From the NCBI GenBank assembly GCA_046597065.1, contig JBKJLI010000002.1:52071-116070 (forward strand): 64,000 nucleotides of DNA, in the 5' to 3' direction. The translations under genes were made by a program, and so were the position numbers. Under the pieces are notes generated by a model. It worked only from the letters and a program-made list of their open reading frames with translations, did not search any database and was not told where the DNA came from. This document shows positions 1 to 64,000 of this stretch, one piece after another (position 1 is the first letter of the stretch; the number at the start of each line of letters is the position of its first letter). The DNA comes from Candidatus Saccharimonadia bacterium. Its GTDB lineage: Bacteria > Patescibacteriota > Saccharimonadia > UBA4664 > SCTI01.

Positions 1-341
1 CTATTTTACGTCAACATAACGTCGTCACTGCTCGAAAACAGGGTTTAAATGTTCATTATTCCCTCACCGATTCCAGAATTGCCCAGGCCTGCGAACTTAT
101 TCGAGAGTTCTTGAAGGATCAGCACCGTGAAGATACAGAAATCGCGAACATTATCGCTAAAAGCGAGATGCAACTCTACCCGGTGGTACAAGATTCGGTC
201 TGCGGCATGCGCGTCAGCGTGTCGGATGCAGCTGCTTTCACCGATGGCGAAGGGCGCACGCATTATTTTTGCGCCGATGGTTGCTTAATTAAGTTTAAAG
301 CCGATCCAGCGCAGTACGCAATGAAGGTGGCATTAACATGA
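1..341 (+). CDS. ArsR/SmtB-family metalloregulator C-terminal part fused to a TRASH/YHS-like Cys-rich metal-binding domain (5' end lies outside the window)
   Basis: Frame from position 3 is open to the window edge. ...RKQGLNVHYSLTDSRIAQACELI... resembles the ArsR wing and recognition region. The C-terminal CGMRVS...YFCADGC fits a C-x23-C-x3-C TRASH-like pattern. The stop overlaps the next start (ATGA). Confidence 0.55.
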   Translation, partial: ILRQHNVVTARKQGLNVHYSLTDSRIAQACELIREFLKDQHREDTEIANIIAKSEMQLYPVVQDSVCGMRVSVSDAAAFTDGEGRTHYFCADGCLIKFKADPAQYAMKVALT

Positions 342-2446
342 ACCATGCTACTCACGACCAACATTCCCATATTATGGACCACGAGAACCTGTCGCGGTTG
401 CAAAAGTTTAAGATGAGCATGACGATGACCATGGGGATGGATCACACTGGTTTGTCGGGTCGTCAAATGGCAAAAATGATGGAGCTTGATATTCGAGCAA
501 AGTTCTTCTTCTCACTGATAATGTCGGTGCCTATAATTGCCTACTCACCAGTAGGGGAAAAGTTACTTAATATTAGCTTGCCAACGCCAATTCCGGCACC
601 CTGGATTCTGCTGATTTTAACCACACCGGTCTTTTTTTATGGTGGTTGGATCTTCTTATACTCCTCATATTTTGCGCTTAAGCAGCGCACGCTTAATATG
701 GCAGTACTGATTGCGGTCGGCATCACAGCGGCATATGTATTTAGTTTGGTTTTAACTTTTACCGGTGCCGAGGATTCATTTTACGAAGCGGCAGCGCTAC
801 TTATTACCTTTGTACTGTTTGGCCACTGGATGGAAATGAAATCCCGACGTGGCACCACTGATGCGCTGCAAGCATTATTTGATTTAGTCCCTCCAAAAGC
901 CCGTATCTTTCGAAACGGAATCGAGGAGCTTGTTGAGACATCGGAAATCAAGGTTGGTGATATTCTTATATTAAAGCCCGGCGACAAAGTACCGGTTGAC
1001 GGCAAAGTAATTTTTGGCGAAACTGCCATCGATGAAGCTTTAGTAACAGGGGAGTCTCTACCAGTTTTAAAACAACCAGGCGATATGGTGATTGCCGGTT
1101 CAATTAATCAGTCTGGTTCGGTTAGGTTTAAAGCAACCAAGGTCGGTGGTGATACCGCGCTGGCTCAAATTGTGAAGATGGTCGAAACCGCGCAGAATTC
1201 CAAAGCACCGGGGCAACGCTTGGCCGATAAATTTGCAGGGTATCTGGTAATTTTAGCGGTTGGGTCTGGATTGCTGACTTTTATAGTCTGGTATTTCATT
1301 TTGGGTCAGCCGCTGTTATTTGCTTTAACTTTAGCCATTTCAACGGTTGTAATTGCTTGTCCGGACGCGCTTGGGCTTGCCACTCCAACTGCCGTAGCTG
1401 TTGGCACTGGCTTGGGTGCTAAGCACAATATTTTAATTAAGGATGCAGCCACCCTTGAGCAAGCATCAAAAATACAGGTGGTGGTATTAGATAAAACCGG
1501 TACATTAACCGAAGGTCGGCCAAAGGTAACCGATGTAATGGTCGTAAATGGTTTTAGTGAAGTTGATGTTTTGCAACTTACCGCCGCGGCAGAGTCAGGC
1601 TCTAACCATCCATTGAGCCAAGCAGTATTGAACGCACTTTCTGAACGCAAACTTAAGGCTACGACCAATGTCAAAAAGTTCAATTCATTAGCCGGCCATG
1701 GCGTTGAGGCCGAAGTTGGTGGTAAAAAAGTACTGGTTGGCACACTTAAGCTAATGAGTGATCGAAAAGTTGAGCTACGTGCGGTTAAGTTATCGGTTGA
1801 TAAGTTACTACTTCAGGGCAAGACCTTAATGTTAATTGCTGTTAATGGCAAGATTGCCGGAGTCATAGCCGCCCAAGACCCAATCAAACCCACCGCCAAG
1901 CCTGCAATCGTGCGCATGAAAGAGATTGGTCTCGAGGTTGCTATGATCACCGGTGACAACCAAAAAACTGCCGAAGCGATCGGAAAAACTTTGGAAATCG
2001 ATCGTGTATTCGCAGAAGTCTTACCCGCAGATAAAGCTAATTACGTTAAAAAGCTCCAGAATGAAGGTAAGTTTGTAGCCATGGTCGGCGACGGAGTTAA
2101 TGACGCCCCAGCTCTTGCTCAGGCTGATATTGGGATTGCAATTGGTGCAGGTACCGACGTAGCTATTGAAACCGCCAAGGTGGTGTTGATGAAGTCTGAC
2201 CCAGCCGATATCTTGATTGCCATTAAACTTAGCAAGGCTACAGTACGAAAGATGAAACAGAATTTGGGGTGGGCTAGTATTTACAATCTTGCCGCCATTC
2301 CAATCGCGGCCGGTGTGCTTTATCCGGCTTTCGGTATTACCTTGCGGCCAGAGATAGCAGCGTTACTAATGTCGGTTTCCTCAATCATTGTGGCAACCAA
2401 TGCAGTATTGCTAACAAGGTCAGAAAAAGATTTAGTAAGTATATAA
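338..2446 (+). CDS. Heavy-metal (copper) translocating P1B-type ATPase, CopB-like, with a His/Met-rich N-terminus and CPD in place of the CPC transmembrane motif
   Basis: DKTGTLT, GDGVNDAPAL and the TGES-like actuator VTGESLP are present. Eight predicted TM segments. IACPDALGLATP replaces CPC. N-terminus is MNHATHDQHSHIMDHE...MSMTMTMGMDH. Confidence 0.9.
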   Translation: MNHATHDQHSHIMDHENLSRLQKFKMSMTMTMGMDHTGLSGRQMAKMMELDIRAKFFFSLIMSVPIIAYSPVGEKLLNISLPTPIPAPWILLILTTPVFFYGGWIFLYSSYFALKQRTLNMAVLIAVGITAAYVFSLVLTFTGAEDSFYEAAALLITFVLFGHWMEMKSRRGTTDALQALFDLVPPKARIFRNGIEELVETSEIKVGDILILKPGDKVPVDGKVIFGETAIDEALVTGESLPVLKQPGDMVIAGSINQSGSVRFKATKVGGDTALAQIVKMVETAQNSKAPGQRLADKFAGYLVILAVGSGLLTFIVWYFILGQPLLFALTLAISTVVIACPDALGLATPTAVAVGTGLGAKHNILIKDAATLEQASKIQVVVLDKTGTLTEGRPKVTDVMVVNGFSEVDVLQLTAAAESGSNHPLSQAVLNALSERKLKATTNVKKFNSLAGHGVEAEVGGKKVLVGTLKLMSDRKVELRAVKLSVDKLLLQGKTLMLIAVNGKIAGVIAAQDPIKPTAKPAIVRMKEIGLEVAMITGDNQKTAEAIGKTLEIDRVFAEVLPADKANYVKKLQNEGKFVAMVGDGVNDAPALAQADIGIAIGAGTDVAIETAKVVLMKSDPADILIAIKLSKATVRKMKQNLGWASIYNLAAIPIAAGVLYPAFGITLRPEIAALLMSVSSIIVATNAVLLTRSEKDLVSI

Positions 2447-2457
2447 ATGAGGAGGAA

Positions 2458-2901
2458 TTGAAAATGCAAAAAGAGTCACTACTTTATGGGATTATTGGCT
2501 TACTGGGTGGCAGCTTGTTTACTGTCGCTGTGGCGTCTTCAGCCGTTAATACTAATAACTCTGGCGTTATGCGAATGATGGGTATCCACACAAACAGCAA
2601 TACCAGCAACATGATGTCCGATGAATCAATGGGCATGGATAAAATGACCGAAAATTTAAAGGGCAAGAAGGGCGATGAGTTTGACAGGTTATTTATCTCC
2701 GAGATGATTATTCATCATCAAGGCGCTATAGATATGGCCAATATTGCCAAGCAGAACGCTAAGCATAATGAAATTAATAAACTAGCAAATGACATTGTAG
2801 CTGCTCAGACTAAAGAGATTAACGTGATGGAGCAGTGGCAAAGAGATTGGGGTTACCCAGCCAAGGATAGCTCTATGAATGGGATGCACTCGGGGTATTA
2901 A
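2458..2901 (+). CDS. DUF305 family protein (copper-resistance associated), signal/TM anchored
   Basis: Strong SD (AGGAGG) upstream. N-terminal hydrophobic segment. HHQGAIDMA motif typical of DUF305. Confidence 0.75.
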   Translation: MKMQKESLLYGIIGLLGGSLFTVAVASSAVNTNNSGVMRMMGIHTNSNTSNMMSDESMGMDKMTENLKGKKGDEFDRLFISEMIIHHQGAIDMANIAKQNAKHNEINKLANDIVAAQTKEINVMEQWQRDWGYPAKDSSMNGMHSGY

Positions 2902-2927
2902 GGAGGCGAAATAGGAGATTTACGAAT

Positions 2928-3089
2928 ATGCATACTCACTTGATTTGGATGATAGGCGGCTTCATCGCACTACTCATAGTTAGTAAATTCGTAGGAGTTA
3001 GTTTTTTCCTATTACTTCTTTTCTTCTGTATTTTTATGATGGGGGTTATGATTCTAGGGATGGGTGGTGGACCAGAAAGAAAGGGCTAA
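2928..3089 (+). CDS. Small hydrophobic membrane protein (53 aa, MHTH... C..MMG..GMGGG), not in the ORF track; DUF2933-like
   Basis: ATG preceded by AGGAG. Translation MHTHLIWMIGGFIALLIVSKFVGVSFFLLLLFFCIFMMGVMILGMGGGPERKG. Sits inside the copper cluster. Confidence 0.4.
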   Translation: MHTHLIWMIGGFIALLIVSKFVGVSFFLLLLFFCIFMMGVMILGMGGGPERKG

Positions 3090-3164
3090 TTATGTATAAA
3101 AAGTTATCTAGTGAGCTTTGGATCGAGGTAGATAGGATTAGTAAACTTTTGAAAGGATAACAAC

Positions 3165-3767
3165 ATGAAAGATAAAGCCTTTATCGGGGCAGCTCTCATC
3201 ACAACAGGACTTGTTGCAGCAATGATTGGGGTTTTTGTTTTTGGAAATGGGTCAGCACCATCTGCCAAGAATATTGATAGTGGTAAGCTAACTGGCTTGC
3301 AAGAAACCAACCCACCCTGGAAGCCAGAATCAGACAGTTTATCGCAGCGACTTTCACAGTTGGGTCTGCCAGCCGTTGGGAATGAGTCGTACCACCAGCA
3401 TGCTATTCTACAGATTTTTATAAACGGCCAGCCGGTGGAGGTGCCAAATGGCATAGGTCAGTATGGAGGTGGGATGTCATCACTTCACACTCACGATGCA
3501 TTGGGGGTGGTGCACATTGAGGCCGGGCAGGCGTATCCGTTCACGCTAGGGCAGTTCTTTAGTGTTTGGGGGGTAAAGTTTACAGATAACCAATTAGGTG
3601 CGTACAGGAATGATAACGATAAAACGGTGCAAGTATATGTGAACGGTGAAAAGGTCGCGGATCCAGTAAATTATCAAGTTAAGCAAAAGGATAAGATTGT
3701 CGTAGGCTATGGCACCAAAGCCCAAGTGCCGCCAATTAGTAGTGCGGAGTTCCCTAAAGACCTTTAA
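3165..3767 (+). CDS. Hypothetical secreted or membrane-anchored protein with His-rich motifs (YHQHA, HTHD); possible metal binding
   Basis: N-terminal TM/signal (FIGAALITTGLVAAMIGVFVF). SD GAAAGGA upstream. No family recognised. Confidence 0.55.
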   Translation: MKDKAFIGAALITTGLVAAMIGVFVFGNGSAPSAKNIDSGKLTGLQETNPPWKPESDSLSQRLSQLGLPAVGNESYHQHAILQIFINGQPVEVPNGIGQYGGGMSSLHTHDALGVVHIEAGQAYPFTLGQFFSVWGVKFTDNQLGAYRNDNDKTVQVYVNGEKVADPVNYQVKQKDKIVVGYGTKAQVPPISSAEFPKDL

Positions 3768-3790
3768 CAATTGAGCTATTAAGGAAAACA

Positions 3791-3865
3791 TGGTGATCCC
3801 AGGGGGATTCGAACCCCCGTTGCCAGGATGAAAACCTGGTGTCCTAACCCCTAGACGATGGGACC
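3791..3865 (-). tRNA. tRNA-Glu (anticodon UUC)
   Basis: Reverse complement GGTCCCATCGTCTAGGGGTTAGGACACCAGGTTTTCATCCTGG...GGTTCGAATCCCCCTGGGATCACCA shows a cloverleaf with anticodon loop TTTTCAT. Confidence 0.9.
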
Positions 3866-3997
3866 ATATAGGTAACGGTAACCGAGGTATTGTAGCTTAG
3901 CTGGTGGTCATTTTCAACCTGTAAGAGGCTTTTTTACTGGTTAAGCTTCCTGTACACTTAAACTTAATCAAATACCAAAAAAACGCCAAGGAGGTTT

Positions 3998-5407
3998 ATG
4001 GCACTGGCGCCCAACTTAAAACGTACCAAAATTTTGGCCACTATTGGCCCGGCTTCGAGTGATCACGAGGTCTTAGAGGCGTTAATAAGGGCAGGTGTCA
4101 ACGGTTTGCGACTAAATATGGCTCATGGGACACATGAATCCCATGCTGATGTAATTAAGCGGGTGCGAAAAATCTCGGAGGAACTGGGAAAGCCAGTTTC
4201 GGTTGTTGTCGACATTCAAGGCCCCAAAATCCGATTGGGCGAGCTTCCAAAAGACGGGCTGGTAATGACGGCTGGTAGTGAGGTTAGTTTAGCTTTAGGT
4301 GATAGCTATTCAGCCGGGGGGCACTTACCGGTTCAGCACGATATTACCAAGTATTTGCGCGTCAGCCATCCTATTTATTTGCGCGATGGCATGGTAAAGC
4401 TAGAAGTTATTAGTGTGGGCCGGGGTGTGGCTAAATGTAAGGTGCTTAATAATGGTGTGGTGTTTAGCCGGCAAGGGATTAATCTACCAGATACAGATTT
4501 GGGTGGTGACATTATCACCGATAAAGATGCTTCTGACATTGAGTTTGCGGCTAAGCACGACGCCGACTATGTAGCTTTAAGTTTTGTGCAAACGGGTAAG
4601 GATGTCGAAGGTTTAAAGCTAAGGCTAAAGCAACTGGGTGCCAACTGCGGCGTAATTGCGAAGGTAGAAACCAAGGCAGCGGTTGCCAATTTAATGGACA
4701 TCATTGTGGCGGCCGATGGTGTTATGGTGGCTCGCGGCGATTTGGCAACCGAAACCGAGCCGGAATCGGTGCCAATTATTCAGCAGCGCATTATTGAGCA
4801 CGCCAAAACCCATCAAAAGGTCTGCATTGTAGCCACTCAGATGCTAGAAAGCATGATTGATTCGCCGCAGCCAACACGCGCAGAAGTTAGCGATGTGTCT
4901 ACCGCGGTGATGCAGGGGGCCGATGCGGTGATGCTTTCGGGTGAGTCGGCGGTGGGTAAGTATCCGGTAGAAACGGTGCAGATGATGCGGCGGGTAATTG
5001 TTTATACCGAGCGAAATCGAGCCGAAAGTTTAACGGCGGCCGAGTTTGGTAGTCGTGGTCAGCGTAACGCCGTAAGTGCTGCAGCAATTGCGATGGCCGA
5101 CCAAATTGGGGCCAAGGTTATTTTGGCCGAAACATCTTCTGGCCAAACCGCACGCAACTTAAGTTCGTTTCGACCAGATGCCCTGGTAGTTGCAGTAACG
5201 CATCAGCGGCGGGTTTACCAACAAATGGGACTGGTATGGGGCACCCGTTCATATTTAATAAACGACCCCGAACAGGCGGCCGAAGAGACCATGCGGATGT
5301 TGCGTCAGGAGCACAACATAAAGGTTGGTGATGTAATTATTCGAGCCTGGGGCCGGCAACCCGGCGTGACCGGCGGCACCGATACCTTACAAATTCGGGT
5401 AGTTTAA
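3998..5407 (+). CDS. pyk: Pyruvate kinase
   Basis: 469 aa; MVARGDLA and other PK motifs; SD AAGGAGG upstream. Confidence 0.95.
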   Translation: MALAPNLKRTKILATIGPASSDHEVLEALIRAGVNGLRLNMAHGTHESHADVIKRVRKISEELGKPVSVVVDIQGPKIRLGELPKDGLVMTAGSEVSLALGDSYSAGGHLPVQHDITKYLRVSHPIYLRDGMVKLEVISVGRGVAKCKVLNNGVVFSRQGINLPDTDLGGDIITDKDASDIEFAAKHDADYVALSFVQTGKDVEGLKLRLKQLGANCGVIAKVETKAAVANLMDIIVAADGVMVARGDLATETEPESVPIIQQRIIEHAKTHQKVCIVATQMLESMIDSPQPTRAEVSDVSTAVMQGADAVMLSGESAVGKYPVETVQMMRRVIVYTERNRAESLTAAEFGSRGQRNAVSAAAIAMADQIGAKVILAETSSGQTARNLSSFRPDALVVAVTHQRRVYQQMGLVWGTRSYLINDPEQAAEETMRMLRQEHNIKVGDVIIRAWGRQPGVTGGTDTLQIRVV

Positions 5408-5449
5408 GTTTATGGTTGGCGAGCATAACCGTTTTGCTACAATAGCTAT

Positions 5450-6625
5450 ATGAAGCTAAAAACTATTCGCGATATCAACGTCCGGAACAAACAGGTTTTA
5501 GTGGGCGTCGACTACAACGTACCGATTGCCGATGGCATTGTTGGTGATCCGCTGCGTATTGAAGCCTCGTTTGAGACCATCCATTATTTACTAGATCACG
5601 GTTGCAGCCTAGTGTTAATGAGTCATTTGGGTCGGCCTAAGGGCAAGGTGGTGCCAGAAATGAGCCTGGCGCAAGTGGCAAAAAAGGCTAGTGAGATGTT
5701 GGGGCGAAGAATAACATTTGTGCCCGACTGCGTTGGGCCCCAAGCCCAGGCGGCGGCTAAAGATTTGCAGCCCGGTGAGATTTTGCTGCTAGAAAATCTA
5801 CGTTTTCACGCCGAAGAAGAGACCAATGACTCCGCTTTTGCCAAGCAGTTGGCCGATTTGGCCGAGGTTTTTATTGATGACGCCTTTGCCAACATTCACC
5901 GTAAACATGCCTCTGTGGTGGCTATTACAGAGTATTTACCAAGTGCGGCTGGTTTCTTGGTAGAAAAAGAGGTTAAGCATATTACTGGAGTGTTCGATCA
6001 TCCTGCTAAGCCGTTGGTTGCGATAGTTGCCGGAGCAAAGGTTTCTACCAAAATTGCCGTACTTGATAACTTAATGAAGTATGTCGATCGTTTAGTGATT
6101 GGCGGGGCTATGGCTAACACATTCATGGCAGCCCTTGGTAAAGAGGTCGGTAAAAGCTTGCATGAGCCGGATTGTTATGACGCCGCAAAGCGCGTAATTG
6201 CAGATGCGGCCAAGGCCAAAGTAGAGTTGTTATTACCAGAGGACTTAATTGTGGCTGACTCGCTAGAGCACGGTCCTGGCCACCGCGTTAAAATCGATGA
6301 GGTTGGCAAAAAGGACTACATTGTTGATTTAGGATCACACACCATCTCTAAAATTTTAAACCCCCTCGATTTCCACGGCACGGTTATTTGGAACGGCCCC
6401 TTGGGTATCACCGAAGTACCAGAGTTTGCGCACAACTCACGTCTGCTGGCCGATAACATTATTGAATCCGGCGCTCACTGCATTATTGGCGGTGGTGACA
6501 CAGCGGCTTTTATTGATGAGGCTGGATTGCACGATAAGTTCACCTGGGTTTCTACCGGCGGCGGTGCCAGCTTAGAGTTGATGGCTGGCAACAAGTTACC
6601 AGGTCTGGTTGCCCTCGAGCATTAA
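5450..6625 (+). CDS. pgk: Phosphoglycerate kinase
   Basis: 391 aa; PGK N- and C-domain motifs (LMSHLGRP, GGGDTAA). An extended -10 TGCTACAAT lies 7 nt before the ATG. Confidence 0.95.
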   Translation: MKLKTIRDINVRNKQVLVGVDYNVPIADGIVGDPLRIEASFETIHYLLDHGCSLVLMSHLGRPKGKVVPEMSLAQVAKKASEMLGRRITFVPDCVGPQAQAAAKDLQPGEILLLENLRFHAEEETNDSAFAKQLADLAEVFIDDAFANIHRKHASVVAITEYLPSAAGFLVEKEVKHITGVFDHPAKPLVAIVAGAKVSTKIAVLDNLMKYVDRLVIGGAMANTFMAALGKEVGKSLHEPDCYDAAKRVIADAAKAKVELLLPEDLIVADSLEHGPGHRVKIDEVGKKDYIVDLGSHTISKILNPLDFHGTVIWNGPLGITEVPEFAHNSRLLADNIIESGAHCIIGGGDTAAFIDEAGLHDKFTWVSTGGGASLELMAGNKLPGLVALEH

Positions 6626-6649
6626 GCATAACCGTGATATTATAGGCCC

Positions 6650-7429
6650 ATGAAGCACTTCACTATAGTGGGCAACTGGAAGATGCACCAAGCGCCGGAT
6701 CAGGCGGCCAAGTTGGTCCAGAATCTACAAAAAAAGATCAAACCAAGCACCCATGTAACCACGGTGGTGTGTCCGCCGTATATCGACATCCCTGCGGTGT
6801 TCGATAAGGTGGAGCCTGACACACTCAAAATTGGCGCTCAAAATATTCACGAGCAAGATGAGGGTAATTATACTGGTGAGATTTCGGGGCCAATGCTTAA
6901 AGGCCTGGCCGATTATGTGATAGTCGGTCATTCCGAACGTAGACGTGATGAGGCCGAAACCGATCTTAAGATTGCCGCAAAGCTAGCGGCGGCTGTACGT
7001 AATAATTTGACTCCAGTTCTGTGCGTAGGCGAGCGCTTAAATGATCGAGAAGACGGACATTCAAGTCGGGTAGTGGCAGATCAGCTTAGGGTTTGCTTAA
7101 GTGAGCTAACCGCCACCGAGGCTCGCAAAATCATCATCACATATGAGCCGGTATGGGCAATTAGCGATGGCGATGGTAAGGGCCATTTTGCGACGCCGGA
7201 TAAAGTTAAGCCAATGTTGAAAGTAATCCGAGAAACGGTCGAAGAGCTATTTAGCGAGGCTACAAGTTCGGAAATTGAGTTGCTTTACGGCGGAAGCGCA
7301 AATCCTGACAATGCGGCGGCTTTTTTAAAAATGGAGCACATTAACGGCTTACTGGTTGGCGGGGCTAGCTTGAACTATGAGAGCTTTGCCAAAATTGTGA
7401 ACATCGCTGAAAAATTGACTAAAGAGTAA
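6650..7429 (+). CDS. tpiA: Triosephosphate isomerase
   Basis: 259 aa; GNWKMH, AYEPVWAIS-like and LYGGS motifs. Confidence 0.95.
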   Translation: MKHFTIVGNWKMHQAPDQAAKLVQNLQKKIKPSTHVTTVVCPPYIDIPAVFDKVEPDTLKIGAQNIHEQDEGNYTGEISGPMLKGLADYVIVGHSERRRDEAETDLKIAAKLAAAVRNNLTPVLCVGERLNDREDGHSSRVVADQLRVCLSELTATEARKIIITYEPVWAISDGDGKGHFATPDKVKPMLKVIRETVEELFSEATSSEIELLYGGSANPDNAAAFLKMEHINGLLVGGASLNYESFAKIVNIAEKLTKE

Positions 7430-7441
7430 CCCTGAATTAGC

Positions 7442-7475
7442 GAGACCCCGCAGGACATGGGGCCTCGCGGGGTCT
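7442..7475. terminator. GC-rich imperfect palindrome between convergent tpiA and the minus-strand cassette (bidirectional terminator candidate)
   Basis: GAGACCCCGCAGG-ACATGG-GGCCTCGCGGGGTCT. A similar hairpin sits at 8771-8801. Confidence 0.45.
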
Positions 7476-7504
7476 ATTCAATGGGTTTAACCCATCTAAT
7501 CACC

Positions 7505-8710
7505 TCACTTTCGTTTTCTCAGGCGATCTTCAAGGTCGCTAATTGTGAGTCGTTGTTGCTCACTCCTGGTTTGGAGTGCGCTTAGACGCGCATCCTGGAT
7601 CCCAGAGTCTGCCTGGTGTCGAGCGCAGGCCGCATCTAGTTCGCCAACTCGCTTCTTAACGCGTCGCAGCTCATCGACTTTGAGCCTCAACTGACCCCTG
7701 AGCTCTTCAACCGTCTCTTCGGAACCGCCGCGAATGGCCCCGAGTTTTACTTCCAACCTGTCGACCTCGCCTTGAAGTCGATTCTTGGTTCGAGTATGTG
7801 CCTGCCGTTCTGTTTCGAGTGATGTTGCGAGCTCTGTAAGCCGCAACTTTTGGCTGGCAGCTTCGGCGCTATCTCCAACTGTTGCGCTAGCTTTAGCTTG
7901 TCTTAGCTCGCGTTCAAGGTCCAAAATACGACGTTCCAGAAGGGCGTTTTGCTCTTGGATCTCTCGATGATCATCAAAGCTCACCACCCGCCGGCTCTTG
8001 AGACCGACGATCTCACGGTCCTTCTCATCGAGCAGAGCCGTTAAGCGAGTGACTTCATCGTTTTGGTCTTTGGGGGTAGGTACTTCTTCGAGCTCATCAA
8101 GTAGCTCACGGATCTCGGCCAGTTTTGCTTCACAACTATATACAAGGCCTTCTAGATGTTCGTCGACTTCACGTTTAGTGAGTTCGATTCGCCCAAGCTC
8201 ACTTTTGATGGCGGCAAGAAGCTCAACATCGGGTGCCGACTTCAGTACTTCTAGCTGGGCTTCAAGCTCAAGCTGTTGAATCAGAATTTCCTTCAGCGTT
8301 TGCTTGGCCGCTTCGACTTCTGTTGCTAGTTTGAGAATCGATGCCTCAATGGCCGCGACTGAACGTGGTGAGTTAATTGTTGCCGCGGTTATATCGCTGC
8401 GGTCGGCCACGAGTACGGGTATTGTGGCGGATCCTTGCGCATGAAGGAATTGTAGACCAGAGTCTGTGAGCTTGATCCAATATGTGCGCTTGCCGATGAC
8501 TTTGCGCTCGAAGTGACCGTGTTTATGGTTGTGAACTAACAGTTGCCTTAAAGCAGAAGAAGGTGTGCCCATTAGTTCTGCCAGCTTTCGCGTGACACCC
8601 CCACTAGGATCGCTAAACTGATAGTTTGGCTGGCTATAAAGCACAGCCAGCATCTTTAGATACTGCGGGCTGCTGCGCATTACAACCTCCTGGGTTGAAA
8701 GTAGGTACAT
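7505..8710 (-). CDS. Hypothetical protein with an N-terminal winged-HTH-like domain and a ~300 aa coiled coil (KfrA-like architecture); high GC. The real start is probably the internal Met (MRSSPQY..., about 8678-8680), which has an AGGAGG SD
   Basis: ORF-track protein. N-terminal ~95 aa is globular (YWIKLTDSG); the rest is heptad-rich in E/L/R/K/Q. AGGAGGttgtaATG precedes the internal Met. Local GC is clearly above the flanks. Confidence 0.6.
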   Translation of the reverse strand: MYLLSTQEVVMRSSPQYLKMLAVLYSQPNYQFSDPSGGVTRKLAELMGTPSSALRQLLVHNHKHGHFERKVIGKRTYWIKLTDSGLQFLHAQGSATIPVLVADRSDITAATINSPRSVAAIEASILKLATEVEAAKQTLKEILIQQLELEAQLEVLKSAPDVELLAAIKSELGRIELTKREVDEHLEGLVYSCEAKLAEIRELLDELEEVPTPKDQNDEVTRLTALLDEKDREIVGLKSRRVVSFDDHREIQEQNALLERRILDLERELRQAKASATVGDSAEAASQKLRLTELATSLETERQAHTRTKNRLQGEVDRLEVKLGAIRGGSEETVEELRGQLRLKVDELRRVKKRVGELDAACARHQADSGIQDARLSALQTRSEQQRLTISDLEDRLRKRK

Positions 8711-8770
8711 CTTTACAAAGAATTAACTCATTGTTATGCCAGAAGCCAAATCTGTCAATCAGGTATATAG

Positions 8771-8801
8771 CATAAGACCCCACATGGCGCGGGGCCTTAT
8801 G
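8771..8801. terminator. GC-rich hairpin between the two genes of the high-GC cassette (attenuator or terminator candidate)
   Basis: CATAAGACCCC-acatggcgc-GGGGCCTTATG. Related in sequence to the hairpin at 7442-7475. Confidence 0.4.
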
Positions 8802-8804
8802 GGG

Positions 8805-9533
8805 TCAGTTGGTGAGGTTCAGCAAGGTGCGGATCGGCTGAATCTCGGGGAAGTTGCGCTGTTCGAAGTCGCAAGGGTTGGTAATGATCTTGCCGAACTG
8901 GCGAACGAAGCGGGTTATGTCGTGTGCTCCGAGGAGCTGCGACGGTCCCAGCGGCTCAAAGAACTTCCAGCGGGTAGGGTTAGGCAGCCCAGCACGGCGC
9001 AGCAGCTGGTTGAGCTGCTTGTGGCTCCCTTCGCTAATCGAGTGGTAGAGCTCTTCGGCCAATTTGTCGAGGAGCACCTGCATTCTCTGCTCGTAATCAC
9101 TGGGCCCGCGGCGCATTCTCTGCACCGCGTCGTCGTGATCCTGCCAGCGGAACTCATCGCGCCAGGTGGGGATCATGGCTGCAGACCGGCGGCCAGCATC
9201 GGTTGCCGGCAGCTTTGCCTTCAGCTGCCCAACCTTACGCTGTGGCGACGCCTCCTTAGAGTGGTGCAGCGACCAGCGGTCGATGGGGTTGGAGTTGATG
9301 CTGCTGATGTTGCCTCGGATGTACCTACGATCACGAGGCACTTCGAGCAAGCTAGAGTTGTCGTAGAACGTCTCGCTATCCTTCAGCACCTTACGCAGCT
9401 GGTTCTTGATGCGCTTGCGATGAGAGCGATTGCAGCTCTTCTTGGCCTCGGGATAGAAGCGGGTCTTCGTCTTGGTGTTGCACGCCAAGTGACGTACCTT
9501 ATCCTCGCCGTAGAGCAAGGTAACTCCTTTCAT
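8805..9533 (-). CDS. Hypothetical basic protein (242 aa), first gene of the high-GC minus-strand cassette
   Basis: Protein-like composition, against an Ala/Leu/Arg-rich antisense ORF on +. Preceded by a 3-codon uORF with a strong SD (GGAGGTGActtcATGAGTTCATAAactcATG). Confidence 0.55.
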   Translation of the reverse strand: MKGVTLLYGEDKVRHLACNTKTKTRFYPEAKKSCNRSHRKRIKNQLRKVLKDSETFYDNSSLLEVPRDRRYIRGNISSINSNPIDRWSLHHSKEASPQRKVGQLKAKLPATDAGRRSAAMIPTWRDEFRWQDHDDAVQRMRRGPSDYEQRMQVLLDKLAEELYHSISEGSHKQLNQLLRRAGLPNPTRWKFFEPLGPSQLLGAHDITRFVRQFGKIITNPCDFEQRNFPEIQPIRTLLNLTN

Positions 9534-9561
9534 GAGTTTATGAACTCATGAAGTCACCTCC
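9531..9561 (-). promoter_or_regulatory. Perfect 8-bp inverted repeat CATGAGTT-TATG-AACTCATG covering both the uORF ATG and the main ATG of the 8805-9533 gene, plus the GGAGGTGA SD
   Basis: Read directly from the sequence; operator or translation-control hairpin candidate. Confidence 0.35.
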
Positions 9562-9686
9562 AGATGTAGGGTACGAATACAATACCAAGTTATTAAACAG
9601 ATAAATACTCGTTTTGTCAATAATTGAATTAATAAATTTTGTCATATGTTCTGGATGTTTGTGACATCTGATCTTGGTACAATGGG

Positions 9687-11873
9687 GTGATGAGTATGTT
9701 GTTAAAAGATTTAAATGATCCGCAACGCCAAGCGGTGCTTCAAACCGAGGGGCCGGTGTTAATGTTGGCAGGAGCCGGTAGTGGTAAAACCAAGGCGCTA
9801 ACGCATCGGATTGCCCACTTGGTGGCCGATAAAGGTGTTTCGCCGGGACAAATACTGGCGGTAACCTTTACCAATAAAGCCGCTGGCGAGATGCGTGCGC
9901 GGGTGCTAACTCTACTAGGCAAACGGGTTGATAACCGTCATTTTTTGCCTTATATTGGCACCTTTCATTCAATATGCGTACGGATGTTGAGGCAAGATGG
10001 CGACCGGATTGGATTGAGTAAAAGTTTCAGTATTTTTGATGCTCAGGATTCACTATCGGCCACCAAGCAAGCCATGCGCCAAATTGGAATAGATGAAAAG
10101 CAGTTTTCGCCAAACTTAATATCTAACTTGATATCATCGGCCAAGAATGAACTGCTGGGCCCAGAAAGCTACGCAAAGCATGCCCATGGAGCCGCCCAAG
10201 AAGTGACAGCCAAGGTTTACCCACTGTATGAGCGTTTACTGACAGAAGCCGGCGCACTGGATTTTGATGATCTAATAATGAAAACGGTAAAAATGTTGAG
10301 CCAACCCGAACTGCTTCAAAAGTGGCAGCACCAGTTTGCTTACGTAATGATAGATGAGTATCAAGACACTAATCATGCCCAGTATCGGCTGGTAAAGCAG
10401 TTAGCCTTAAGTCATCGCAACATCTGTGTGGTTGGCGACGACTGGCAGGCTATTTATTCTTGGCGCGGTGCCAACTTTCAGAACATTCTGGATTTTGAAA
10501 AGGATTATCCCGATGCGGTGATTATCAAATTAGAGCAGAACTATCGATCGACCCAAAACATATTGGCGGCAGCCGATGCAGTGATCACTAAGAATCTGGT
10601 GCGCTCTAAAAAAGAGCTGTGGACCGATCAAGCCGACGGCGCCAAGGTGCAAGTAGTGACGGTTTATGATCAAAACCATGAGGCCGATACCATCTGTGAG
10701 TTAATTGATCGGCATGTAAGGGCAGGCGAATATAAGCTATGCGATTATGCAGTTTTATACCGAGTGGGCGCTCAGTCGCGGTCGCTAGAAGAGTCGCTAT
10801 TGCGACATAATCTGCCCTATAAGATTATTGGTGGTACGCGCTTTTATGAGCGCAAAGAGGTTAAAGACGCCCTGGCCTATCTGCGCTTTATCCATAACCC
10901 TGGTGATATCGTTAGTTTTAACCGCATTATTAATCTGCCGCCACGGGGCTTGGGCGACAAAAGCTTAGAGCGATTGGGGCAGTATCAACGCGGCCACAAT
11001 CTTAGCCTGTTAGATGCACTGCTGACTTCTAGCCAAGTCGAGAGCTTAACTCCTCGAGCACGGGAGGCTTTAATGCGTTTTTATGATCTGATTATGGGAT
11101 TACGAGGTGAAATCGAAAATCTTTCGATTGGCCAGTTGCTAGATCGGGCGCTTAAGCAAAGTGGATATATTGACTACTTAAACGACGGAAGTATTCCGGC
11201 GGCCGAGCGGTTAGAAAACATTGCCGAGTTGCTGCGAGTCTCTGAAACCTACAGCGAGCTAGGGCTAGAGGGCTTTTTAGAAGAGATTGCTCTGGTGTCA
11301 GACATCGACAACTACTCTACAGATGCTGATGCCGTTACATTGATGACGCTACATGCTGCCAAGGGGTTAGAGTTTGAGGTGGTGTTTATGCCCGGAATGG
11401 AGGAAGGGATCTTTCCTCATGGTCGTAGCGCATTTGATCAGTCCCAGCTCGAGGAAGAGCGGCGGTTGTGTTATGTGGGTATGACAAGGGCAAAACAGCG
11501 TTTGGTAATGCTTCATACCCAATCGCGCCTGCTTTATGGAGGGGTTCAGCATAATCCACCTTCGCGATTTTTGCTCGATATACCGGCGCAGCTACGTGAG
11601 GGCGATACGCTTACGGCTGGATCTACGGTTACAGCTCCTAGCCCAGAGCGGTTTGTGGGGGGTAACCCGTTTAATGATCTAGAGTTTGAAGGTTTAAGTG
11701 ACGGCTTGGCTCCAGAGAAAGCTAATCTAAAGCCAGGCGATCAAGTTAGCCATGCCAAGTTTGGAGAAGGCCTGGTGGTGTCGGTGGTTGGCGATGAACT
11801 TACGGCGACATTTGTGGGGGTTGGTACTAAAAAACTTAGTCTGTCGTTTGCACCGATTCAAAAGTTAAAATAA
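9687..11873 (+). CDS. uvrD: ATP-dependent DNA helicase UvrD/PcrA
   Basis: 728 aa; Walker A AGAGSGKT; helicase motifs (DEYQDTN, GDDWQAIY, VTLMTLHAAKGLEF). Promoter-like TTGTGACA...TGGTACAAT 8 nt before the start. Confidence 0.9.
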   Translation: MMSMLLKDLNDPQRQAVLQTEGPVLMLAGAGSGKTKALTHRIAHLVADKGVSPGQILAVTFTNKAAGEMRARVLTLLGKRVDNRHFLPYIGTFHSICVRMLRQDGDRIGLSKSFSIFDAQDSLSATKQAMRQIGIDEKQFSPNLISNLISSAKNELLGPESYAKHAHGAAQEVTAKVYPLYERLLTEAGALDFDDLIMKTVKMLSQPELLQKWQHQFAYVMIDEYQDTNHAQYRLVKQLALSHRNICVVGDDWQAIYSWRGANFQNILDFEKDYPDAVIIKLEQNYRSTQNILAAADAVITKNLVRSKKELWTDQADGAKVQVVTVYDQNHEADTICELIDRHVRAGEYKLCDYAVLYRVGAQSRSLEESLLRHNLPYKIIGGTRFYERKEVKDALAYLRFIHNPGDIVSFNRIINLPPRGLGDKSLERLGQYQRGHNLSLLDALLTSSQVESLTPRAREALMRFYDLIMGLRGEIENLSIGQLLDRALKQSGYIDYLNDGSIPAAERLENIAELLRVSETYSELGLEGFLEEIALVSDIDNYSTDADAVTLMTLHAAKGLEFEVVFMPGMEEGIFPHGRSAFDQSQLEEERRLCYVGMTRAKQRLVMLHTQSRLLYGGVQHNPPSRFLLDIPAQLREGDTLTAGSTVTAPSPERFVGGNPFNDLEFEGLSDGLAPEKANLKPGDQVSHAKFGEGLVVSVVGDELTATFVGVGTKKLSLSFAPIQKLK

Positions 11874-11897
11874 CGCCATTTATACCGCTTATGCTCC

Positions 11898-11926
11898 TTG
11901 ACATATATACCTGTAACGCTTACTAT
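11898..11926 (+). promoter_or_regulatory. Sigma70-like promoter TTGACA-17-TACTAT upstream of the RpfB-like gene; CTTATGCT motif abuts the -35
   Basis: Read directly from the sequence. Confidence 0.45.
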
Positions 11927-12166
11927 GTTTAATAGGATTTTCCAGATGTGGAGTCCCTAAAATACAAAGCCAAAATCGGTCGCTACTGACTAACTCGTGA
12001 GGCTTACATTTTAAGCAATCTCAGCACAGCGCTTCAAGCGCCTGCCGGCAGCAGTTTCCGTAAAATCCTGTCAGCTGTAGTAGGCGTTGCGTTTAGCATC
12101 ACTATTTTAGGACTTATAACGGGTTTAATCCCGCCACCAAAGTCGGCCCTGGCCGACTCATCGGCC

Positions 12167-13213
12167 GTGGTTAGCATTTATGCTGATGGCCAAAAACGGA
12201 TCGTTACATCGAACGCTCACAGCGTTGGTGAGGTACTTAAAGACAATAAAGTTGAAATATCCGAAGGTGATTTAATTGAACCAGATGTAAATACGTCGGT
12301 TTCCGAGGGCTTCTTTAATATTAATGTCTACCGGGCGCGGCCGGTAGTGGTGATTGACGGTCAGCGCGAGCTAAAGCTAAAAACGGCTTTGCAAAGCCCT
12401 AGTTTAATCGCTAAAACCGCTGGCTTAACGACTTATCCCGAAGACACTTATCGTGTTGATAACATCGACAACTTAGCTCAGCTGGCAACGGTTGGGCAAA
12501 AGATAACCATTGATCGGGCGACTCCGGTAATAATTCGTAGCGATGGCATAGACCAGCTAATTCGCACTCAACAGGCAACGGTGGGCGGCTTGCTTGATGA
12601 GCGCGATGTAGCATTGGGTCCTCAAGATGAGGTAGTGCCCCCTCGCGCAACGGCTATCACAGCCAATCTGGTGGTTACGATCAATCGGGTGCGTGTGGCA
12701 GTGGTTAAACAGACAGATGCGATCGCTCGAGCAGTGCAAACTGTTAAAGATGCCGGTTTGGCAGCTGGAGTTACCCAAGTAAAGACCGAAGGCAATGATG
12801 GTGAGCGGGTGACAACCTACCGTATTCATTATCAGAATGGCATTGAGCAAAGCCGCGACAAGCTGGATCAAGTTGTTACAAAGCAGCCTGCTACTAAAGT
12901 TGTTGTAGTAGGGATTCTCATAAATTACGGCGCCGACCCTGTTGAGCTGGGTCGACAACTGGCTGCTGAACGCGGCTGGACCGGCGATCAATGGACGGCA
13001 TTATATAGCTTATGGCAGCATGAATCGGGCTGGAACCCGGCTTCGCGCAACTTCTTTAGTGGCGCCTGTGGTATCCCTCAAGCCTATCCATGCAGCAAGA
13101 TCACCGATATGTCTACGGCAGGCCAGATAACCTGGGGTCTTAATTATATCGCCGGCAAATATGGTACCCCGGCCAACGCCTGGGCCTACTGGCAGCGAAA
13201 TCGCAGCTACTAA
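12167..13213 (+). CDS. RpfB-like cell-wall protein: DUF348 repeats + G5 domain + C-terminal transglycosylase-like domain. The true start probably lies upstream, since an in-frame TM segment is encoded before the called GTG
   Basis: VSIYADGQKRIVTSNAHSVGEVL (DUF348); TEGNDGERVTTYRIHYQNG (G5); LWQHESGWNPASRNFFSGACGIPQ. In-frame upstream ...FRKILSAVVGVAFSITILGLITGLIPPP with no ATG/GTG/TTG. Confidence 0.8.
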   Translation: MVSIYADGQKRIVTSNAHSVGEVLKDNKVEISEGDLIEPDVNTSVSEGFFNINVYRARPVVVIDGQRELKLKTALQSPSLIAKTAGLTTYPEDTYRVDNIDNLAQLATVGQKITIDRATPVIIRSDGIDQLIRTQQATVGGLLDERDVALGPQDEVVPPRATAITANLVVTINRVRVAVVKQTDAIARAVQTVKDAGLAAGVTQVKTEGNDGERVTTYRIHYQNGIEQSRDKLDQVVTKQPATKVVVVGILINYGADPVELGRQLAAERGWTGDQWTALYSLWQHESGWNPASRNFFSGACGIPQAYPCSKITDMSTAGQITWGLNYIAGKYGTPANAWAYWQRNRSY

Positions 13214-13277
13214 ATTCATCATCATCTAATTAAGTTTTAATTACGGCTCAGGCGGGAGTCTAAGCTAAACTAGGGTT

Positions 13278-14108
13278 ATGGATTTAACCGACCCTAAACA
13301 GTTAAAGATTGCCATGGAATTGGCCGGTCTACGCGCTCATAAGAGCTTGGGCCAGCATTTTTTGGTCGACCGTGAGGCATTAAAGGCGGTCATGGCGGCT
13401 GGTCGGGTTGGTCCCGATGATGTAATTGTCGAAATTGGGCCAGGCCTTGGGGTTATGACCACCGAACTGGCGGATCAAGCCGGCAAAGTTATCGCGCTGG
13501 AGCTTGATAATAACTTAGTTGAACTGCTTAAGCGGGACGCTCCAGCCAACCTGGAAGTGCGCCACCAAGATGTTTTGGATCTAGATTTTAGCACTCTACC
13601 CAAGGGTTATAAGGTGGTTGCCAATATTCCTTATTACCTCACTTCGGCAATATTTCGGCGTTTTTTAGAGAGCAGCAATCAACCTAAGCTAATGTCACTA
13701 CTAATCCAAAAAGAGGTGGCGCAGAGAGTTACCGCAGAACCGGGAAAAATGACGGTACTGGCGCTGAGTGTGCAGTATTACGGACAACCTAAATACATTC
13801 AGACGGTAGAACGGTTTAGCTTTTGGCCGGCTCCTAAGGTAGATTCAGCAATTTTACAGATTGAAGTTTTTGACCAGCCGGCCTTTCCTGCCGATCCTCA
13901 AAGATTGTTTCGATTAATTAAGGCGGGATTTGGCGAGCGCCGCAAAATGCTCAAAAACAGCCTTGCTGGGGGGTTGAATATCAGCATAGAGCTAGCTACC
14001 GAACTAGTTGCTGCCGCCGCGCTGGCACCCACTACCCGAGCCCAGGAACTGGCAATGTCTGAATGGGAGCGATTATATAGTCAGGCAACTAGTAGTCAAC
14101 TAATTTAA
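13278..14108 (+). CDS. rsmA: 16S rRNA (adenine1518/1519-N6)-dimethyltransferase RsmA/KsgA
   Basis: 276 aa; KSLGQHFLVD, IGPGLG, NIPY motifs. Confidence 0.9.
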   Translation: MDLTDPKQLKIAMELAGLRAHKSLGQHFLVDREALKAVMAAGRVGPDDVIVEIGPGLGVMTTELADQAGKVIALELDNNLVELLKRDAPANLEVRHQDVLDLDFSTLPKGYKVVANIPYYLTSAIFRRFLESSNQPKLMSLLIQKEVAQRVTAEPGKMTVLALSVQYYGQPKYIQTVERFSFWPAPKVDSAILQIEVFDQPAFPADPQRLFRLIKAGFGERRKMLKNSLAGGLNISIELATELVAAAALAPTTRAQELAMSEWERLYSQATSSQLI

Positions 14109-14147
14109 GGTTTGCTTGCAGCAGATCATAAGCGCTATCATTAAGTT

Positions 14148-15986
14148 ATGATTAAACGCTGGCTAAGTACAGTTTGGTTAGCGCTGTTAATGCTGGTTTG
14201 GGCTTGGCCATCTACTGGCGGAGCGGCCGGTGATTTTAGCTATGCGACTTCGGTTACCTACCGTGTGGATGGTGCTGGGCTTACCAACGTCGAAGAGCAC
14301 TATGAAATCACCAACAACACCCCGCGTCTGTATTTAAGTAAGCTACAGCTATCAACCCCAACAAATGATGTCGAGGGCGTTAATGCTAGCTATGATGATG
14401 GCGGCGATCTGCCTGTAAGCTCATCCGAGCAAACCAGTGATCGCGCCGGCGGCTATAAGTACCAACGTCTAACCATCGCATTTCCCAAACAGCGGTACGG
14501 CCAGGGCAAAAAATGGTCGTTTACGCTCCGCTATCAAACCAAGGATTTAGTTGATAGTAAGGGGGGCTCACATACAGTCTACATACCCCAGATCGAACCG
14601 GCCGATGGAACCGACCGCTATGACGTCACAGTCGTGGTTCCAGAAAACTTTGGTGGCGCACATTTTAGTGGCGCAAAACTGGCCTCGAGGGGAAAGACCG
14701 CCGGTGAACAGTTTTTTCACTTTAGCCAAGACGAGTTGGTTAAGAATTCTTTGGCGCTGGCGTTTGGCGACATAAATCGGTACAAGTTAAACTTTAATTT
14801 TCCGCTAAAAAATGACTCACCCTTTACACGTACCATGACAGTGGCTTTGCCACCCAACCTAAACAATCAAAACGTTTACGTTAACTCATTATCTCCCGCC
14901 CCCCAGGGCACTCGTGTTGATGCAGATGGTAATACCTTGGCCGATTACAGTGTTGGAGGCGGCCAAAGCTTGATCGTTAAAACCGATGTGGTTGGCGAGG
15001 TTAAGCATCGCGACTATGACCTTTCTAAATCCGGTAAAAAGGGGGATTTACCGGCCGATTTAGTACGCCGTTATACCGGGCAAACTCAGTATTGGCAGGC
15101 CAATCGTGACATATCGTCGGCTGCGGCAAGTGTCAGTAACCCAAAAAAACTGGTGGCCGAGAATGTTAGGGCCATGTATCAGTACGTTATCGACCGGCTA
15201 AGTTACAATAACGATAAGATCGCCTTTAATGTTCGGCAAGGATCGGCCAAAGCCTTTAGCGATCCAAGCAACTCGGTTTGTCTGGAATATGCTGATTTAC
15301 TGGTTGCCATGTTGAGATCGCAAGGTATTCCGGCGCGGATGCCGGTTGGGTATGGCTATAGCGGTAATCTAAAACAATCTTCATTGGTTGCAGACTCGCT
15401 GCACTCTTGGGTTGAGGCATATGTTCCGGGTGTAGGATGGATGACACTAGATCCTACTTGGGGCGAAAAGTTTGATGACTTTGGCCAAAGCGACCTTGAT
15501 CATATGGCTTTTAGCATCTGGGGCTCAAGCGATGATCGCCCCAATGCGGTGATGGCCGGTAGCAGTGACCAAAATTATCAGTATGAGCAGACTGAACTTA
15601 GCTATATTTATACCGCACCACCAATGCCAACTGGTTCACGCGTCGAGGCCACTAGATATCCAATATTGCCATGGATTGCAATTGATCAAATATCGGCTAT
15701 TGGGCAGTCTCAGGTGGTTGTAAATAATGCCGCGGTTACGATCGGCAATGCCCAAGTCGGCTTAGGAGATTTGGCACCCTCTCAACACGCCGTGCGCTAT
15801 CAACTACACCTTGGCTCGGATTGGCTGGGGGCGCCAAACCTAAAATTATTGGTAGCGGGCAACTCGATTGCTAGTGGAAAGGCTAAGCTTAATTATTTGG
15901 GCCTTGGCTTGTTGCCAGTGTTGGTATTTGGTTTGATATTGTTATTACGTCACTATCGCAAACCACCGCCAGAGCTCGACCGCTAA
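14148..15986 (+). CDS. Transglutaminase-like (Cys-His-Asp) domain protein, signal peptide and C-terminal TM anchor
   Basis: CLEYADLLVAMLRSQGIPAR...HSWVEAY...LDPT transglutaminase core. C-terminal LGLGLLPVLVFGLILLL. Confidence 0.75.
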   Translation: MIKRWLSTVWLALLMLVWAWPSTGGAAGDFSYATSVTYRVDGAGLTNVEEHYEITNNTPRLYLSKLQLSTPTNDVEGVNASYDDGGDLPVSSSEQTSDRAGGYKYQRLTIAFPKQRYGQGKKWSFTLRYQTKDLVDSKGGSHTVYIPQIEPADGTDRYDVTVVVPENFGGAHFSGAKLASRGKTAGEQFFHFSQDELVKNSLALAFGDINRYKLNFNFPLKNDSPFTRTMTVALPPNLNNQNVYVNSLSPAPQGTRVDADGNTLADYSVGGGQSLIVKTDVVGEVKHRDYDLSKSGKKGDLPADLVRRYTGQTQYWQANRDISSAAASVSNPKKLVAENVRAMYQYVIDRLSYNNDKIAFNVRQGSAKAFSDPSNSVCLEYADLLVAMLRSQGIPARMPVGYGYSGNLKQSSLVADSLHSWVEAYVPGVGWMTLDPTWGEKFDDFGQSDLDHMAFSIWGSSDDRPNAVMAGSSDQNYQYEQTELSYIYTAPPMPTGSRVEATRYPILPWIAIDQISAIGQSQVVVNNAAVTIGNAQVGLGDLAPSQHAVRYQLHLGSDWLGAPNLKLLVAGNSIASGKAKLNYLGLGLLPVLVFGLILLLRHYRKPPPELDR

Positions 15987-16010
15987 CCTGTTTTTGGCTA
16001 CAATAAGCCC

Positions 16011-17453
16011 ATGTCTAAGTTTTTCATCACCACGCCAATCTACTACATAAACGATAAGCCACACATTGGCCATGCCTATTCGACGTTTGTTGGCGACGCT
16101 TTGGCACGATGGCACCGCCAGCAGGGTGACGAGGTTTTGTTTACAGTTGGTACAGATGATAACAGTCAAAAAACGGTCTTGGCAGCGGCTGATGCCAAAC
16201 AACCCACAGCTGCATATGCCGATAAAATGGCCAAGTTGTGGAAGGATACTTGGGATGAGTCGGGAATCAGCTACAACCGCTTTATACGCACCACTGAAGA
16301 CGATCACAAGCAGGCGGTTTACGCACTTATAGCCAAGGCCGAGGCGGCTGGTGATATTTATAAGGGTGAGTATGAAGGTCTGTACTGTGTAGGGCATGAA
16401 GCTTACATGCGCGAAGATGAGCTTATTGACGGAAAGTGTCCGGAGCATGGCAAGGCACCGGAACATCGAAAAGAACCCAATTATTTTTTTAAGCTTTCGA
16501 AATATCAGCAGAAATTGCTAGATCATATCGAAAAACACCCCGAGTTCATGCAGCCAGAATCGCGCCGCAACGAGGTAGTGGCTTTCATAAAACGCGGGCT
16601 CGATGACATTAGTATTTCACGCAAGGATCCAGAGTGGGGAATTCCGTGGCCTGGCGACAAGAGCCAAGCAGTATACGTGTGGTTTGATGCTCTGGTTAAT
16701 TATTTAACGGTTACGGGTTACCCCAAAGCCGGTTTTGAAAAGCTGTGGCCGGCCGATGTCCATATTGTGGGTAAGGATATTATAAAGTTCCATGGCATCT
16801 ACTGGCCGGCAATGTTAATGAGCGCCGGTTTGCCGCTACCTAAAGCGGTGTTTGCGCATGGCTTCTTTACCATCGAAGGTCAGAAAATATCCAAGTCTTT
16901 GGGTAATGTGATTGATCCAGTACAGCTAGCCGGCGATTATGGCGTTGATGCTCTTCGTTATTATCTGCTGCGTGAAATTAGTATGGGTAATGACGGCGAG
17001 TTTACCCACGCTCGTTTTCGCGAGGTTTATGAAACCGAGTTAGCCAACGAGCTAGGTAACGCCGTGCAGAGAGTCGCGGCAATGATTAGCAAGTACTTGG
17101 GCGGAACTGTAGGCGTGGCAGCCCCCAGTGCACATGATACCGGCCCGATTCGTGAGGCAATGGGGCGATTTAGAATCGATCAGGCCCTTAATGAGATATG
17201 GGTGCATGTACGCGGCATCAACCAGTACATAGAGGAGGCTAAACCCTGGGAGCTGGCTAAAACCGACAAAGACCAGTTGGTTCAAGTGCTAGAGCAGGCG
17301 ACAGCCGATCTGCTTCAAGTTGCTCGTTTGTTAATGCCGTTTATACCTGCCACCAGTGAGCGTATTATCAAGACTTTTGAAGATGGTCGGGTGCACCCCG
17401 AGGTTGGTATTCTGTTTCCGAAGTTTGAAGATAGTGTAAAACCAAAAGCCTAG
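16011..17453 (+). CDS. metG: Methionyl-tRNA synthetase (short form)
   Basis: HIGHAYS (HIGH) and KISKSLGN (KMSKS) motifs. Extended -10 TGGCTACAAT 9 nt before the ATG. Confidence 0.95.
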   Translation: MSKFFITTPIYYINDKPHIGHAYSTFVGDALARWHRQQGDEVLFTVGTDDNSQKTVLAAADAKQPTAAYADKMAKLWKDTWDESGISYNRFIRTTEDDHKQAVYALIAKAEAAGDIYKGEYEGLYCVGHEAYMREDELIDGKCPEHGKAPEHRKEPNYFFKLSKYQQKLLDHIEKHPEFMQPESRRNEVVAFIKRGLDDISISRKDPEWGIPWPGDKSQAVYVWFDALVNYLTVTGYPKAGFEKLWPADVHIVGKDIIKFHGIYWPAMLMSAGLPLPKAVFAHGFFTIEGQKISKSLGNVIDPVQLAGDYGVDALRYYLLREISMGNDGEFTHARFREVYETELANELGNAVQRVAAMISKYLGGTVGVAAPSAHDTGPIREAMGRFRIDQALNEIWVHVRGINQYIEEAKPWELAKTDKDQLVQVLEQATADLLQVARLLMPFIPATSERIIKTFEDGRVHPEVGILFPKFEDSVKPKA

Positions 17454-17456
17454 GTC

Positions 17457-18272
17457 GTGGAGCGACCATTGACACAACCTAAGCCTCGCTTAACCTTACG
17501 ACCAGATGGCTCGCCGCGACTGATCGACACTCATGCACACCTGCATTTTAAGCAGTTTGCAGGAGAAGTCGATGCGGCGATTAAGCAGGCTGAGGAGGCT
17601 GGCGTCGACCGAATTATAACTGTGGGGGTTGATACTGCCGATAGCCGCAAGGCGGTGGAGCTGGCGGCGCGTTATGAGAATATTTGGGCGACGGTGGGAG
17701 TGCATCCGCACGCCGCCGCCGAGTATCCGCAAGGCGCCAATTATTTGCGCGACCTGGCGGCCGAGCGTAAGGTAGTAGCCATCGGCGAGTGTGGTTTGGA
17801 TTACTTTAAATCAACAGCTAGTAAAGCCGAGCAAGCGGTGGCATTGCGCGGCCAAATTGAGTTGGGGTTAAAGCTCGAGCTACCAGTAGTGTTCCATGTG
17901 AGGGAGGCGTTTGATGATTTCTTTGCCATCATTAGAGGCTACACCGGCGTACATGGAGTGGTGCATAGTTTTAGCGGAGGCGAGGCAGAATTAGACCAGG
18001 CACTGTCAGCTGGGCTGATGGTGGCGCTAAATGGCATTATGACTTTTACCAAAGATTCGAGCCAGCTAGAGGCCGCCAAAAAAGTGCCGGCTAGTAGCAT
18101 GATTTTAGAAACCGACTGCCCCTTTTTAGCACCACTGCCATACCGCGGCAAAACCAACCAACCGGCGTATACGGCTGACATCGCCGGGTTCTTGGCCGGC
18201 CTACGGGGTGAGTCGCTTTCCGAGATTGCCGGATATACCACCGCTAATGCCGAAAGGTTGTTTGGGCTGTGA
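17457..18272 (+). CDS. tatD: TatD-family metal-dependent hydrolase/DNase
   Basis: LIDTHAHL and TIM-barrel hydrolase motifs. Confidence 0.85.
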   Translation: MERPLTQPKPRLTLRPDGSPRLIDTHAHLHFKQFAGEVDAAIKQAEEAGVDRIITVGVDTADSRKAVELAARYENIWATVGVHPHAAAEYPQGANYLRDLAAERKVVAIGECGLDYFKSTASKAEQAVALRGQIELGLKLELPVVFHVREAFDDFFAIIRGYTGVHGVVHSFSGGEAELDQALSAGLMVALNGIMTFTKDSSQLEAAKKVPASSMILETDCPFLAPLPYRGKTNQPAYTADIAGFLAGLRGESLSEIAGYTTANAERLFGL

Positions 18273-19453
18273 GTAAACGGGTGTATCTAGATTATGCTGC
18301 CGCCACACCAGTTGATAAACGCGTGCTTAAGGCCATGCAACCTTATTTAAGTGATCGCTTTGCCAACCCCTCGTCGCTGCATAGTGACGGCCGGGCTCAG
18401 CGGGCGGCATTAGAGCAGGCCCGTGCGCAAGTGGCTAAGGTCTTAGGCGCCAAGCCAGCCGAAATAATCTACACCAGTGGCAGTACCGAGGGCATAAATT
18501 TAGCAATCCAGGGTATTGCCAGCCAGTACCCAGGAGGAAGAATAGCGATTAGTGCCATAGAGCACGAAGCGGTCTGGGAGCTAGCTGATCACTTTGAAAC
18601 CAGTGGTCGACCAATCAAAGTGGTGACGGTAGGGGAGAGCGGCTTGGTTTCGTCAGATCAAGTCAATCAGGCGATTGATGATCACACGGTATTACTATGC
18701 GTTCAGTATGTTAATCATGAGATTGGTACAATCCAGCCGGTGGCTAAGATTGCACAGGTAGTCGCCGAAATTCGTGAGGATCGAGCGGCTCGCGGCATAA
18801 TCATGCCACTGTACTTTTTTTGTGATGCTGCTCAGGCTAGTTTAATGAGTTTAGCGGTAGCTAGGTTGGGCATCGACATAATGTCACTTGGAGCCAGCAA
18901 GCTGTATGGCCCAACTGGAAGCGGTGTCCTTTATGTAAAAACTGGCACCCCTTTGCAGCCACTCTATTACGGCGGGGGGCAAGAAGCTGGCTTACGCAGC
19001 GGAACCGAATCGGTTGTCGGCGCAGTTGGGCTGGCCGAAGCATTAGAGCTGGCGGCGAGTGAAAGGGCTAAAGAGACCAAGCGCCAGCAAGCACTAACGG
19101 TTTGGCTTTGGCGTGAACTTAACCATAGAGTTGATGGGTTGGTTTTTAATGGCGATAAAAGGCAGCGCTCGGCTGGTAATCTTAATTTTAGCGTTCGTGG
19201 CGTTGGGGGTGAGGCATTGCAATCATATTTAGATAAAGCCGGTTTTGCGGTGGCCACTGGCTCGGCTTGTAGCGCCGGGAATGGACGACCGTCTAGGGTG
19301 CTAATGTCGATTGGATTAAATGATATTGCGGCCGATAGTAGCATACGCCTATCTATAGGTCGGCCAACCTCTAAATCTCAGCTAACAGATTTTATAGGGG
19401 CTTTTGTTAAATCCGTAATCCGCCTGCGCGAACTATCGCAAAAGGCCTCCTAA
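18269..19453 (+). CDS. Cysteine desulfurase (class V aminotransferase, IscS/NifS-like)
   Basis: 394 aa; PLP-fold motifs; active-site region SGSACSAG. Confidence 0.85.
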   Translation: MSKRVYLDYAAATPVDKRVLKAMQPYLSDRFANPSSLHSDGRAQRAALEQARAQVAKVLGAKPAEIIYTSGSTEGINLAIQGIASQYPGGRIAISAIEHEAVWELADHFETSGRPIKVVTVGESGLVSSDQVNQAIDDHTVLLCVQYVNHEIGTIQPVAKIAQVVAEIREDRAARGIIMPLYFFCDAAQASLMSLAVARLGIDIMSLGASKLYGPTGSGVLYVKTGTPLQPLYYGGGQEAGLRSGTESVVGAVGLAEALELAASERAKETKRQQALTVWLWRELNHRVDGLVFNGDKRQRSAGNLNFSVRGVGGEALQSYLDKAGFAVATGSACSAGNGRPSRVLMSIGLNDIAADSSIRLSIGRPTSKSQLTDFIGAFVKSVIRLRELSQKAS

Positions 19454-19467
19454 AGTATAATTTAAGC

Positions 19468-20067
19468 ATGAGACGATTCCAGATTGTGTTAGTGATGATG
19501 GGTTTACTGCTAGTGGCAGTGGTAACCTTGATTGTAGGCATCGGTTTTTACTTATCACCGCAGGATGATTTGCGACCAGCCGACATGATTGTGGCGGTTA
19601 GTGGCGGCGAAACTCAGCAACGAGCAGCCGAGGCCATTAAGTTATATAAGGAGGGCTATGCTCCTAAGCTGCTATTTTCGGGTGCTGCAGTTGATAAATC
19701 CGGACCATCCAATGCCGAAGCAATGCGTATGCAAGCGCTTAAATCGGGCGTATCAAGTAGCGCCATTATTGTTGAAGAAAATTCCAGAAACACCACCGAA
19801 AACGCGCTGGCATCCGCCCCAATTATTAAATCGGCTGGCGCCAAAACAATAATTCTAGTCACCTCGCCCTACCATCAGCGCCGCGCCAGCCTCAATTTTA
19901 AGAAGGTTTTGGGTAATGATGTAACGGTGGTTAACCACTCGTCGGTTGATAGTGCCTGGCGCAAAAACTCCTGGTGGAGCGATCCTTATACCCTTAACTT
20001 AACGTTCGGCGAGCTCCAAAAAACCGTTTACGTAGTATCGACTAAGCCCGATGAAAGCCCCAAATAG
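19468..20067 (+). CDS. DUF218 (ElyC/SanA/YdcF family) membrane-anchored protein
   Basis: N-terminal TM; IVAVSGGE...NSRNTTENA motifs. TATAAT lies 7 nt before the ATG. Confidence 0.7.
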   Translation: MRRFQIVLVMMGLLLVAVVTLIVGIGFYLSPQDDLRPADMIVAVSGGETQQRAAEAIKLYKEGYAPKLLFSGAAVDKSGPSNAEAMRMQALKSGVSSSAIIVEENSRNTTENALASAPIIKSAGAKTIILVTSPYHQRRASLNFKKVLGNDVTVVNHSSVDSAWRKNSWWSDPYTLNLTFGELQKTVYVVSTKPDESPK

Positions 20068-21188
20068 TGCGGGTATACGTTGGCTTAAGTGGCGGAGTTG
20101 ATAGTGCCGTAACGGCGGCTTTGCTGCAGCAGCAAGGCTTTGATGTAACGGGTGTGTACATGAAAAACTGGACGCAGGATTTACCCGGCGCAAAGTGCCC
20201 TTGGGCAGAGGATTTGGCCGATGCCCGGGCGGTAGCAACACATCTCGATATCCCATTTAAAGTTTATGATTTCGAGCGCGAATATAAGCAACAAGTTGTG
20301 GACTATATGGTGGCCGAGTATCAAGTTGGGCGCACACCTAATCCAGATGTAATGTGCAACCAAGAGATTAAGTTTAAACTGTTTTTAGATGCCGCTATTT
20401 CCGATGGAGCAGACATGATCGCGACCGGTCACTACGCCTCTATTAAAAAAGGCGAACTGTTTAGGGGAATCGACGACAACAAAGACCAGACCTACTTTTT
20501 GTATCGTGTCACGGGGGCAGCGCTAGCTAAAACACTGATGCCAATTGGTGATTACACCAAGCTTGATGTACGCGAACTTGCTAAAAAGTTCGGGCTACCA
20601 AACGCGACTAAAAAAGATTCACAGGGAATTTGTTTTGTTGGTCCGGTTGGAATGAAAGCTTTTTTACAGCAGTACGTTAAAACCAAGAGCGGCGACATTC
20701 TTGATAAAGGGGGTAAAAAGTTGGGCGAGCATGCTGGTGCGATTTTTTACACCATTGGTCAGAGGAGCGGCTTAGGGATTGGCGGCCCCGACGGCCCCTA
20801 CTTTGTGGTCGGCAAAAATTTGGATCGCAATGAGGTGTATGTTACGAGCGACCCGGCCGATTTAGAGTTGCAGAGTGATCGGGTAAGTTTGGGTGACTTA
20901 CACTGGATTGGTGGGGCGCCTATTGAGGACAAAGAGTATCTAGTGCGCTTTCGCCACCGCGGGGAGCTGCAGGAATGTGGAGTGGCTCCAGATAATAGCG
21001 GTTACGAGTTACATCTTCAAAAACCAGCCCACGCCCTGGCCTCTGGCCAGTCGGCGGTAATCTATGATGATCGCAAAGTTCTGGGGGGCGGGATAATCTA
21101 TGCCAATGTGGCCAAGGACGAAGGCACACATTGGGTCGAAGAGTCGGAGTTTCCAGACTATCATAAGGGGGCAGCCGGTTTGGCATGA
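20067..21188 (+). CDS. mnmA: tRNA-specific 2-thiouridylase MnmA
   Basis: PP-loop GLSGGVDSAV, CN motif and C-terminal domain. Confidence 0.9.
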   Translation: MRVYVGLSGGVDSAVTAALLQQQGFDVTGVYMKNWTQDLPGAKCPWAEDLADARAVATHLDIPFKVYDFEREYKQQVVDYMVAEYQVGRTPNPDVMCNQEIKFKLFLDAAISDGADMIATGHYASIKKGELFRGIDDNKDQTYFLYRVTGAALAKTLMPIGDYTKLDVRELAKKFGLPNATKKDSQGICFVGPVGMKAFLQQYVKTKSGDILDKGGKKLGEHAGAIFYTIGQRSGLGIGGPDGPYFVVGKNLDRNEVYVTSDPADLELQSDRVSLGDLHWIGGAPIEDKEYLVRFRHRGELQECGVAPDNSGYELHLQKPAHALASGQSAVIYDDRKVLGGGIIYANVAKDEGTHWVEESEFPDYHKGAAGLA

Positions 21189-21253
21189 AGAAGCCCCAGG
21201 GGGCTCTCCACTCAGAACCTGAGTTTTGAGCCCACTAGGGCTGGGGTCGGAAG

Positions 21254-21391
21254 TTAATCCGGCGGTTGGTCATTCGCGTGGTTGTTCTGGGGTGGGTAGC
21301 TCGGATCGCCCCAGCTCCACCACACGAAGAGCAGTCCGTGAAGTACGATACCGGCCAAGATGGCAAGCACAATCGCTTCCGCGTTACTCAT
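21254..21391 (-). CDS. Possible small membrane protein (45 aa) in a high-GC spacer, not in the ORF track
   Basis: Translation MSNAEAIVLAILAGIVLHGLLFVWWSWGDPSYPPQNNHANDQPPD. The SD is weak. Confidence 0.2.
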   Translation of the reverse strand: MSNAEAIVLAILAGIVLHGLLFVWWSWGDPSYPPQNNHANDQPPD

Positions 21392-21429
21392 GGTTACTCG
21401 TTTCTCTCGAGTGGGTTATGGGGATCTGC

Positions 21430-21831
21430 TTAGCCCAGAAATACCAGGCCATACTCCGCCAACTTGGCCTCGACCTCGTTGATTGAGTGGTTGCCCATGT
21501 TGGGAATCATCTCCATGTCGTGACGTGAAAGTTCGATCAGCTCTTGGACGGTTGAGATGTGAGCACGCGAGAGGCAGTTGTAAGCCCGCACGCCCAATTC
21601 AAGCTCTTCGAGCCGAGTGTCGCCAAGAGGCTTATCAAAACTCCGGTGCGCTTCGGGTAGTTGGACTCCTTGGTTGCTGAATACACGTGGCATCACGTCG
21701 ATCGTGAGTGTGTAGCCGAGTTGAGTTCCTTGTAGGGCAGCCTTGATTCTTTCAATCTGCTCATAAAGATCATTCGGTTCACCGACAAGAGTTCCGTCTA
21801 TACTACCCTTTACTTCGAGTACAATCTGCAT
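21430..21831 (-). CDS. Standalone RNA polymerase alpha-subunit C-terminal-domain (alphaCTD)-like protein with a ~55 aa N-terminal extension
   Basis: LEELELGVRAYNCLSRAHISTVQELIELSRHDMEMIPNMGNHSINEV matches the alphaCTD helix-hairpin-helix. SD GGAAGGA upstream. GC above the genome average. Confidence 0.65.
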   Translation of the reverse strand: MQIVLEVKGSIDGTLVGEPNDLYEQIERIKAALQGTQLGYTLTIDVMPRVFSNQGVQLPEAHRSFDKPLGDTRLEELELGVRAYNCLSRAHISTVQELIELSRHDMEMIPNMGNHSINEVEAKLAEYGLVFLG

Positions 21832-21980
21832 AGCAGATCCTTCCAGTGAGTTCTCTTAATCCGAAGACTTAGCAATAACAAAGTACCATAAAAGTATAGT
21901 AAGTCAAGCAGAAATTAGTAAATTCTTACTGAAGTGCAACATAAGCAGTAAAAACTATCGCGCAGTAGGAATAATACCTC

Positions 21981-22090
21981 ATGACAACCGATCAAATCCG
22001 CTCAAAAATATTTAGAGTTTATGCAGGCAAAGGGGCATACGATAGTGTCATCGGCTCCGGTGTCGGGTAGCATAGTTGCAGCTGAGGCGA
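21981..22090 (+). pseudogene. Degenerate duplicate of the alaS 5' end (about 85% identity over ~110 nt, frameshifted), followed by a fragment resembling the 5' half of the adjacent tRNA
   Basis: atgacaaccgatcaaatccgctcaaaaatatttagagtttatgcaggcaaagg... against the alaS start atgacaaccgatcaaattcgctcaaaatttttagagttcatgaagctaaaagg. The 22108-22147 fragment resembles tRNA positions about 22230-22270. Confidence 0.6.
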
Positions 22091-22145
22091 TCAAGAGGTA
22101 AGATAGACTTACTTCGCGGGCGATCCCGTCAACTCAGACGGCATT

Positions 22146-22173
22146 TAAAAAAAGACGCATCAAGCGTCTTTTT
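22146..22173. terminator. Bidirectional rho-independent terminator (AAAAAAGACGC-atcaa-GCGTCTTTTTT)
   Basis: Perfect 7-bp stem flanked by an A-run and a T-run; sits just downstream of the minus-strand tRNA. Confidence 0.65.
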
Positions 22174-22185
22174 TGTTGGGAATGA

Positions 22186-22275
22186 CTGGCGGTGGAAGTG
22201 GGATTCGAACCCACGAGAGACCTAGATCTCTGATCACTTCGCGGGTGATTCCGATAAACCACTCCGGCATTCCAC
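22186..22275 (-). tRNA. Type-II tRNA (long variable arm, G73; Ser-like) with an anomalous anticodon loop CCGCGAA: C33 and apparent anticodon GCG. Either a variant or a pseudo-tRNA
   Basis: Reverse complement GGTGGAATGCCGGAGTGGTTTATCGGAATCACCCGCGAAGTGATCAGAGATCTAGGTCTCTCGTGGGTTCGAATCCCACTTCCACCGCCA. Acceptor, D, T and 18-nt variable arms all fold. The loop is non-canonical. Confidence 0.65.
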
Positions 22276-22351
22276 CGGATGAGCCAGCCAGACCCACAAC
22301 GAGTATTTCAAATCAAGATTAAATCCCGGTTAAACTGATACAATAATTCTG

Positions 22352-24157
22352 ATGACAACCGATCAAATTCGCTCAAAATTTTTAGAGTTCATGAAGCTAA
22401 AAGGTCACACCATCGTGCCGTCGGCGCCGGTGTGGTTGGCTGATGACAAGTCAACGCTGTTTACCAGCGCCGGCATGCAGCCAGTGGTTCCATACCTATT
22501 GGGCAAAAAACATCCTGGTGGCAGCCGAATTGCCAATAGTCAAAAATGTATCCGCACCGATGATATCGAGGAGGTGGGGGACAACCGCCACTTAACTATG
22601 TTCGAAATGCTCGGAAACTGGAGTCTGGGAGATTATTTTAAGAATGAGTCAATTGCATGGAGTTTTGAATTTTTAACGGCTAAGCAGTGGTTGGGGCTTG
22701 ATCCAAAGCGCCTTTATATAACGGTTTATGAAGGCGACGTTCAAGTACCACAAGATGATGAGGCGGCGGAAATTTGGGTAGAGCAGTTTAAGGCCGTAGG
22801 CATTGAGGCTAAACTAGGTGGCCGTATCCAAACCCGCGGTGCCAGCGATAACTGGTGGGCTTTAGGCCCAACTGGACCCTGCGGACCAGACACCGAGATA
22901 TTTTATTATATCGGCAATGATGAAGATCCAAAATTTGCCGATAGCGATGAGTTTATCGAAGTTTGGAACAACGTATTTATGGTTTACGACCGCCAGGGCG
23001 AGGGCGACTTACGCGACTTGCCAGCCAAAAATGTAGATACCGGTATGGGGCTAGAGCGTATAGCGGCGGTGGTTCAAGGTGCCTCAAGTGTTTTTGATAC
23101 CGATCTAATGCACCAGATCATATTGCGAATATTGGGGGTGGCCGGACACCACTTTGAGCCGGTCTTTCGCGAAACTGATCACGATTTGGGTCGGGCGGCG
23201 CGGATTATTACCGATCACTTGCGCAGTGGGGTGTTTATGGCGGCCGATGGTGTGGTACCAAGCAACACCGATCGTGGTTATGTCATGCGCCGGCTGCTGC
23301 GCAGAGCTATCCGCCAGGGGTTGGTGCTAGGTATTCGCAGCGATCTTTTCGTTCAGGTCGCACCAAATATTATCGAGTTGTATAAAGCTGCATTCCCGGA
23401 GCTAGGCCAGAATCAGCAGACAATTATTGCTACCCTAGAAAAAGAAGAGCAGCTGTTCCGTAAAACTCTAGATAATGGTGTGCGCGAGCTAAAGAAGTTA
23501 GCGGCTGATGGCTTGAGTGGGCGAGATATATTTACGCTGTTTGATACTTATGGCTTTCCTCCAGAACTATCGGTTGAAGACGCAATCAGAGAAAGTATAG
23601 TTGTTGATTCGGGCTGGCAAGACCAGTTTAATCGTTTAATGGATGAACAAAAGCAGCGTTCACGTACAGCGGGAGCGGGGGAGTTTAAGGGTGGCTTGGC
23701 CGATCATGAACCAGCTACAGTACGACATCATAGTGCCACCCATTTAATGTACCAGGCACTAAGACAGGTTTTAGGCAAAGAGGTGGTGCAGCGCGGTTCA
23801 AACGTTAACTCTGAGCGTTTGAGGTTCGACTTTTCGCATGATACTAAGCTTACGGATGATGAAAAGCAGCACATTGAAGCAATCGTAAATGAGCAGATTA
23901 AAAATGACTTAAAAGTTTGGTTCGAAGAGCACCCCACCGATGAGGCTTTTAAGTTGGGGGCTAAAGGTGCTTTTGGGGATAAGTACGGTGATACGGTAAA
24001 GGTCTATTTTATGGGCAAAGACGGTGATGAGCCATTTAGTGTTGAGATTTGTGGCGGACCTCACGTTGATCGCACTGGCGATATGGGGCACTTTAGAATT
24101 CAAAAAGAGGAATCATCGAGTGCCGGAGTGCGCCGCATAAAAGCTAAATTAGAGTAG
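22352..24157 (+). CDS. alaS: Alanyl-tRNA synthetase, short form (catalytic and editing regions, no C-terminal C-Ala domain)
   Basis: 601 aa; class II AlaRS N-terminal motifs; editing-domain HSATHLM...CGGPHV. Extended -10 TGATACAAT 8 nt before the ATG. Confidence 0.9.
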   Translation: MTTDQIRSKFLEFMKLKGHTIVPSAPVWLADDKSTLFTSAGMQPVVPYLLGKKHPGGSRIANSQKCIRTDDIEEVGDNRHLTMFEMLGNWSLGDYFKNESIAWSFEFLTAKQWLGLDPKRLYITVYEGDVQVPQDDEAAEIWVEQFKAVGIEAKLGGRIQTRGASDNWWALGPTGPCGPDTEIFYYIGNDEDPKFADSDEFIEVWNNVFMVYDRQGEGDLRDLPAKNVDTGMGLERIAAVVQGASSVFDTDLMHQIILRILGVAGHHFEPVFRETDHDLGRAARIITDHLRSGVFMAADGVVPSNTDRGYVMRRLLRRAIRQGLVLGIRSDLFVQVAPNIIELYKAAFPELGQNQQTIIATLEKEEQLFRKTLDNGVRELKKLAADGLSGRDIFTLFDTYGFPPELSVEDAIRESIVVDSGWQDQFNRLMDEQKQRSRTAGAGEFKGGLADHEPATVRHHSATHLMYQALRQVLGKEVVQRGSNVNSERLRFDFSHDTKLTDDEKQHIEAIVNEQIKNDLKVWFEEHPTDEAFKLGAKGAFGDKYGDTVKVYFMGKDGDEPFSVEICGGPHVDRTGDMGHFRIQKEESSSAGVRRIKAKLE

Positions 24158-24239
24158 AAAAAACCCGCCACTGGCACATACATGATGTGCACTTGGGCGG
24201 GGTCGGGGTACGACCAGACGTGGAATTTCTGGTCGTACC
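24158..24239. terminator. Two adjacent GC-rich hairpins between convergent alaS and the minus-strand 89 aa gene; the first is bidirectional (A6...hairpin...T6 on the minus strand)
   Basis: AAAAAACCCGCC...GGGCGGG, and GGTACGACCAGA-cgtggaatt-TCTGGTCGTACC (12-bp perfect stem). Confidence 0.5.
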
Positions 24240-24308
24240 CCCGGCGGGTGCCGAGTAGCCGAAGGGCTAGTAGTAGATCTCGGCGCGGGTTCTGCTTTGG
24301 GCAGAAGT

Positions 24309-24578
24309 TCAGTTGAGCTTACGCCGACGATTGGCGTGCCGACGATGAGCCGGGTGCTCGATGGTCTCGATGACCCTGGAGCCGGATGCGCGCAGGCGCT
24401 GCAGCTCATCGCTGACCTCGGTGATCGTGCCGCCGTAGCGGCGATCGTCCTCGATGACAACGCGACGCACTTCACGACCACCAAGGAGAGCCCGAAGCTC
24501 GTCGATGATGGTGATTGCCGGCTTGCCGTGGTTACTGGGGAGCAAAACACTCGGCTCAACAGCTGCTGCAGTGGTCAT
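24309..24578 (-). CDS. Hypothetical 89 aa protein with a basic C-terminal tail; high GC
   Basis: Strong SD AGGAGGAAcctatcATG; terminator downstream. Antisense + ORFs were rejected. Confidence 0.6.
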   Translation of the reverse strand: MTTAAAVEPSVLLPSNHGKPAITIIDELRALLGGREVRRVVIEDDRRYGGTITEVSDELQRLRASGSRVIETIEHPAHRRHANRRRKLN

Positions 24579-24785
24579 GAGATAGGTTCCTCCTGGAGGG
24601 GGTGTTCAGGATTGGGCAATTATAGCGTATATCGTTAACAATGTCAAGACATAAAAACGCAAAATAGCAAACATAGCAGGGTAGAAGTGACTAACAGCAA
24701 AAATTAAAAAACACTTGCATAAGCATAAGCGTTTCTGCTTTACTAATGCTAACAGTAGTACAAAAACAAAAAACAGGAAAAGCAA

Positions 24786-24938
24786 ATGCTGATAAATGCA
24801 GCCACCAAAGGTGGTTCGGCGATTATTGAGTTAGTGATGGCAGCAACCATCATTTTGAGTGTAGGCGCTAGCGTCTACTTTGTGCAGCACTCAGTTGGTG
24901 CAAATCGCCAAGCCGTTGCCCAAATCTCATCAAACTAG
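24786..24938 (+). CDS. Putative Flp/type IV pilin-like prepilin (50 aa, class III signal peptide G|SAIIE), not in the ORF track
   Basis: Translation MLINAATKGGSAIIELVMAATIILSVGASVYFVQHSVGANRQAVAQISSN. SD AGGAAAAG upstream. Confidence 0.45.
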   Translation: MLINAATKGGSAIIELVMAATIILSVGASVYFVQHSVGANRQAVAQISSN

Positions 24939-25045
24939 TCCCCTCTCGCCTAATTAACATAGAAAACCCCCGCATGACCTGAAGGTGCTTATGGTCAAAG
25001 CCGGGTGATCGCGGTACAATACAAAGGTGAAATTGACAGGTCAAA

Positions 25046-26308
25046 ATGGCTCTTAAACTAGTTGATAGATTCCGTAAAAAGTCCGACAAGGGCCGCTATT
25101 TAGTAGCGCTCGATATCGGGACCGAATACGTGAAGACTTTAATTGGCGAGATTGTCGATAACCAAGTCAACATTATTGGTGTGGGTCGTCAGCATCAGCG
25201 CTTAACCGATATGCAGTCGGGAGCTGTAACCGACATTGCCGGAGTGGTAGACAACTGCGATAAGGCGTTGAAGCAAGCCGAAGAGATGTGCGGCGTGGTT
25301 GCTAAAGATGCGGTGATCGGAATTGCCGGTGAGTTGGTAAAAGGTAGTTCAACTACTATTAAATACAAGCGCACCGATCCACAGAGTCGAATCGAGATGC
25401 CAGAGCTGCGTAAGATTTTAGAGCGGGTACAAGACAGAGCCTTTGAGCGGGCTCGTGAAACCTTGGCCTGGGAAACCGGCCAACAAGAGATTGACGTTAA
25501 GATGGTAAACACCGCTATTGTAGACGTGCAGATTGACGGCTACCGGGTTACAAACCCAATTGGCTTTCAGGGCCGTGACGTGTCGATTCAACTGTTTAAC
25601 GCATTTGCGCCAATGGTGCATATTGGTGCGTTGCAACAAGTGGGCAATAATCTAGATCTGAATGTGATAAACATTGCAGCCGAGCCGTTTGCAGTTGCCA
25701 AAAGTGTCGGCGGCGAAGACAGTAGCGACTTTAGTGCCATTTTTATAGACATTGGTGGCGGTACCACCGACATTGCCCTGGTAAACAACGGCGGGGTAGA
25801 GGGCGCCAAAATGTTTGGCATTGGCGGACGCTCATTTACCAAGCGCATTTCCCAAGTTGCCGGCGTCAGTTTTGAGCAGGCCGAGGAAATGAAGATTGAT
25901 CATTCGGCCGGCAGGCTGGCGCACGTTAAAGACAAAGCTGCCGTTGAAGAGGCAATCAATGCCGATATTAATGTTTGGCTTTCGGGCGTTGAACTAAGCC
26001 TTGCCGAGTTTGATAAGGTTGATCACTTGCCTGCAAAAATTCTGCTGTGTGGCGGCGGCACTGCCTTACCTGAGATTAAAAAAATTCTTCAAGGTGATTG
26101 GTACAAACGACTCCCCTTTGCCCGCAAACCGATCGTTAGCCACATTGAGCCAGAGCAAGTCTCTCGAGTGATCGACAAAACCGGCAAGCTGACCAGCTTT
26201 GCCGATATTACACCGATGGGCTTGGCTAACTTAGGGCTAGATGTCATTAATATCGGTGGACTTAGTGATAATATGTTGCAAAAACTAAGTAAGACGCTGC
26301 AAACTTAA
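25046..26308 (+). CDS. ftsA: Actin-like ATPase of the FtsA/PilM family (FtsA-like cell-division protein)
   Basis: LVALDIGTEYVKTLIGEI...IIGVG; IFIDIGGGTTDIALV phosphate-2 motif; about 420 aa. Confidence 0.7.
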   Translation: MALKLVDRFRKKSDKGRYLVALDIGTEYVKTLIGEIVDNQVNIIGVGRQHQRLTDMQSGAVTDIAGVVDNCDKALKQAEEMCGVVAKDAVIGIAGELVKGSSTTIKYKRTDPQSRIEMPELRKILERVQDRAFERARETLAWETGQQEIDVKMVNTAIVDVQIDGYRVTNPIGFQGRDVSIQLFNAFAPMVHIGALQQVGNNLDLNVINIAAEPFAVAKSVGGEDSSDFSAIFIDIGGGTTDIALVNNGGVEGAKMFGIGGRSFTKRISQVAGVSFEQAEEMKIDHSAGRLAHVKDKAAVEEAINADINVWLSGVELSLAEFDKVDHLPAKILLCGGGTALPEIKKILQGDWYKRLPFARKPIVSHIEPEQVSRVIDKTGKLTSFADITPMGLANLGLDVINIGGLSDNMLQKLSKTLQT

Positions 26309-26311
26309 ACC

Positions 26312-27970
26312 ATGGCACAAGAATCATCCCCAGGCGTAATTTATTTAGAAGTCGACGAGGACATTACCTCGGCGATTGATAAGCTGACCAAGGATAGTGC
26401 CGACAAGATACAGGTGGTTACGGCCAAGCGCTCAACCTTGTTCCAATCGGTTATTAATTTAAGGCTGCTAAAAAAGTCGGCGGCCGACGTTAAAAAAGAG
26501 TTGATTTTAATCACCACCGATCGGGTATCAATCAATCTGGCTTCACGAATTGGTGTGCCGGTGGCGCACCAAATTGGCGAGCCACCGATTCCGGCAGCTG
26601 CGGCCGTTAGTGGAGTCGCTGCTGCCGGCGCAGCCATGGCGGCTGGTGCCGATGACGAGATTGACGGCGGTACCATAAGCGAAAAGGATCCTGAGCCGGT
26701 AAAACCTGCACCCAAGCCAGTTAGTGAGCCAGATGTCTCTCCGGATAAGCCAGTTGCAACCGGTGCAGCGGTGGGGGCGGCTTCGGCCAGCGCAGCCAAG
26801 TCGGGCAAGGCCAAAGTACCCAATATAAGCACTATGCAGAAGCGAATTCTGTGGATCGGCTTGGGTCTTGTGGTAGTAATTGGACTTATAGCGGCAAACT
26901 TCTATTTTGCCAGCGCCAAGGTAACGTTGTTTGCCAAAGGCTCGCAGCTTAATTCGAGTTTTAATTTTACCGCTGATCCGCAGGCGAAGCAGTCTAATAT
27001 TTCTGCCAACCTACTGGCAGCTACGCAGATATCCAGCAACAAGACTCTAAATGCCAGTGTGCAGGCAACTGGCTCTAAAGATAACGGCACCAAAGCTAGC
27101 GGAACCATGACGGTATCGAACTGCACTACCAATGCTCAACCGCTGGTTAGTGGTACACGTTTTGTATCTCCAGATGGAAAAGTCTTTCGATCGACGGCGG
27201 ATGTGAGTGTACCGGCGGCTACTTACCCAATTGGCGTTTGTATTGCCGGTAAAAAAAGCGTTGAAGTTTCTTCGGATGCCAATGGAGACTCCTATAATTT
27301 GGGCCCAGCTGATTACACGATCCCTGCACTAAGTAATCCTGCGGTGACTGCCAAAGGTGGACAGATGGCTGGCGGAACCAGCAAAATTGCCAAGGTTATA
27401 ACTCAGGGCGATGTAGACAAGGCCAAGCAAACGGCGCTAGATGCCGATAAGCCCGGGTCACTTAAAGAAATTCAAGATAAGGCCGGCAATGGCCAGGTTG
27501 TGCTTGATGCGTCACTGCAGCAAACAGTCAACAGTACTAACCCAAATCCAGATGTGAATGCCGAGGCGGCCAGTGGATCGGTAGCCGTACAGGTTACCTA
27601 TACTGCCCTAGCTGTCAAGAAATCGGAGCTGTCGGATTTGGCCAAAGCCGAGGAGCAGCAACAGGTTGGTGCCAACAAGCAAATATATGACGATGGCAGC
27701 GGCAATTTGCAGTTGATTTCAAGTGGTCCTCCCGATGCTTCGGGCGCCCAAAAGTTTAGCGCCAAAGCTACCGCTTTCGCCGGCACTAAGATTGATACCA
27801 CCGCCCTAGCCAAGCAGATCAAGGGTAAAAAGTATGGTGAAGCGGTGGATATTGCCTCTAGTCAGCCGGATATCGATAAGGCCGAAATTGTCTTAACCCC
27901 GGGTTGGGCTACTAGTATGCCAAGCTTTCCCAGCCACATCCACATCGAGATCAAGGCCTCGAGCCAGTAG
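26312..27970 (+). CDS. Bitopic membrane protein: ~95 aa cytoplasmic N-terminal domain, Ala/Pro-rich linker, one TM, large extracellular Ser/Thr/Ala/Gln-rich domain. Possible partner of the FtsA-like protein
   Basis: TM ILWIGLGLVVVIGLIAANFYFA at about residues 175-196; low-complexity AAAAVSGVAAAGAAMAAGA stretch. Confidence 0.55.
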   Translation: MAQESSPGVIYLEVDEDITSAIDKLTKDSADKIQVVTAKRSTLFQSVINLRLLKKSAADVKKELILITTDRVSINLASRIGVPVAHQIGEPPIPAAAAVSGVAAAGAAMAAGADDEIDGGTISEKDPEPVKPAPKPVSEPDVSPDKPVATGAAVGAASASAAKSGKAKVPNISTMQKRILWIGLGLVVVIGLIAANFYFASAKVTLFAKGSQLNSSFNFTADPQAKQSNISANLLAATQISSNKTLNASVQATGSKDNGTKASGTMTVSNCTTNAQPLVSGTRFVSPDGKVFRSTADVSVPAATYPIGVCIAGKKSVEVSSDANGDSYNLGPADYTIPALSNPAVTAKGGQMAGGTSKIAKVITQGDVDKAKQTALDADKPGSLKEIQDKAGNGQVVLDASLQQTVNSTNPNPDVNAEAASGSVAVQVTYTALAVKKSELSDLAKAEEQQQVGANKQIYDDGSGNLQLISSGPPDASGAQKFSAKATAFAGTKIDTTALAKQIKGKKYGEAVDIASSQPDIDKAEIVLTPGWATSMPSFPSHIHIEIKASSQ

Positions 27971-27973
27971 CCC

Positions 27974-28369
27974 ATGGCTGTGATTGGCATTGATTATGGT
28001 TCGAAACGAATCGGCGTGGCTGTCAGTTTAGACGGTGAGCGCCCACAGCGCCGGGCTATATTAACCAATGATGAGGGCCTGAATAAGGCTCTAAGAGCGG
28101 CTGTGATCGAGATTGGGGCCAATACCTTGGTAGTGGGGCTTCCACGTAATTTGGACGGCGAGGACACCGCTCAGACAGCCCTGGTGCGTAAATTTGCCTT
28201 AGAACTTGAGTCTTCATTGGGCATCGATGTGGTTTTACAGGATGAAGCCGATACCAGCAACTTGGCGCGTGAGAGGCTGGAGCATCAAGGAATGCGGGGT
28301 GACGAATTATCTGCCGCGCTTGATTCGGAGGCAGCGGTGATTATTTTGGAAGATTATCTTGGAGCCTAA
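27974..28369 (+). CDS. ruvX: Holliday-junction resolvase-like / pre-16S rRNA nuclease RuvX (YqgF)
   Basis: MAVIGIDYGSKRIGVAVS... RNase H-like fold motifs. Confidence 0.85.
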   Translation: MAVIGIDYGSKRIGVAVSLDGERPQRRAILTNDEGLNKALRAAVIEIGANTLVVGLPRNLDGEDTAQTALVRKFALELESSLGIDVVLQDEADTSNLARERLEHQGMRGDELSAALDSEAAVIILEDYLGA

Positions 28370-29360
28370 GCGCTGGATGGTTTGGCTTGGTAGCTTTTTA
28401 CTGATTGTTGTATCCATCATTGTCCTTTTGATGCTGTGGTATCAGCTTCAACTGCGGCCAGTTAATGCAAAGAGCCGCCAGTCGGTTAGCTATACTCTGG
28501 TTGCTGGTACAAAGGTTGATAGGATAGCCGAGCAACTGTATGCCAAAAAATTGATCCGCAGCCAGCAAGCCTTTGTGCTGTTTGTAAGTACAACCGGCCG
28601 CCGCAGTAGGCTGCAGGCGGGTAGTTATGAATTGAGCCCAGCCAACAGTAGCCAAGAAATCGCCGAGATTATCGTTGGTGGTAAGGTGGCAGCCAACCGC
28701 TTGGTAGTGCCAGAGGGGATTACGTTGGCAAAGTTTAAGCGGGTAGCAGAGGAGTATGGGGTCGGCCAAACCGATTTAGTAGAGGCGTTGAACACCAGTT
28801 ACTCAAACAGCTTTTTAGCCAGCCGACCGGCCGGTTTAACTCTTGAAGGCTATCTATTCCCAGATAGTTATGAGTTAACTAAACCGGTGCAAGCCAAGTC
28901 ATTGGTGCAGGCAATGCTCGATAATTTTGGACGTAAATTATCCGCCAGCGATATCGAAAAGCGATACTCTCAGCAGGGGCTGACTTTGCATCAGGGCCTT
29001 ACCTTGGCATCGATTGTTGAAAAGGAGGTATCAAATGATACCGATCGGGCAATGGTAGCTCAGGTGTTCTTAAATCGCCTAAAGATCGGCCAGGCCTTAC
29101 AATCTGATGTGACGGTTGATTACGCCTCCTCGTTGGCTGGAGTTAAATTTAATTTAAGCATTGAGTCTCCATATAACACTTATCGCACTAAGGGCTTGCC
29201 CCCAAGCCCAATCTGTAGCCCCAGCCTTAGTTCGATGCAAGCGGTAGCCCGCCCCCGCCCGAATGATTACCTGTACTTTTTGGCCGATAAGCAGGGTAAA
29301 ACGCATTTTGCCAAGACATTAACCGAGCATGAACAGAACGTTCAAAAGTACCTGCGCTAA
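28359..29360 (+). CDS. mltG: Endolytic murein transglycosylase MltG (YceG family)
   Basis: N-terminal TM and YceG-like domain (SYELSPANS...GLPPSPI...YLYF). Confidence 0.85.
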   Translation: MEPKRWMVWLGSFLLIVVSIIVLLMLWYQLQLRPVNAKSRQSVSYTLVAGTKVDRIAEQLYAKKLIRSQQAFVLFVSTTGRRSRLQAGSYELSPANSSQEIAEIIVGGKVAANRLVVPEGITLAKFKRVAEEYGVGQTDLVEALNTSYSNSFLASRPAGLTLEGYLFPDSYELTKPVQAKSLVQAMLDNFGRKLSASDIEKRYSQQGLTLHQGLTLASIVEKEVSNDTDRAMVAQVFLNRLKIGQALQSDVTVDYASSLAGVKFNLSIESPYNTYRTKGLPPSPICSPSLSSMQAVARPRPNDYLYFLADKQGKTHFAKTLTEHEQNVQKYLR

Positions 29361-29466
29361 CCATAAGCGTAATTTATTAAGCAATATTTTGTCAGAAAAG
29401 TCACTAAAAACTAAAATTACAGTATAAATCTTGACTTAAAGCCTTTACAGAGCCAAAAAAGCTTGG

Positions 29467-29495
29467 TTGACAGTCATCTAGGGGCTTGCTAGTAT
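29467..29495 (+). promoter_or_regulatory. Sigma70-like promoter TTGACA-17-TAGTAT; its upstream flank plus -35 (CTTGGTTGACAGTC) is identical to the promoter at 60775-60788
   Basis: Read directly from the sequence. Confidence 0.5.
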
Positions 29496-29502
29496 TCATT
29501 TT

Positions 29503-29903
29503 GTACATTGATAAACGTAAGCGGTTTCCGACTGTCTAACAGATGGGATCACTTATGCTTATCGGTTGCCTATGCGGCTATCGTACGGAGAATTAACCTA
29601 AGGTCGAACTTCTCCCTCCTTGTAAAAACGCAAGGGAAAGACAGCCAAGTAGAGCCCACATTAAGTCCCGGCACTCGGGATGTGGGGTGGAGAAAGCTCA
29701 TTAGTAGAGAAGTTAGCAGTTCATTGCCTAGCCTCGGCTTCGGCAATCGGAACGCCAATTCCACTTCAAAACTAAAACTCAACCAAATAACCCCCTTGCA
29801 GCAGAGTCGCAAAATTACCGATCCTGCCGCACTGACCCCAATTGGTCAGACCTTGAAAGCTACCAGTTCGGTAGCGGCTAAGGTAACCTCGGTCCCTCGC
29901 ATT
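29503..29903 (+). ncRNA. Long (~400 nt) structured 5' leader of the LysM-CHAP hydrolase gene; candidate cis-regulatory RNA, possibly a ydaO/c-di-AMP-type riboswitch
   Basis: Between promoter and first plausible start. Multiple hairpins (TCCCGG-cac-TCGGGA, ATTGCC...GGCAAT). Segments CCGACTGTCTAAC and GTACGGAGAATTAACC recall ydaO conserved blocks as I remember them. Contains CACTTATGCTTAT. Confidence 0.3.
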
Positions 29904-30878
29904 ATGGCCCACGCGGCTGTTATTGCAGTGGTTGGAGCCGTGGTACTGGGGGGTTCAACCGGCCATTCGGCCCGACTTAGCCCTCTAGCCAATACCAGTA
30001 GTGGTTATGGCTCGGTGCTTGAAAAGGCTGCTGCTGTTGAAGTGGCTGCCAAGGTAGCCGAACAAACTGATCTGTTGGTAAGCACCGACGTTTCCTCCAC
30101 CGCCAAAACTTTGAATGCCTCGGTAACAATGCCGACGGCAGATGATGGCACCTTAGCTTCGCGCCAGGTTGTTGAAACAGCCGGCAATGCCACGCGTGGC
30201 ATTATTAGCTATAAGGTTGTGGCCGGCGACACGCTTTCTAGTGTAGCGGCCCAGTTTAATATCACCACTGATACCGTTCGCTGGGCTAACGGGCTCAAGG
30301 CCGACTCTAATTTAACTCCAGGTCAGGCGTTATCGGTACTCCCTATTTCTGGGCTACAACACGTTGTAGCTGCCGGCGACACCGCCGAAAGTCTTGCTTC
30401 TAAATTTCAATCCAACCCAGATCAGATAATTGCCTTTAATAATGCAGAGGTTTCCGGCCTCAAGCCAGGTAGCACAATTGTTGTGCCCGACGGCGTGATT
30501 GTAGAAGCCGCTCCTACACCAGTAGCCGCCGCACCGGTAAGGGTGGCGGTTAGTGCACCAATCCGCTTTAGCGGCGGGGCTAACGGGTACTCGTATGGTT
30601 ACTGCACCTATTATGTGGCTAGTCGACGATCGGTATCGGGCAGTTGGGGAAACGCCTACAGCTGGCTGTATGCTGCTCAAGCCGATGGCTACGGCGTTGG
30701 TAGTGCTCCACGACCAGGTGCCATTGCTTGGACCGGCGCCGGTTACTATGGCCATGTAGCCTACGTAGAGAGCGTTAGCGGCGGAATGGTGACCGTTTCC
30801 GAAATGAACTATAACGGCAACTGGAACCGCGTAACCAGCCGTACTGTATCGGCCTCTAGCTTCCGCTACATTTACTAA
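29904..30878 (+). CDS. Peptidoglycan hydrolase: N-terminal TM, two LysM domains, C-terminal CHAP domain. Start uncertain; the in-frame ORF opens at 29508
   Basis: LysM YKVVAGDTLSSVAAQF and VVAAGDTAESLASKF. CHAP Cys...His region YGYCTYYVA...GHVAYVESV. Confidence 0.8.
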   Translation: MAHAAVIAVVGAVVLGGSTGHSARLSPLANTSSGYGSVLEKAAAVEVAAKVAEQTDLLVSTDVSSTAKTLNASVTMPTADDGTLASRQVVETAGNATRGIISYKVVAGDTLSSVAAQFNITTDTVRWANGLKADSNLTPGQALSVLPISGLQHVVAAGDTAESLASKFQSNPDQIIAFNNAEVSGLKPGSTIVVPDGVIVEAAPTPVAAAPVRVAVSAPIRFSGGANGYSYGYCTYYVASRRSVSGSWGNAYSWLYAAQADGYGVGSAPRPGAIAWTGAGYYGHVAYVESVSGGMVTVSEMNYNGNWNRVTSRTVSASSFRYIY

Positions 30879-30941
30879 AATCAACCACATATCAGAAAAC
30901 CGCTCCTTATCGGGGCGGTTTTCTTTTATACTGATGGAGAT

Positions 30942-32207
30942 ATGTTTACCGATCGTGTTGAAATTCTAATCCAAGCCGGACGTGGTGGCGATGGCCGCCT
31001 GAGTTTTCGTACCGAAAAATACCGACCAAAGGGTGGTCCCGACGGTGGCGATGGTGGTCGCGGTGGAAACATTGTTTTTAGGGTTGATCATAACCTTAAC
31101 ACCCTATCTGCCTTTCGACATAAAAAGCTGCTTAAGTCAGAGCCCGGTGCCATGGGTGGCACCAATCGCCGCCATGGCAAGAATGGTGAGGATTTGATTG
31201 TTAAGGTGCCCCAGGGCACCCTGGTGACCGAGCTTGAAGGAGGAGTAGTGGCTGATTTAAGCGAGTCACAGCAAGAGCTAGTGGTGGCCAAAGGTGGTCG
31301 CGGTGGCTTTGGCAACGCCCACTTTACCAGTTCGGTACGGCAGGCTCCGCGAGCGGTAGAAGTGGGTGAAGCCGGACAGCATTTAGCGGTTACTCTAGAG
31401 CTAAAACTGGTGGCCGATATTGGATTGGTAGGCTTGCCCAATGCCGGCAAGTCAACTTTGTTATCGGTAATAAGTAATGCTAAACCAGAAATTGCCGACT
31501 ATCCCTTTACTACTCTGGTGCCAAATCTGGGTGTGGTAGATATTGATGGCGACTCGGTGATGGTAGCCGACATCCCCGGTTTAATTGAGGGGGCCAGCCA
31601 GGGCAAGGGCTTGGGCGATGACTTTTTACGCCACATTGAGCGCACGGCAGTGATTCTGCATCTGATTGACGCTCACAGCCAGGACGTGGCGGCCGATTAT
31701 AAAACGATTCAGGGGGAGTTAAAAGATTACGCTATAGACTTAACAGCAAAACCTCAACTGGTAGCGCTAACCAAATGCGAGGGTGTTGATGTTAAGGATC
31801 TAAAAGCCAAGCAACTAACGCTAAAAAAAGCCTCAAAGCAAACCATCCAAACGATTTCGGCAGTAGCCGGGCAGGGCGTGACTGAGCTGTTGCGATCGGC
31901 TATGCCTCTTGTAATTGCCGAGCGTCAGCGCCGCGCAGAGCTCCAGGCAGTTGAGGCTGTTCACGTGTTCGACGAAGCCTCTCAGCCAGAACTGTGGCGG
32001 GTGACTTGTGAGGGTCGTATATTCAAGGTTCGGGGAGATAAAATTGAGGGTTTTGCTCGCCGCACAAACTGGGATAACGACGAGTCGGTTGATCGCTTGC
32101 GCGACATTATGCGCAAACAGGGGATTGCCCGCGAACTGCAGCGTTTGGGTATTGAGCACGAGGACATCATCGAGATCGCCGGCCATGAACTGCAGTGGAT
32201 CGGCTAG
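30942..32207 (+). CDS. obg: GTPase Obg/CgtA
   Basis: Obg fold with Gly-rich GGDGG repeats; G1 GLPNAGKST; DIPGLIEGA. Confidence 0.95.
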   Translation: MFTDRVEILIQAGRGGDGRLSFRTEKYRPKGGPDGGDGGRGGNIVFRVDHNLNTLSAFRHKKLLKSEPGAMGGTNRRHGKNGEDLIVKVPQGTLVTELEGGVVADLSESQQELVVAKGGRGGFGNAHFTSSVRQAPRAVEVGEAGQHLAVTLELKLVADIGLVGLPNAGKSTLLSVISNAKPEIADYPFTTLVPNLGVVDIDGDSVMVADIPGLIEGASQGKGLGDDFLRHIERTAVILHLIDAHSQDVAADYKTIQGELKDYAIDLTAKPQLVALTKCEGVDVKDLKAKQLTLKKASKQTIQTISAVAGQGVTELLRSAMPLVIAERQRRAELQAVEAVHVFDEASQPELWRVTCEGRIFKVRGDKIEGFARRTNWDNDESVDRLRDIMRKQGIARELQRLGIEHEDIIEIAGHELQWIG

Positions 32208-32247
32208 TCGAGGCTTCTGCTAGTTTGATACAATCCAGGAGTACCAC

Positions 32248-32323
32248 GGGGATATAGCTCAGCTGATAGAGCGCTGCATTCGCATTGCAGAGGTCGAGGG
32301 TTTGATTCCCTCTATCTCCACCA
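32248..32323 (+). tRNA. tRNA-Ala (anticodon CGC)
   Basis: GGGGATATAGCTCAGCTGATAGAGCGCTGCATTCGCATTGCAG...CCA; G3:U70; anticodon loop TTCGCAT. Confidence 0.9.
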
Positions 32324-32327
32324 GGAA

Positions 32328-32729
32328 TTATTCTTCAATTGGCCAGAAATCGGGTATAAAATCAACGTCGTCCATGACATTTTCGCTATGCGTAGAGATG
32401 ATTAAAAGCTCAACGTCTTCGGGGCCATCATTCCAGGTTGATTGGGCATTGCCGGGGTCTATCCGCAAAATGTCGTTCGGGCCTAAATCGATAATGTCGT
32501 CATTTACCTTCACTTGCACCTTGCCGGAAATTACAAAAATTACCTCTTCTTGGGTTTTATGCAAATGTCCACGGCTTCCCTTGCCTCCAGTCTTGGCTGG
32601 CATGTGCCGGTGAGTTAGGGCGACTTGCCTAGATTCAAGCGGTTTTTTGATGGTTTTGAAATGGCCGGGGTAGTCGCCAGAAATGTCGGGCACCTGGCTA
32701 AGGGATAATTTTTTGTAGCCTTTTTGCAT
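32328..32729 (-). CDS. Cupin-domain protein (start taken at the internal Met with AGGAGG SD; ~133 aa)
   Basis: Cupin-like beta-barrel motifs (HRHMPAKTGGK...EEVIFVISGK). SD AGGAGGccgatATG. Confidence 0.7.
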   Translation of the reverse strand: MQKGYKKLSLSQVPDISGDYPGHFKTIKKPLESRQVALTHRHMPAKTGGKGSRGHLHKTQEEVIFVISGKVQVKVNDDIIDLGPNDILRIDPGNAQSTWNDGPEDVELLIISTHSENVMDDVDFIPDFWPIEE

Positions 32730-32806
32730 ATCGGCCTCCTGTTTTAAACTAGTATGCGTTAGTTGGCGATCAAGTTCGAGCATAACCATTATGTTACAAT
32801 CGCGGT

Positions 32807-32968
32807 ATGGCAAGAAACTTTCTAGATGAAGATGAGCATAAAAAAAGCGTTGGCTATACCGACGGCTTTCGTTTTGGCTTCGGCTTCTTCATCGCTAACT
32901 TGATCGGTATCACCATGGTCATAGCACTGGCGGCCGGCATTAATATATTGCTGCTGCACGCTCGCTAA
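32807..32968 (+). CDS. Possible leaderless small membrane protein (53 aa), not in the ORF track
   Basis: TGTTACAAT lies 6 nt before the ATG. Translation MARNFLDEDEHKKSVGYTDGFRFGFGFFIANLIGITMVIALAAGINILLLHAR. Confidence 0.3.
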   Translation: MARNFLDEDEHKKSVGYTDGFRFGFGFFIANLIGITMVIALAAGINILLLHAR

Positions 32969-33014
32969 CTGGTTGCATCCAGTTGTGATTTTTGGTAGAT
33001 TTACTTGGTTCCAC

Positions 33015-33087
<73 letters not shown>

Positions 33088-33090
<3 letters not shown>

Positions 33091-33104
33091 TTGCACTTAT
33101 GCTT
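33088..33104 (+). repeat. Copy 1 of the CCATTGCACTTATGCTT motif (overlaps the tRNA-Ala CCA end)
   Basis: 17/17 identical to the copy at 45643-45659; 16/16 core shared with 33708-33723. Confidence 0.8.
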
Positions 33105-33148
33105 TCCTTTGATAGTATGGGATTAATAACCTCAAAGGAATAAAAACG

Positions 33149-33664
33149 ATGAGTAATCCAGAAAAAGATACCCAAGTCCCTTCAAGTGGTGAGTCGACTA
33201 CGGATTATTCTCAACTCATGGAACAGGCTAAAGCTGAGAATAGAGGCGCAGAAGACTTGGCAGATGCAACTTCGCCTCGCGAAAAAGCGATCGAGGCAAT
33301 TATTGATGAGAGGGTTGCCGAATTTAAGGATAAAAATCCTAATGCAACTGAACAAGCCATTGATGGGGTCCGCAGGGCACAAGCCAGTGTCATCAGCAGG
33401 CTAATGGAAATGGGGGATCCAGATACACAAATACACCAGTTGTACGCAGATAGGTACAAAGAAAACGCTGAACATTGGAGGCAAAAACTTGAAGCTGGCG
33501 GCTTAAGTGGGGTCGAAGAGGCAAAAGGTAGAGAAGCATTAGCTCATTTTGAGAAAGAAGCACAAGATCGTCAGGACATGGCAGATGGAAAACGCGTAGG
33601 ATCAGGCGACCACGATATTGAGGCAAGTCGCTTGAAGATGCAGGGGATAAATCGAAAAAGATAG
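33149..33664 (+). CDS. Hypothetical acidic/charged protein (171 aa) flanked by two copies of the ATTGCACTTATGCTT motif
   Basis: SD AAAGGAA upstream; no recognisable domain. Confidence 0.5.
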   Translation: MSNPEKDTQVPSSGESTTDYSQLMEQAKAENRGAEDLADATSPREKAIEAIIDERVAEFKDKNPNATEQAIDGVRRAQASVISRLMEMGDPDTQIHQLYADRYKENAEHWRQKLEAGGLSGVEEAKGREALAHFEKEAQDRQDMADGKRVGSGDHDIEASRLKMQGINRKR

Positions 33665-33707
33665 AAATATTTTGGTTTCAATTTAAATAGATTGCAGAAT
33701 CTCGATC

Positions 33708-33724
33708 ATTGCACTTATGCTTAT
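33708..33724 (+). repeat. Copy 2 of the motif (CATTGCACTTATGCTTATGATAG), followed by TTATAA and the ATG of the next gene
   Basis: Exact 16-mer shared with copies 1 and 3. Confidence 0.8.
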
Positions 33725-33738
33725 GATAGAATTATAAG

Positions 33739-34512
33739 ATGTTAAAGAGACTTCTTCGTATCAGATTATCGGTTATGGCGGCGATATTCTTCGGCTTCTT
33801 TATTCTGCTCTTATCATTTGTAAAACAACAGCAACTTACTGCAGGTCAGTTGGCACTATTTTCGGTAAACTCATTTTTGTTCGGCTATTATTTTAACCCA
33901 TTGCTGGGCCGAGCCGAAAATCGCGTGGCTTCATTAAACCGCGCGACTAGGCAGGAAGCCATGACATTACTAGATGTTCTAACACAGGCGCATTTAATTA
34001 GCCAAAAGGCTCGCCATTCGTTAAAAATTCGCATCAAAGTGTATCTTGAAAGTATTATTGATAACACCAATTTGGGCGCCGATAACGTTTACTACGATGA
34101 GCTGCTGTTTTGGAGCAAGCAAACTAAAGGCGAAGACCCGGCGGTGATGGGTTCAATTTACGACAAACTATCTAGCACTCAAGATAATCGTGATACTATG
34201 GCCAACTTATTTGCGACCAAAATTTATAGCCACGAATGGCTGGTGGCGGGTGTGCTTTTCCTAATTACGGTCTACTTTTCGGTGCAGACGCAGTTTGGAG
34301 ATTCGATATTTTTTGAGCTTATGCTGGCAGTGCTTTGTACCGGACTGTGCATGCTGATGGCAATTCTGCTAAAGTACGCCACATTAACACATAAAGAGGC
34401 TAAAAGGATGTGGACCCCGCTAAAAGAGCTCGACAAGCTACATTTAGATGATGTAACGGCAGAAGAGTCGAGTAAAATAAAGGCTCTTATCGACGCACAG
34501 CCGGTATCATGA
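33739..34512 (+). CDS. Hypothetical integral membrane protein (257 aa)
   Basis: Several hydrophobic segments; no motif recognised. Confidence 0.5.
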   Translation: MLKRLLRIRLSVMAAIFFGFFILLLSFVKQQQLTAGQLALFSVNSFLFGYYFNPLLGRAENRVASLNRATRQEAMTLLDVLTQAHLISQKARHSLKIRIKVYLESIIDNTNLGADNVYYDELLFWSKQTKGEDPAVMGSIYDKLSSTQDNRDTMANLFATKIYSHEWLVAGVLFLITVYFSVQTQFGDSIFFELMLAVLCTGLCMLMAILLKYATLTHKEAKRMWTPLKELDKLHLDDVTAEESSKIKALIDAQPVS

Positions 34513-35819
34513 GTGAAAAGTTAAAAAAGTTTTTCCGACTGGCGGTGGCTCGGGTTCTATTTTGGCAGCTTCGACGATTAATTAAGCAACAGCAGATAAA
34601 GGTGGTTGCCGTTGCCGGTAGTGTCGGAAAGACAACTACCAAGCTGGCTATTGCCAAGGTTCTTGAGGCAAAATATCCGGGCAAAGTGTTGGCTCATTCT
34701 GGCAACTTCAACATGGAAATAAGCGTTCCGCTGTCGGTGTTCGACCTGCCACTGCCGCGATCGCTGATGAACCCGCTGGCATGGGTTATGCGCTGGTGGC
34801 AAATAGAGGGCATTATCAATCGAGAAAAGTATCCTTATAAATACGTTGTTGTAGAGTTGGGAATTGACCGAGTTGGACAGATGGGGTTTTACGCCTCCCA
34901 GCTAAAGCCCGATGTTGGCGTGCTTACAGCAATTGCCCCAGAGCATATGGAGTATTTTGGCAATATAGAAACAGTTGGTCGAGAAGAGTTTGGAATCATT
35001 CCAGCCTCTAAAGTGGCGTTGCTAAACGGTGAAGACACCGAAATTGCCAAATTGCTACAGGATTATCATGAACCCATCCAAACTTATGGAGTTAAAAATG
35101 GTGTGTTTCATTTTAAGGACATACAGCGCAGCCATGATCTTAAATTAAGCGGTGAATTATCCTTAGCAGAAGGCAAAATAAGGGTTAAAACTCAAATAAT
35201 CAGTGCAACTGGTTTGGCGGCGCTAGCGGCGGCGGCCGGAGTGGGCGAAGAGTTGGGTTTGGATTTTGCAGAGATAAAGCAGGGGATAGAATTATTTGCC
35301 CCAGTATCCGGCCGTATGCAGTTGCTTCTAGGCAAAAATGACTCACTAATTTTAGATGATAGCTATAATTCAAGCCCAAATGCCACCAAGGCAGCAATCG
35401 AAACGTTGTTGGAATTACAAACCAGTGGCCGGAAAATTGCCATACTTGGCAGCATGAATGAGCTAGGTGAAACTAGTGCTAAAGCTCATCGTGCTCTGGG
35501 CAAACAGGCAGCCAAAGTAGATTTATTGGTGACGATCGGCAAGGAGGCGGGAAAGCACTTAGTCGCTGGGGCGGCCGAAAATGGAGAAAAAGCCGATCAC
35601 ATTCACAGCTTTGACTCCCCCTTTGCGGCTGGACGCTTTGTAGTAGGGATCTTGCAGCCAGGGGATGTTGTAATGGTAAAGGGCTCGCAAAACCGAGTTT
35701 TTAGCGAAGAAGCCGTCGCATTACTACTAGCAAAATCCGCTGATCGCAGCAAACTGGTGCGCCAGGGCACTGAATGGATGAAAATAAAACGCGAGCAGTT
35801 TGAGGATGCTGATGAGTAA
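34509..35819 (+). CDS. murF: Mur ligase family, MurF-like (UDP-MurNAc-tripeptide--D-Ala-D-Ala ligase)
   Basis: VAGSVGKTTTKLAIAKVL P-loop; LLDDSYNSSPNATKAAIETL motif. Confidence 0.75.
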   Translation: MSEKLKKFFRLAVARVLFWQLRRLIKQQQIKVVAVAGSVGKTTTKLAIAKVLEAKYPGKVLAHSGNFNMEISVPLSVFDLPLPRSLMNPLAWVMRWWQIEGIINREKYPYKYVVVELGIDRVGQMGFYASQLKPDVGVLTAIAPEHMEYFGNIETVGREEFGIIPASKVALLNGEDTEIAKLLQDYHEPIQTYGVKNGVFHFKDIQRSHDLKLSGELSLAEGKIRVKTQIISATGLAALAAAAGVGEELGLDFAEIKQGIELFAPVSGRMQLLLGKNDSLILDDSYNSSPNATKAAIETLLELQTSGRKIAILGSMNELGETSAKAHRALGKQAAKVDLLVTIGKEAGKHLVAGAAENGEKADHIHSFDSPFAAGRFVVGILQPGDVVMVKGSQNRVFSEEAVALLLAKSADRSKLVRQGTEWMKIKREQFEDADE

Positions 35820-36393
35820 ACCAATCGAGCGCTTTACCCTGCAATCGATGAATCAGCGACTAGGCGCCGACGAGGCTAAGCGCTACTGTCTGCCATTATG
35901 CTTCTACATGTTGCTACGTGCGGCAGATAAGATTGATCCAAATTTTAGCCACATCGATTTTTGCGCCGATATCAGTCGTGAAGCCTTTAGCACAACTAAC
36001 TCCGATTGGAGTCGACCGGCAATGTCTAAACTGGTGCGAAAAAAGTACGGCGTCGACGTAATTTCGTGGCATCTTAAGGGCGGTGGCAACATAGAGCCAA
36101 TGGTAAAGTCGGGCTACGTAGATTCTACGGTTGAAATTGAGTTTTTTCAGCGACAGATTTTAGATAAAAGTGTTGAACAGGTGGTGCGTTCGGGTATGCC
36201 GGTGATCGTAACCATGTCGGGCGGCTTTGACCACGGTGGTAGTAACATTCATGCGATTATTATCGCAAGTTGGAGCGATGAGGAGGTTGTGATAGTTGAT
36301 CCAGATGAACGTAACCCTAAAAATCGATATCAGCCGGACTATATTCAACGATTTATTAGCACAAATGGCGCCGGAACCATCATCCTGCCCTAG
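35800..36393 (+). CDS. Hypothetical protein with a papain-like Cys...His...Asp arrangement (C39/BtrH-like peptidase fold?)
   Basis: RYCLPLC near the N-terminus; HAIIIASW...DPDERNP near the C-terminus. Start uncertain. Confidence 0.4.
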   Translation: MRMLMSKPIERFTLQSMNQRLGADEAKRYCLPLCFYMLLRAADKIDPNFSHIDFCADISREAFSTTNSDWSRPAMSKLVRKKYGVDVISWHLKGGGNIEPMVKSGYVDSTVEIEFFQRQILDKSVEQVVRSGMPVIVTMSGGFDHGGSNIHAIIIASWSDEEVVIVDPDERNPKNRYQPDYIQRFISTNGAGTIILP

Positions 36394-36429
36394 CCTCAAT
36401 CTGTCAGGCTTCTGGTACAATACGAAGCA

Positions 36430-38850
36430 ATGAACAAGTATGATCCCAAGGCTCTAGAGCCCAAGTGGCAGCAAATCTGGGCCGACACCAAGCTGTTCCA
36501 GGCTACCGAAAAGCCGGGCGCCGATAAACGTTATATTATCGACATGTTTCCCTACCCATCGGGCGTCGGTTTGCATGTGGGCCATGTGCGCAACTTTTCG
36601 ATCAGTGACACCTTTGCGCTGTATCAGCGGCAGTTGGGCAAGAACGTTATCCGCACGGTTGGGTTTGATGCCTTTGGTTTGCCCACCGAAAACTACGCCA
36701 TTAAAACTGGTATTTCGCCGCAGCAAGCCACAACCGATCAGGTAAAGGTATTTAAGGGCCAGCTAGAACGGTTAGGCATGAGTTACGACTGGGAGCGCGA
36801 GGTGCTAACCAGCGATCCAAAGTACTACCGCTGGACGCAGTGGATCTTTTTACAGCTGCTAAATAAAAAACTGGCCTACCAAAAAGAGAACTTACAATGG
36901 TGGTGCGAGCATGACCAAACGGTACTGGCCGATGAGCAGGTGGTAAATGGTCGGTGCTGGCGCTGCGAAAACCCGGTTGTTAAAAAATCATTAAAGCAGT
37001 GGTTCTTTAAGATTACCGACTATGCCGATGAGCTGCTTGAGGGCTTGGAAGATCTAGACTGGCCGGAAAAGATTAAATCTCAACAGCGCAACTGGATTGG
37101 TCGCAGCGTTGGGGCTGAGATTAAGTTTGCGGTTGATGGTTCGGAAGCTGAGATAAGTGTTTTCACAACTCGGGTGGATACGCTGTTCGGCGCGACCTTT
37201 ATGGCGCTGGCACCCGAGCATGAGCTGGTTCAGAAGCTGACTACCGCCGATTATAAATCTGAGGTTGAGGCCTACGTTAAATCTACTGATGCCAAGACCG
37301 AGATTGAGCGGATGAGTACCGATCGTGAAAAAACCGGGGTGTTTACTGGCGCTTATGCTGTTAATCCCGCTACCAAAGCCAAAATTCCGATCTGGGTGGC
37401 CGACTACGTGCTGGCCGGTTACGGTAGTGGCGCGGTGATGGCGGTGCCGGCTCATGACGCTCGCGACCACGAGTTTGCGACCAAGTTTAAGCTGCCAATT
37501 CGCAAGGTGGTCGAGTCAGAGGAAGAGAATTACCTCGGCGAGGGCCCATTGGTTAGCTCTGGGGAGTTTTCTGGAAAGCAATCATCTGAGGCCCGCGAAT
37601 CAATGACCAAAGCCTTTGGCGCCGAGCGCGTTAACTACAAAATGCGCGATTGGCTAATAAGCCGCCAGCGTTATTGGGGCGCGCCGATCCCAGTAGTTCA
37701 CTGTAAAAACTGCGGTGTTGTTCCGGTGCCCGAAGATCAGCTACCGGTTGAGCTGCCACCGCTGGAGTCTTACGAGCCGGCCGGCGATGGCCGCTCGGCG
37801 CTGGCGCGGGCCACGGACTGGCTGCACGTTGACTGCCCCAAGTGCGGTGGCAAGGCCGAACGCGAAACCGACACCATGGATGGCTACGCTTGCAGTAGTT
37901 GGTACTTTTTGCGCTATCTTGATCCGCACAACTCCAACGAGGCATTTAATAAGCAGATTGCAGACTATTGGATGCCGGTGGATATCTACGTTGGTGCCGA
38001 CCACGCGGTTGCCCATTTACTGTATGCCCGTTTTTGGACCAAGTTCTTTGCCGATCAAGGCTTGCTAAGCGTGCGCGAGCCGTTTAAGGGGCTGCGCTAT
38101 AATGGCTACATTTTGGCTCCAGACGGGACAAAAATGAGTAAGTCTAAGGGCAATGTGGTCGACCCACTCGATTTGATTAACCAGGGTTACGGCGCCGACG
38201 CTTTGCGACTTTATGAGCTGTTTATCGGTCCATACGAACAAAACATTAACTGGAACCCAACCGGCATTGATGGCACCAAGCGCTTTATAAACCGAGTGTT
38301 TGCGCTAGTTCAAGATCACTTGGCGGCTCAGGGCGCTAGTTCGACTACAATCCCCACTCTCGAAACTGCCTTAGCGCAAACGGTGCATCGGGTCACAAAG
38401 AAAGTGACTATCGACCTAGAGTCTTTTACCTTAAACACCCCGATCGCGGCCATGATGGAGGCGGTTAATGAAATGTACAAACTTAAAGTCGACCTACCGC
38501 TTGGCAGTGAGGCCTGGGAACGGGCGTTGCGCCAACTCGTCCAAATCCTAGCTCCATTCGCCCCACACGTTACCGAGGAGCTATGGCAGCAGCTTGGTGG
38601 CGAGGGCAGCGTGCACGTAGCAGCATGGCCAAAATGGGATGATCAATTGGTGAAAGAAGAACTGGTTACGGTCGTCGTCCAGGTAAACGGTAAGGTCCGT
38701 GCAACTCTGGAACTGCTGGCAGGTGCAAGCGAAGAGGATGCGACGAAAGCCGCTCACGCGAATGAAAATGTTAAGAATATGCTCCAGGGTAAAAAAATCG
38801 TCAAGACAATTTATGTTAAGGATAGAATTTTAAACTTGGTGATCAAGTAA
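36430..38850 (+). CDS. leuS: Leucyl-tRNA synthetase
   Basis: PYPSGVGLHVGHVRN (HIGH) and KMSKSKGN. Extended -10 TGGTACAAT 10 nt before the ATG. Confidence 0.95.
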   Translation: MNKYDPKALEPKWQQIWADTKLFQATEKPGADKRYIIDMFPYPSGVGLHVGHVRNFSISDTFALYQRQLGKNVIRTVGFDAFGLPTENYAIKTGISPQQATTDQVKVFKGQLERLGMSYDWEREVLTSDPKYYRWTQWIFLQLLNKKLAYQKENLQWWCEHDQTVLADEQVVNGRCWRCENPVVKKSLKQWFFKITDYADELLEGLEDLDWPEKIKSQQRNWIGRSVGAEIKFAVDGSEAEISVFTTRVDTLFGATFMALAPEHELVQKLTTADYKSEVEAYVKSTDAKTEIERMSTDREKTGVFTGAYAVNPATKAKIPIWVADYVLAGYGSGAVMAVPAHDARDHEFATKFKLPIRKVVESEEENYLGEGPLVSSGEFSGKQSSEARESMTKAFGAERVNYKMRDWLISRQRYWGAPIPVVHCKNCGVVPVPEDQLPVELPPLESYEPAGDGRSALARATDWLHVDCPKCGGKAERETDTMDGYACSSWYFLRYLDPHNSNEAFNKQIADYWMPVDIYVGADHAVAHLLYARFWTKFFADQGLLSVREPFKGLRYNGYILAPDGTKMSKSKGNVVDPLDLINQGYGADALRLYELFIGPYEQNINWNPTGIDGTKRFINRVFALVQDHLAAQGASSTTIPTLETALAQTVHRVTKKVTIDLESFTLNTPIAAMMEAVNEMYKLKVDLPLGSEAWERALRQLVQILAPFAPHVTEELWQQLGGEGSVHVAAWPKWDDQLVKEELVTVVVQVNGKVRATLELLAGASEEDATKAAHANENVKNMLQGKKIVKTIYVKDRILNLVIK

Positions 38851-38899
38851 CGGCTTGTAAACCAGATCAAAATCGGGTATAGTCGGGCCTAAGAGTGCA

Positions 38900-39325
38900 A
38901 TGCAAATCGACATCAACCATCTATTAAGAGCCGAGACGGGCGTACGTGATACTTACGAGATTGACGGCGAGCGTCCGGATCTAGAGGATGTGGTGTTGAA
39001 AGCTCCGATCACCGGATCGATCACCGTTATGCGGACGCGAGATGGTATCGAGATGAACGGCCGTTTAAGCGCGACCGTTGAAATAGAGTGTGATCGTTGT
39101 TTGCGCCCTTTCGAGTATCAGCTCGAATATCCTCTGGCGGCTTGTTTTGCTGAAAAGCCGGATGAGGATCAGTTTGCGATTGATCGTTACGGCAAAATCA
39201 ACATTGATGAGGCCGTTCGCCAAGACTTACTGGTTCGACTGCCCCAGCAACGGCTTTGCCAAGAAGACTGTAAGGGCATAGAATTAACTAACCAGCAGCA
39301 TAAGGAAACTCATGGCCGTACCTAA
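38900..39325 (+). CDS. YceD/DUF177 family protein (large-subunit rRNA accumulation protein)
   Basis: CxxC...CxxC pattern; conserved position upstream of rpmF. Confidence 0.8.
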   Translation: MQIDINHLLRAETGVRDTYEIDGERPDLEDVVLKAPITGSITVMRTRDGIEMNGRLSATVEIECDRCLRPFEYQLEYPLAACFAEKPDEDQFAIDRYGKINIDEAVRQDLLVRLPQQRLCQEDCKGIELTNQQHKETHGRT

Positions 39326-39482
39326 GAAACGTACTTCTAAGACCCGTAAGGGCAATCGTCGTAGCCACGACGCAATTACCGCACCACACTTACAAACCGC
39401 CAGCGATGGTATATTAGCTCCTCGCCGCCTGCACAAGGCAATCAGTTTGGGGCTGACTAAATTTGTGCGTAAGGGCCGCTAA
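39312..39482 (+). CDS. rpmF: 50S ribosomal protein L32 (56 aa), not in the ORF track
   Basis: Translation MAVPKKRTSKTRKGNRRSHDAITAPHLQTASDGILAPRRLHKAISLGLTKFVRKGR. Confidence 0.85.
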   Translation: MAVPKKRTSKTRKGNRRSHDAITAPHLQTASDGILAPRRLHKAISLGLTKFVRKGR

Positions 39483-39485
39483 ACA

Positions 39486-39944
39486 ATGGCCTCAAATCGT
39501 CATCTTGGGCGGATAGTGGCGATGCAGACACTTTATGAGTATGACTTTCGTGAAGAGGCCGATGCCGATTTGGACAAAAAGGTGGTACTAGATCGAAACC
39601 TAGGCGAGTTCGATGATGCCATTGATGATAAGAACTTTGTTCATGATTTGGTTTCGGGCGTCGAAGAGCACCAAAAAGCGATTGACGGTATTATTGCACC
39701 AGCAGCACCGGATTGGCCGGTTGACCAGATTGCCAAGATCGATAAGGTGATTTTACGCATCGGTGTCTATGAGCTGTTAATTAAGCGTGATGTACCCCCA
39801 AAGGTAGCCATTAATGAGGCGGTTGAACTGGCCAAAGCCTTTGGTGGCGAGAACTCAAGTAAATTTATTAATGGTGTCTTAGGCACCGTATATCGTGGAA
39901 GTGATGTCTACCAACCAGAAGAAGAAACGCAAAAGTCCGCCTAA
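39486..39944 (+). CDS. nusB: Transcription antitermination factor NusB
   Basis: [10 protein letters not shown]...[10 protein letters not shown] NusB-like motifs. Confidence 0.75.
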
Positions 39945-40389
39945 AGCCCCACGCACTAAAGCGGTAAAAGAGTTTACCGCTGGCGGTATGGTTTTTCGTC
40001 GTACCGGTACCGGCAGCATTGATATATTGATGATCCAGGATCGACTGGGGCGGTGGACGATACCTAAGGGCCACGTGGAAGAGGGTGAGAGCTTAGAGCA
40101 AACGGCAGTGCGTGAGGTGGGGGAGGAAACCGGGTTAACCAAACTAGCGATTAAGGACAAACTTGATAAGATTCACTTCTTTTATCGCAAAGAGGGCAAA
40201 CTTATTTACATGACTACGCACGTATTTTTAATCGAGGCACTGGGTGATACCAACGCATTGGTGCCCGAAAATAGTGAGGGGATTGTTGATGCTAAGTGGT
40301 TCCCATACGCCGAGGCGCTAAAGCTAATTGAGTATAAGGATACGGAGCGACTGTTTAATTTGGGTCTGGCCAAATTGGAGTTGTCATGA
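39895..40389 (+). CDS. NUDIX hydrolase
   Basis: Nudix box [22 protein letters not shown]. Confidence 0.8.
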
Positions 40390-41096
40390 GCGAAATGGTT
40401 GAGACTTTAGATACAGATGTGTTAGCAACAGAGCTAGGCTTCGAATTTAATGATCCAATGATTTTACGCCAAGCCATGACCCACCGCTCTTATTTAAATG
40501 AACATCCTAAAACCGGGCTAGAACATAACGAGCGGCTGGAGTTTTTGGGCGATGCGGTGCTAGAGCTAGTCGTTACCGATTACTTGTATCGAAATTACCC
40601 CAATGCCGAAGGGGATTTAACCAACTGGCGCAGTGCTTTGGTAAAAACTGAGTCTTTGAGTGCGGTGGCTGAAAGACTCGATTTTGATCGGTTTCTAATG
40701 CTGAGCAAAGGTGAAAGCAAAGGCAACGCTCGTAGCCGTGCATTAATTCATGCCAACTGTGTAGAGGCAACCATCGGCGCAATTTATATGGATCAAGGTT
40801 ATGAAGCTGCAAAAAAGTTTGTCACCAACCACATCATCAGCACTCTACCGACTATCTTAAAGGATGGAACTTGGGTTGATCCTAAAAGTCGATTTCAAGA
40901 AGTGGCTCAAGAACAAGAAGGCCACACGCCACACTATCGGGTACTCGAAGAAACCGGACCAGATCATGATAAAATATTTATAGTGGGTGTGTACGTGGGC
41001 GAGCGTCTGTATGGTAAGGGGCAAGGCTCCAGCAAGCAGGCCGCCCAGCAACAGGCTGCTGCCGTTGCTTTGAAAAGCCTCAAGCCATCCAAATAG
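40386..41096 (+). CDS. rnc: Ribonuclease III
   Basis: ERLEFLGDAVL signature; C-terminal dsRBD. Confidence 0.9.
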   Translation: MSEMVETLDTDVLATELGFEFNDPMILRQAMTHRSYLNEHPKTGLEHNERLEFLGDAVLELVVTDYLYRNYPNAEGDLTNWRSALVKTESLSAVAERLDFDRFLMLSKGESKGNARSRALIHANCVEATIGAIYMDQGYEAAKKFVTNHIISTLPTILKDGTWVDPKSRFQEVAQEQEGHTPHYRVLEETGPDHDKIFIVGVYVGERLYGKGQGSSKQAAQQQAAAVALKSLKPSK

Positions 41097-41190
41097 TCTA
41101 ATACTTGCTAAGCGTAAGCGCTTTGTGGTATTACAGAGTTGCAAGACGGCTACATGCCGACCCCGTGTACATCGAAAGAAAGGTGTCACC

Positions 41191-41907
41191 ATGCCCGAAT
41201 ATCGCCGTTTGGTGGTTGTTGCGGGCACCGGTGTGCCTCCTATAGCTGCCCCACTGCTTTACAGGCAGTTTGCCCGGCTGTCGCCAGTTTCAAAGGTGTT
41301 TGCTTTGCCCCGGCTGGGGCTTGGCCATAGTCATGATGCCGCGCTTGATCTGGCTCCGCGAATCCATGAGTATCTGGCGGGTGAAGGCGACGTACTGGGT
41401 GATTCCCAGGGTGGCTACCCGGCTATCAACTATGCCTACAACCACCCCGATGAGGTCCGCCATCTAGTGTTGCTGTCGGTACCGCTAGATGGAACCGGTG
41501 CGGCTCGAATCATTGATACCGCCGGTACGCGCTGTATGCGCCCTGGTAGCCGCTATATCGACAAGATTCGTGGTATGGCTAAGGAGCTGGCCGAGTATCA
41601 GGGCGGCCCCAGGATCATCTGTATCTCCAGTGGCCATGACTACCTGGTGCCCTGGGAATCGGCGTTTTTGCACGCGCACGCCGATAACCCGAGAGTTGTA
41701 AACATTTGCGTGGGGCATTCCGGTACAAAGCCGCCTCATCCGTCGGTTCGGGTCGTGCCAGTTAGGTACGGCGCCGTTCACATGCACCTCTCGGAAGTTT
41801 TTCTACGCGGCACCAGCGGCGTGGTGGCGGTTGAGCTCGGTTATGCCGCCCCAGTGGCCGACGCAAGCTTCGATCTGACCGCCAAGCCAGAACTGGTGCC
41901 GGCGTAA
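41191..41907 (+). CDS. Alpha/beta-hydrolase (GDSQGG nucleophile motif), high GC; start taken at the SD-preceded ATG
   Basis: GxSxG motif GDSQGG; later Asp and His. GC is clearly above the flanks. A terminator hairpin follows at 41913-41965. Confidence 0.7.
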   Translation: MPEYRRLVVVAGTGVPPIAAPLLYRQFARLSPVSKVFALPRLGLGHSHDAALDLAPRIHEYLAGEGDVLGDSQGGYPAINYAYNHPDEVRHLVLLSVPLDGTGAARIIDTAGTRCMRPGSRYIDKIRGMAKELAEYQGGPRIICISSGHDYLVPWESAFLHAHADNPRVVNICVGHSGTKPPHPSVRVVPVRYGAVHMHLSEVFLRGTSGVVAVELGYAAPVADASFDLTAKPELVPA

Positions 41908-41968
41908 GGATCAAAGGGTTCCCTTTCTGGCATGGATGCTAGGAAGGGAACTTTTGCTTTTCACCTGG

Positions 41969-41997
41969 TTGACAGATAAGGCCAAAATCGGTAAAAT
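41969..41997 (+). promoter_or_regulatory. Sigma70-like promoter TTGACA-17-TAAAAT for the rpsP operon
   Basis: Read directly from the sequence. Confidence 0.5.
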
Positions 41998-42031
41998 CTA
42001 ATCCGTTGCTTAAGAGATTTAATCTGAATTA

Positions 42032-42532
42032 ATGTTAGTTATTCGCCTGGCCCGTGGTGGTCGAACCAAATATCCGGTATACCGCATTGTTGCGGCTGAG
42101 TCTTCACGTGCATCGACCGGTAAGTTTGTCGAGATTCTAGGTCAGTACAACCCCCATACTAAGGAATTATCACTTGATAAAGAGCAGATTGCCCGTCGAC
42201 TGGGTCATGGTGCTCAGCCATCAAATTCGGTGGCCAAGCTTTTAAAGCGTGAAGGCGTTAAGTTGCCTGAATGGGTAAAGCTAGAAACCAAGAATAAGGC
42301 CCCTAAAAAGGAGCCGGTTGTTAAGGAAGCAGCGCCGGTAGCAGCAGAAGCATCTACCGAAGAGCCAGTTGCTGAAGAAGTAGCAGAGGCACCGGCCGAA
42401 GAAACTGTAGTTGAATCACCTGCCCAAGAACGAGTAGCCGAGGTCGCTACCGAAAACGCCGCCGAGGTGGCTGAAAACGCTGAACCACCAGCCGAGGATC
42501 AGCCTGCTACCGAGACCACCGAAGCCGCCTAG
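42032..42532 (+). CDS. rpsP: 30S ribosomal protein S16 with an Ala/Glu/Pro-rich C-terminal extension
   Basis: MLVIRLARGGRTKYPVYRIVAAESSRASTGKFVEILGQYNP. Confidence 0.9.
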   Translation: MLVIRLARGGRTKYPVYRIVAAESSRASTGKFVEILGQYNPHTKELSLDKEQIARRLGHGAQPSNSVAKLLKREGVKLPEWVKLETKNKAPKKEPVVKEAAPVAAEASTEEPVAEEVAEAPAEETVVESPAQERVAEVATENAAEVAENAEPPAEDQPATETTEAA

Positions 42533-42596
42533 CATTTTGCTCGCGCCCTCGACCCAAAGTACGCTATTATATCCACAACAGTAACGGCGAGGCAAT

Positions 42597-43031
42597 ATGG
42601 CAGATTTACGCGAAGATTTTGTTAATTATGTGGTAAAGGCGCTGGTAACCAAACCAGATGCAGTAGTTTTAAAAAGAGTCGAAGACGATAAGGGTGAGTA
42701 TCTAGAGCTTACCGTTGATTCGGCCGACATGGGTAAGGTAATTGGTAAGGCTGGCGCAACCGCAAAAAGCTTGCGTACCTTGCTGCGCGGTGTTGGAGCA
42801 AAAGAGGACTTACCTCCATTGCCAATCAAAATTGTTGATCCTGAGGGCAGCGATTTTAAAAAGCCGGTAAAAGATGAACAAGTGGCTGAGCAAGCAGCCG
42901 ATGACGTTGATGCTGCACCCGAGCCAGAGGATGCCCCCAAGGCTGTGGTAGTGCCGGAGGCCGACGATCACAACGAGCTTCATGAACGAACCAAGCGCGA
43001 GGCCGAGGAGTTGGCCGACCTCGAGCTTTAA
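42597..43031 (+). CDS. KH-domain RNA-binding protein (YlqC/UPF0109-like) with an acidic C-terminal tail
   Basis: VIGKAGATAKSLRTLL KH motif; conserved rpsP-KH-trmD context. rimM is absent. Confidence 0.8.
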   Translation: MADLREDFVNYVVKALVTKPDAVVLKRVEDDKGEYLELTVDSADMGKVIGKAGATAKSLRTLLRGVGAKEDLPPLPIKIVDPEGSDFKKPVKDEQVAEQAADDVDAAPEPEDAPKAVVVPEADDHNELHERTKREAEELADLEL

Positions 43032-43046
43032 GCGACAACTGCGAAT

Positions 43047-43721
43047 ATGAGAATAGACATAATCACCTTGTTCCCCGACATGTTCAAGGGCCCGTTCGAT
43101 ATGAGTATGCTGTGGAAGGCTCAAGACAAGGGGCTGGTTAAATTAGCCTTTCATGATTTACGCGATTTTGGCTTAACCGAACGTCGAACGGTTGATGATA
43201 AGCCTTATGGCGGTGGTGACGGCATGCTCTTAAAGGTTGATGTGGTAGTGGCGGCTATCGAGCACGCAAGAAAGCTTAACCCTAAGGCTACGGTAGTACT
43301 GTTATCACCGCAGGGCCCAAGGTTTGAGCAATCTAAAGCTGTTGAGTTATCCGGCCAACCGGGTTTGATTATGGTGGCTGGTCATTATGAAGGATTTGAT
43401 GAGCGGGTCGTAAAATATGCCGATTGCGAGCTGTCGATTGGAGATTATATATTAACCGGAGGCGAACTTGCTGCCATGGTAGTTATAGATGCCGTAGTGC
43501 GGTTACTACCGGGTGTGCTTGGGGGCGAGCAAAGCGCCCACATAGAATCGTTTAGTGATGAATTATTGGAATACCCACAATATACTCGGCCGGTTGAGTT
43601 CCGGGGCGATAAAGTACCCGATGTACTGCAAAACGGTAACCACGCCGACATTATGCGTTGGCGCAGCGAGCAGGCTCAAGTTAAGACCCGCCAAAACCGC
43701 CCTGATCTTATAAAAGAGTAG
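43047..43721 (+). CDS. trmD: tRNA (guanine37-N1)-methyltransferase
   Basis: MRIDIITLFPDMF...; SPOUT-fold motifs. Confidence 0.9.
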   Translation: MRIDIITLFPDMFKGPFDMSMLWKAQDKGLVKLAFHDLRDFGLTERRTVDDKPYGGGDGMLLKVDVVVAAIEHARKLNPKATVVLLSPQGPRFEQSKAVELSGQPGLIMVAGHYEGFDERVVKYADCELSIGDYILTGGELAAMVVIDAVVRLLPGVLGGEQSAHIESFSDELLEYPQYTRPVEFRGDKVPDVLQNGNHADIMRWRSEQAQVKTRQNRPDLIKE

Positions 43722-43724
43722 TTA

Positions 43725-44828
43725 TTACTGCAAGGATTGGAATATTTGCTGGCTAGCGTTTGTAAATGCCTGTGGTGCACTGCCTAGGTTTCCCCAAGGT
43801 CCACTCATTATCGAGACCACATAGGCACCCTTGGGGCCATAGACAATACCGGCGTCGTGAACCAAGCCGTTTAAGTCGCCGGTTTTATGGGCAATGCTAG
43901 TACCGGCGGGAAGCCCGGTTGGTAATCGATCATTAACTATTTGAGCTTTTAATAAGCCAATAAAATTAGTGGTACTGTTTGGGCTTAAGGCGGTGCCTTC
44001 GTATAACTTTTTAAGCAGAAGAGCAACGTCGCTGGCGCTGGTAATTTCGTTGCTATGGGCTTGTAAGCTAGTGTGAGCATAACCGCTAGTACGCAAGGCA
44101 GCATTTTGGCGCTCCCAGCCAACCAAGGTTCCTAATGCCTCGCCACAGGTGTTATCTGAAACCGTGATCATAGTATTAAGGCAATCAGCTACATTTTTTC
44201 CGGTTCCGGGAACGGCCGAACCATAGGTTAGCTTACCGCTATCGATCGCGCGGTAAACCGACTCGGCCACAAACAGTTTGTATAAACTAGCGCTTATCAT
44301 GGGGGCGTCGGCGTTACTGCTGGCAGTTGCCCCAGATGCAAGATCGTAAACGCTGATGCTTACGGGCGCACCAAAGCTGGCGGCAATTTTGGTGATGCTC
44401 GACTGCAAACGGGTTTGAATAACCGATGCGTTACTTGTGGTGGTTTGATCTGCGGGTACGGTTGCGGCGGCTGCAACAGGAGTAGCTGTTTTGGCATTGG
44501 CTTTAACTGCCGACTGCCCTCGGACGTTATAAATAAATAACCCAACACCAATAGCAGCCACCAAAATGGTTGCCGCCATTAGGTAGCTTAAAATTGGGCG
44601 GCGAGCGGCCTCGTAAGTAGCGGCCTCAACTGCAGGTGCAAGTTGAGGCATAGTTATCGCCGCCGGAGTAATTGAGCTTTCGGCTTCAATAATCCTACGA
44701 ATACCATCAATAGCCATGACTGGTCTAGGCCGCTGTAAAGGCCGCACTAAACGCACTGGAATTATATGAACTCCAGCATCAACAGGTTGCACCAGACTCC
44801 GGCGCGAAATTCCATCAACCGCTAACAT
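43725..44828 (-). CDS. Class A beta-lactamase-like / serine hydrolase family protein, membrane anchored (start probably internal)
   Basis: SxxK (SLYK), SDN (VSDNT) and KTG (HKTGD) motifs; TM segment ILSYLMAATILVAAIGVGLFIY. Confidence 0.75.
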   Translation of the reverse strand: MLAVDGISRRSLVQPVDAGVHIIPVRLVRPLQRPRPVMAIDGIRRIIEAESSITPAAITMPQLAPAVEAATYEAARRPILSYLMAATILVAAIGVGLFIYNVRGQSAVKANAKTATPVAAAATVPADQTTTSNASVIQTRLQSSITKIAASFGAPVSISVYDLASGATASSNADAPMISASLYKLFVAESVYRAIDSGKLTYGSAVPGTGKNVADCLNTMITVSDNTCGEALGTLVGWERQNAALRTSGYAHTSLQAHSNEITSASDVALLLKKLYEGTALSPNSTTNFIGLLKAQIVNDRLPTGLPAGTSIAHKTGDLNGLVHDAGIVYGPKGAYVVSIMSGPWGNLGSAPQAFTNASQQIFQSLQ

Positions 44829-44912
44829 GCTTCTATTTAACCACTAGCGGGATACCTGGCGCAAACCTAGCTAAGCTATGTACAATGAAAGTAAGTTAAC
44901 GAGGCCCATATT

Positions 44913-45515
44913 ATGTTTACCGTTCCTGATCTAACATTCGACTTTGACGCTCTTGAACCGCATATCGATGCAAAAACCATGGAGATTCATCATGATAAGC
45001 ATCATGCGGCCTATGTGCAAAAACTTAATGATGCATTAGAGGGTTTTGATGACCTGCTTAAACTCGATGTTGCTGAGCTGTTAGTAAATAATCTCGAAAA
45101 GGTTCCTGAAGCCAGGCGGACTGCCGTTAAAAATAATGGCGGCGGCCACCTAAATCACACCATGTTTTGGACGCTGCTTAGCCCCAATGGAGGTGGTGAG
45201 CCAGATGGCGAACTTGCCGATGCCATCAATAAAGACTTTGGTAGCCTAGATGAGTTTAAAGCCAAGTTTAAAGAGGCAGCCGTGGGTCGATTTGGTAGTG
45301 GTTGGGCATGGCTATGTAAAGACTCCGATGGCCTTCACGTTTGCAGCACCGCCAATCAAGACAATCCACTATTGGATGGTCATACTCCCATCTTGGGATT
45401 AGACGTTTGGGAGCACGCCTACTACCTTAAATACGCCAATAAGCGCCCCGATTATGTAGATGCATTTTGGAATGTGGTCAACTGGGATGAAGTTGCCAAG
45501 CGTTTCGCGGCCTAG
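44913..45515 (+). CDS. sodA: Fe/Mn superoxide dismutase
   Basis: [14 protein letters not shown] motifs. Confidence 0.9.
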
Positions 45516-45570
45516 CCAACTCCTTGAGGCGAGGGCGATAATTTGTTAACATAGCCAGGTTCAAATCTGA

Positions 45571-45645
45571 TGGGGCGTGGCCAAGTGGTAAGGCGCTTGA
45601 TTCTGGCTCAAGAGATCGTAGGTTCGAATCCTACCGCCCCAGCCA
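45571..45645 (+). tRNA. tRNA-Gln (anticodon CUG), U1-A72 start
   Basis: TGGGGCGTGGCCAAGTGGTAAGGCGCTTGATTCTGGCTCAAG...GGTTCGAATCCTACCGCCCCAGCCA. Confidence 0.85.
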
Positions 45646-45660
45646 TTGCACTTATGCTTA
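45643..45660 (+). repeat. Copy 3 of the CCATTGCACTTATGCTTA motif (overlaps the tRNA-Gln CCA end)
   Basis: Identical 16-17-mer to copies at 33088 and 33708. Confidence 0.8.
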
Positions 45661-45700
45661 AATAATGGCATCATCATAATGATATAAAGGGTAGATAGGT

Positions 45701-45991
45701 ATGCATCTGTACACAGGGACAATTGGACGTCTGGCTTTCCTCGCGGGCTATGTCGTATTTTTTGTATGTGCGGCTTTTGTGGCTTACTTAGTTAGAACCG
45801 TTGATCCATCATTTACGCCCTTAGCATTTATATTTGGACTCATTGCTGTTCCACTAGTCTTTTCTCTTCTTATTAGGCGCCTAAATGATATAAATATTTC
45901 GGGCTGGCTGGCGCTTTTAATTTTGATACCAGGCATTAATTTAATTTTCATTCTTGGGCTAATATTTTGGCCCGGCCAATCTTCAAATTAG
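45701..45991 (+). CDS. DUF805-family small inner-membrane protein
   Basis: RRLNDINISGWLALLILIPG motif; two TM segments. Confidence 0.65.
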   Translation: MHLYTGTIGRLAFLAGYVVFFVCAAFVAYLVRTVDPSFTPLAFIFGLIAVPLVFSLLIRRLNDINISGWLALLILIPGINLIFILGLIFWPGQSSN

Positions 45992-46154
45992 ATATATCAA
46001 TTTTATGATCAAGAATTAAATCAACGGCTAGTCTTTCCCTGATCGTAATCTCGACATCAAAATTTGCTAAGTCATAGCTTAAATTATTTGTTGAAATATT
46101 TACTAATAACTCGCGACTGCTCATTAATATAAATAATTGATATTATATGGGTAA

Positions 46155-46643
46155 GTGAAACAACCTGCGCAGCCTAAATATGTTTACGAATTGGCCGAAC
46201 CGGCTGGTAAGAATTTTGATTCAAAATTTAAGCCGGAATTAACGCCCAAGAAAATGCTTAAACTGGGTGTTTTTGGGGGCTCATATTTAAATGATAGTCA
46301 GGCTGAGTTTCCAGCAGACTGGTTTAGGGATGCTAGGCTCAGCGACCACGGCCCAGATGCAAAATACAACTATTATGAGGTAATTGCCAGCCAACCTTTG
46401 GCTATTTGGCAGCAAAAGGGCTGGATTCACCAAGCAGATCCCATCGGTTGGTTTCAGTGGTACTGTCGCTATTATTTGGGTCGAAGATTAGGGCAAGAAG
46501 ATCAGCGACAAATAAAGCGCTGGTATGCTATGCGTCGACATATTAGCCAGGTAAAAAAGAACTGTTTTAGCTGCGACCAGAATTGCCGCCCCAAGCAGCG
46601 CCAGGCATTACTTCAATGGGCTTATGACAGTAGGAAAATATAA
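46155..46643 (+). CDS. Hypothetical protein (162 aa, GTG start), Trp/Tyr/Cys-containing, AT-rich context upstream of the rhodopsin
   Basis: No motif recognised (GVFGGSYLND, GWFQWYCRYYLGRR, CFSCDQNC). Confidence 0.45.
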   Translation: MKQPAQPKYVYELAEPAGKNFDSKFKPELTPKKMLKLGVFGGSYLNDSQAEFPADWFRDARLSDHGPDAKYNYYEVIASQPLAIWQQKGWIHQADPIGWFQWYCRYYLGRRLGQEDQRQIKRWYAMRRHISQVKKNCFSCDQNCRPKQRQALLQWAYDSRKI

Positions 46644-46763
46644 TATAAGATTCTATTAATAAACAACGCCCAGCTCTGTTTCATGGGTTTTCTTAATCTA
46701 TTAATTTTACTTTAAAGATACCGCCCTAAACGGGAGTAACTGCAAGTCTGATACAATATTTTT

Positions 46764-47531
46764 ATGAATAAAATATCTGACGCCCAAATCAAGCCGCTTA
46801 GAATTTGGAATCTGATAGCCGGTTCGTTACATTTAGCATCTTTAATTGCAGTAGTAGCTTTATCTAACAGCTTTTCTCTCCCGGTAACCGCGACATATAT
46901 GACCGGCCCTCCCGGTTCGACGTTTTCTAATCCAATACTTCTGTTTAACAATAATGTTAGCTTTACAATTGCCTTGTTCTTGGGGCTGTCGGCTTTTTTC
47001 CACTTCTTAGTTGCGTCTAAGCAATTTTTTCCAAGATATGCCGTCAGCTTAAAGCAAAATCGTAATATGTTCCGCTGGGTGGAATACTCATTAAGTTCTT
47101 CGGTAATGATTTTATTAATCTCACAATTAAATGGCATTAGTGACTATGCCGCACTTTTGGCAATCTTTGGCGTAAATGTATCGATGATATTATTCGGCTG
47201 GCTGCAAGAAAAATATGCAAATCCGGGCGATGGCCAATGGCTTCCGTTTATATTCGGATGTATTGCCGGTATTGTTCCATGGTTAATAATCGTTGTTCAA
47301 ATGATTTCTCCGGGTGGCCCGGCTGATGCACAGTATCCAAACTTTGTTTACGCCATTGTATTTTCACTGTTCGTTCTGTTTAACTGCTTTGCCTTGGTTC
47401 AGTACAAGCAGTATCAGGCAAGGGGAAAATGGGCCAACTATTTACGGGGCGAAAAAACCTACATTGTTTTAAGCTTAGTTGCTAAATCATTGCTTGCTTG
47501 GCAAATATTTGCCGCCACTCTAGCAAGTTAA
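46764..47531 (+). CDS. Heliorhodopsin (7-TM retinal protein; Lys in TM7, Glu in TM3)
   Basis: Seven hydrophobic segments. Blocks resemble my recollection of archaeal HeR: LSNSFSLP, LSAFFHF, FRWVEYSLSSSVMI, ILFGWL, IAGIVPWLII, VQYKQY..GKWANYL.GEKTYIVLSLVAKSLLAWQIF. Leaderless: TGATACAAT 7 nt before the ATG. Confidence 0.8.
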   Translation: MNKISDAQIKPLRIWNLIAGSLHLASLIAVVALSNSFSLPVTATYMTGPPGSTFSNPILLFNNNVSFTIALFLGLSAFFHFLVASKQFFPRYAVSLKQNRNMFRWVEYSLSSSVMILLISQLNGISDYAALLAIFGVNVSMILFGWLQEKYANPGDGQWLPFIFGCIAGIVPWLIIVVQMISPGGPADAQYPNFVYAIVFSLFVLFNCFALVQYKQYQARGKWANYLRGEKTYIVLSLVAKSLLAWQIFAATLAS

Positions 47532-47583
47532 AAAACTTCTATAATATATAATTGCTATTGGATTGTATTTGAAAGGCGCCCCC

Positions 47584-47605
47584 GTAGGGGCGCCTCTTGG
47601 TTGGT
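47584..47605. terminator. GC hairpin AGGCGCCCC-cgta-GGGGCGCCT between the convergent heliorhodopsin and the minus-strand high-GC gene
   Basis: Perfect 9-bp stem; weak U-tracts. Confidence 0.45.
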
Positions 47606-47617
47606 TCCCGCTAGGCA

Positions 47618-48199
47618 CTAATTGATGGTGTATGAACCATCAAAGTGCCCAATCAAGCTAACTCCCATGTTGTGCGCATCCACGCGGACGCATCCGAATG
47701 GTGTTGGAAAACAGCGCTTGAAGTCAACCTGGACCGAGGATCGGTGGCCGCCTTGCGGATATCCCTTGTAGTAGTAATAACCGTTGCTTTGGCTACCCAT
47801 CCCTTCGTCGTTCCATTGAAGAAGTGCACCGATTGTGGTGACTCCGTACTGGATCTTTGGAGCGGGTGTTTGGGTCACCCTATGTGACTTGCGGCTGTAG
47901 CACCACGTCTTGGTGAGCCTCACCCAGAACATGGTACCGGCCAGGGCGTGAAACTTGCGATACGCCCAGTGGGTGGCACATGCCTCGCGCTTATTGCGAG
48001 AGGCTGCCTGTGCTTGCCCGACGGTAGTGCTGATGTACAACAGCTGTCCTTTCTTGATCCAGGCAGCAGACGGGTGCTTGGGCGTCGCACCTTGTGAAGT
48101 GGAATCACTTCCGCTCCCAAGCACGAACCCGATCACGTAGACGACCGTCATGATCACCAAGATCCAGATCAGGATCTTCTTCCAGTTCCAGTCTTTCAT
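47618..48199 (-). CDS. Hypothetical secreted or membrane-anchored protein (193 aa), high GC
   Basis: Strong SD AGGAGGAGG; N-terminal TM/signal; no family recognised. Confidence 0.6.
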   Translation of the reverse strand: MKDWNWKKILIWILVIMTVVYVIGFVLGSGSDSTSQGATPKHPSAAWIKKGQLLYISTTVGQAQAASRNKREACATHWAYRKFHALAGTMFWVRLTKTWCYSRKSHRVTQTPAPKIQYGVTTIGALLQWNDEGMGSQSNGYYYYKGYPQGGHRSSVQVDFKRCFPTPFGCVRVDAHNMGVSLIGHFDGSYTIN

Positions 48200-48448
48200 A
48201 AGGTACCTCCTCCTTGAGGAATGGATAAGCAGTATTGTACAATATATGCAATATAAGTCAATAATTAGATATTGTTTGCGGCAAAAGTTTTATAACGAAC
48301 CATGATCTCGCCGAGCAATCGCTCCTGTCTTGCACGGCCAAAATTCTACTAGCCAGCTATGGAAATGCCCCACGCGCGGCGGAGCGATATCGTATCTAAA
48401 AAGGGTAAAAAAGAGCCCACTGCGGGGCTCTTTATCCTGCAGTGGGCT

Positions 48449-49081
48449 TTATGCGAGCTGGAGTTCTTGCTCGCGCTCTCGATCGTACGGCTCGATGGCT
48501 TCGGGGCCTTCTGGCCCATCATCTTCGGGCTCTGGGTCGTCCTGATCATCTAGGCCTGGACCGCCCCCGCCGCCGCCTCTCAAGTAGAAGGGCACGGTGA
48601 AAAAGAATATCGCGCCAGTAATGAAGATGGCAGCGATTACAGGGTAGAAAGCGTTTCCCCACCATGTGTTATATGGACTCTGGTAGACCTCGTCGTCCTG
48701 CTTGGTAGCCGCAGCCTTTTCGTAAAAGAGATCATCGCCTGTGGCTTGGTTTGAGACCCATGCATGTAGACCCATGCCGGCAGAAACTTCTGGCTCCACT
48801 GGCTGGTCGTAATAGTCCCAGACCTTCCCGGTTCGTGTGGTGACCTCGATGGTGGCCAACCGGTAATGCTCATCTTTAGTCAGCGAGATATTGATCTTTT
48901 TTAGCGCAGATACGTTTAGCACCCGCGCTGTGATCTGCTTGCCGTACCGGTGGTGCTGAACTTGGTTACTATGCGTAACCCAAACGACGAGCAGCACCAA
49001 AGAAACAACGAAGGTTGCTCCTAGTAGCTTCCAGCGAACTGGCGACATGCGCATTCGGAACACCTCCAATTTGATTTTCAA
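48449..49081 (-). CDS. Hypothetical membrane protein (two TM, acidic Gly/Pro/Asp/Glu-rich C-terminus), high GC
   Basis: TM segments LLGATFVVSLVLLVVWV and FYPVIAAIFITGAIFFFTV; a terminator-like hairpin sits at about 48405-48430. Confidence 0.55.
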   Translation of the reverse strand: MKIKLEVFRMRMSPVRWKLLGATFVVSLVLLVVWVTHSNQVQHHRYGKQITARVLNVSALKKINISLTKDEHYRLATIEVTTRTGKVWDYYDQPVEPEVSAGMGLHAWVSNQATGDDLFYEKAAATKQDDEVYQSPYNTWWGNAFYPVIAAIFITGAIFFFTVPFYLRGGGGGGPGLDDQDDPEPEDDGPEGPEAIEPYDREREQELQLA

Positions 49082-49176
49082 GGTTGGCTAAATGATTACA
49101 CAGGATGCAGTCATCTGCAAATCAACATTATAGGGCTAGATTTTTAGATCAGGCTGTGTCATTATAGTGTTAATTA

Positions 49177-51033
49177 ATGTCTGCGCCCCGGGCGCATTTT
49201 TATTTGATGCAAAAATCTGAGTACATCCGAAATATTGCAATAATTGCGCACGTTGACCATGGTAAAACTACCTTGGTAGATGGTCTGTTAAAGCAGTCCC
49301 AAACTTTTCGTAGCAACCAGGCCGAGATGGCACAGTCTCTAATTATGGATAGTGGTGATCAAGAGCGTGAACGAGGTATTACTATTACCGCCAAGGTAAC
49401 GGCGGTTCAGCATGGTGATCATCGAATCAATATTATTGACACACCCGGCCATGCTGACTTTAGTGGCGAGGTAGAGCGAACATTAGGTATGGCGGATGGC
49501 TGCTTACTTATCGTTGATGCTCAAGAGGGGCCAATGCCCCAAACTAAATTTGTGCTGCAACAGGCGCTGGCGCGTGAGCTTAAGCCAATTGTAATCATCA
49601 ACAAAATTGATAAGCAGGCGGCACGGGTGCCAGAGGTCGAAGAGGAGCTGGCCGACCTGTTTTTAGAGCTAGCCGTTCATGAAGATCAGCTGCATTATCC
49701 GGTATATTACGCGATTGCCCGCGAGGGTAAGTCATGGGAAAAGAATCCTGCCGACCCTACCGAAGCGGCCGATTTAGAGGCAATATTTAAAGCTATTATC
49801 GATCATGTACCCTCGCCCAAGGTTGAACAGGACATGCCGCTGCAAATGCTGGTAACAGCCCTGGCCTTTGATAGCTATAAGGGCAAGTATGCCATTGGGC
49901 GCATAAACCGTGGTTCGGTGAAAGCCGGCGATCAAGTGGCGGTTTGTAAGAAAGACGGGAAAGTGGCAAAGCAAAAGATCGAAGCCGTGTTTATGAGCCA
50001 TGGTTTAGATAAGTTTACGGTCGATGGCGGAACGGCCGGCGACATTGTGCAGCTTACCGGCTTGGGCGATATTCAGATTGGCGAAACGGTAGCAGATGCA
50101 ACCAGCCCCGAGGCACTACCAATCCTTGAGGTTGAAGCCCCAACACTAAAGATTTATGTTGGCCCAAACACCAGCCCATTTAAGGGCCAAGAGGGCGACT
50201 TTGTGACCGGCCAACAGATAGGCGCAAGGCTTTATAAGGAGCTAGAAACCAACATTGGCCTGCGAGTTGAAGATGGCGGCTTAGGCTACTTAGTCAGCGG
50301 CCGCGGGGAACTGCACTTAAGTGTACTCGTCGAAACAATGCGTCGCGAGGGTTTTGAGCTTGAAGTTGGGCGCCCACAGGTAGTTACACGTGAAAAGGAT
50401 GGCAAGACCGAGGAACCACTTGAAGAACTTATTATCGAGGTTCCGGCCGAGCATGTTGGAGCGGTGCAAATGGAGCTGGGCCAAAGACGCGCCGAGCTAA
50501 AGGAGCAGTTTGCTAGTAGCAAGGGCGTCACTAAGCTGGTTTATACTCTTCCCACAAGAGTTCTTTTGGGGTTACGCAATATCCTGCTAACGGCCACCAA
50601 GGGTACAGTTATTATGAACTCGATAATTTTGGGGTACCAGCCAATGGGGCCGGCGCTTAGGCAGCTGCGAAATGGTGTACTAATTGCGTTTGAATCTGGT
50701 ACCACCACGCCCTACTCACTCGAAAACGCCCAACAGCGCGGCACCACTTTTGTGGCACCTGCTGTAAAGGTTTATGCTGGTCAGATTGTAGGCTTGAACT
50801 CACGCGGCGACGATATGGAAGTTAACGTCTGCAAAGAAAAGCACCTAACCAATATTCGATCGAGCAGTAGCGATGGTGTTGTACAGCTAACGCCACACAT
50901 AATTTTTAGCCTAGAAGAGTGCCTAGACTTTATCGAGAACGACGAGCTGGTAGAGGTTACACCCAAGAGTCTGCGCCTACGCAAGCGCGAGCTAGAGGCA
51001 AACGCGCGCAAAAAGGCGGCTAAGCGCGGGTAA
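49177..51033 (+). CDS. typA: Translational GTPase TypA/BipA
   Basis: AHVDHGKTTLVD, DTPGHADF, NKIDK; EF-G-like domains. Confidence 0.9.
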   Translation: MSAPRAHFYLMQKSEYIRNIAIIAHVDHGKTTLVDGLLKQSQTFRSNQAEMAQSLIMDSGDQERERGITITAKVTAVQHGDHRINIIDTPGHADFSGEVERTLGMADGCLLIVDAQEGPMPQTKFVLQQALARELKPIVIINKIDKQAARVPEVEEELADLFLELAVHEDQLHYPVYYAIAREGKSWEKNPADPTEAADLEAIFKAIIDHVPSPKVEQDMPLQMLVTALAFDSYKGKYAIGRINRGSVKAGDQVAVCKKDGKVAKQKIEAVFMSHGLDKFTVDGGTAGDIVQLTGLGDIQIGETVADATSPEALPILEVEAPTLKIYVGPNTSPFKGQEGDFVTGQQIGARLYKELETNIGLRVEDGGLGYLVSGRGELHLSVLVETMRREGFELEVGRPQVVTREKDGKTEEPLEELIIEVPAEHVGAVQMELGQRRAELKEQFASSKGVTKLVYTLPTRVLLGLRNILLTATKGTVIMNSIILGYQPMGPALRQLRNGVLIAFESGTTTPYSLENAQQRGTTFVAPAVKVYAGQIVGLNSRGDDMEVNVCKEKHLTNIRSSSSDGVVQLTPHIIFSLEECLDFIENDELVEVTPKSLRLRKRELEANARKKAAKRG

Positions 51034-51139
51034 ATTCTTCGTTCTTATGCTTGCTCTAAATCTGTAAAAATAGTATAACTACACAAGTCTTAAGTGGCCC
51101 AAACCACTTTGTACCCTACAACGAGGAAGCGAGTCTTTA

Positions 51140-52018
51140 ATGTCCGGCATTGTGAAGTGGGCAAAAGCAGTACTGGGCATCCGCAACAAAGCGGAGGGTC
51201 CAAAGCAGTTAAAGGAGCGGAGCCGAGACATGCGCCCGGCCGAGTTCTTCGACCAGTTCCATGAACGCGCCCGAAATAAGGGTGTAAATCCGACCTATCG
51301 GATTGTCTGGACCTTGTTGTGGCCGGTTGTGGTGTTGTTTTATCGCACCGAGCACTGGTGGGTTGAGCGGGTACCTACCAAGGGTCCGCTGATCTTTTCG
51401 TGCAACCATCACTCAAACATGGATCACTTCTTGATCGCTTTGCGCGCGCCGCGACCGGTTCGCTTTCTGGCCAAATCAGAGCTGTTCTCTGGCATTGTCG
51501 GCTGGATCATTTCGCATGGCGGAGTGTTCCCAGTTCGGCGAGGCTGGAAGGATAGAGAGTGGCTGGTTACTGGTCTTGCGGTTCTGGCTAGGGGCGAAGA
51601 CATTCTGATGTACCACCCCGGCGGTCGTGCCCGGCCGGGTGACGGCGATAAGGCCAAGCCTGGAGTTGGCGAGCTAGCGCTCGTTAGTGGCACTCCAGTG
51701 GTGGCGGTTTACATCCACAACTCTGAGCATGTTCGTGAAGGAGGTTTGCCTCCTCGAATCACGGTCTGTTTTGACAAGCCGGTCAACTACGGCCTGGTTG
51801 ATAATCCGTCTGATGCAGCCAAGCAGTTGGTTGCCGACGACGTCAAGGCTCGTGTTGATGCCCTGCAGGCTGATTTCTTGCTGCGCTGGGTGCGTGGTGA
51901 GCGTCCGGCCTGGAAACAAGGGGCAGTACGTGTCGCGATCTACTACGCGCTGACTTACTTTGGTTTGCGCAAGCTGCAGGGCATGATCGACTGGGCCGCG
52001 AAGCCTCGTGGTCTTTAA
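51140..52018 (+). CDS. 1-acyl-sn-glycerol-3-phosphate acyltransferase family (PlsC-like), high GC
   Basis: NHHSNMDHF (HX4D) acyltransferase motif; SD GAGGAAG. GC estimated above 60% in sampled stretches. Confidence 0.75.
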   Translation: MSGIVKWAKAVLGIRNKAEGPKQLKERSRDMRPAEFFDQFHERARNKGVNPTYRIVWTLLWPVVVLFYRTEHWWVERVPTKGPLIFSCNHHSNMDHFLIALRAPRPVRFLAKSELFSGIVGWIISHGGVFPVRRGWKDREWLVTGLAVLARGEDILMYHPGGRARPGDGDKAKPGVGELALVSGTPVVAVYIHNSEHVREGGLPPRITVCFDKPVNYGLVDNPSDAAKQLVADDVKARVDALQADFLLRWVRGERPAWKQGAVRVAIYYALTYFGLRKLQGMIDWAAKPRGL

Positions 52019-52048
52019 CAACTCTGTTCCGGCAGAAGGGAGGTTGAA

Positions 52049-52237
52049 GTGCTGGCAATTGGTGCAGTAGTAGGTGGGGTGGCTATTTTGCTGTTTACGC
52101 TTTCGGTGCATCTTCGAGATCATCGTCGGGCTACAAACGGCAACAGCCCATCAAGCTTCAAACGTGTCGCCTGCGATCTCGCAGGAAGTGTCGGGCTGCT
52201 GTTTTTTTGCATCGGCATCGGTGCCATTCTGTTTTAA
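52049..52237 (+). CDS. Small membrane protein (62 aa, GTG start with GGGAGG SD)
   Basis: Two hydrophobic segments; a terminator lies downstream at 52272-52296. Confidence 0.4.
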   Translation: MLAIGAVVGGVAILLFTLSVHLRDHRRATNGNSPSSFKRVACDLAGSVGLLFFCIGIGAILF

Positions 52238-52271
52238 CAACCCCAAAGGTTTCGACAATGTCGACGTTCTT

Positions 52272-52296
52272 GTCCCGCGCGGTAGCGGGACTTTTT
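52272..52296 (+). terminator. Rho-independent terminator GTCCCGC-gcggta-GCGGGAC + TTTTT
   Basis: Read directly from the sequence. Confidence 0.6.
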
Positions 52297-52324
52297 AATT
52301 GGGAATGATTTTGAGGCGTATAAT

Positions 52325-52627
52325 ATGGGCATGATAATTGGCGAAAAACAAAAGTTATGGTTTAAGCGGCGTCGATATGGCTACGGCTGGACACCGGTTG
52401 TATGGCAGTCTTGGCTGTTAGTATTACTATATTTGAGCGTTGTTATAGTGGGGGCGGTTAGTCTAACCGAAGCCCGAGTTCCGGTACATAACAGCGATAT
52501 TATTATTTATCTAACCTATGTCTTATTGGCGACTGGGGCACTTATTAGGATTGCGATGTTGCGAGGGCCTAAACCTAAGTGGCGTTGGGGCAAGCACCCC
52601 GACGATGATCCAAAGCAAGATTTTTAG
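52325..52627 (+). CDS. Small membrane protein (~100 aa)
   Basis: Two TM segments; TATAAT abuts the ATG. Confidence 0.4.
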   Translation: MGMIIGEKQKLWFKRRRYGYGWTPVVWQSWLLVLLYLSVVIVGAVSLTEARVPVHNSDIIIYLTYVLLATGALIRIAMLRGPKPKWRWGKHPDDDPKQDF

Positions 52628-53886
52628 CGCAGGCTAAGAGTTACTAGCGCTTCAAGATGGAGGGTTTGGGGGTAGAAATCAAATCCGGTAGCGGGGCCAG
52701 GGCTGTAGGCTGCGGTTAGCAGTGCAATATCGCGACCTTGCGTAATAGGATTACATGACAAATAGATAATGCGCTGGGGGCGGTAGTGCAGTAAGCGTCG
52801 GATTACTCGCGGGTGCAAGCCGGCGCGTGGCGGATCGAGTACAACAGTATCGGCGCCATCAAGTAAAGAAAAGTCCATTTGCTCTGCAGGCGTAAGATGA
52901 GCTTGATAGTTTTTGATCTTATTGGTTATGGCGTTATGGTTAGCAGCTGCTACTGCCGATACTACTATTTCAATTGCTGTAACGCGCTCGGCGGTCTTGG
53001 CGAGCACCAGACCGATGGCGCCAACGCCACTATATAGTTCGACCAACTGCTTAGTATCCATAGCGGCTAACTTTATTTTTTCTAGAGCTTTAATGAACAT
53101 CGGAGTGTTGGTTTGAAAAAAGCTGTCAAAAGCGTAGTCGATTTTAATTCCGTCGATTATTTCGGTGAGCTGACTGCTGCCCGGTGCAAACAACAGTTTT
53201 CCGGGACCGCCACCACTTGTCGGCTTGGCAATAACCAAGTCGGCGCCATCAATCGGTGGTAGTGACCCCCAGTCGTAGCGTTTTAAATCGGTTGAAAGTA
53301 TCAGCAGTATTTTTTGATTGCTCTGGCTTTGGCGCACAGTAATTGTGGCATTATCAAAAGGCGTTTTGGCATTATTAAGGTTTTTGACCAGTTGAAGTGC
53401 GGCATGGTTCATGGCTTGGCTCCCCAGCACACAGCCATCATCAAGAGCTAGCAGCGTTTGCCAGTTGCCTCGTGCATGAAAACCTAACTCTAGTTCGCCA
53501 TTATGGCGCGTAAGGGCAAAGTCGAGTCGGTTACGATAGCCAGTGATATGGTCGGCTTTAACGAAATCTTCAACAACTATTTCTAAGTGATGCTGGCGAT
53601 AAGCTTCGCTAAGCATGTCGCGCTTGAGTTTAATCTGGTAGTCGTAGTCAACCCCTTGCCAAGGCGAACAGGCTATGGCGTGATCCTCGCTGGCGGGATG
53701 ACGGTGCGCAGAAGGCTCGGTTATTTTATTTAGGACTGCTTCGTTATAGCTCTTTTTTTGCTTGGTTATGGAAACTTCGGCGGTTTCGCCAGGCAGCGGC
53801 CCAACCGCAAAGGTCGCCTTACCATCAAGACGGCCCAAAGCTCGACCTTCGGGTACTATTTTTTCAAACTCAATAATATGTTTCAT
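52624..53886 (-). CDS. 23S rRNA (uracil-C5)-methyltransferase, RlmD/RumA family (TRAM + class I MTase); start taken at MKHIIEF
   Basis: TRAM region GRALGRLDGKATFAVGPLPGE; VLDPPRAGL; C-terminal nucleophile region. TTGTACAAT 8 nt before the ATG. Confidence 0.8.
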   Translation of the reverse strand: MKHIIEFEKIVPEGRALGRLDGKATFAVGPLPGETAEVSITKQKKSYNEAVLNKITEPSAHRHPASEDHAIACSPWQGVDYDYQIKLKRDMLSEAYRQHHLEIVVEDFVKADHITGYRNRLDFALTRHNGELELGFHARGNWQTLLALDDGCVLGSQAMNHAALQLVKNLNNAKTPFDNATITVRQSQSNQKILLILSTDLKRYDWGSLPPIDGADLVIAKPTSGGGPGKLLFAPGSSQLTEIIDGIKIDYAFDSFFQTNTPMFIKALEKIKLAAMDTKQLVELYSGVGAIGLVLAKTAERVTAIEIVVSAVAAANHNAITNKIKNYQAHLTPAEQMDFSLLDGADTVVLDPPRAGLHPRVIRRLLHYRPQRIIYLSCNPITQGRDIALLTAAYSPGPATGFDFYPQTLHLEALVTLSLR

Positions 53887-53933
53887 TAAATCTATTGTAC
53901 AAGGCGACAGAGGCTTAGGGTACAATATCTGCT

Positions 53934-55154
53934 ATGGCATTAACCTGGAACATCCTAGCAACCCATGGCGCTGCCCGCCGCGGGCAGATCAAAACTCTTA
54001 ATGGGGTTATTGAAACGCCGGCCTTTATACCGGTCGGCACAGCTGCGACCGTTAAAACTTTAGATATAAATGACTTAGTGCAGCTAAAAGCCCAAGCGGT
54101 TTTGGCCAATGCGTACCATCTTTATCTGCGACCGGGTACTGATGTGGTTAATAAGTTCGGGGGCATAGGTAAGTTCATGGGTTGGGACGGCCCAACCTTT
54201 ACCGATAGCGGAGGGTTTCAAGTTTTTTCGCTGGGTTTTGGCTTAGAGCATGGTGTCAGTAAGATAAGCAGTATTTTTCCCGATGAAGACACCGCCGAAA
54301 GGCGCGTAAGTAAACCTAAGTTAATGAAGGTCGACGAAGAGGGCGTATCGTTTCGCTCTCACTTAGATGGTTCGTCGCACCGCTTTACGGCCGAGACTTC
54401 GATCGCGATTCAAGAGCAGTTAGGGGCTGATATGATCTTTGCGTTCGATGAGTGTACCTCCCCCCTTCACGATGAGCGCTATACCGCCGCCGCCTTGCAG
54501 CGAACTCACCGCTGGGCCGAGCGCAGCCTGACTGCTTGGGCCAATCGCGAGGGGCAGTCTTTATATGGAATAGTGCAGGGTGGTGCTTTCCGGAATCTGC
54601 GCGAAACCAGTGCCAAGTTTATTAGTGAGCTGGATTTTCCGGCACATGCTATTGGAGGATCTTTAGGGCGCAATAAGCAGGATATGTATGACATTTTAGA
54701 GTGGACAAATCCACTGCTAGACTCAGCTAAACCGCGACATCTATTGGGAATTGGTGAGATTAGCGATTTGTTCGCTGGCGTCTCTCGTGGCATAGACACC
54801 TTTGATTGCGTTGCTCCAACACGGATGGCGCGCAATGGGGCGGTTTACATCGGCCCTAAAGCTGGTGGCAAGCCTGAAAATAAGTTTCGCTTAAATATTG
54901 CTGCTGCTCGTCACGCCAACGAAGCTGGCCCCATTGATGCTAATTGTGCGTGTTATGTTTGCCAAAATCACACTCGGGCCTACCTGCGACACTTGTTTAA
55001 CGCAAACGAGATGCTGGGTATGCGCCTGGCGACTTATCATAACCTGCATTTTATTTTCGAATTGATGAGTCAGATTCGCGAGTCGATCGAAAAGCAGACG
55101 TTTATGAAGCTGGCCAAGCACTGGGGTGTTGAAGCCGAAGTACAAGCGTTATAA
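53934..55154 (+). CDS. tgt: Queuine tRNA-ribosyltransferase
   Basis: TIM-barrel Tgt motifs (TDSGGFQVFSL, FDCV, zinc site CACYVCQNH). Confidence 0.9.
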   Translation: MALTWNILATHGAARRGQIKTLNGVIETPAFIPVGTAATVKTLDINDLVQLKAQAVLANAYHLYLRPGTDVVNKFGGIGKFMGWDGPTFTDSGGFQVFSLGFGLEHGVSKISSIFPDEDTAERRVSKPKLMKVDEEGVSFRSHLDGSSHRFTAETSIAIQEQLGADMIFAFDECTSPLHDERYTAAALQRTHRWAERSLTAWANREGQSLYGIVQGGAFRNLRETSAKFISELDFPAHAIGGSLGRNKQDMYDILEWTNPLLDSAKPRHLLGIGEISDLFAGVSRGIDTFDCVAPTRMARNGAVYIGPKAGGKPENKFRLNIAAARHANEAGPIDANCACYVCQNHTRAYLRHLFNANEMLGMRLATYHNLHFIFELMSQIRESIEKQTFMKLAKHWGVEAEVQAL

Positions 55155-55157
55155 TAA

Positions 55158-56150
55158 GTGGTAGTGAATAAGATTAGAAACCGGTTAAAGACGCTACCAG
55201 CGACCATCAGCGATGGACATAAAGCCAACCCTAACCTGTTTTGGGTCCGAGTTTTGTATATTGCTGCGTTGGTTTATGTGGTGGTTTTTTGGCGTGCAAT
55301 CTGGACCCCAGACCTACTGTTTTTGATGCTACTGGGAGTTTTCTTTTTGTATGGCTTGGGTCGACAGTTTATGTTCCAGTTTGGGCCATTCATCTTCTTA
55401 CTGTTGGCATATGATAGCTTGCGCAGTATCGCGCCATTTTTAAATCACCGCGTACATTTTACCGAAATGATCGACTTTGACCGCTGGTTAACCGGTGGCA
55501 TACTTCCAACTACGGCTCTGCAGAACTGGTGGTGGCAGGGGCATTTGAGCTGGTACGATATCTATTTTTACACCCTATATATGCTGCACTTTGTGGTGCC
55601 TCTAACCGTCGGTATCTTAATTTGGAGACTACGTTCGGCTCACTTTAACCGCTTTGTAGTGGCATTCTTAACCCTGTCTTATGCTGGTTTTATTACCTAT
55701 ATTTTGTTTCCAGCAGCACCGCCGTGGATGGCATCGGAAATGGGGTTGATACCGGCTTTACATAAAATATCCACCGATGTGTGGTGGTCGGTGGGGGTTC
55801 ATGATTACCCCTCGATTTACCGTACGCTTAGCCCGAATTTAGTGGCTGCTGTGCCATCACTACACGCGGCTTACCCAACTTTAATCTCGATGTTTGTTTG
55901 GCGAGCATTTGGCTGGCGTTGGGGTGTGGCCACATTGTGGTATCCAATATCGATGTGGATAGGGATCATCTATATGGGGGAGCATTATGTTGTTGATGCG
56001 TTATTGGGTATCGCTTATGCCGTAACTGCTTATGTACTAACGATGTGGCTTTTTCGTCGCTACGGCGCGCATGCGCGCACCTTACAAGGTCACGCCAAAA
56101 GGCATTGGCATCGCCACTTTGGCGACCGCCGGGCATCAGCTACGGATTAG
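55158..56150 (+). CDS. PAP2-superfamily membrane protein (PAP2_3 / inositolphosphotransferase-like)
   Basis: Multi-TM; VPSLHAAY phosphatase motif 3 region. Confidence 0.65.
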   Translation: MVVNKIRNRLKTLPATISDGHKANPNLFWVRVLYIAALVYVVVFWRAIWTPDLLFLMLLGVFFLYGLGRQFMFQFGPFIFLLLAYDSLRSIAPFLNHRVHFTEMIDFDRWLTGGILPTTALQNWWWQGHLSWYDIYFYTLYMLHFVVPLTVGILIWRLRSAHFNRFVVAFLTLSYAGFITYILFPAAPPWMASEMGLIPALHKISTDVWWSVGVHDYPSIYRTLSPNLVAAVPSLHAAYPTLISMFVWRAFGWRWGVATLWYPISMWIGIIYMGEHYVVDALLGIAYAVTAYVLTMWLFRRYGAHARTLQGHAKRHWHRHFGDRRASATD

Positions 56151-56513
56151 TTTTTGAGCCAGCTTGAGTAACTCCTCGGCCTCGACATCATCTATCGGGG
56201 TGACGTTTTTACCGATGGTTTCAACAATAGTGCCATCGGTTTGTAACAATATATGTCGATAAAGGCTATTTGCGCGATCGTCAATGCTAATTTCGGCTTG
56301 CCAACTAAAGCCAACTTGGGCAGCCGGAGTAGTCAGGTTTACCTCTACACTTCCACCGCCTACAATCGGCATAGAGGCGGTTGTGTATGCAGTATGACCG
56401 GGTAAGTCGTAGTCACCTCCCTCAACCGCTGTGGCATTGGCACCAGCAGTGAACTGAATGGCCCAGTTTAAGAATCGACTAAAAATGGGACTGTTGTTTG
56501 CATCTAAAGACAT
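56136..56513 (-). CDS. Hypothetical protein (125 aa)
   Basis: ORF convergent with and overlapping the PAP2 gene end; no motif recognised. Confidence 0.4.
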   Translation of the reverse strand: MSLDANNSPIFSRFLNWAIQFTAGANATAVEGGDYDLPGHTAYTTASMPIVGGGSVEVNLTTPAAQVGFSWQAEISIDDRANSLYRHILLQTDGTIVETIGKNVTPIDDVEAEELLKLAQKLIRS

Positions 56514-56612
56514 GCCGACATGATAGCAGTTTGGTATTTAATATTCATGTAGTCAAAGATTGACAACATGCATTTAGAGGACTATTTTTAAAGCAATAAG
56601 GAGGCAGTTGTT

Positions 56613-57008
56613 ATGGATATTAATTTAGGATCGGTATTGTTGGCTGCAGTCATCAACATGGTGGTGGGATACATCTGGTATGCACGTAAAGTTTTTGGTA
56701 ATGCTTGGATGCAAGATATTGGCAAAAAGTCGATGGAGCTAAGTAACCCTGGGCCGGGTTACGGCATAATGATATTGGCATCACTATTAATTGCCTACGT
56801 GTTGGCCGTTTTCGTTGGGTATGCCGATGCAGTTGGGTATGTAGAGGGAGCTAAAATTGGGCTTTTAGCCTCAATTGGTTTGGTTGCCTCAACACAGGCC
56901 GCCAACTTTGTTTATGAGGGCCGACCTCAAAGACTATTTTTGATAAATGCCGGGTATCCGGTTGTATCGATGACGATTATGGCCGGCGTTATCTCGGCCA
57001 TGCGCTAG
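56613..57008 (+). CDS. DUF1761-like small membrane protein
   Basis: SD AAGGAGG; NMVVGYIWYARKVFGNAW motif; four hydrophobic segments. Confidence 0.5.
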   Translation: MDINLGSVLLAAVINMVVGYIWYARKVFGNAWMQDIGKKSMELSNPGPGYGIMILASLLIAYVLAVFVGYADAVGYVEGAKIGLLASIGLVASTQAANFVYEGRPQRLFLINAGYPVVSMTIMAGVISAMR

Positions 57009-58000
57009 CTGCGACTTTTTGGCAGCTGAATCGGTTTTATATTTGCGGTTACCCCCGGCTGGGGGTCGATGCAGTCACTTAGCGCTTTTTTAAGCATAAA
57101 TTCATTTAAATCACGACCGATCATAACAAGCTCGGTTTTTGGCTCCTTATCTATCCACTCCGACCAACTGAGTTCGGTGCGATTACCAACAATTTGGAGT
57201 CGGTAGCAGCGATCCTGGCCTTTGGCGCCAAAACTTATCTGTCCTTTGGCGCGGTAGACTGCGGTTGGTAGCTGGTTATTGATGAAGTTTTGGAATGCAA
57301 TCGGATCAAATGCCTTTAGGCTGCTAAAGCTAACTGCGGTGTACTGCTCGTGAAGATGTCGGTGTTGATCGTGCATGAGGTTTTGGTTTGAATCATCAAT
57401 TGTGGTATCAGTATCCAAAACCATACGAAGATCTACCGCACCATTTTTGGTTGTTATGATTCGTGCTCTGGGGCTATGCTTTGAGATTAAAGAATCGAGC
57501 TGCTTTAACTGCTCGGGCGTGGAAATGTCGGCCTTATTAATCACCAAGTATTGACTGTTTTCAATCTGCTGGATGGTAATGGCCTGGCTATCTTCACTTA
57601 AAAAAGCGTTGATGGGGTCAAGTACGGCCACGATAGCGTCGAGCTGGGTTTTAGCTCCACCGCTAGTTTTAAGTGTGCTTGCCAAATCGACGGGTTCGGC
57701 TAGCCCACTGGCTTCAATAATAATGTGATCAATATCACTGCCAGGGTGCGTAAACTGGTCAAGCGCTTCGTTTAGCTCTAAAGTGTCTAAATTGCAGCAA
57801 ATGCAGCCATTAGTTAGCTCCATGGTGTCATCGGTTTGATCGGCTACAAACTGCGCATCCAAATTGATATCACCAAAATCATTTACCACTACACCCAACT
57901 TAAGGCCGTGGTTATGGCTTAGCCAGTAATCTAAAAGTGTGGTTTTGCCGGCACCAAGAAAGCCAGTGATCGCGGTGATGGGTATTGGCCGTTGTCTCAT
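57005..58000 (-). CDS. COG0523 CobW/YciC-family metallochaperone GTPase
   Basis: Walker A GFLGAGKTTLL; CICCNL (CxCC) motif; C-terminal domain. Confidence 0.8.
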   Translation of the reverse strand: MRQRPIPITAITGFLGAGKTTLLDYWLSHNHGLKLGVVVNDFGDINLDAQFVADQTDDTMELTNGCICCNLDTLELNEALDQFTHPGSDIDHIIIEASGLAEPVDLASTLKTSGGAKTQLDAIVAVLDPINAFLSEDSQAITIQQIENSQYLVINKADISTPEQLKQLDSLISKHSPRARIITTKNGAVDLRMVLDTDTTIDDSNQNLMHDQHRHLHEQYTAVSFSSLKAFDPIAFQNFINNQLPTAVYRAKGQISFGAKGQDRCYRLQIVGNRTELSWSEWIDKEPKTELVMIGRDLNEFMLKKALSDCIDPQPGVTANIKPIQLPKSRS

Positions 58001-58080
58001 AGATTAATTATAGCTGAGCTAACTACAACAGTTGGCATCGACGCCGGATGGTTTATACTAAAAACCGTAAGAAAGCGCTT

Positions 58081-58467
58081 ATGATAAAAGTAATGATAGT
58101 CGAAGACGACAGCGAGATTAGAAATCTGTATGGTTTCTCATTGAAGCAAAATGGCTTCGATGTAATTGAAGCCGCCGATGGAGCGATTGCTGCCAAGCAA
58201 CTTGATGCTAATAAACCGGACGTGATTTTGCTAGATATGCTCATGCCCGGCATATCCGGGTTAGATTTTTTGCGTAACAACAATGTTCATCATCGTTATC
58301 CCGCTACCAAAATCATCGCCTTTAGCAATATTGAGACCCCAAGGGTGGTCGAAGAGGCTAAGAGTTTGGGTATCACCAGCTACTTTTTAAAAGTTAATGT
58401 AACCCCACATCAAATGGTTGATATCATCAAGGGTATGATGGGCGGAAAGCCAGCGGCTAAAGTCTAA
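58081..58467 (+). CDS. Single-domain response-regulator receiver (CheY-like), no output domain
   Basis: VMIVEDD...DVILLDMLMPGISG...K motifs. The alternative upstream ATG at 58048 is less likely. Confidence 0.75.
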   Translation: MIKVMIVEDDSEIRNLYGFSLKQNGFDVIEAADGAIAAKQLDANKPDVILLDMLMPGISGLDFLRNNNVHHRYPATKIIAFSNIETPRVVEEAKSLGITSYFLKVNVTPHQMVDIIKGMMGGKPAAKV

Positions 58468-58468
58468 A

Positions 58469-59536
58469 TTGAAAACCCAGCTTGAGCTTAAGGCGGCAAT
58501 AGATGAGCGCTTAGAAAAGTTGTTTACCGATCGAGTAGTTGCCGCCAAACTGATTGATCCGGTTTATTCCGAGCTGATTACTGAAATGGGACGATTTATT
58601 GCCCGCGGCGGTAAGCGCCTGCGACCATATTTGACATACTTGGCATACTTTGGCTACGGTGGCAAAAACGAAGATGCGATTTTAGAGCTTGCGGCGAGCC
58701 AAGAGTTGTTCCATAACTTTCTACTGATTCATGACGACATTATAGATGGCGACAGTCGGCGCTATAGTGGCGACAACATTACCGGCCGCTATGTAAAGAT
58801 CCTGGGCAAGGGTGGTTTGTCGCAGGCTGATAGCCAGCATTATGCCGTGGCTGTGGCTTTACTGGCTGGTGACGTTAATGCTGCTTTGGCTTTTGAGGCT
58901 ATAGCCAACAGTAATTTTGATGATGGCCTAAAAGTGACTGCCACAGCTCGCATGGCCAGAATGATCTTCGAGATAGTAGGGGGTGAGCTGCTAGATGTTT
59001 TGTTGCCTATGGAACCATTTACTAAAATTACCGAGCCAAGGTTAAACCAAGTAATTAGTTACAAAACCACGTCATACAGCTTTGAAGCACCTTTGCAGCT
59101 AGGTGCATTGATGGCTAAAGCTGAAGACGCCGAACAAGACGCAATTAGCCAGTTTGCAATGCCCCTGGGAGCGGCCTTTCAGATCACCGATGACTTACTT
59201 GGCATGTTTGGTGAAGAGGCAATAACTGGCAAGTCGATCACAACCGACTTAAAAGAAGGTAAACGAACATTGCTAATCCACTTTGGGCTTGAATTGGCGA
59301 AAGGCATGGATTTAATTGTATTAAAGCAAAATTTGGGCAACAAAGCTTTGAGCGAATCCGATCACAACGCAGTTGTTGCAGTTCTTGAGCATTGTGGTGC
59401 ACGCGCTAAAACGGAGGCATTGGCCAACAACTATGCTCAAATTGCTAAAGATCGTTTGTCACTCCTAAGTGTTACTTCTGAAGTAAAAGCGAGTTTGGGT
59501 AAGCTGATTTTGGCCTGCGTTAATCGCCAAAAATAA
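58469..59536 (+). CDS. Polyprenyl (isoprenyl) diphosphate synthase, trans-type
   Basis: FARM LIHDDIIDGDSRR and second DDxxD-like ITDDLLG. Confidence 0.85.
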   Translation: MKTQLELKAAIDERLEKLFTDRVVAAKLIDPVYSELITEMGRFIARGGKRLRPYLTYLAYFGYGGKNEDAILELAASQELFHNFLLIHDDIIDGDSRRYSGDNITGRYVKILGKGGLSQADSQHYAVAVALLAGDVNAALAFEAIANSNFDDGLKVTATARMARMIFEIVGGELLDVLLPMEPFTKITEPRLNQVISYKTTSYSFEAPLQLGALMAKAEDAEQDAISQFAMPLGAAFQITDDLLGMFGEEAITGKSITTDLKEGKRTLLIHFGLELAKGMDLIVLKQNLGNKALSESDHNAVVAVLEHCGARAKTEALANNYAQIAKDRLSLLSVTSEVKASLGKLILACVNRQK

Positions 59537-59596
59537 AACAGGTGTAGTTGGGCTATTGCCAACTTCGCTATAATAGATATAGTAAGGAAAAATTCT

Positions 59597-59854
59597 ATGA
59601 GCAAAGTTAAAAACATCAAAATTTATAGCACCCGTACTTGCGCTTACTGCCATGCTGAAAAGGAGTATTTAAAGCAACATAATGTCGCATTTGAAGACAT
59701 TCGGGTCGACGAAAACGAGCAGGCGGCCCAAGAAATGGTAGCTATGAGTGGGCAGATGGCCGTGCCATTTACGGTTATTACCAAAGAGGATGGCTCGGTT
59801 GAGAGGATTTTGGGCTTTGACCAGCCGCGGATTGCCGCAAGTTTAGGTCTGTAG
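59597..59854 (+). CDS. Glutaredoxin-like / NrdH-type redoxin (CxxC thioredoxin fold)
   Basis: CAYCHAEK active site; 85 aa; TATAAT and SD upstream. Confidence 0.7.
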   Translation: MSKVKNIKIYSTRTCAYCHAEKEYLKQHNVAFEDIRVDENEQAAQEMVAMSGQMAVPFTVITKEDGSVERILGFDQPRIAASLGL

Positions 59855-59855
59855 C

Positions 59856-60773
59856 TTGGCCGAGATCTACGACGTTGCGATTATTGGCGCCGGCCCAACC
59901 GGCTTGGCGGCGGCTGTCTATACCACCCGCGAGGACTTAAGGACCGTTGTTTTAGATAAGGGTATCGCTGGTGGTCTAATCGCAACTACAGAAATGGTTG
60001 ATAACTACCCTGGTTTTCCCGAAGGCATTGGCGGCTTAGAGTTAGCCGAGCGATTGGGTAAGCAGGCCGAGCGCTTCGGGGCCGAGGTAAAGACTTTTAT
60101 TGGCGTGAACGGGTTAAAGGCTGTTGGCGGATTAATCCAAGTGCAAACTGCCGGTGAGCCTATACAGGCACGTAGTGTATTAATTGCCACAGGATCAAGC
60201 TATAAACACTTAGAAATCCCAGGCGAAAAGGAGCTGGAGGGCCGTGGCGTGCACTTTTGCGCCACTTGTGATGGCCCGCTATATCGCGGCAAGCATTTAA
60301 TTGCAGTTGGTGGAGGCAACTCCGCCTTGCAAGAGAGTCTGTTTTTGGCCAAGTTTGCGAGCAAGCTTACGGTTTTGGTGCGTGGCCCCCAGTTTAAGGG
60401 TACCGAAGAGCTGGCTGAACGTTTACAGAAATTAGCCAATGTTGAGGTGCATTTTAACAGCGCCATAAAGGAGGTGGTTGCCCAAGATGGTAAGTTTGAC
60501 TCGGTCAAACTTAATAACGGTGGTAGCGTTAAGGCCGACGGTTTATTCGTATTCATTGGGTTGTTGCCAAATTCCGGTTGGCTACATGGCTCAACCACCC
60601 TCGATGACAGTGGGTTTGTTAAGGTAAATAATAAGTTCGAAACCAATCTAACGGGTGTGTTCGCGGCCGGTGATGTGGTTGAAGGTGCAGTTGGCCAGCT
60701 CGCTAGCGCGGTAGGCGAGGGCGTAGCGGCGGCATTATCAATTAGAGAGTATTTAAACAACCAAAGCAGTTAA
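59856..60773 (+). CDS. trxB: Thioredoxin-disulfide reductase
   Basis: GAGPTGLAAA FAD motif; redox CATCDG; GGGNSA NADPH motif. Confidence 0.9.
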   Translation: MAEIYDVAIIGAGPTGLAAAVYTTREDLRTVVLDKGIAGGLIATTEMVDNYPGFPEGIGGLELAERLGKQAERFGAEVKTFIGVNGLKAVGGLIQVQTAGEPIQARSVLIATGSSYKHLEIPGEKELEGRGVHFCATCDGPLYRGKHLIAVGGGNSALQESLFLAKFASKLTVLVRGPQFKGTEELAERLQKLANVEVHFNSAIKEVVAQDGKFDSVKLNNGGSVKADGLFVFIGLLPNSGWLHGSTTLDDSGFVKVNNKFETNLTGVFAAGDVVEGAVGQLASAVGEGVAAALSIREYLNNQSS

Positions 60774-60779
60774 TCTTGG

Positions 60780-60808
60780 TTGACAGTCCAAACTGGCAGG
60801 CGTAATGT
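60780..60808 (+). promoter_or_regulatory. Sigma70-like promoter TTGACA-17-TAATGT sharing the 14-mer CTTGGTTGACAGTC with the LysM-CHAP promoter
   Basis: Read directly from the sequence. Confidence 0.45.
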
Positions 60809-60814
60809 GGAGCT

Positions 60815-60942
60815 TGTGATTCATCTAAAAAACAATTTACCAATTAAGCGTCAATTGTTTGCGTTCGTCCTACCCCCTAGGAAACGCTGAGGTCTCACGT
60901 TCGTTTATTCGCCGGTGGCCTCACAAGAGGCCGTTTTTATTT
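60815..60942 (+). ncRNA. Candidate small RNA (~125 nt) between the promoter and a rho-independent terminator (GGCCTC-acaa-GAGGCC + T-run), immediately upstream of a tRNA-like element
   Basis: No ORF. Internal inverted repeat AACAATT...AATTGTT; duplicated GCGTTCGT; terminator at about 60914-60942. Confidence 0.3.
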
Positions 60943-61024
60943 CGGGGTGTGGCTCAGCCCGGTAGAGCACTTCTGTTAATTTTTTTGGCAGAGGCGGTCG
61001 CAGGTTCGAATCCTGCCACCCCGA
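60943..61024 (+). tRNA. tRNA-like element: initiator-like acceptor/D-arm (CGGGGTG..GCTCAGCCCGGTAGAGC), intact T-arm, but a 13-15 nt anticodon loop (TTAATTTTTTTGG). Intron-containing or degenerate tRNA; no CCA encoded
   Basis: 7-bp acceptor CGGGGTG/CACCCCG; T-arm GCAGGTTCGAATCCTGC. The anticodon stem CTTCT/AGAGG encloses an over-long loop. Confidence 0.4.
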
Positions 61025-61063
61025 TAAGTACATCGCAGCTACAACCGTGTCACGGAGGTGACC

Positions 61064-61456
61064 ATGCCAGAGGCAGTCGTTGCAGACTCACAGCACCCAT
61101 TCCGGTCAGATGGCTGGGACAGCTTGCCGCCCAGGATGGCCTGCAAGTTCAACCCAAGCAACGAGGCTGGCCCAGAGTCCATCAAGGCATTCTTGTGCCT
61201 GCCGGGCGTTACCGTTTCATCGTTGAGTATGAGGCGTGGGGTGGATTTCCGATGGACGATTAGCCTCGAAGTTGAGACCGGTTTGATCCGATCCTTGGCT
61301 GATCAAGCCATGATCGATGGCATCGGATTGCTCAAGCTTCGCGGCGCATCGTTCACAGATCCGTTTACGATCGTCGATCATCGCATTCTGCGCAGATGGG
61401 GACAGTTTCCTCTGGGTGGCTTGCCCATGCTTCCACCAATACCGTGGCAGCATTAG
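61064..61456 (+). CDS. Hypothetical protein (~131 aa), high GC, directly downstream of the tRNA-like element
   Basis: Strong SD GGAGGTGAccATG; hairpin and T-rich stretch downstream. Confidence 0.5.
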   Translation: MPEAVVADSQHPFRSDGWDSLPPRMACKFNPSNEAGPESIKAFLCLPGVTVSSLSMRRGVDFRWTISLEVETGLIRSLADQAMIDGIGLLKLRGASFTDPFTIVDHRILRRWGQFPLGGLPMLPPIPWQH

Positions 61457-61545
61457 ACGTACTGGTACTCCTGCGGGCATTACGCTCGCAGGGGTACAAC
61501 CCCTTTGTTATACTGACAATGATAAATACAGGAAATTATTAGAAT

Positions 61546-62067
61546 ATGCTTAGACTCTCCTACGGCAACAAAGCCCCCGAAATTGTGAATGTAGTGATAG
61601 AAATTCGTAAAGGCGAGCGCAACAAGTATGAGCTCGATAAAGAAACCGGCATGCTAACTTTAGATCGAGTTGGCGGTACCACCATGGGCTTTCCGACCGA
61701 TTACGGCTATGTTCCCAACACGATGTGTGAGGATGGTGATGCCATCGATGTGCTGGTAATAATTGATGAGTCCTTGCCCGATGGAGTTTTAGTTAAGGTG
61801 CGCCCTGTTGGCGTTTTGAGGATGGTTGATACAGGAGAGAAGGACGAAAAAATCATTGGCGTAGCGGCAAATGATGAAACTATGGGACATGTGAAATCGG
61901 TTGACGATCTCGACCCCAACTTTCGCCAACGGATTGAGCATTATTTTTCACATTACAAGGATTGGAAGAACGATTGGAAGGGAGTCGAAGTCCACTTTAA
62001 TGGTTGGGGCGATGCGGAGGATGCTAAAAAGGTGATTCAAGAATCGATCGACCGCGCTCAGGCCTAG
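61546..62067 (+). CDS. ppa: Inorganic pyrophosphatase (family I)
   Basis: 173 aa; DGDAIDVLV and metal-binding Asp cluster. Confidence 0.9.
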   Translation: MLRLSYGNKAPEIVNVVIEIRKGERNKYELDKETGMLTLDRVGGTTMGFPTDYGYVPNTMCEDGDAIDVLVIIDESLPDGVLVKVRPVGVLRMVDTGEKDEKIIGVAANDETMGHVKSVDDLDPNFRQRIEHYFSHYKDWKNDWKGVEVHFNGWGDAEDAKKVIQESIDRAQA

Positions 62068-62145
62068 TCTATTTCGGGTGGCGATTGCACTATAACGCTC
62101 ATGCTTATATGATATAGATAAGTAAAAATAGGCAAAACAAAAAAC

Positions 62146-63153
62146 ATGGCAATCAAACTGGCAATCAATGGTTTTGGCCGCATTGGCCGCAACGCTTTTA
62201 AGATCGCATGGGCTAACCCAAATATTGAGGTTGTTGCGGTAAATGATATTACCGACACCAAAACCTTGGCGCATCTACTTAAGCACGACTCCAACTACGG
62301 TCTTTATCACCAGGAAGTTGGCTTTGATGAGCATAATCTGATTGTTGATGGCAAAAAAGTACTAGTTTGTGCCGAAAAAGATCCATTAGCACTACCTTGG
62401 AAGGATCATGACATAGATGTAGTTATCGAGAGTACCGGTTTTTTCATTAAAAAAGAGGACGCCGGCAAACATTTAACCGCCGGTGCCAAGCGGGTGGTCA
62501 TATCGGCTCCAGCTAAAAGTGATGATGTACCTACTTATGTGATCGGCGCGAATGAAGATCAAATCACTGCCGCCGATACGGTGGTTTCCAATGCCTCCTG
62601 TACTACCAACTGCATTACACCGGTTATGGTTGTCTTAGAGGAGAACTTTGGCATCGAAAAGGCCTTGATGACTACAACTCACTCTTATACGGCTAGCCAA
62701 AGATTGCAGGATGCTCCAGCTAAAGATTTGCGTGAGGCTCGTAATGCGGCCGAAAATATTGTCCCGACAACAACCGGTGCATCAAAAGCCGCCGCTCTAG
62801 CCTTCCCTCCACTTAAAGGAATCTTCGATGGCTTGAGCGTAAGAGTTCCAACCCCGGTAGTCAGCCTAAGCGACATCACTTTTGTGAGCAAAAAAGATAC
62901 TACCGTTGATGAGGTAAACACCGCGTTAAATAAGGCTTCTGGAGAAGCGCGGTTTAAGGGAATTATTGCCTATACCGAGGACGAGCTGGTTTCAACCGAT
63001 TATCGCGGCGATAGTCACTCAGCCATTGTCGATTCCAAGCTAACCAACGTTATAGGGGGCAATTTGGTGAAGGTTGTAGCCTGGTACGACAACGAGTGGG
63101 GCTATTCTAACCGTCTGGTTGAGCAGTGCGTAAACGTTGGAAAGACCATCTAA
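62146..63153 (+). CDS. gap: Glyceraldehyde-3-phosphate dehydrogenase
   Basis: NGFGRIGR; active-site ASCTTNC. Confidence 0.95.
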   Translation: MAIKLAINGFGRIGRNAFKIAWANPNIEVVAVNDITDTKTLAHLLKHDSNYGLYHQEVGFDEHNLIVDGKKVLVCAEKDPLALPWKDHDIDVVIESTGFFIKKEDAGKHLTAGAKRVVISAPAKSDDVPTYVIGANEDQITAADTVVSNASCTTNCITPVMVVLEENFGIEKALMTTTHSYTASQRLQDAPAKDLREARNAAENIVPTTTGASKAAALAFPPLKGIFDGLSVRVPTPVVSLSDITFVSKKDTTVDEVNTALNKASGEARFKGIIAYTEDELVSTDYRGDSHSAIVDSKLTNVIGGNLVKVVAWYDNEWGYSNRLVEQCVNVGKTI

Positions 63154-63596
63154 TGAAAATCTTTATCGGCGCCGACCATGCCGGTTTTGAGGTTAAGAAT
63201 CAGATAAAAGAACATCTGGTTCACCGCGGCTTTGATGTTACAGATATTGGTGCGCATACTTTGGTTAACGATGACGACTATCCACCGATTGCCTTTGAGC
63301 TAACCACCAAAATATTGGGCGAAGATGATGCCCGGGGCATTCTAGTGTGCGGCAGTGGCGAGGGCGTCTGCATGGCCGCCAATCGAGTGCGGGGTATCAG
63401 AGCGGCCCTAGTTTGGGGGCAAGAGCAGGCTCGTGAAACTCGTCGAGATAATGAAAGTAATGTACTATGCTTAGCTTCGCGCTTAACTGACTTAGAAACG
63501 ATATTGTCGATCGTTGACAACTGGATTGATGAACCGTTTTCCAAAGAGGAGCGTCACAAACGTCGAATTCAACAAATTGAGGAAATTTATGGCTAA
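63126..63596 (+). CDS. rpiB: Ribose-5-phosphate isomerase B (RpiB/LacAB family)
   Basis: MKIFIGADHAGFEVK...; GICMAAN-like motif. Confidence 0.85.
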   Translation: MRKRWKDHLMKIFIGADHAGFEVKNQIKEHLVHRGFDVTDIGAHTLVNDDDYPPIAFELTTKILGEDDARGILVCGSGEGVCMAANRVRGIRAALVWGQEQARETRRDNESNVLCLASRLTDLETILSIVDNWIDEPFSKEERHKRRIQQIEEIYG

Positions 63597-64000
63597 AGTA
63601 GTGCCAACCGTACTAGCTGAAACGCCGGAACAGTACGCTTCAATGTTTGAGCGCGCTAGTGGCTTAAGCAATCGAGTGCACGTCGATATTTGTGATGGTA
63701 TATTTGCCGACAACACCACTATTGGTTTGGCCCAAGTAAACGTTGAAGAGGGTGTTGAACTTGATTTACACTTGATGCTTAAGGAACCACAGGCTCAACT
63801 AGAAACGGCTCTAAGTTTAAAGCCCAATTTAATCATCCTTCACGCGGAATCAGAGGGCGATATCGCTGCAATGATTGAGCAAATTAGGAGTTTGGGGATC
63901 AAGGCGGGAGTGGCTTTGCTACCAGAAACCAAGGTAGAACAGGCTGCTGAGTTGATTCGAGCGGCCGACCACGCACTTATTTTTACCGGCACATTGGGCC
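63589..64000 (+). CDS. rpe: Ribulose-phosphate 3-epimerase-like TIM-barrel protein (3' end outside the window)
   Basis: HVDICDGIFADN resembles the Rpe HxDxMDG motif; open to the window end. Confidence 0.6.
   Translation, partial: MAKVVPTVLAETPEQYASMFERASGLSNRVHVDICDGIFADNTTIGLAQVNVEEGVELDLHLMLKEPQAQLETALSLKPNLIILHAESEGDIAAMIEQIRSLGIKAGVALLPETKVEQAAELIRAADHALIFTGTLG

Follow-up and report, generated by a model that had tools for sequence, protein, structure and literature searches.

The window, by which we mean the whole 64,000-nt stretch of DNA that was analysed, has tpiA (6650-7429, plus strand) and uvrD/pcrA (9687-11873, plus strand) separated by a gap that holds two co-directional minus-strand genes, here called A and B. 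The preliminary description had placed a minus-strand gene pair in this gap, and ORF calls together with annotation of the flanks bear it out. Both genes are real. The annotated ORFs on either side are core genes: pyk, pgk, tpiA, uvrD and an rpfB-like gene. The ORFs within the gap are as follows.

8805-9518, minus strand: gene A, TTG start, 237 aa, stop codon TGA at 8807-8805
7505-8680, minus strand: gene B, 391 aa, ATG start at 8680
8736-9551, plus strand: shadow ORF of 271 aa, antisense to gene A, not a gene

The start of gene A had been put at ATG 9533; the N-termini of homologues, and an AAAGGAG 5 nt upstream, move it to TTG 9518. For gene B, the ATG at 8680 is preceded at 5 nt by GGAGG (8690-8686), and the protein collection has the same 391-aa call, from NCBI and Logan. 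Long ORFs do run on both strands as first reported (8736-9551 on the plus strand against 8805-9533 on the minus strand). The strand of gene A is nevertheless settled by two lines of evidence: its codon-position GC pattern is consistent with the minus strand only, and tblastn for the coding strand gave 6e-29 in the sense direction versus 5e-4 antisense. The shadow ORF is codon-aligned to gene A, with an implausible GC1 of 0.746 and a product poor in K and rich in L, V, A and R. Its frame is broken in homologues of gene A, by two stops in L024 (a Saccharimonadia lineage) and by four in the phage-like contig L032, and its openness in the window fits chance (P = 0.07).

Overall GC of the window is 0.488, and three parts of it other than this one also reach a GC of at least 0.56. 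The pair had been described as a high-GC cassette, which holds for gene A and fails for gene B. Gene A has a GC of 0.584, a level reached by only 0.3% of 729-bp windows, with a maximum of 0.62 in 300-bp windows; its GC3 of 0.75 exceeds that of every other one of 51 proxy genes in the window, where host genes are at about 0.49. Gene B has a GC of 0.517, a value equalled or exceeded in 16% of equal-sized windows, and a GC3 of 0.49, the host average; its small excess sits at codon position 1 (0.67), owing to a composition rich in E, A, L and R. Only gene A deviates, therefore the pair is not one compositional unit. The gene A homologues of the Saccharimonadia lineages L028 and L024 likewise have GC3 above that of their neighbours. 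Since this excess is kept despite protein identity of 24-30%, it is not the trace of a recent transfer.

The product of gene A is a protein of ~28 kDa with a pI of 10.1, as computed on the 242-aa ATG-start ORF, and is predicted to be all-helical. Its AF2 model is helical at low confidence (pLDDT 54), and no fold match was found for the low-confidence models. Profile searches of Pfam, NCBIfam, PHROGs, PADLOC and the PDB gave no functional domain, in keeping with the earlier characterisation as a basic protein of no recognised family. The exact 242-aa sequence has a Logan assembly as its sole recorded source, with none from NCBI, and the proteins of both genes were orphans in a word-indexed search. 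A full HMMER scan of 1.84 billion representatives brought out eight remote homologues of gene A. The family is thus rare, and it is undescribed. Its range takes in Saccharimonadia, Myxococcaceae-type MAGs (contigs of 71-76% GC) and L032, the one phage-like contig, which matched phrog_850 (1.5e-43) and phrog_4652 (2.4e-54). Conserved motifs of the family are LYGxxKxRHxAR, RW, RLxxxAxLP, EF and LxGxHD. Immediately downstream of the L032 homologue is a small ORF with a HicB-like HTH (phrog_8245, E = 3.9e-5). With members in Myxococcaceae MAGs and on a phage-like contig, the gene A family may ultimately have come from a phage or another foreign source in the distant past.

Upstream of gene A is a compact leader, whose elements are listed in the direction of transcription.

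9592-9620, minus strand: possible gene A promoter, TTGACA, 17 nt, TTTAAT; picked by eye and weak
9554-9561, minus strand: SD1 (GGAGGTGA), serving the upstream mini-ORF, 5-6 nt before its ATG
9538-9549, minus strand: upstream mini-ORF (uORF), ATG AGT TCA TAA (MSS*)
9529-9552, minus strand: leader hairpin, TTCATGAGTT / CATA / AACTCATGAA, enclosing the uORF and abutting SD2
9524-9530, minus strand: SD2 (AAAGGAG), 5 nt upstream of the gene A TTG

The possible promoter sits in the AT-rich divergent intergenic region that gene A has in common with uvrD. A consensus promoter scan did not report it, because its -10 element has no A at position 2. The rest of the leader has the same order in four lineages (the window, L034, L024 and L028): SD1, a uORF within a hairpin, SD2, and a TTG or GTG start. 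In all four the GGAGGTG of SD1 and the GAAAGGAG of SD2 are invariant, SD2 is spaced 5-7 nt from the start, and a uORF of 3-6 codons, whose stop precedes the main start by 17-21 nt, lies in the same place. The encoded peptides (MSS, MRLS, MSVLTL and MSLV) are not conserved across the four. The hairpin of the window has an energy of -11.3 kcal/mol (z = -9.2 versus shuffles) and leaves SD2 mostly unpaired; equivalent hairpins with different stem sequences are found in L034, L024 and L028 (z -4 to -6.9), RNAalifold showed one pair changed on both sides, and the leader had no match in Rfam. A palindrome-embedded start had been proposed for gene A. The palindrome is there (hairpin 9552-9529), but the true start, TTG 9518, is downstream of it.

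This arrangement suggests a translational gate. Ribosomes would load at SD1 and translate the mini-ORF, thereby melting the hairpin, and re-initiation could follow at the weak TTG or GTG, 17-21 nt further on.

Gene B is laid out as a winged-helix head of about residues 1-95 (8396-8680) followed by a heptad coiled-coil tail of about residues 110-391 (~280 aa), which upholds the winged helix plus long coiled coil seen at the outset. The head was assigned with a profile built from the N-terminal domains of gene B and three counterparts. This four-head profile matched MarR/SlyA structures, namely 3nrv (E=3.3e-4), 1lj9 (3.6e-4) and the winged helix of 3cta (4.9e-4), with ~40 further MarR chains. 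Matches of the single gene B sequence to the same winged helix were weak, and Pfam MarR-family models gave none. In the tail, power at period 3.5 was 0.51 versus a shuffle null of 0.20+-0.05 (z about 6), and there were weak matches to helix-rich or SMC-like coiled-coil models. The label KfrA-like, attached to gene B in the preliminary description, is not borne out by sequence homology. KfrA_N (PF11740) was not detected at E<=1 in the full protein or at E<=5 in the head, the only BLASTP match to R751 KfrA was in the coil region (E = 0.55), the head profile aligned to KfrA by hhalign with a probability of 0.1%, and the gene A family profile found nothing in KfrC. Homology of gene B to the proteins of L028 and of a further lineage, L003, is indicated by weak statistics: hhalign of the heads gave P = 7e-4, but with a probability of 26%. 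The L003a and L028_B proteins matched each other collinearly in BLASTP (E = 0.002). From its sequence, gene B would dimerise through the coiled coil and bind DNA with two heads, serving as a scaffold on the DNA and probably regulating the locus. Gene A may be its nucleic-acid-binding partner, or an effector held at low level.

Three further elements, one between the two genes and two GC-rich stem-loops that follow them, were mapped.

8776-8806, minus strand: GC-rich stem-loop overlapping the gene A stop; terminator-like
8730-8758, minus strand: promoter-like site of gene B, TTGACA, 17 nt, AACAAT (10/12 matches)
7443-7475, strand not assigned: GC-rich stem-loop between the convergent ends of gene B and tpiA

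A consensus terminator scan returned neither stem-loop, that at 8776-8806 for want of a T-run. A near-identical hairpin follows the closest gene A homologue, in L034, and GC-rich hairpins come after gene A in L024 and L028 as well. The two stem-loops of the window had been called related. Both are present, and they have in common the stem GACCCC/GGGGTC and an internal GGGGCCT, with that at 8776-8806 being the best match in the window to the other; their likeness was not significant in an unbiased alignment test, however, with a score of 24 versus a shuffle maximum of 22.7+-1.7.

Searches of plasmid, phage and defence collections, and for adjoining tRNA genes and flanking repeats, were negative. 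With tblastn, neither protein found anything among 72,556 plasmids and 50,697 phage records. PADLOC had no match for gene A or five homologues, and for gene B and its counterparts returned coiled-coil noise only; Pfam and NCBIfam contained no known toxin, antitoxin or defence model matching either protein. No tRNA gene lies beside the pair (the nearest is at 3791-3865), and candidate flanking repeats were not significant.

We compared the locus with those of other Saccharimonadia. L003, L005-L008 and L028 all keep the order pyk-pgk-tpiA-[gap]-uvrD-rpfB. In L028, whose flanking proteins are 61-74% identical to those of the window, the gap between uvrD and tpiA contains a gene A homologue (P0007) and then a 261-aa gene with winged helix, acidic linker and coiled coil, in the same order and orientation. 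In L024, gene A is divergent from a uvrD fragment whose product is 68% identical to that of the window. In L003 the site is occupied by two winged-helix/coiled-coil genes, and in L005-L008 the pair is absent. Conserved synteny in related genomes, which the preliminary description had itself named as grounds for refutation, is largely what L028, L024 and L003 show, and it counts against the import proposed there.

The gene A proteins have diverged far more than their neighbours. Among Saccharimonadia they are 24-41% identical, the L028 and L024 homologues 24-30%; for UvrD, Pgk, Pyk and TpiA, identity is 61-77%. Gene A occurs in only three or four of the Saccharimonadia lineages, and L007, the closest relative of L028 by UvrD, is without the pair. 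Given so few carriers and the lack of the pair in L007, vertical descent with losses and transfer among Saccharimonadia both fit.

Our main reading, to which we give a probability of about 0.5, is that genes A and B are an old chromosomal two-gene module resident at the uvrD-tpiA junction in several Saccharimonadia lineages, which evolves faster than the core genes around it, is gated at translation, and is perhaps related to genetic conflict. The last element is the weakest step. Our best guess is a domesticated, probably phage-derived conflict module (for exclusion, addiction or a defence-like function) rather than a housekeeping one, because the pair diverges to an extreme degree, is found patchily in an interval of variable content, has a phage-borne relative adjacent to small HTH regulators, and is, by prediction, tightly gated. 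That it has long been retained at one site may equally well point to a cellular role unconnected with conflict.

An unlikely but substantial alternative is that the uvrD-tpiA junction is a recombination hotspot, where homologous recombination in the conserved flanks repeatedly brings in A and B alleles from other Saccharimonadia or from their phages, in place of vertical inheritance. At least four gene contents occupy the same interval in seven lineages, and the gene A carriers (window, L028 and L024) form no clean clade in UvrD trees, with L007 again lacking the pair. A GC3 above that of neighbouring genes in three lineages is what would be expected from a GC-richer pool, and one family member is in a phage-like contig. 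However, every carrier has the same leader and the same orientation with respect to uvrD, which descent would explain most simply; with alleles at most 41% identical, no recent exchange is visible; and trees of single genes are star-like with poor resolution.

We consider it rather unlikely that the pair is a cellular DNA organiser or segregation accessory of KfrA or RacA type, a housekeeping system for nucleoid organisation or division in these reduced genomes, in which gene B would tether chromosomal DNA as coiled-coil filaments or dimers and gene A would be a KfrC-like helical partner. A head joined to a coiled coil does fit the description of KfrA-type proteins (PMC7821693), gene A is predicted to be all-helical, and the pair has long been retained at a chromosomal site beside core genes. 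Against this, neither sequence kinship to R751 KfrA or KfrC nor a KfrA_N domain was found, par genes are not adjacent, divergence is far faster than in housekeeping genes, and the absence of the pair from most sampled relatives (L005-L008) fits poorly with an essential role.

A stronger version of the conflict idea, which we hold to be speculative and doubtful, makes the pair an undescribed conflict system of episymbiotic Saccharimonadia, serving exclusion of phage or foreign DNA, or addiction, in which a winged-helix/coiled-coil protein would sense DNA and the effector would come from a new basic helical family that Myxococcaceae and a phage also have. A uORF-hairpin leader responding to translation state would release the effector, and the high GC3 of gene A would reflect continual turnover of alleles drawn from a GC-richer mobile gene pool.

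Recent acquisition of a plasmid or ICE cassette from a high-GC donor, such as an actinobacterial host of the epibiont, was the origin first proposed. It is not supported and we judge it very improbable. The gene A GC3 of 0.75 at the top of the 51 genes of the window, the orphan status of both proteins in the word-indexed search, the varying content of the tpiA-uvrD interval between relatives, and the occurrence of gene A relatives in 71-76% GC Myxococcaceae-type contigs would all be in line with it. They are set against a same-site pair in L028 and a gene A adjoining uvrD in L024, despite 24-30% identity, a host-like GC3 in gene B, plasmid and phage collections with no match, and no detectable KfrA_N, as well as the lack of an adjoining tRNA gene and of significant flanking repeats, and annotated flanks that consist of core genes. 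That gene A is not real, with the 271-aa plus-strand ORF as the true gene or the segment as non-coding GC-rich DNA, can be dismissed as extremely improbable, for although both strands are open there and the exact 242-aa sequence comes from Logan only, eight homologues fit the minus-strand protein with their motifs conserved, tblastn and codon-position GC favour that strand, the antisense frame is interrupted in homologues, and Rfam has no match.

Candidate-phyla bacteria such as Saccharimonadia (TM7) have many unannotated genes, and which of these are real, old or functional is rarely clear. Here is a pair retained at one chromosomal site through deep divergence, together with a conserved predicted translational gate. 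Its family is very small, being otherwise found in Myxococcaceae and a phage-like contig, so that structural and genetic studies have a well-delimited object in the pair, for instance in cultivable TM7-host pairs. The locus also carries a caution for genome scans: a GC3 anomaly combined with orphan status resembled a fresh transfer, yet the anomaly persists in lineages whose proteins have drifted to ~25% identity. If the old chromosomal module is conflict-related, gene A would represent a new effector family; otherwise the two would be a lineage-specific DNA-binding pair of modest general interest.

Short uORF and hairpin leaders of the cat/erm type are examples of translational coupling or attenuation. 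The gene A leader resembles them in its short uORF with its own SD and in an overlapping hairpin that abuts the downstream ribosome-binding region. It differs in its leader peptides, which at 3-6 codons are very short and are unconserved, and this argues against peptide-specific, drug-dependent stalling. It also differs in leaving SD2 itself mostly unpaired and in matching no Rfam family.

In MarR proteins, a domain of ~150 aa dimerises by way of its N- and C-terminal helices. The gene B head and its three counterparts align with many solved MarR/SlyA structures over the recognition helix, the wing and the '...LTxxG' region; in contrast, gene B joins a head of ~95 aa to a coiled coil of ~280 aa, presumably the dimerisation part.

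KfrA-type proteins (IncP-1 R751/RK2 and IncU RA3) have a globular N-terminal HTH head and a long alpha-helical coiled-coil tail, and their genes adjoin one for another alpha-helical protein (PMC7821693). Gene B is similar in its HTH head and coiled-coil tail, and in lying beside the gene for a protein predicted to be alpha-helical. Unlike KfrA, it has a MarR/SlyA-like head, with neither KfrA_N nor similarity to R751 KfrA or KfrC. The kfrA-kfrB-kfrC operon of R751 is by partition and central-control genes, whereas genes A and B are chromosomal, between tpiA and uvrD; the partner gene comes first, and there is no plasmid match.

The pair can also be set beside type II toxin-antitoxin systems. 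It differs from these in that neither protein matches a known toxin or antitoxin domain or a PADLOC model, in that genes A and B do not overlap and have a stem-loop and a promoter-like site between them, and in the size of gene B, whose 391 aa with a 280-residue coiled coil would be atypical of an antitoxin. It is nonetheless like the reverse-order, HicA/HicB-like pairs in having two co-directional genes of which the second encodes a DNA-binding HTH protein and the first, gene A, is by prediction tightly gated at translation, and the gene A homologue in L032 is itself adjoined by an ORF with a HicB-like HTH.

The interval between tpiA and uvrD in the window holds two minus-strand genes, gene A and gene B, which form a syntenic, rapidly diverging two-gene unit. 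A separate Logan assembly of this organism gave identical gene calls there. The proteins of the adjoining pyk-pgk-tpiA and uvrD-rpfB-like genes have their closest relatives in Candidatus Saccharimonadales/Saccharimonadia MAGs, at 53–74% protein identity, which marks the window as chromosomal DNA of a Saccharimonadia bacterium (TM7, Patescibacteria).

Features at the tpiA-uvrD interval of the window
6650-7429, plus strand: tpiA, whose 3' end bounds the interval
7443-7475: GC-rich hairpin, just 3' of a gene
7505-8680, minus strand: gene B, with ATG at 8680 and GGAGG 5 nt upstream
8736-9551, plus strand: 271-aa ORF, codon-aligned antisense to gene A, a shadow ORF
8776-8806: GC-rich hairpin, just 3' of a gene
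8805-9518, minus strand: gene A, 237 aa, with TTG start at 9518
9687-11873, plus strand: uvrD/pcrA, whose 5' end bounds the interval

A 391-aa call in the protein collection (NCBI and Logan) concurs with our gene B. Gene A had previously been listed as running from an ATG at 9533 to 8805; we place its real start at the TTG because of the homologue N-termini (MLYG.., MIYG..) and an invariant AAAGGAG 5–7 nt upstream. The 271-aa ORF is, as judged by composition and homology, a shadow of gene A. GC1/2/3 of the gene A segment is 0.56/0.42/0.75 on the minus strand and 0.75/0.42/0.56 on the plus strand, the latter implausible as coding, and the plus-strand translation is poor in K and rich in L/V/A/R. 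In tblastn against the closest gene A homologue, the sense frame gave 6e-29 and the antisense frame 5e-4. That an antisense gene kept open by selection causes the high GC3 of gene A is rejected, since stops interrupt the antisense frame in other family members and its openness in the window could arise by chance at such a GC3 (P = 0.07).

Six comparison loci from other Saccharimonadia lineages keep the order pyk-pgk-tpiA-[interval]-uvrD-rpfB, with variable interval content.

The tpiA-uvrD interval in comparison loci (coordinates of each locus)
L003, 10775-12103: two winged-helix/coiled-coil genes without gene A, at 10801-11415 and 11229-12053, both minus strand, ORFs overlapping
L005, 941-5082: murC/murB and membrane proteins
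L006, 10760-14535: murC/murB and membrane proteins
L007, 1283-4267: murC/murB and membrane proteins
L008, 10748-11552: small ORFs only, about 0.8 kb
L028 (325-kb JGI contig), 9851-11575: gene A homologue P0007, then a 261-aa gene with winged helix, acidic linker and coiled coil

Some of the relatives with murC/murB encode a Zn-ribbon membrane protein there. The L028 pair has the same order and orientation as gene A and gene B in the window. At a further locus, L024, the gene A homologue P0004 is divergent from a uvrD fragment 68% identical to the window uvrD. Such largely conserved synteny (the pair in L028, gene A in L024, the winged-helix/coiled-coil genes in L003) runs against the lateral cassette proposed in the preliminary description. 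The gene B counterpart may have been duplicated to give the tandem L003 genes, the first of which carries a long Arg/Gly/Pro-rich N-terminal extension that may be untranslated. BLASTP showed the winged-helix/coiled-coil proteins of L003 and L028 to be collinear (E = 0.002), and a profile of the two aligns with the corresponding part of the gene B head (P = 7e-4, probability 26%).

Flanking proteins share 61–77% identity, gene A proteins 24–41%, and gene B falls below BLAST detection; the pair evolves far faster than the core. Gene A carriers formed no clean clade in the poorly resolved UvrD and Pgk trees, and L007, the closest UvrD relative of L028, does not have the pair. This distribution may reflect either ancestral presence with losses or exchange among Saccharimonadia, which are indistinguishable here. 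No paralogue of either gene turned up in the rest of the window or at the loci of the relatives. L028 has a second orphan (6701-7453, minus strand; 250 aa, no Pfam match, GC3 0.876) between uvrD and the rpfB-like gene, where the window has a gap of only 293 bp; by HMM search it is no paralogue of gene A.

The pair had been described as a high-GC cassette, which is true of gene A only. Against a window GC of 48.8%, gene A has GC 0.584 and ranks in the top 0.3% among windows of its size (300-bp windows reach 0.62), and its GC3 of 0.75 is the highest among 51 proxy genes (typical value ∼0.49; runner-up 0.68). Gene B is unremarkable, with GC 0.517, equalled by 16% of windows, and GC3 0.49; its slight GC excess lies in codon position 1 and is due to its E/A/L/R-rich sequence. 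With gene A deviant and gene B not, the pair is not one compositional unit. The gene A homologue likewise exceeds its neighbours in GC3 in L028 (0.83 vs a locus median of 0.57) and L024 (0.83 vs 0.725), and is no outlier in a phage-like contig. High GC3 is not peculiar to gene A: the L028 orphan beside uvrD is at 0.88, and several no-Pfam window genes are at 0.61–0.68.

Window genes with elevated GC3 (0.61–0.68), two of them without a credible Pfam family
41125-41907, plus strand
47618-48199, minus strand
48449-49081, minus strand
51140-52018, plus strand

In the window genome, GC3 of accessory and orphan genes tends to lie above that of core genes. At the other extreme, a heliorhodopsin gene (46764-47531, plus strand; Pfam PF18761, E = 9.4e-92) has the lowest GC, 0.406, of the 51 proxy genes tabulated. 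At the protein divergence seen for gene A, synonymous sites should probably be saturated, so its GC3 excess would be either kept up over time or imported again and again from a pool richer in GC. The excess is not a trace of recent transfer.

Gene A represents a rare and new protein family, basic and predicted to be helical, whose uORF-hairpin leader is conserved. Gene A itself was the sole result of a word-indexed search across 5.8 billion proteins; HMMER, run in full against 1.84 billion representatives, gave eight remote homologues (E 2.8e-22 to 3.8e-4) and one repeat artefact. Conserved motifs are N-terminal LYGxxKxRHxAR, RW, RLxxxAxLP, EF and C-terminal LxGxHD. An HD-phosphohydrolase reading of the GxHD was dropped on our own assessment, the upstream His not being invariant and the spacing unfit. 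The Saccharimonadia-type group (gene A, P0003, P0004 and P0007) shows mutual identities of 24–41%. P0003, the closest homologue (40% identity; L034 72-503), is only 143 aa and ends where the others go on, so this copy may be truncated or in decay. P0003 retains the leader, and its terminator hairpin is near-identical to that of the window.

Members of the second group (P0006, P0008 and P0011; 38–43% identity) sit in contigs of 71–76% GC, one labelled Myxococcaceae. In that Myxococcaceae MAG (L038 3965-6103) an AlkZ-like DNA glycosylase gene precedes the homologue by 90 bp. With uvrD in Saccharimonadia, this makes two contexts with DNA-repair neighbours, which may be coincidence. Another second-group member is in the phage-like contig L032, which has many small same-strand ORFs and strong PHROG matches; there the homologue is followed by a 62-aa HTH ORF and small coiled-coil ORFs, and the contig also encodes a Ro60/TROVE-like RNA-binding protein (10169-11746).

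The gene A protein is basic (pI 10.1, 11% Arg). Searches with it and its family against Pfam, NCBIfam, PHROGs, PADLOC and PDB sequences and profiles gave nothing above noise. An AF2 model from the single sequence was unusable (pLDDT 42); an alignment of seven sequences raised pLDDT to 54, giving an all-helical fold of low confidence, for which Foldseek found no match in BFVD or PDB (TM<0.2). No match came from tblastn of gene A, P0006 and P0008 against phage and plasmid collections, and no relatives were confirmed when IMG/VR and the metagenome collection were scanned for patterns from family alignments.

Gene B combines a winged-helix head with a coiled coil, as the preliminary description held. 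Curated families gave nothing at threshold, and the word-indexed search returned only gene B itself and, for the head alone, nothing. Searched by itself, the head gave, in two libraries, a weak match to an archaeal riboflavin kinase, at its winged helix. A profile built from this head and those of its three positional counterparts in relatives matched MarR/SlyA structures (3nrv 3.3e-4, 1lj9 3.6e-4, 3cta 4.9e-4 and ∼40 more MarR chains) across the recognition-helix/wing region. Over the remaining ∼280 residues heptad periodicity power was 0.51; shuffled sequences gave 0.20±0.05, and TpiA and Pgk, as globular controls, stayed within about 2 sd. The proposed KfrA membership is not supported: there was no match to the KfrA_N domain, BLASTP against KfrA of the IncP-1 plasmid R751 (NC_001735) gave E = 0.55, confined to the coil, and the head profile reached a probability of 0.1% against KfrA. 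Plasmid and phage collections held no tblastn match. Gene B is a variant, uncharacterised so far, of head-plus-coiled-coil DNA-binding proteins. In the window it has a promoter-like site (TTGACA, 17 nt, AACAAT).

The palindrome said to embed the start of gene A is real, and turns out to be part of a leader that four lineages share (window, L034, L024 and L028). Its layout is SD1 (GGAGGTG), 5–6 nt, an ATG mini-ORF, a hairpin, SD2 (AAAGGAG) and the TTG/GTG start. The mini-ORF has 3–6 codons (MSS, MRLS, MSVLTL, MSLV) and stops 17–21 nt ahead of the start; the hairpin surrounds it and terminates at SD2. Stems differ in sequence and all are far stabler than shuffles (z −4 to −9.2), and RNAalifold found one pair altered on both sides. 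In the minimum-energy fold of the window leader, the gene A start codon and its spacer also pair with SD1. Rfam had no match in 7300-9800, and scanning the DNA of the metagenome collection for the leader motif yielded just two matches, at chance level. A GC-rich stem-loop lies 3' of gene A in all four lineages.

The two GC-rich hairpins of the window have a common stem, GACCCC/GGGGTC, and an internal GGGGCCT, and neither was found by a consensus terminator scan. As copies of one element they are rejected: an unbiased alignment test was non-significant and an earlier pattern test circular. Directly past the gene B stop (7476-7506, minus strand), GAGGTGA, TTAG and ATG GGT TAA stand in the palindrome ATGGGTT A AACCCAT, resembling the SD1/mini-ORF/hairpin leader down to a stem change that looks compensated. 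Against shuffles the resemblance is non-significant, and with it we reject a cassette bounded by direct repeats. Elsewhere in the window, ARAGORN called a 90-nt tRNA-Arg (GCG) at 22187-22276 (minus strand), overlong for class I, possibly because of an intron or insertion, or through a miscall.

Our best guess is that gene A and gene B are a domesticated conflict-type module, because of their fast divergence, patchy presence in a variable interval, a phage-borne relative beside small HTH regulators, and gating of translation. Two alternatives are live: the pair may organise cellular DNA in the manner of KfrA/RacA, or the tpiA-uvrD interval may be a hotspot at which cassettes are exchanged. Lateral acquisition of a plasmid or ICE module is not supported, with conserved synteny, host-like GC3 of gene B and plasmid and phage collections without a match; our searches gave no plasmid, ICE, phage-collection or defence-database signal for the pair. 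What is new here is a small gene A family, paired with a gene B variant of the head-plus-coiled-coil type.

Gene B would dimerise via its coiled coil and bind DNA as scaffold or regulator, and gene A would act as partner or effector, binding nucleic acid and tightly controlled at translation. Ribosomes loading at SD1 would melt the leader hairpin and re-initiate at the weak gene A start, a translational coupling that would keep gene A synthesis low. In this the leader would differ from those of the erm/cat type: its peptides vary between lineages, and peptide-dependent stalling is therefore unlikely.

Follow-up and report, generated by a model that had tools for sequence, protein, structure and literature searches.

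We found a tRNA gene that joins a serine-type body to the anticodon GCG, which would pair with the arginine codons CGC and CGU. The gene is 90 nt long and lies on the minus strand at positions 22187-22276 of the window, by which we mean the whole 64,000-nucleotide stretch of DNA that we analyzed. Our leading interpretation, to which we give a little less than an even chance, is that it encodes a tRNA of hybrid identity, with a serine body, an arginine anticodon, and decoding that would be damped by a cytosine at position 33. Either the gene encodes such a damped mistranslating tRNA, or it is a copy that was disabled recently.

ARAGORN predicted five tRNA genes in the window and labelled this one tRNA-Arg, with the anticodon gcg at gene position 35. 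A scan of the whole window with Rfam RF00005 and default filters missed the gene, and a focused scan of the region gave 48.9 bits, as compared to a gathering score of 29. An earlier note on this DNA, made from the letters alone, had described a Ser-like type-II tRNA with G73, C33, and an apparent anticodon of GCG. ARAGORN and the sequence agree with this description: the loop is as the note transcribed it, and the predictor gives GCG rather than a serine anticodon. Also, the covariance score is comfortably above the family threshold, so the low score that would have told against the note's description was not seen.

As RNA, the gene reads GGUGGAA UG CCGG AGUGGUUUA UCGG A AUCAC CCGCGAA GUGAU C AGAGAU CUAG GUCUCU C GUGGG UUCGAAU CCCAC UUCCACC G CCA. 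All 27 pairs of the cloverleaf are standard (25 Watson-Crick and 2 G-U), the acceptor and T arms have 7 and 5 base pairs, and U8, A14, G18, G19, and the T loop UUCGAAU are unbroken. The CCA end is encoded, and in this, as in its canonical cloverleaf, the gene is like the other tRNA genes of the window. The sole deviation from a textbook type-II tRNA is the anticodon loop, CCGCGAA (22238-22244, minus strand), which contains C33, the anticodon GCG (22240-22242), A37, and A38. Of the usual signs of a pseudogene, which are broken stems, lost invariant bases, and a score below threshold, we found only the replacement of U33. By thermodynamics alone, the most stable predicted fold differs from the cloverleaf (-36.5 versus -29.3 kcal/mol), but non-cloverleaf minima are common for unmodified tRNA sequences, so we did not hold this against the gene. 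We also considered some other identities and folds. The sequence rules out an 8/4 or 9/3 fold, as U8 cannot pair with the base before the 3' acceptor strand, and it also rules out tRNA-Sec identity and a G3:U70 alanine identity.

Seryl-tRNA synthetase (SerRS) reads the long variable arm, the acceptor and D stems, and G73, and it does not read the anticodon. Because SerRS ignores the anticodon and relies on the variable arm, the body of this tRNA is, by identity rules applied to the sequence, serine-type. The variable region has 18 nt with a 6-bp stem (serine tRNAs span 14-23 nt among the type-II tRNAs that we compared), and G73, G2:C71, and C11:G24 are also serine-type features. Among the type-II tRNAs that were predicted in the compared loci, G73 is present in 8 of 11 for Ser and in none of 18 for Leu or Tyr. 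The only near full-length match from phages is an annotated tRNA-Ser, and several matches to the 3' half are tRNA-Ser as well. Canonical tRNA-Arg, on the other hand, is type I, with a short variable loop and U33, and A20 is an arginine identity element in bacteria. Our tRNA lacks both the short variable loop and A20: its D loop is AGUGGUUUA, with U after G19. The anticodon loop does not suit a tRNA-Ser, which would have NGA or GCU along with U33. Arginine identity involves C35 with G36 or U36, and A or G at position 73 (PMC8629427), and the gene has G34, C35, G36, and G73. In short, the body and the anticodon disagree and U33 is replaced, as would be expected for a hybrid tRNA.

The anticodon itself is not exotic for this clade. 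Shulgina and Eddy reported that bacteria of the Candidate Phyla Radiation (CPR) apparently have no tRNA-Arg(ACG) and read both CGU and CGC with tRNA-Arg(GCG) (PMC8629427), so GCG is the normal arginine anticodon here, on what seems to be a serine-type body. They also noted that no reassignment of CGC has been seen to date (PMC8629427). In the adjacent alaS gene, the main arginine codons are CGC (18 codons) and CGU (8 codons). When we compared alaS to 119 homologs, these codons matched invariant or near-invariant arginines at at least 15 positions, including 7, 68, 236, 291, 313, 317, 321, 489, 594, and 595. Because CGC and CGU fall on invariant arginines, the code is unchanged, and the GCG tRNA is no sign of an altered genetic code. 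This bears out the view of the earlier note that CGC encodes arginine, since most of these CGC and CGU codons of alaS align with invariant arginines. The note also reasoned that a functional copy would mistranslate, and we concur: judging from the sequence, a fully active GCG tRNA would place serine at arginine codons. As CGY is arginine in this organism, only a damped decoder would be tolerable.

The tRNA gene is divergent from alaS, which is intact and encodes a short-form alanine--tRNA ligase of 601 amino acids (22352-24157, plus strand). The spacer between them (22277-22351) includes the -10 element of alaS (TACAAT, 22339-22344), which is 7 nt before the ATG, and 22304-22351 is conserved with the related locus L084. 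Upstream of the window's canonical tRNA genes, a TACAAT-like -10 element lies at a distance of 13-25 nt. We saw no such element at this distance from the GCG tRNA on the minus strand, where a scan for the consensus is weak evidence. Beyond the 3' end of the tRNA, a strong terminator begins after 11 nt. It is a bidirectional intrinsic terminator (22147-22175) that is composed of an A-run, a AAAAGACGC / GCGUCUUUU hairpin, and a T-run, and it was also apparent as an inverted self-match at 22148-22174. Farther on lies a gene on the minus strand for a 133-amino-acid protein that is an RNA polymerase alpha C-terminal domain (21430-21831); along with a remnant of def, it belongs to an insert of older date that separates mnmA from alaS and that locus L081 also has. 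We did not detect any integrase, phage, toxin-antitoxin, or transferase families among the neighboring genes.

On the other side of the terminator is a degenerate partial copy of the tRNA (22108-22147, minus strand). It corresponds to about nucleotides 5-42 of the tRNA, that is, the D arm and the anticodon arm, and it has the same CCGCGAA loop. The earlier note had pointed to a 40-nt fragment at this location, and the match is convincing: the fragment, on the minus strand from about 22111 to 22146, is identical to nucleotides 6-41 of the tRNA at 29 of 37 positions, and just 1 of 2000 shuffles scored equally well. Similarly, the 17-mer from the anticodon arm has three matches in the window with 3 or fewer mismatches, as compared to 0.05 expected by chance. 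The fragment has changed at about 22% of its positions, and A14 and the D-loop GG are missing from it, whereas the full gene has lost nothing. At pair 13-22, the fragment has U-A and the full gene has G-U, so both sides have changed. Because the fragment carries the identical loop, the odd loop is older than the split of the two copies. On the plus strand, 22108-22128 is complementary to the anticodon arm of the tRNA at 16 of 18 positions, and it runs to the bidirectional terminator.

Next to the fragment, after 44 nt of filler (22064-22107) with no significant match to tRNA, alaS, or the relatives, is a frameshifted copy of the start of alaS (21970-22063, plus strand). This copy includes 11 nt upstream and codons 1-28, with the ATG at 21981. 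It is 80.9% identical over 94 nt to 22342-22433 (E = 1e-18) and has one additional A, in an A-run near 22005, which shifts the frame. The earlier note was correct that there is a frameshifted copy of alaS here, but it overestimated both the length (~110 nt) and the identity (~85%), and it placed the end at 22090 instead of 22063. It had also included the promoter in the copy; because the match extends only about 11 nt beyond the ATG on its upstream side, just the part of the promoter near the -10 element was copied.

The copy of the alaS start does not appear to have decayed in place. After correcting the frame, codons 1-27 of the copy and of the live gene have 14 differences, and 9 of these are at third codon positions (binomial P about 0.02 for 9 or more of 14 at an expectation of one-third, calculated by hand). 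Eight codons differ only synonymously. The bias towards third positions and synonymous changes indicates that each start belonged to a working gene while the two diverged, in separate lineages, and that recombination brought them together afterwards. Thus, by its pattern of substitutions, the copy is a diverged allele that was captured by recombination, not a duplicate that decayed where it lies. It also resembles the alaS starts of the relatives (71-77%), and it occupies the spot of the alaS start in L081, beside the gene for the alpha C-terminal domain. The live start is marginally nearer to L081 in sequence. A sliding comparison of alaS with five relatives, which are too diverged at synonymous sites for this purpose, did not identify a mosaic breakpoint, and the base composition from 19 to 25.5 kb is unremarkable.

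The order of the elements at the locus is alaS copy, half-tRNA, terminator, tRNA, and alaS. The earlier note proposed a local duplication or a rearrangement scar. A rearrangement scar it is, but a local duplication is too simple, given that 9 of the 14 differences are at third positions. A simple tandem duplication predicts a junction from alaS nucleotide 84 to tRNA nucleotide 42, and it fails for the rest of the order in the scar. We also rejected duplication of an attachment site by an integrase. The repeated half is the 5' half of the tRNA, which is the wrong one; it and the full gene are 40 nt apart, separated by nothing but the terminator; and there is no element.

To see what this site looks like in other genomes, we used homologs of AlaRS to collect eight related loci, two of which are near-identical. 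The homologs place the window in the Saccharimonadales (Patescibacteria), and the nearest other genome has 79% AlaRS identity. The order metG, tatD, class-V aminotransferase (Aminotran_5), DUF218, mnmA, alaS, and ftsA is conserved, and the spacer between mnmA and alaS varies. In three distinct relatives (L084, with its near-duplicate L085; L213; and L214), mnmA directly abuts alaS. In L081, the spacer contains def and a stand-alone gene for the C-terminal domain of RNA polymerase alpha; the insert in the window is of this type, with def deleted to a remnant. The spacer has an ASCH gene and a tRNA-like gene in L082, a PP2C gene and a tRNA-like gene in L083, and small ORFs in L215. Neither a Ser-like GCG tRNA nor a duplicated alaS start is present at alaS in any of the eight loci.

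Broader searches did not turn up a homolog of the tRNA either. Searching genome contigs with AlaRS gave relatives of at most 46% identity and no similar tRNA. When we scanned metagenomes for CCCGCGAAG N20-35 GGTTCRAATCC, there was no homolog among the matches listed, which comprised 120 matching stretches from at least 80 loci; these were unrelated, such as the ends of tmRNAs, coding sequence, or other tRNAs. In IMG/VR, exact pieces of the tRNA did not match any homolog; the hits were a phage tRNA-Leu(UAA), with which the first 22 nt are shared, and a sequence that is not a tRNA. In a six-frame search of 5.8 billion proteins, which was aimed at spurious ORF calls in other genomes, the three ORFs across the tRNA had no match. 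The GCG tRNA is therefore a singleton in the collections that we searched, namely the eight related loci, IMG/VR, the metagenome matches listed, and the proteins.

Other odd tRNA-shaped genes are present in this clade. In the window, a second aberrant tRNA-like gene lies in the spacer between trxB and ppa (60943-61024), with a Pro-like body and a 13-nt loop, and the trxB-ppa spacers of relatives contain further tRNA-like genes with aberrant loops. Beside alaS, L082 and L083 carry a gene for a minihelix with G3:U70, and an Asp-like gene with G33 is also among the clade's aberrant tRNA-shaped examples. Genes of this kind may recur in the clade at intergenic hot spots. Such recurrence makes it more plausible that the GCG tRNA is a relic, and also that it has a novel function. 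As a long shot, we speculate that the Saccharimonadales maintain, as a class of their own, tRNA-shaped genes whose anticodon loops are non-decoding by design; these might act off the ribosome, for instance as decoys for anticodon-targeting nucleases or as regulated toxic tRNAs. At this locus, the tRNA would have an antisense partner, transcribed from the alaS promoter that was captured, across the half-tRNA, and up to the terminator that both share.

Has the GCG tRNA been under selection? The intact gene beside a decayed fragment argues, as far as the sequence goes, for constraint at least until recently, because the fragment shares the odd loop and the full gene has nevertheless stayed intact. 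We simulated how often a gene would retain all 27 pairs and 8 invariant bases: the probability is about 0.002 at 12% change per site, which is half of the observed divergence, and 0.04 at 6% change per site, which is a quarter of it. The argument fails for a recent arrival that had been functional in its donor. The earlier note had offered a pseudo-tRNA or a loop that it could not interpret. We do not consider a pseudo-tRNA to be the default, as the fragment has the same loop and the full gene was kept perfect.

C33 is not lethal to a GCG loop. Among intact phage genes for tRNA-Arg(GCG) with A20, two have the loop CCGCGAA and about 27 have CUGCGAA, with the same closing pair and T loop.

If the tRNA is a hybrid, its history and activity might be as follows. 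The loop CCGCGAA is two substitutions from the loop of tRNA-Ser(GCU), CUGCUAA, and could have arisen from it. The gene would have arrived beside alaS by recombination with DNA from a diverged relative, which would have left the frameshifted alaS start and the half-tRNA as a scar. It would be transcribed at a low level, with transcripts that end at its own terminator and are processed. By established identity rules, seryl-tRNA synthetase should charge it with serine. C33 would probably weaken the U-turn, and the tRNA would then compete poorly with the normal tRNA-Arg(GCG) for CGY codons. Because a C33 tRNA would compete poorly, there would be at most a trace of arginine-to-serine substitution, and the gene could be tolerated. 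Several observations count against this scenario: the gene is a singleton, it has no TACAAT-like -10 element, and it lies in a rearrangement scar. Also, CGC is the commonest arginine codon, so even weak insertion of serine would be costly.

The main alternative, possible if somewhat less likely, is that the gene is a dead or dying relic: a redundant copy of a tRNA-Ser-type gene that was silenced by U33C, U36G, and the loss of its promoter, and that sits passively in the scar without meaningful expression. The lack of homologs in the collections searched (for metagenomes, among the matches listed) would be expected for a relic, as would the lack of the TACAAT-type promoter that the window's canonical tRNA genes have and a location between two pseudogene fragments. 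C33 is expected to impair decoding (PMC11415595). Furthermore, the aberrant tRNA-like gene at 60943-61024, which lies directly after a terminator, looks silent, so this genome does keep crippled tRNA genes. What a relic does not explain is why all of the stem pairs and all of the invariant bases except U33 are intact when the sister fragment has changed by ~22%; under neutral drift shared by both copies, this has a probability of 0.002-0.04. Both of the lesions are confined to the 7-nt loop, and since the loop is common to the fragment, they are not a recent hit. We continue to prefer a hybrid tRNA with damped decoding.

The remaining alternatives seem less plausible. The gene could be a genuine arginine tRNA with an unusual body, which ArgRS would recognize by C35 and G36 and which would decode CGC and CGU correctly and without harm, perhaps with dual Ser/Arg identity. 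GCG is the CPR anticodon for CGU and CGC (PMC8629427); C35, G36, and G73 would suit arginine identity, which is also the label from ARAGORN; the same C33 loop is found in tRNA-Arg(GCG) genes of phages; and at least one phage tRNA-Arg(ACG) in the compared loci has a long variable arm. We nevertheless consider this improbable, as A20 is missing, with U following G19, and the body is Ser-like throughout. Also, the gene is absent from this site in the relatives, so it is not the clade's essential CGY decoder there, and its promoter signals are weaker than those of canonical tRNA genes. It is also quite doubtful that the product is a tRNA-shaped RNA that acts off the ribosome, whether as a decoy for enzymes or toxins that act on anticodon loops, as a donor of seryl groups outside of the ribosome, or as one partner of a sense/antisense pair. 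The body does look constrained while the loop is non-canonical, tRNA-like genes with aberrant loops recur at two intergenic hot spots of the clade, and many allo-tRNAs are translationally inactive and near toxin-antitoxin genes (PMC5389517). For the antisense variant, a candidate is a plus-strand transcript from the promoter of the alaS copy, through the tRNA fragment, to the shared terminator; the 16/18 complementarity of 22108-22128 to the anticodon arm, and its end at that terminator, would fit. However, this complementarity is an automatic product of the duplication, the neighboring genes do not include a toxin, antitoxin, transferase, or phage family, and the GCG tRNA showed no conservation in the collections searched. 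Finally, we give very little credence to an assembly artifact or to the reassignment of CGC and CGU to serine. The window is from a metagenome-assembled contig, but a collapse of strains into a chimera would not produce a gene start that is frameshifted and truncated and that has half of a tRNA behind it, and an independent Logan assembly is 100% identical wherever it overlaps the window, in a comparison that covers regions other than the alaS locus. Reassignment conflicts with the invariant arginines at at least 15 positions of alaS.

Natural tRNAs whose body and anticodon are mismatched reveal how much ambiguity the genetic code can tolerate, and they are starting material for engineering the code. 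If the GCG tRNA is indeed a damped hybrid, it would be, relative to the examples in the literature that we read, a third non-U33 solution, after G33 and A33, and a first case from the Candidate Phyla Radiation, in an episymbiont with a reduced genome. Because CGC and CGU are the organism's main arginine codons, this would be a stringent test of how such a tRNA stays harmless. A dead copy would matter less, as a clean case of a gene start captured by recombination and, since a predictor labels it tRNA-Arg, as a warning for tRNA annotation.

It's useful to compare the GCG tRNA to known systems. The canonical CPR tRNA-Arg(GCG) (PMC8629427) has the same anticodon, reads CGU and CGC, and has a compatible A or G at position 73, but our gene differs from it by the 18-nt variable arm, the U after G19, and C33. 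The allo-tRNAs described by Mukai et al. in 2017 have serine identity and mostly UAU, GCG, or GUC anticodons (PMC5389517). Like allo-tRNA(GCG), our tRNA has a long variable arm, serine features, and a non-serine anticodon. Allo-tRNAs are defined by an 8/4 or 9/3 split of the 12-bp acceptor/T branch, are found in other bacterial groups such as the Acidobacteria, and are often beside toxin-antitoxin genes (PMC5389517), whereas our gene has 7/5 arms and no toxin-antitoxin genes were detected nearby. Some allo-tRNAs are active in E. coli, and others are inactive or pseudogenized (PMC5389517).

According to a 2024 review, natural mistranslating tRNAs often have a replacement of U33 (PMC11415595). 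In Candida, tRNASer(CAG) has G33, which appears to curtail decoding and thereby to regulate or limit mistranslation, and in Streptomyces, tRNAProX has A33 and a dedicated synthetase, ProRSx (PMC11415595). The GCG tRNA shares with both of these the mismatch between body identity and anticodon along with the replacement of U33. It differs in having C33 and in combining a Ser body with an Arg anticodon. Also, the tRNAs from Candida and Streptomyces are conserved across species, while the GCG tRNA is a singleton, and we saw no partner gene for it in the neighborhood that we searched.

The closest parallels to the loop are in phages. Two type-I phage tRNA-Arg(GCG) genes (L087, 8969-9044, and L089, 1827-1899) have the identical loop CCGCGAA, including C33. 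These have a short variable loop and A20, which makes them plausible arginine acceptors; our tRNA has neither of these features, and it has no similarity to them beyond the loop and the T loop. A parallel to the overall design is found in the nev-tRNAs of nematodes, which combine a type-II body and leucine identity with anticodons for Gly or Ile, and which are eukaryotic, multi-copy, and conserved across species. The GCG tRNA likewise has a type-II body with a foreign anticodon, but its predicted identity is that of serine instead of leucine.

Across the clade, the spacer between mnmA and alaS is an insertion/deletion hot spot, and its contents differ among the alaS loci of related Saccharimonadales (L081, L082, and L083). 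In the window, a peptide deformylase gene (def) has been deleted, leaving a remnant at 21112–21342; within it, 21129–21166 matches the 3' part of the def gene of L081 at 95% identity. The mnmA reading frame (20067–21188) now enters this remnant. The spacer also encodes, on the minus strand at 21430–21831, a stand-alone protein of 133 amino acids that is essentially only the C-terminal domain of RNA polymerase alpha; this protein is found in L081 too.

At the alaS end of the spacer, the -10 element TACAAT and the start of the gene lie at 22339–22354. Because just 7 nt separate TACAAT from the ATG, the sequence suggests that the alaS mRNA is leaderless or nearly so. The same motif is found in the window upstream of tRNA-Glu and of tRNA-Ala(CGC).

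Upstream of alaS, L082 (3817–3888, minus strand) and L083 (about 3818–3890, minus strand) carry a small tRNA-like gene, which is divergently oriented from the adjoining alanyl-tRNA synthetase gene and is followed by a terminator. Its T arm is normal, its core is not that of a tRNA, and its acceptor stem contains G3:U70, which is the alanine identity pair. Acceptor pair 6 and the T stem differ between the two loci by compensatory changes, and the gene has a tmRNA-like match in Rfam (33 bits).

The window contains a second aberrant tRNA-like gene, at 60943–61024 on the plus strand (52 bits with Rfam; no call from ARAGORN). It has a tRNA-Pro-like body, with C1:G72 and A73, and an anticodon loop of 13 nt, UUAAUUUUUUUGG. 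It starts immediately after the terminator downstream of trxB, and no promoter of its own is in sight. At the syntenic site in relatives, the trxB-ppa spacer, there are other tRNA-like genes that are likewise aberrant. The one in L253 (11107–11180) has a 6-nt loop, CCACAA, and could not be assigned by ARAGORN. The one in L252 (11135–11210) resembles Asp(GUC) and has G at positions 33, 8, and 14. Each of the three lineages has a different acceptor stem.

Among phage tRNA-Arg(GCG) genes in IMG/VR that agree in closing pair and T loop, two have C33 (loop CCGCGAA) and about 27 have U33. Both C33 genes (L087, 8969–9044; L089, 1827–1899) are intact and have A20. Two other IMG/VR contigs (L232, about 7440–7530; L240, about 11300–11390) encode a phage tRNA-like gene whose D arm is of the Leu type and whose variable arm is long. 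It has the loop CUGCGAA (GCG) and a poorly paired acceptor stem, and may be a further type-II tRNA of hybrid or degenerate kind. Finally, owing to CCCGCGAAG within its extra arm, we caught by chance a 92-nt tRNA on a soil metagenome contig (L167, 13827–13918, minus strand). ARAGORN calls it Ile(UAU). Its extra arm is long, its acceptor stem is extended, and it is possibly an allo-tRNA(UAU) of the type described by Mukai et al.

Follow-up and report, generated by a model that had tools for sequence, protein, structure and literature searches.

Hydrolases with LysM and CHAP domains are encoded by typical target genes of ydaO (RF00379), a c-di-AMP riboswitch class that serves as a cis-regulatory leader of genes for cell-wall hydrolases in bacteria lacking an outer membrane, and whose crystal structures show a pseudo-two-fold fold with two three-helix junctions. 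Another leader, the lysM-TM7 motif (RF03005), was published by Weinberg et al. 2017 (PMC5737381). Its discoverers suspected a link to c-di-AMP from the function of the downstream genes, but no binding was observed, according to the main text of that paper (PMC5737381). The lysM-Actino, lysM-Prevotella and M23 motifs, which are also orphan structured leaders of cell-wall hydrolase genes, were likewise proposed to be c-di-AMP-related, and the same text describes none that bound c-di-AMP (PMC5737381). As for the start codon, the only confirmed AUU starts in E. coli are those of infC and pcnB, and AUA, AUC and AUU initiate in this species at ~1-2% of the level of AUG (bioRxiv 10.1101/063800). AUU and AUA are discriminated against by initiation factor 3 (IF3; PMC9723500).

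We analysed a window of 64,000 nucleotides from a Candidatus Saccharimonadia bacterium (GCA_046597065.1, JBKJLI010000002.1:52071-116070), in which a LysM-CHAP hydrolase gene lies behind a structured leader. Like lysM-TM7, this element is found in TM7/Saccharibacteria, in the 5' UTR of a gene for a LysM-domain hydrolase, and is built as a P1/P1a-P2-P3 junction followed by a 3' hairpin and then by GGAG. The blocks UCGUACGG, AGGUCGA, GAAAGAC and GGAG are shared, and an ortholog of the window gene (locus L025) carries an RF03005 element that scores above threshold. The differences are a P2 loop of ~17 nt in the window, compared to ~50 nt in the Rfam consensus, a weak P1, a conserved P0 hairpin and an invariant 5' block that both lie outside the Rfam model, and a putative AUH start codon (AUH being AUU, AUC or AUA), which the main text of PMC5737381 does not mention. 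With ydaO the locus shares the position, that of a cis-regulatory leader of a cell-wall hydrolase gene, whereas the window has a single junction and no sequence or structure match to the pseudo-dimeric ydaO fold. The lysM-Actino, lysM-Prevotella and M23 motifs belong to other phyla and have other folds, and at E<=10 the window had no match to any of them. By analogy with infC and pcnB, a near-cognate AUU would be kept by selection over AUG, and low efficiency and sensitivity to IF3 would be expected. The gene is however a hydrolase gene, which would respond to IF3 and initiation fidelity rather than regulate itself as infC does; moreover AUU, AUC and AUA would all be used here, in combination with a large conserved structured leader.

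The hydrolase gene and its promoter

The product, called a LysM-CHAP hydrolase in an earlier reading of the window made from the sequence alone, has two LysM domains (1.8e-20) and a CHAP domain (1.4e-18, Pfam). The gene is preceded by yceG/mltG (28359-29360) and followed by obg (30942-32207). The best explanation of the interval is the control region and 5' end of a monocistronic gene. Relatives of the protein turned up at 79 loci of species-representative genomes. The titles of the closest ones, about 35 of the 79, are almost all those of Candidatus Saccharimonadia, Saccharibacteria or Patescibacteria MAGs, and among the remoter ones are further Patescibacteria, for instance Moraniibacteriota and Berkelbacteria. 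This places the window in a TM7 bacterium. The features of the locus are the following.

29467..29495, + strand: sigma-70-type promoter TTGACA-17-TAGTAT, with 10/12 consensus matches and TG present (-35 TTGACA at 29467-72, 17-nt spacer, extended -10 TGcTAGTAT at 29487-95)
~29503..29699, + strand: predicted 5' UTR of ~197 nt, with the conserved onset GUACAUUGAUAAACGUAAGCG
29507..29566, + strand: P0, 5'-terminal hairpin with a conserved 5' strand and a variable apex, outside the Rfam model
29566..29692, + strand: lysM-TM7-like core, a three-way junction (from RF03005, model R1, covariation and RNAalifold)
29570-73 / 29649-52, + strand: P1, weak, 4 bp
29576-82 / 29640-46, + strand: P1a
between P1a and P2, + strand: junction strand J1a/2, GUAC
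29587-92 / 29610-15, + strand: P2
29593-29609, + strand: L2, the conserved loop of P2, UUAACCUAAGGUCGAAC, with invariant UUAACC..AGGUCGAA
29618-22 / 29631-35, + strand: P3
29636-42, + strand: conserved block GAAAGAC
29655..29686 (29655-61 / 29680-86), + strand: P4, hairpin between the junction and the Shine-Dalgarno sequence (SD), CCCACAU...AUGUGGG with an inner CCCG/CGGG stem
29689..29694, + strand: SD GGAG(AA), GGAG at 29689-92, in a (G)UGGAG context nearly invariant in the family
29700..29702, + strand: candidate non-canonical start codon AUU, from comparative evidence, 7 nt past GGAG
29700..30878, + strand: LysM-CHAP peptidoglycan hydrolase CDS (Pfam) as predicted from this start, 392 codons and a stop
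29700-29903, + strand: predicted N-terminal cytoplasmic tail of 68 residues, part of the hydrolase CDS, preceding the membrane helix
from ~29904, + strand: membrane helix of the hydrolase, ATG 29904 probably being an internal Met at the helix start
30894..30924, + strand: intrinsic terminator-like hairpin and U-tract 3' of the hydrolase gene, 13-bp stem with 7 GC pairs

A near-consensus TTGACA-17-TAGTAT promoter had been noticed upstream of the gene, and it is indeed present at 29467-29495. Taken alone, one such match is unremarkable, as a promoter scan of the window yielded 3 sites versus 2.1 expected. A promoter is nevertheless kept at the equivalent position, as TTGACA-17-TAGACT, TAGTAT or TACACT, in all orthologs with the RNA element, and we count it as real on the basis of this positional conservation rather than of the lone match in the window. 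The conserved block GUA(A/C)AUUGAUAAGCGU(A/U)AGCG begins 6-7 nt past the -10 in all orthologs. Transcription would start at ~29501-29503, where conservation begins.

Architecture and identity of the leader RNA

The presence of structured RNA below the promoter, also claimed before, is borne out both by folding of the window leader alone (-65.9 kcal/mol, z = -2.46, 3/200 dinucleotide shuffles folding as well) and by helices that covary across orthologs. The fold that best explains the data consists of the P0 hairpin, the three-way junction (P1/P1a-P2-P3) and the 3' hairpin P4. At the base of P0, the extreme 5' end pairs with the bases just ahead of P1; upon per-sequence folding, 16 orthologs all formed this hairpin, AAAUUG/CAAUUU to AAAUCG/CGAUUU being an example of the changes between them. 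P4 is optional in the family: of the 19 aligned leaders, 5 lack it, or 6 rows if the partly aligned L020 is counted. Its stems covary in orthologs (CUCAUCCCGA/UCGGGAUGGG, UCUCGCC/GGCGAGA). It ends 2 nt before the SD, which abuts the P4/P1 helices. Many unpaired nucleotides of the junction and L2 are invariant (UCG.ACG, UUAAC, AGGUCGA, GAAAGAC). A strong SD was found at only 11 of the 63 called genes of the window, so that of the hydrolase gene is counted as exceptional. The terminator scan and the alignment revealed no terminator-like stem with a U-tract inside the leader. As a side observation, the 5' strand of P2 mimics the SD.

At gathering thresholds, Rfam detected tRNAs only in the whole window, and no RF00379. 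With permissive filters, RF00379 had no match at E<=10 in 29380-29960 (581 nt) or in 11800-12300, which cover the leaders of the hydrolase gene and of an RpfB-like gene (see below). The top Rfam match, and the sole meaningful one, was RF03005, lysM-TM7, the matches to MIAT, mir-24 and gut-2 at E<=10 being noise. It spans 29568-29692 over the full model length with 24.7 bits (E 0.027), which is below the gathering score of 61.5 bits, and P1 of the window was flagged as non-canonical in the alignment. In the ortholog L025, from a marine Saccharibacteria MAG, RF03005 reached 76.7 bits at the equivalent position, above the gathering score, and graded scores were obtained in other relatives: 51.6 (E 2e-6) in L002, the sister of the window, 30.5 in L023 and 28.8 in L022. 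None of the leaders of the sister clade, in which the junction reads UCGA(A/U)ACGAA, was detected by RF03005.

Two covariance models were built from the leaders themselves. R1, made from nine sister-clade leaders with the window excluded and the junction annotated by hand, matched 29566-29711 of the window with the full model (57.8 bits, E 9e-12), as well as 18 other orthologous leaders. R2, which includes the clade of the window, matched L025 at the coordinates of its Rfam hit (1270-1457, 19.6 bits). The leaders are thus at orthologous positions and related by reciprocal model matches. Neither R1 nor R2 found a second copy of the element in the window at E<=5, for instance before the RpfB-like gene. 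All blocks of lysM-TM7 are present, with CGUACG at 29582-87, AGGUCGA at 29601-07, GAAAGAC at 29636-42 and GGAG at 29689-92, and the conserved blocks align in MAFFT. The lysM-TM7 structure, with P1/P1a around P2 and P3, a 3' hairpin and a terminal GGAG, was obtained from cmscan, from minimum free energy (MFE) folding and from RNAalifold.

Covariation was measured on a 19-sequence alignment that was fitted to the model structure: 93.4% of the cells are paired, versus 78% in column shuffles and ~47% when partners were slid by 1-3 columns. Double-sided changes occur in 15 of the 20 pairs, and 57 compensatory cells were counted versus 15.2 in shuffles, none of the 500 shuffles reaching 57. Independently, plain MAFFT alignments followed by RNAalifold recovered P1a, P2 and P3 with compensatory changes, and RNAalifold within the window's clade recovered P0 and P4.

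Given L025 and the graded scores, the matches with R1 and R2, and the covariation, the weak RF03005 match reflects homology rather than chance. We conclude with high confidence, by sequence comparison, that the leader RNA is a lysM-TM7 homolog, and the description that fits the element best is that of a divergent member of this known orphan family. The sequence-only reading had taken it for a candidate riboswitch of the ydaO type. The general idea stands: the peptidoglycan hydrolase gene is preceded by a structured leader that is conserved and cis-regulatory, and hence a riboswitch candidate; the ydaO class has to be abandoned, as RF00379 is not matched and the consensus contains one three-way junction with flanking hairpins, not the two junctions of ydaO. 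Of the two segments that had been likened to ydaO blocks, CCGACTGTCTAAC (29528-29540) falls in the variable apex of P0 and is not conserved, whereas GTACGGAGAATTAACC (29583-29598) is truly conserved but belongs to the junction/P2/L2 core of lysM-TM7. A metagenome search with the pattern TCGTACGN{10,40}AGGTCGA, which is too short for that collection, gave 120 matches; 0 of the 80 loci checked (L080-L159) fitted R1, and these matches were discarded as due to chance.

Probable start codons of the LysM-CHAP and RpfB-like genes

The 19 aligned upstream regions share an invariant (G)UGGAG, followed after 6-7 nt by AT[T/C/A]-AGU-AGA-GA in the frame of the hydrolase. Over 25 loci, the codon at the start position is ATT (16 loci), ATC (8 loci) or ATA (1 locus), and never ATG, GTG or TTG; the spacing between SD and AUH is 6-7 nt in all 25. 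AUH therefore occupies the place of AUG, GUG or UUG, as expected for a near-cognate start of the infC type. The codon just before it is unconstrained (ATT, GTT, AGT, CTT, CTC, ACC, CAC, or a stop). In-frame stops are found 6 nt upstream of AUH in L001 and L024, 21 nt upstream in L006, L013 and L017, and within 100 nt upstream in 16 of 18 orthologs. On the other side, in 6 of 18 loci (L004, L006, L014, L017, L019, L022) the first 126-195 nt downstream contain no canonical start in frame. A conserved peptide runs from AUH onward, ISR(D/E)ALSVSL(D/E)QFP...SFSNIKTP, which reads ISREVSSSLP...SKLKL in the window's clade. Over the first 16 codons in the sister clade, differences at the three codon positions amount to 91/79/257, with 175 synonymous versus 136 non-synonymous codon differences.

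In databases, none of 120 homologs starts with Met at the AUH residue. All 35 entries that are extended upstream have Ile at this residue, and mostly begin from a GTG inside the SD ('MGWRK-ISRE'); the remaining homologs are cut at assorted downstream codons. The public call of the window gene, P0121, begins at TTG 29724 (+24). GTG 29682 (-18) was rejected as a start: in several orthologs (L001, L004, L006, L013) a stop follows it or it lies in another frame.

The window alone cannot prove the AUU start, because its frame is open back to 29493, with TTG codons at 29508 and 29724. Given the stops of the orthologs, the open frame across 29508-29699 is apparently an accident. Variation between AUU, AUC and AUA is equally expected of a synonymous internal Ile codon, and for this reason we base the assignment on the stops upstream, on the boundary of conservation and on the distance from the SD. 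On these grounds we hold it quite probable that translation starts at AUU 29700, in which case 29700-29903 is coding, ATG 29904 is an internal codon and ~197 nt remain for the 5' UTR. A leader of ~400 nt with a start near 29904, as initially described, would be halved accordingly in length to ~197 nt, with coding sequence from AUU 29700; its supposed non-coding nature holds for 29508-29699, where stops occur in 16 of 18 orthologs, and fails for 29700-29903, which is predicted to be coding. A search of the literature on non-canonical starts in Saccharibacteria returned nothing relevant.

The second gene with a long leader pointed out in the sequence-only reading encodes an RpfB-like product with DUF348 and G5 domains (Pfam). 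Two features are relevant here.

11899-11927: promoter TTGACA-17-TACTAT of the RpfB-like gene
12008: candidate ATT start of the RpfB-like gene, 5 nt past GAGG (11999-12002) and in frame

The promoter is where it had been described, and two relatives retain most of it, namely the -35, the spacer and the beginning of the -10. The public call, P0001, begins at GTG 12167, without a membrane anchor. The frame is open from TGA 11987 with no canonical start within, and ILSNLSTALQAPAGSSFRKILSAVVGVAFSITILGLITGLIPPPK, the peptide encoded by 12008-12166, is kept in homologs. In the closest relative, L200, a TAG is found at exactly the position of the window's TGA codon, GTGAGGCTTAT-ATT is kept, and a canonical start ahead of the helix is likewise missing. 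The remoter relative L201 has CAA at the TGA codon and starts at an upstream ATG (MWSPQKHKAKTVAFQVTREAYILS), and the window keeps a 4-codon remnant of such a start (ATG 11946 ... TAA). An AUU start at 12008, resting on two genomes, is therefore plausible, and most of what had been seen as a long leader would be coding behind it. No Rfam match (11800-12300, E<=10) and no R1 or R2 match was found in the RpfB leader. When the window was surveyed for an in-frame SD and AUH upstream of the called start, only the RpfB-like gene came out, plus one case that is trivial, as an ATG lies 3 nt away; the AUU start of the LysM-CHAP gene came from the separate comparative evidence given above and not from this survey.

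Proposed regulation and its significance

Taken as a whole, cis-acting control by a lysM-TM7-like RNA combined with an AUU start is the reading of the hydrolase gene that we favour, with moderate confidence. The conserved sigma-70-type promoter would produce an mRNA with a ~197-nt 5' UTR, in which the junction RNA most likely controls translation initiation in cis. A putative effector, which could be a small molecule or a protein, would make the junction beside the SD more stable or change its fold, and thereby alter access of the 30S subunit. The invariant AUH start would impose a low basal initiation and, by analogy with infC in E. coli, it is probably sensitive to IF3-dependent start-codon proofreading. 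A potentially lethal autolysin would in this way be held at a low basal level and coupled to initiation fidelity. We infer that the leader acts on translation, and not on stability, and that an effector exists; effector-responsive translational control, as such, is a serious possibility to which we commit ourselves more tentatively. The invariant junction nucleotides suggest a candidate binding pocket for a small molecule or a protein.

Two pairings were considered and rejected. The P2 strand UUCUCC (29610-15) complements the SD GGAGAA, but the sister clade has CUUCUG and SD accessibility is inconsistent, and we do not propose a P2-SD switch. Pairing of UGAUAA in the 5' block with UUAUCA/UUAUUA in the start region, as in the sister clade, fails in the window's clade. 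In MFE and partition-function folding, the probability that the SD is unpaired ranged from 0.01 to 0.99 across 15 orthologs, with no consistent sequestration.

Other readings of the locus have to be weighed against this one. Were the leader a ydaO-type riboswitch, binding c-di-AMP and repressing the hydrolase gene, the gene class would fit, since LysM/CHAP hydrolases are typical of ydaO targets, and the conserved ACGG/ACGA element would recall ydaO, to which we take it to bear a loose likeness. The discoverers of lysM-TM7 placed the motif under 'c-di-AMP-related motifs' by the same reasoning, yet the main text reports that c-di-AMP binding was not observed with lysM-TM7 RNAs (PMC5737381). RF00379 is matched neither at the gathering threshold in the window nor at E<=10 in the isolated region, a single three-way junction takes the place of the pseudo-symmetric double junction, and one of the two supposed ydaO blocks is not conserved, all of which makes a ydaO riboswitch extremely improbable. 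Hardly more credible is the original gene model, in which the gene starts at ATG 29904 or comprises the whole 29508-30878 ORF, and AT[T/C/A]AGUAGAGA is conserved at the RNA level only. It is true that ATG 29904 is the first ATG, that the frame of the window is open from 29493, and that the AGUAGA codons past AUH vary less than the encoded amino acids would allow. Yet the third-position substitution bias and the conserved peptide run from AUH onward, in many orthologs the first canonical start comes only after the 'SFSNIKTP/SKLKL' motif and the membrane helix, and the stretch that corresponds to 29508-29699 is interrupted by in-frame stops in orthologs. ATG 29904 is moreover without an SD and at the edge of the membrane helix, so that a start there would drop the positively charged flank.

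The main rival is a structural role without any effector: the leader would be an mRNA stabiliser, a standby or positioning platform for ribosomes at the weak AUH, or a thermosensor, and regulation, if any, would come from the AUH start and IF3 only. A hairpin at the first bases of a transcript is typical of stabiliser design, and P0 begins precisely there. The lack of any consistently predicted alternative pairing or SD sequestration speaks in the same direction, as does the position of the SD directly at the end of stacked helices, and the rarity of strong SDs in the genome makes a special initiation device plausible. The invariant unpaired nucleotides of the junction and L2, however, exceed the needs of a stabiliser or a standby site and are typical of ligand or protein pockets, and we regard an effector-less leader as unlikely. 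Control by a lysM-TM7-like RNA together with the AUU start thus remains our preferred reading.

The RNA is not a new class, because the lysM-TM7 family and the c-di-AMP hypothesis, with its negative outcome, are already published. What is new relative to the sources consulted is the breadth of the family in environmental Saccharimonadia, its extension by P0 and the 5' block, and the strictly conserved AUH start. lysM-TM7 reaches well past the detection of the Rfam model, whole environmental Saccharimonadia clades being sub-threshold or unscored, and ~20 new diverse sequences with an extended architecture (P0, 5' block) become available for ligand hunting. A start codon that is one of AUU, AUC and AUA in every ortholog, and AUG in none, would be rare in bacteria, and a conserved non-AUG start on autolysin genes is unusual. 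Such a start suggests that these reduced-genome, host-associated (epibiotic) bacteria, in which wall remodelling is critical, may control autolysin dosage at initiation. As gene callers ignore AUH starts, P0121 and P0001 would be mis-annotated, and the conserved AUH start would explain the widespread mis-annotation, truncated or mis-extended, of such hydrolase genes.

An AUH codon with a strong SD is the arrangement found at both hydrolase genes of the window and at 0 of its other 61 genes. It is conceivable, although we consider it doubtful, that Saccharimonadia hydrolase genes have deliberately been placed behind AUH and an unusually strong SD, the LysM-CHAP gene having in addition the lysM-TM7 RNA, and that initiation fidelity (reflecting IF3 or ribosome status, that is, growth state) and an RNA effector together gate autolysin synthesis. 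If true, non-AUG initiation would be seen for the first time in a regulon-like role outside infC, and an orphan riboswitch candidate from the Candidate Phyla Radiation (CPR) would become accessible to functional study.

Starts of the two hydrolase genes

For the RpfB-like gene (DUF348 and G5 domains), the sequence around the 5′ end indicates that translation probably begins at ATT 12008 rather than at the annotated GTG 12167. This ATT is preceded by GAGG, with a spacing of 5 nt. The codon at 11987, in frame, is TGA in the window, TAG in L200 and CAA in L201, the latter two being relatives. Further upstream in the window, ATG 11946 is a 4-codon leftover (“MWSP*”) of the ancestral RpfB-like start, accompanied by a 1-nt deletion.

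Public calls for both hydrolases begin at the first convenient canonical codon. The LysM-CHAP protein (P0121, 384 aa) is called from TTG 29724, and the RpfB-like protein (P0001, 348 aa) from GTG 12167, the latter without its membrane anchor. This manner of calling accounts for the spread in length of the hydrolase homologs, from 289 to 446 aa.

Strong Shine-Dalgarno (SD) sequences are the exception in this genome, since GGAG, GAGG or AGGA was found 4 to 10 nt upstream of only 11 of the 63 starts called from ORFs over the whole window, each start being assumed to be the first canonical codon.

Possible further pairings around the leader and the start codon

In the sister clade of orthologous leaders (L004-L013, L017), codons 3 to 10 form a conserved hairpin, GAGAUGC...GCGUCUC, which is absent from the window and lies roughly at +6 to +40 relative to the start codon. 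In several members of this clade, a predicted pairing (probability 0.8-0.99) joins UCUCC, contributed by V-S-L codons, to the SD GGAGA; this could constitute a clade-specific, SD-occluding element within the coding region.

The first transcript bases, GUA(C) (29503-29506 in the window), are invariant throughout the family. In the window clade, RNAalifold pairs positions 1-4 with 90-93, that is, the transcript-start GUA(C) with the invariant junction GUAC (29583-29586); there is no covariation that would bear on this candidate pairing. It would be either pseudoknotted with the junction helices P1/P1a, or alternative to them.

Other regions of the window

Four intergenic gaps of ~300-520 nt, unusually long by the standard of this compact genome, and one ORF were listed:

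21832-22351, long intergenic gap
24560-25045, long intergenic gap
52019-52324, long intergenic gap
59537-59855, long intergenic gap
47618-48199, minus strand, ORF whose frame is already open for 90 nt before the first canonical start, and which is separated from its neighbour by 249 nt

Two of the four gaps separate divergent genes, and none contained an Rfam family at gathering threshold. A search of the ORF for an SD combined with an AUH (AUU, AUC or AUA) start gave no candidate.

Possible start codon of an above-threshold RF03005 member

L025, an ortholog, was the sole above-threshold RF03005 member looked at. At 1439-1452, an in-frame ATA lies 7 nt after its terminal GGAG; no canonical start codon is present within 18 nt, and the next one, a TTG, is 35 nt downstream of this GGAG. 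This single case (n=1) hints that AUH starts reach canonical lysM-TM7 members too.
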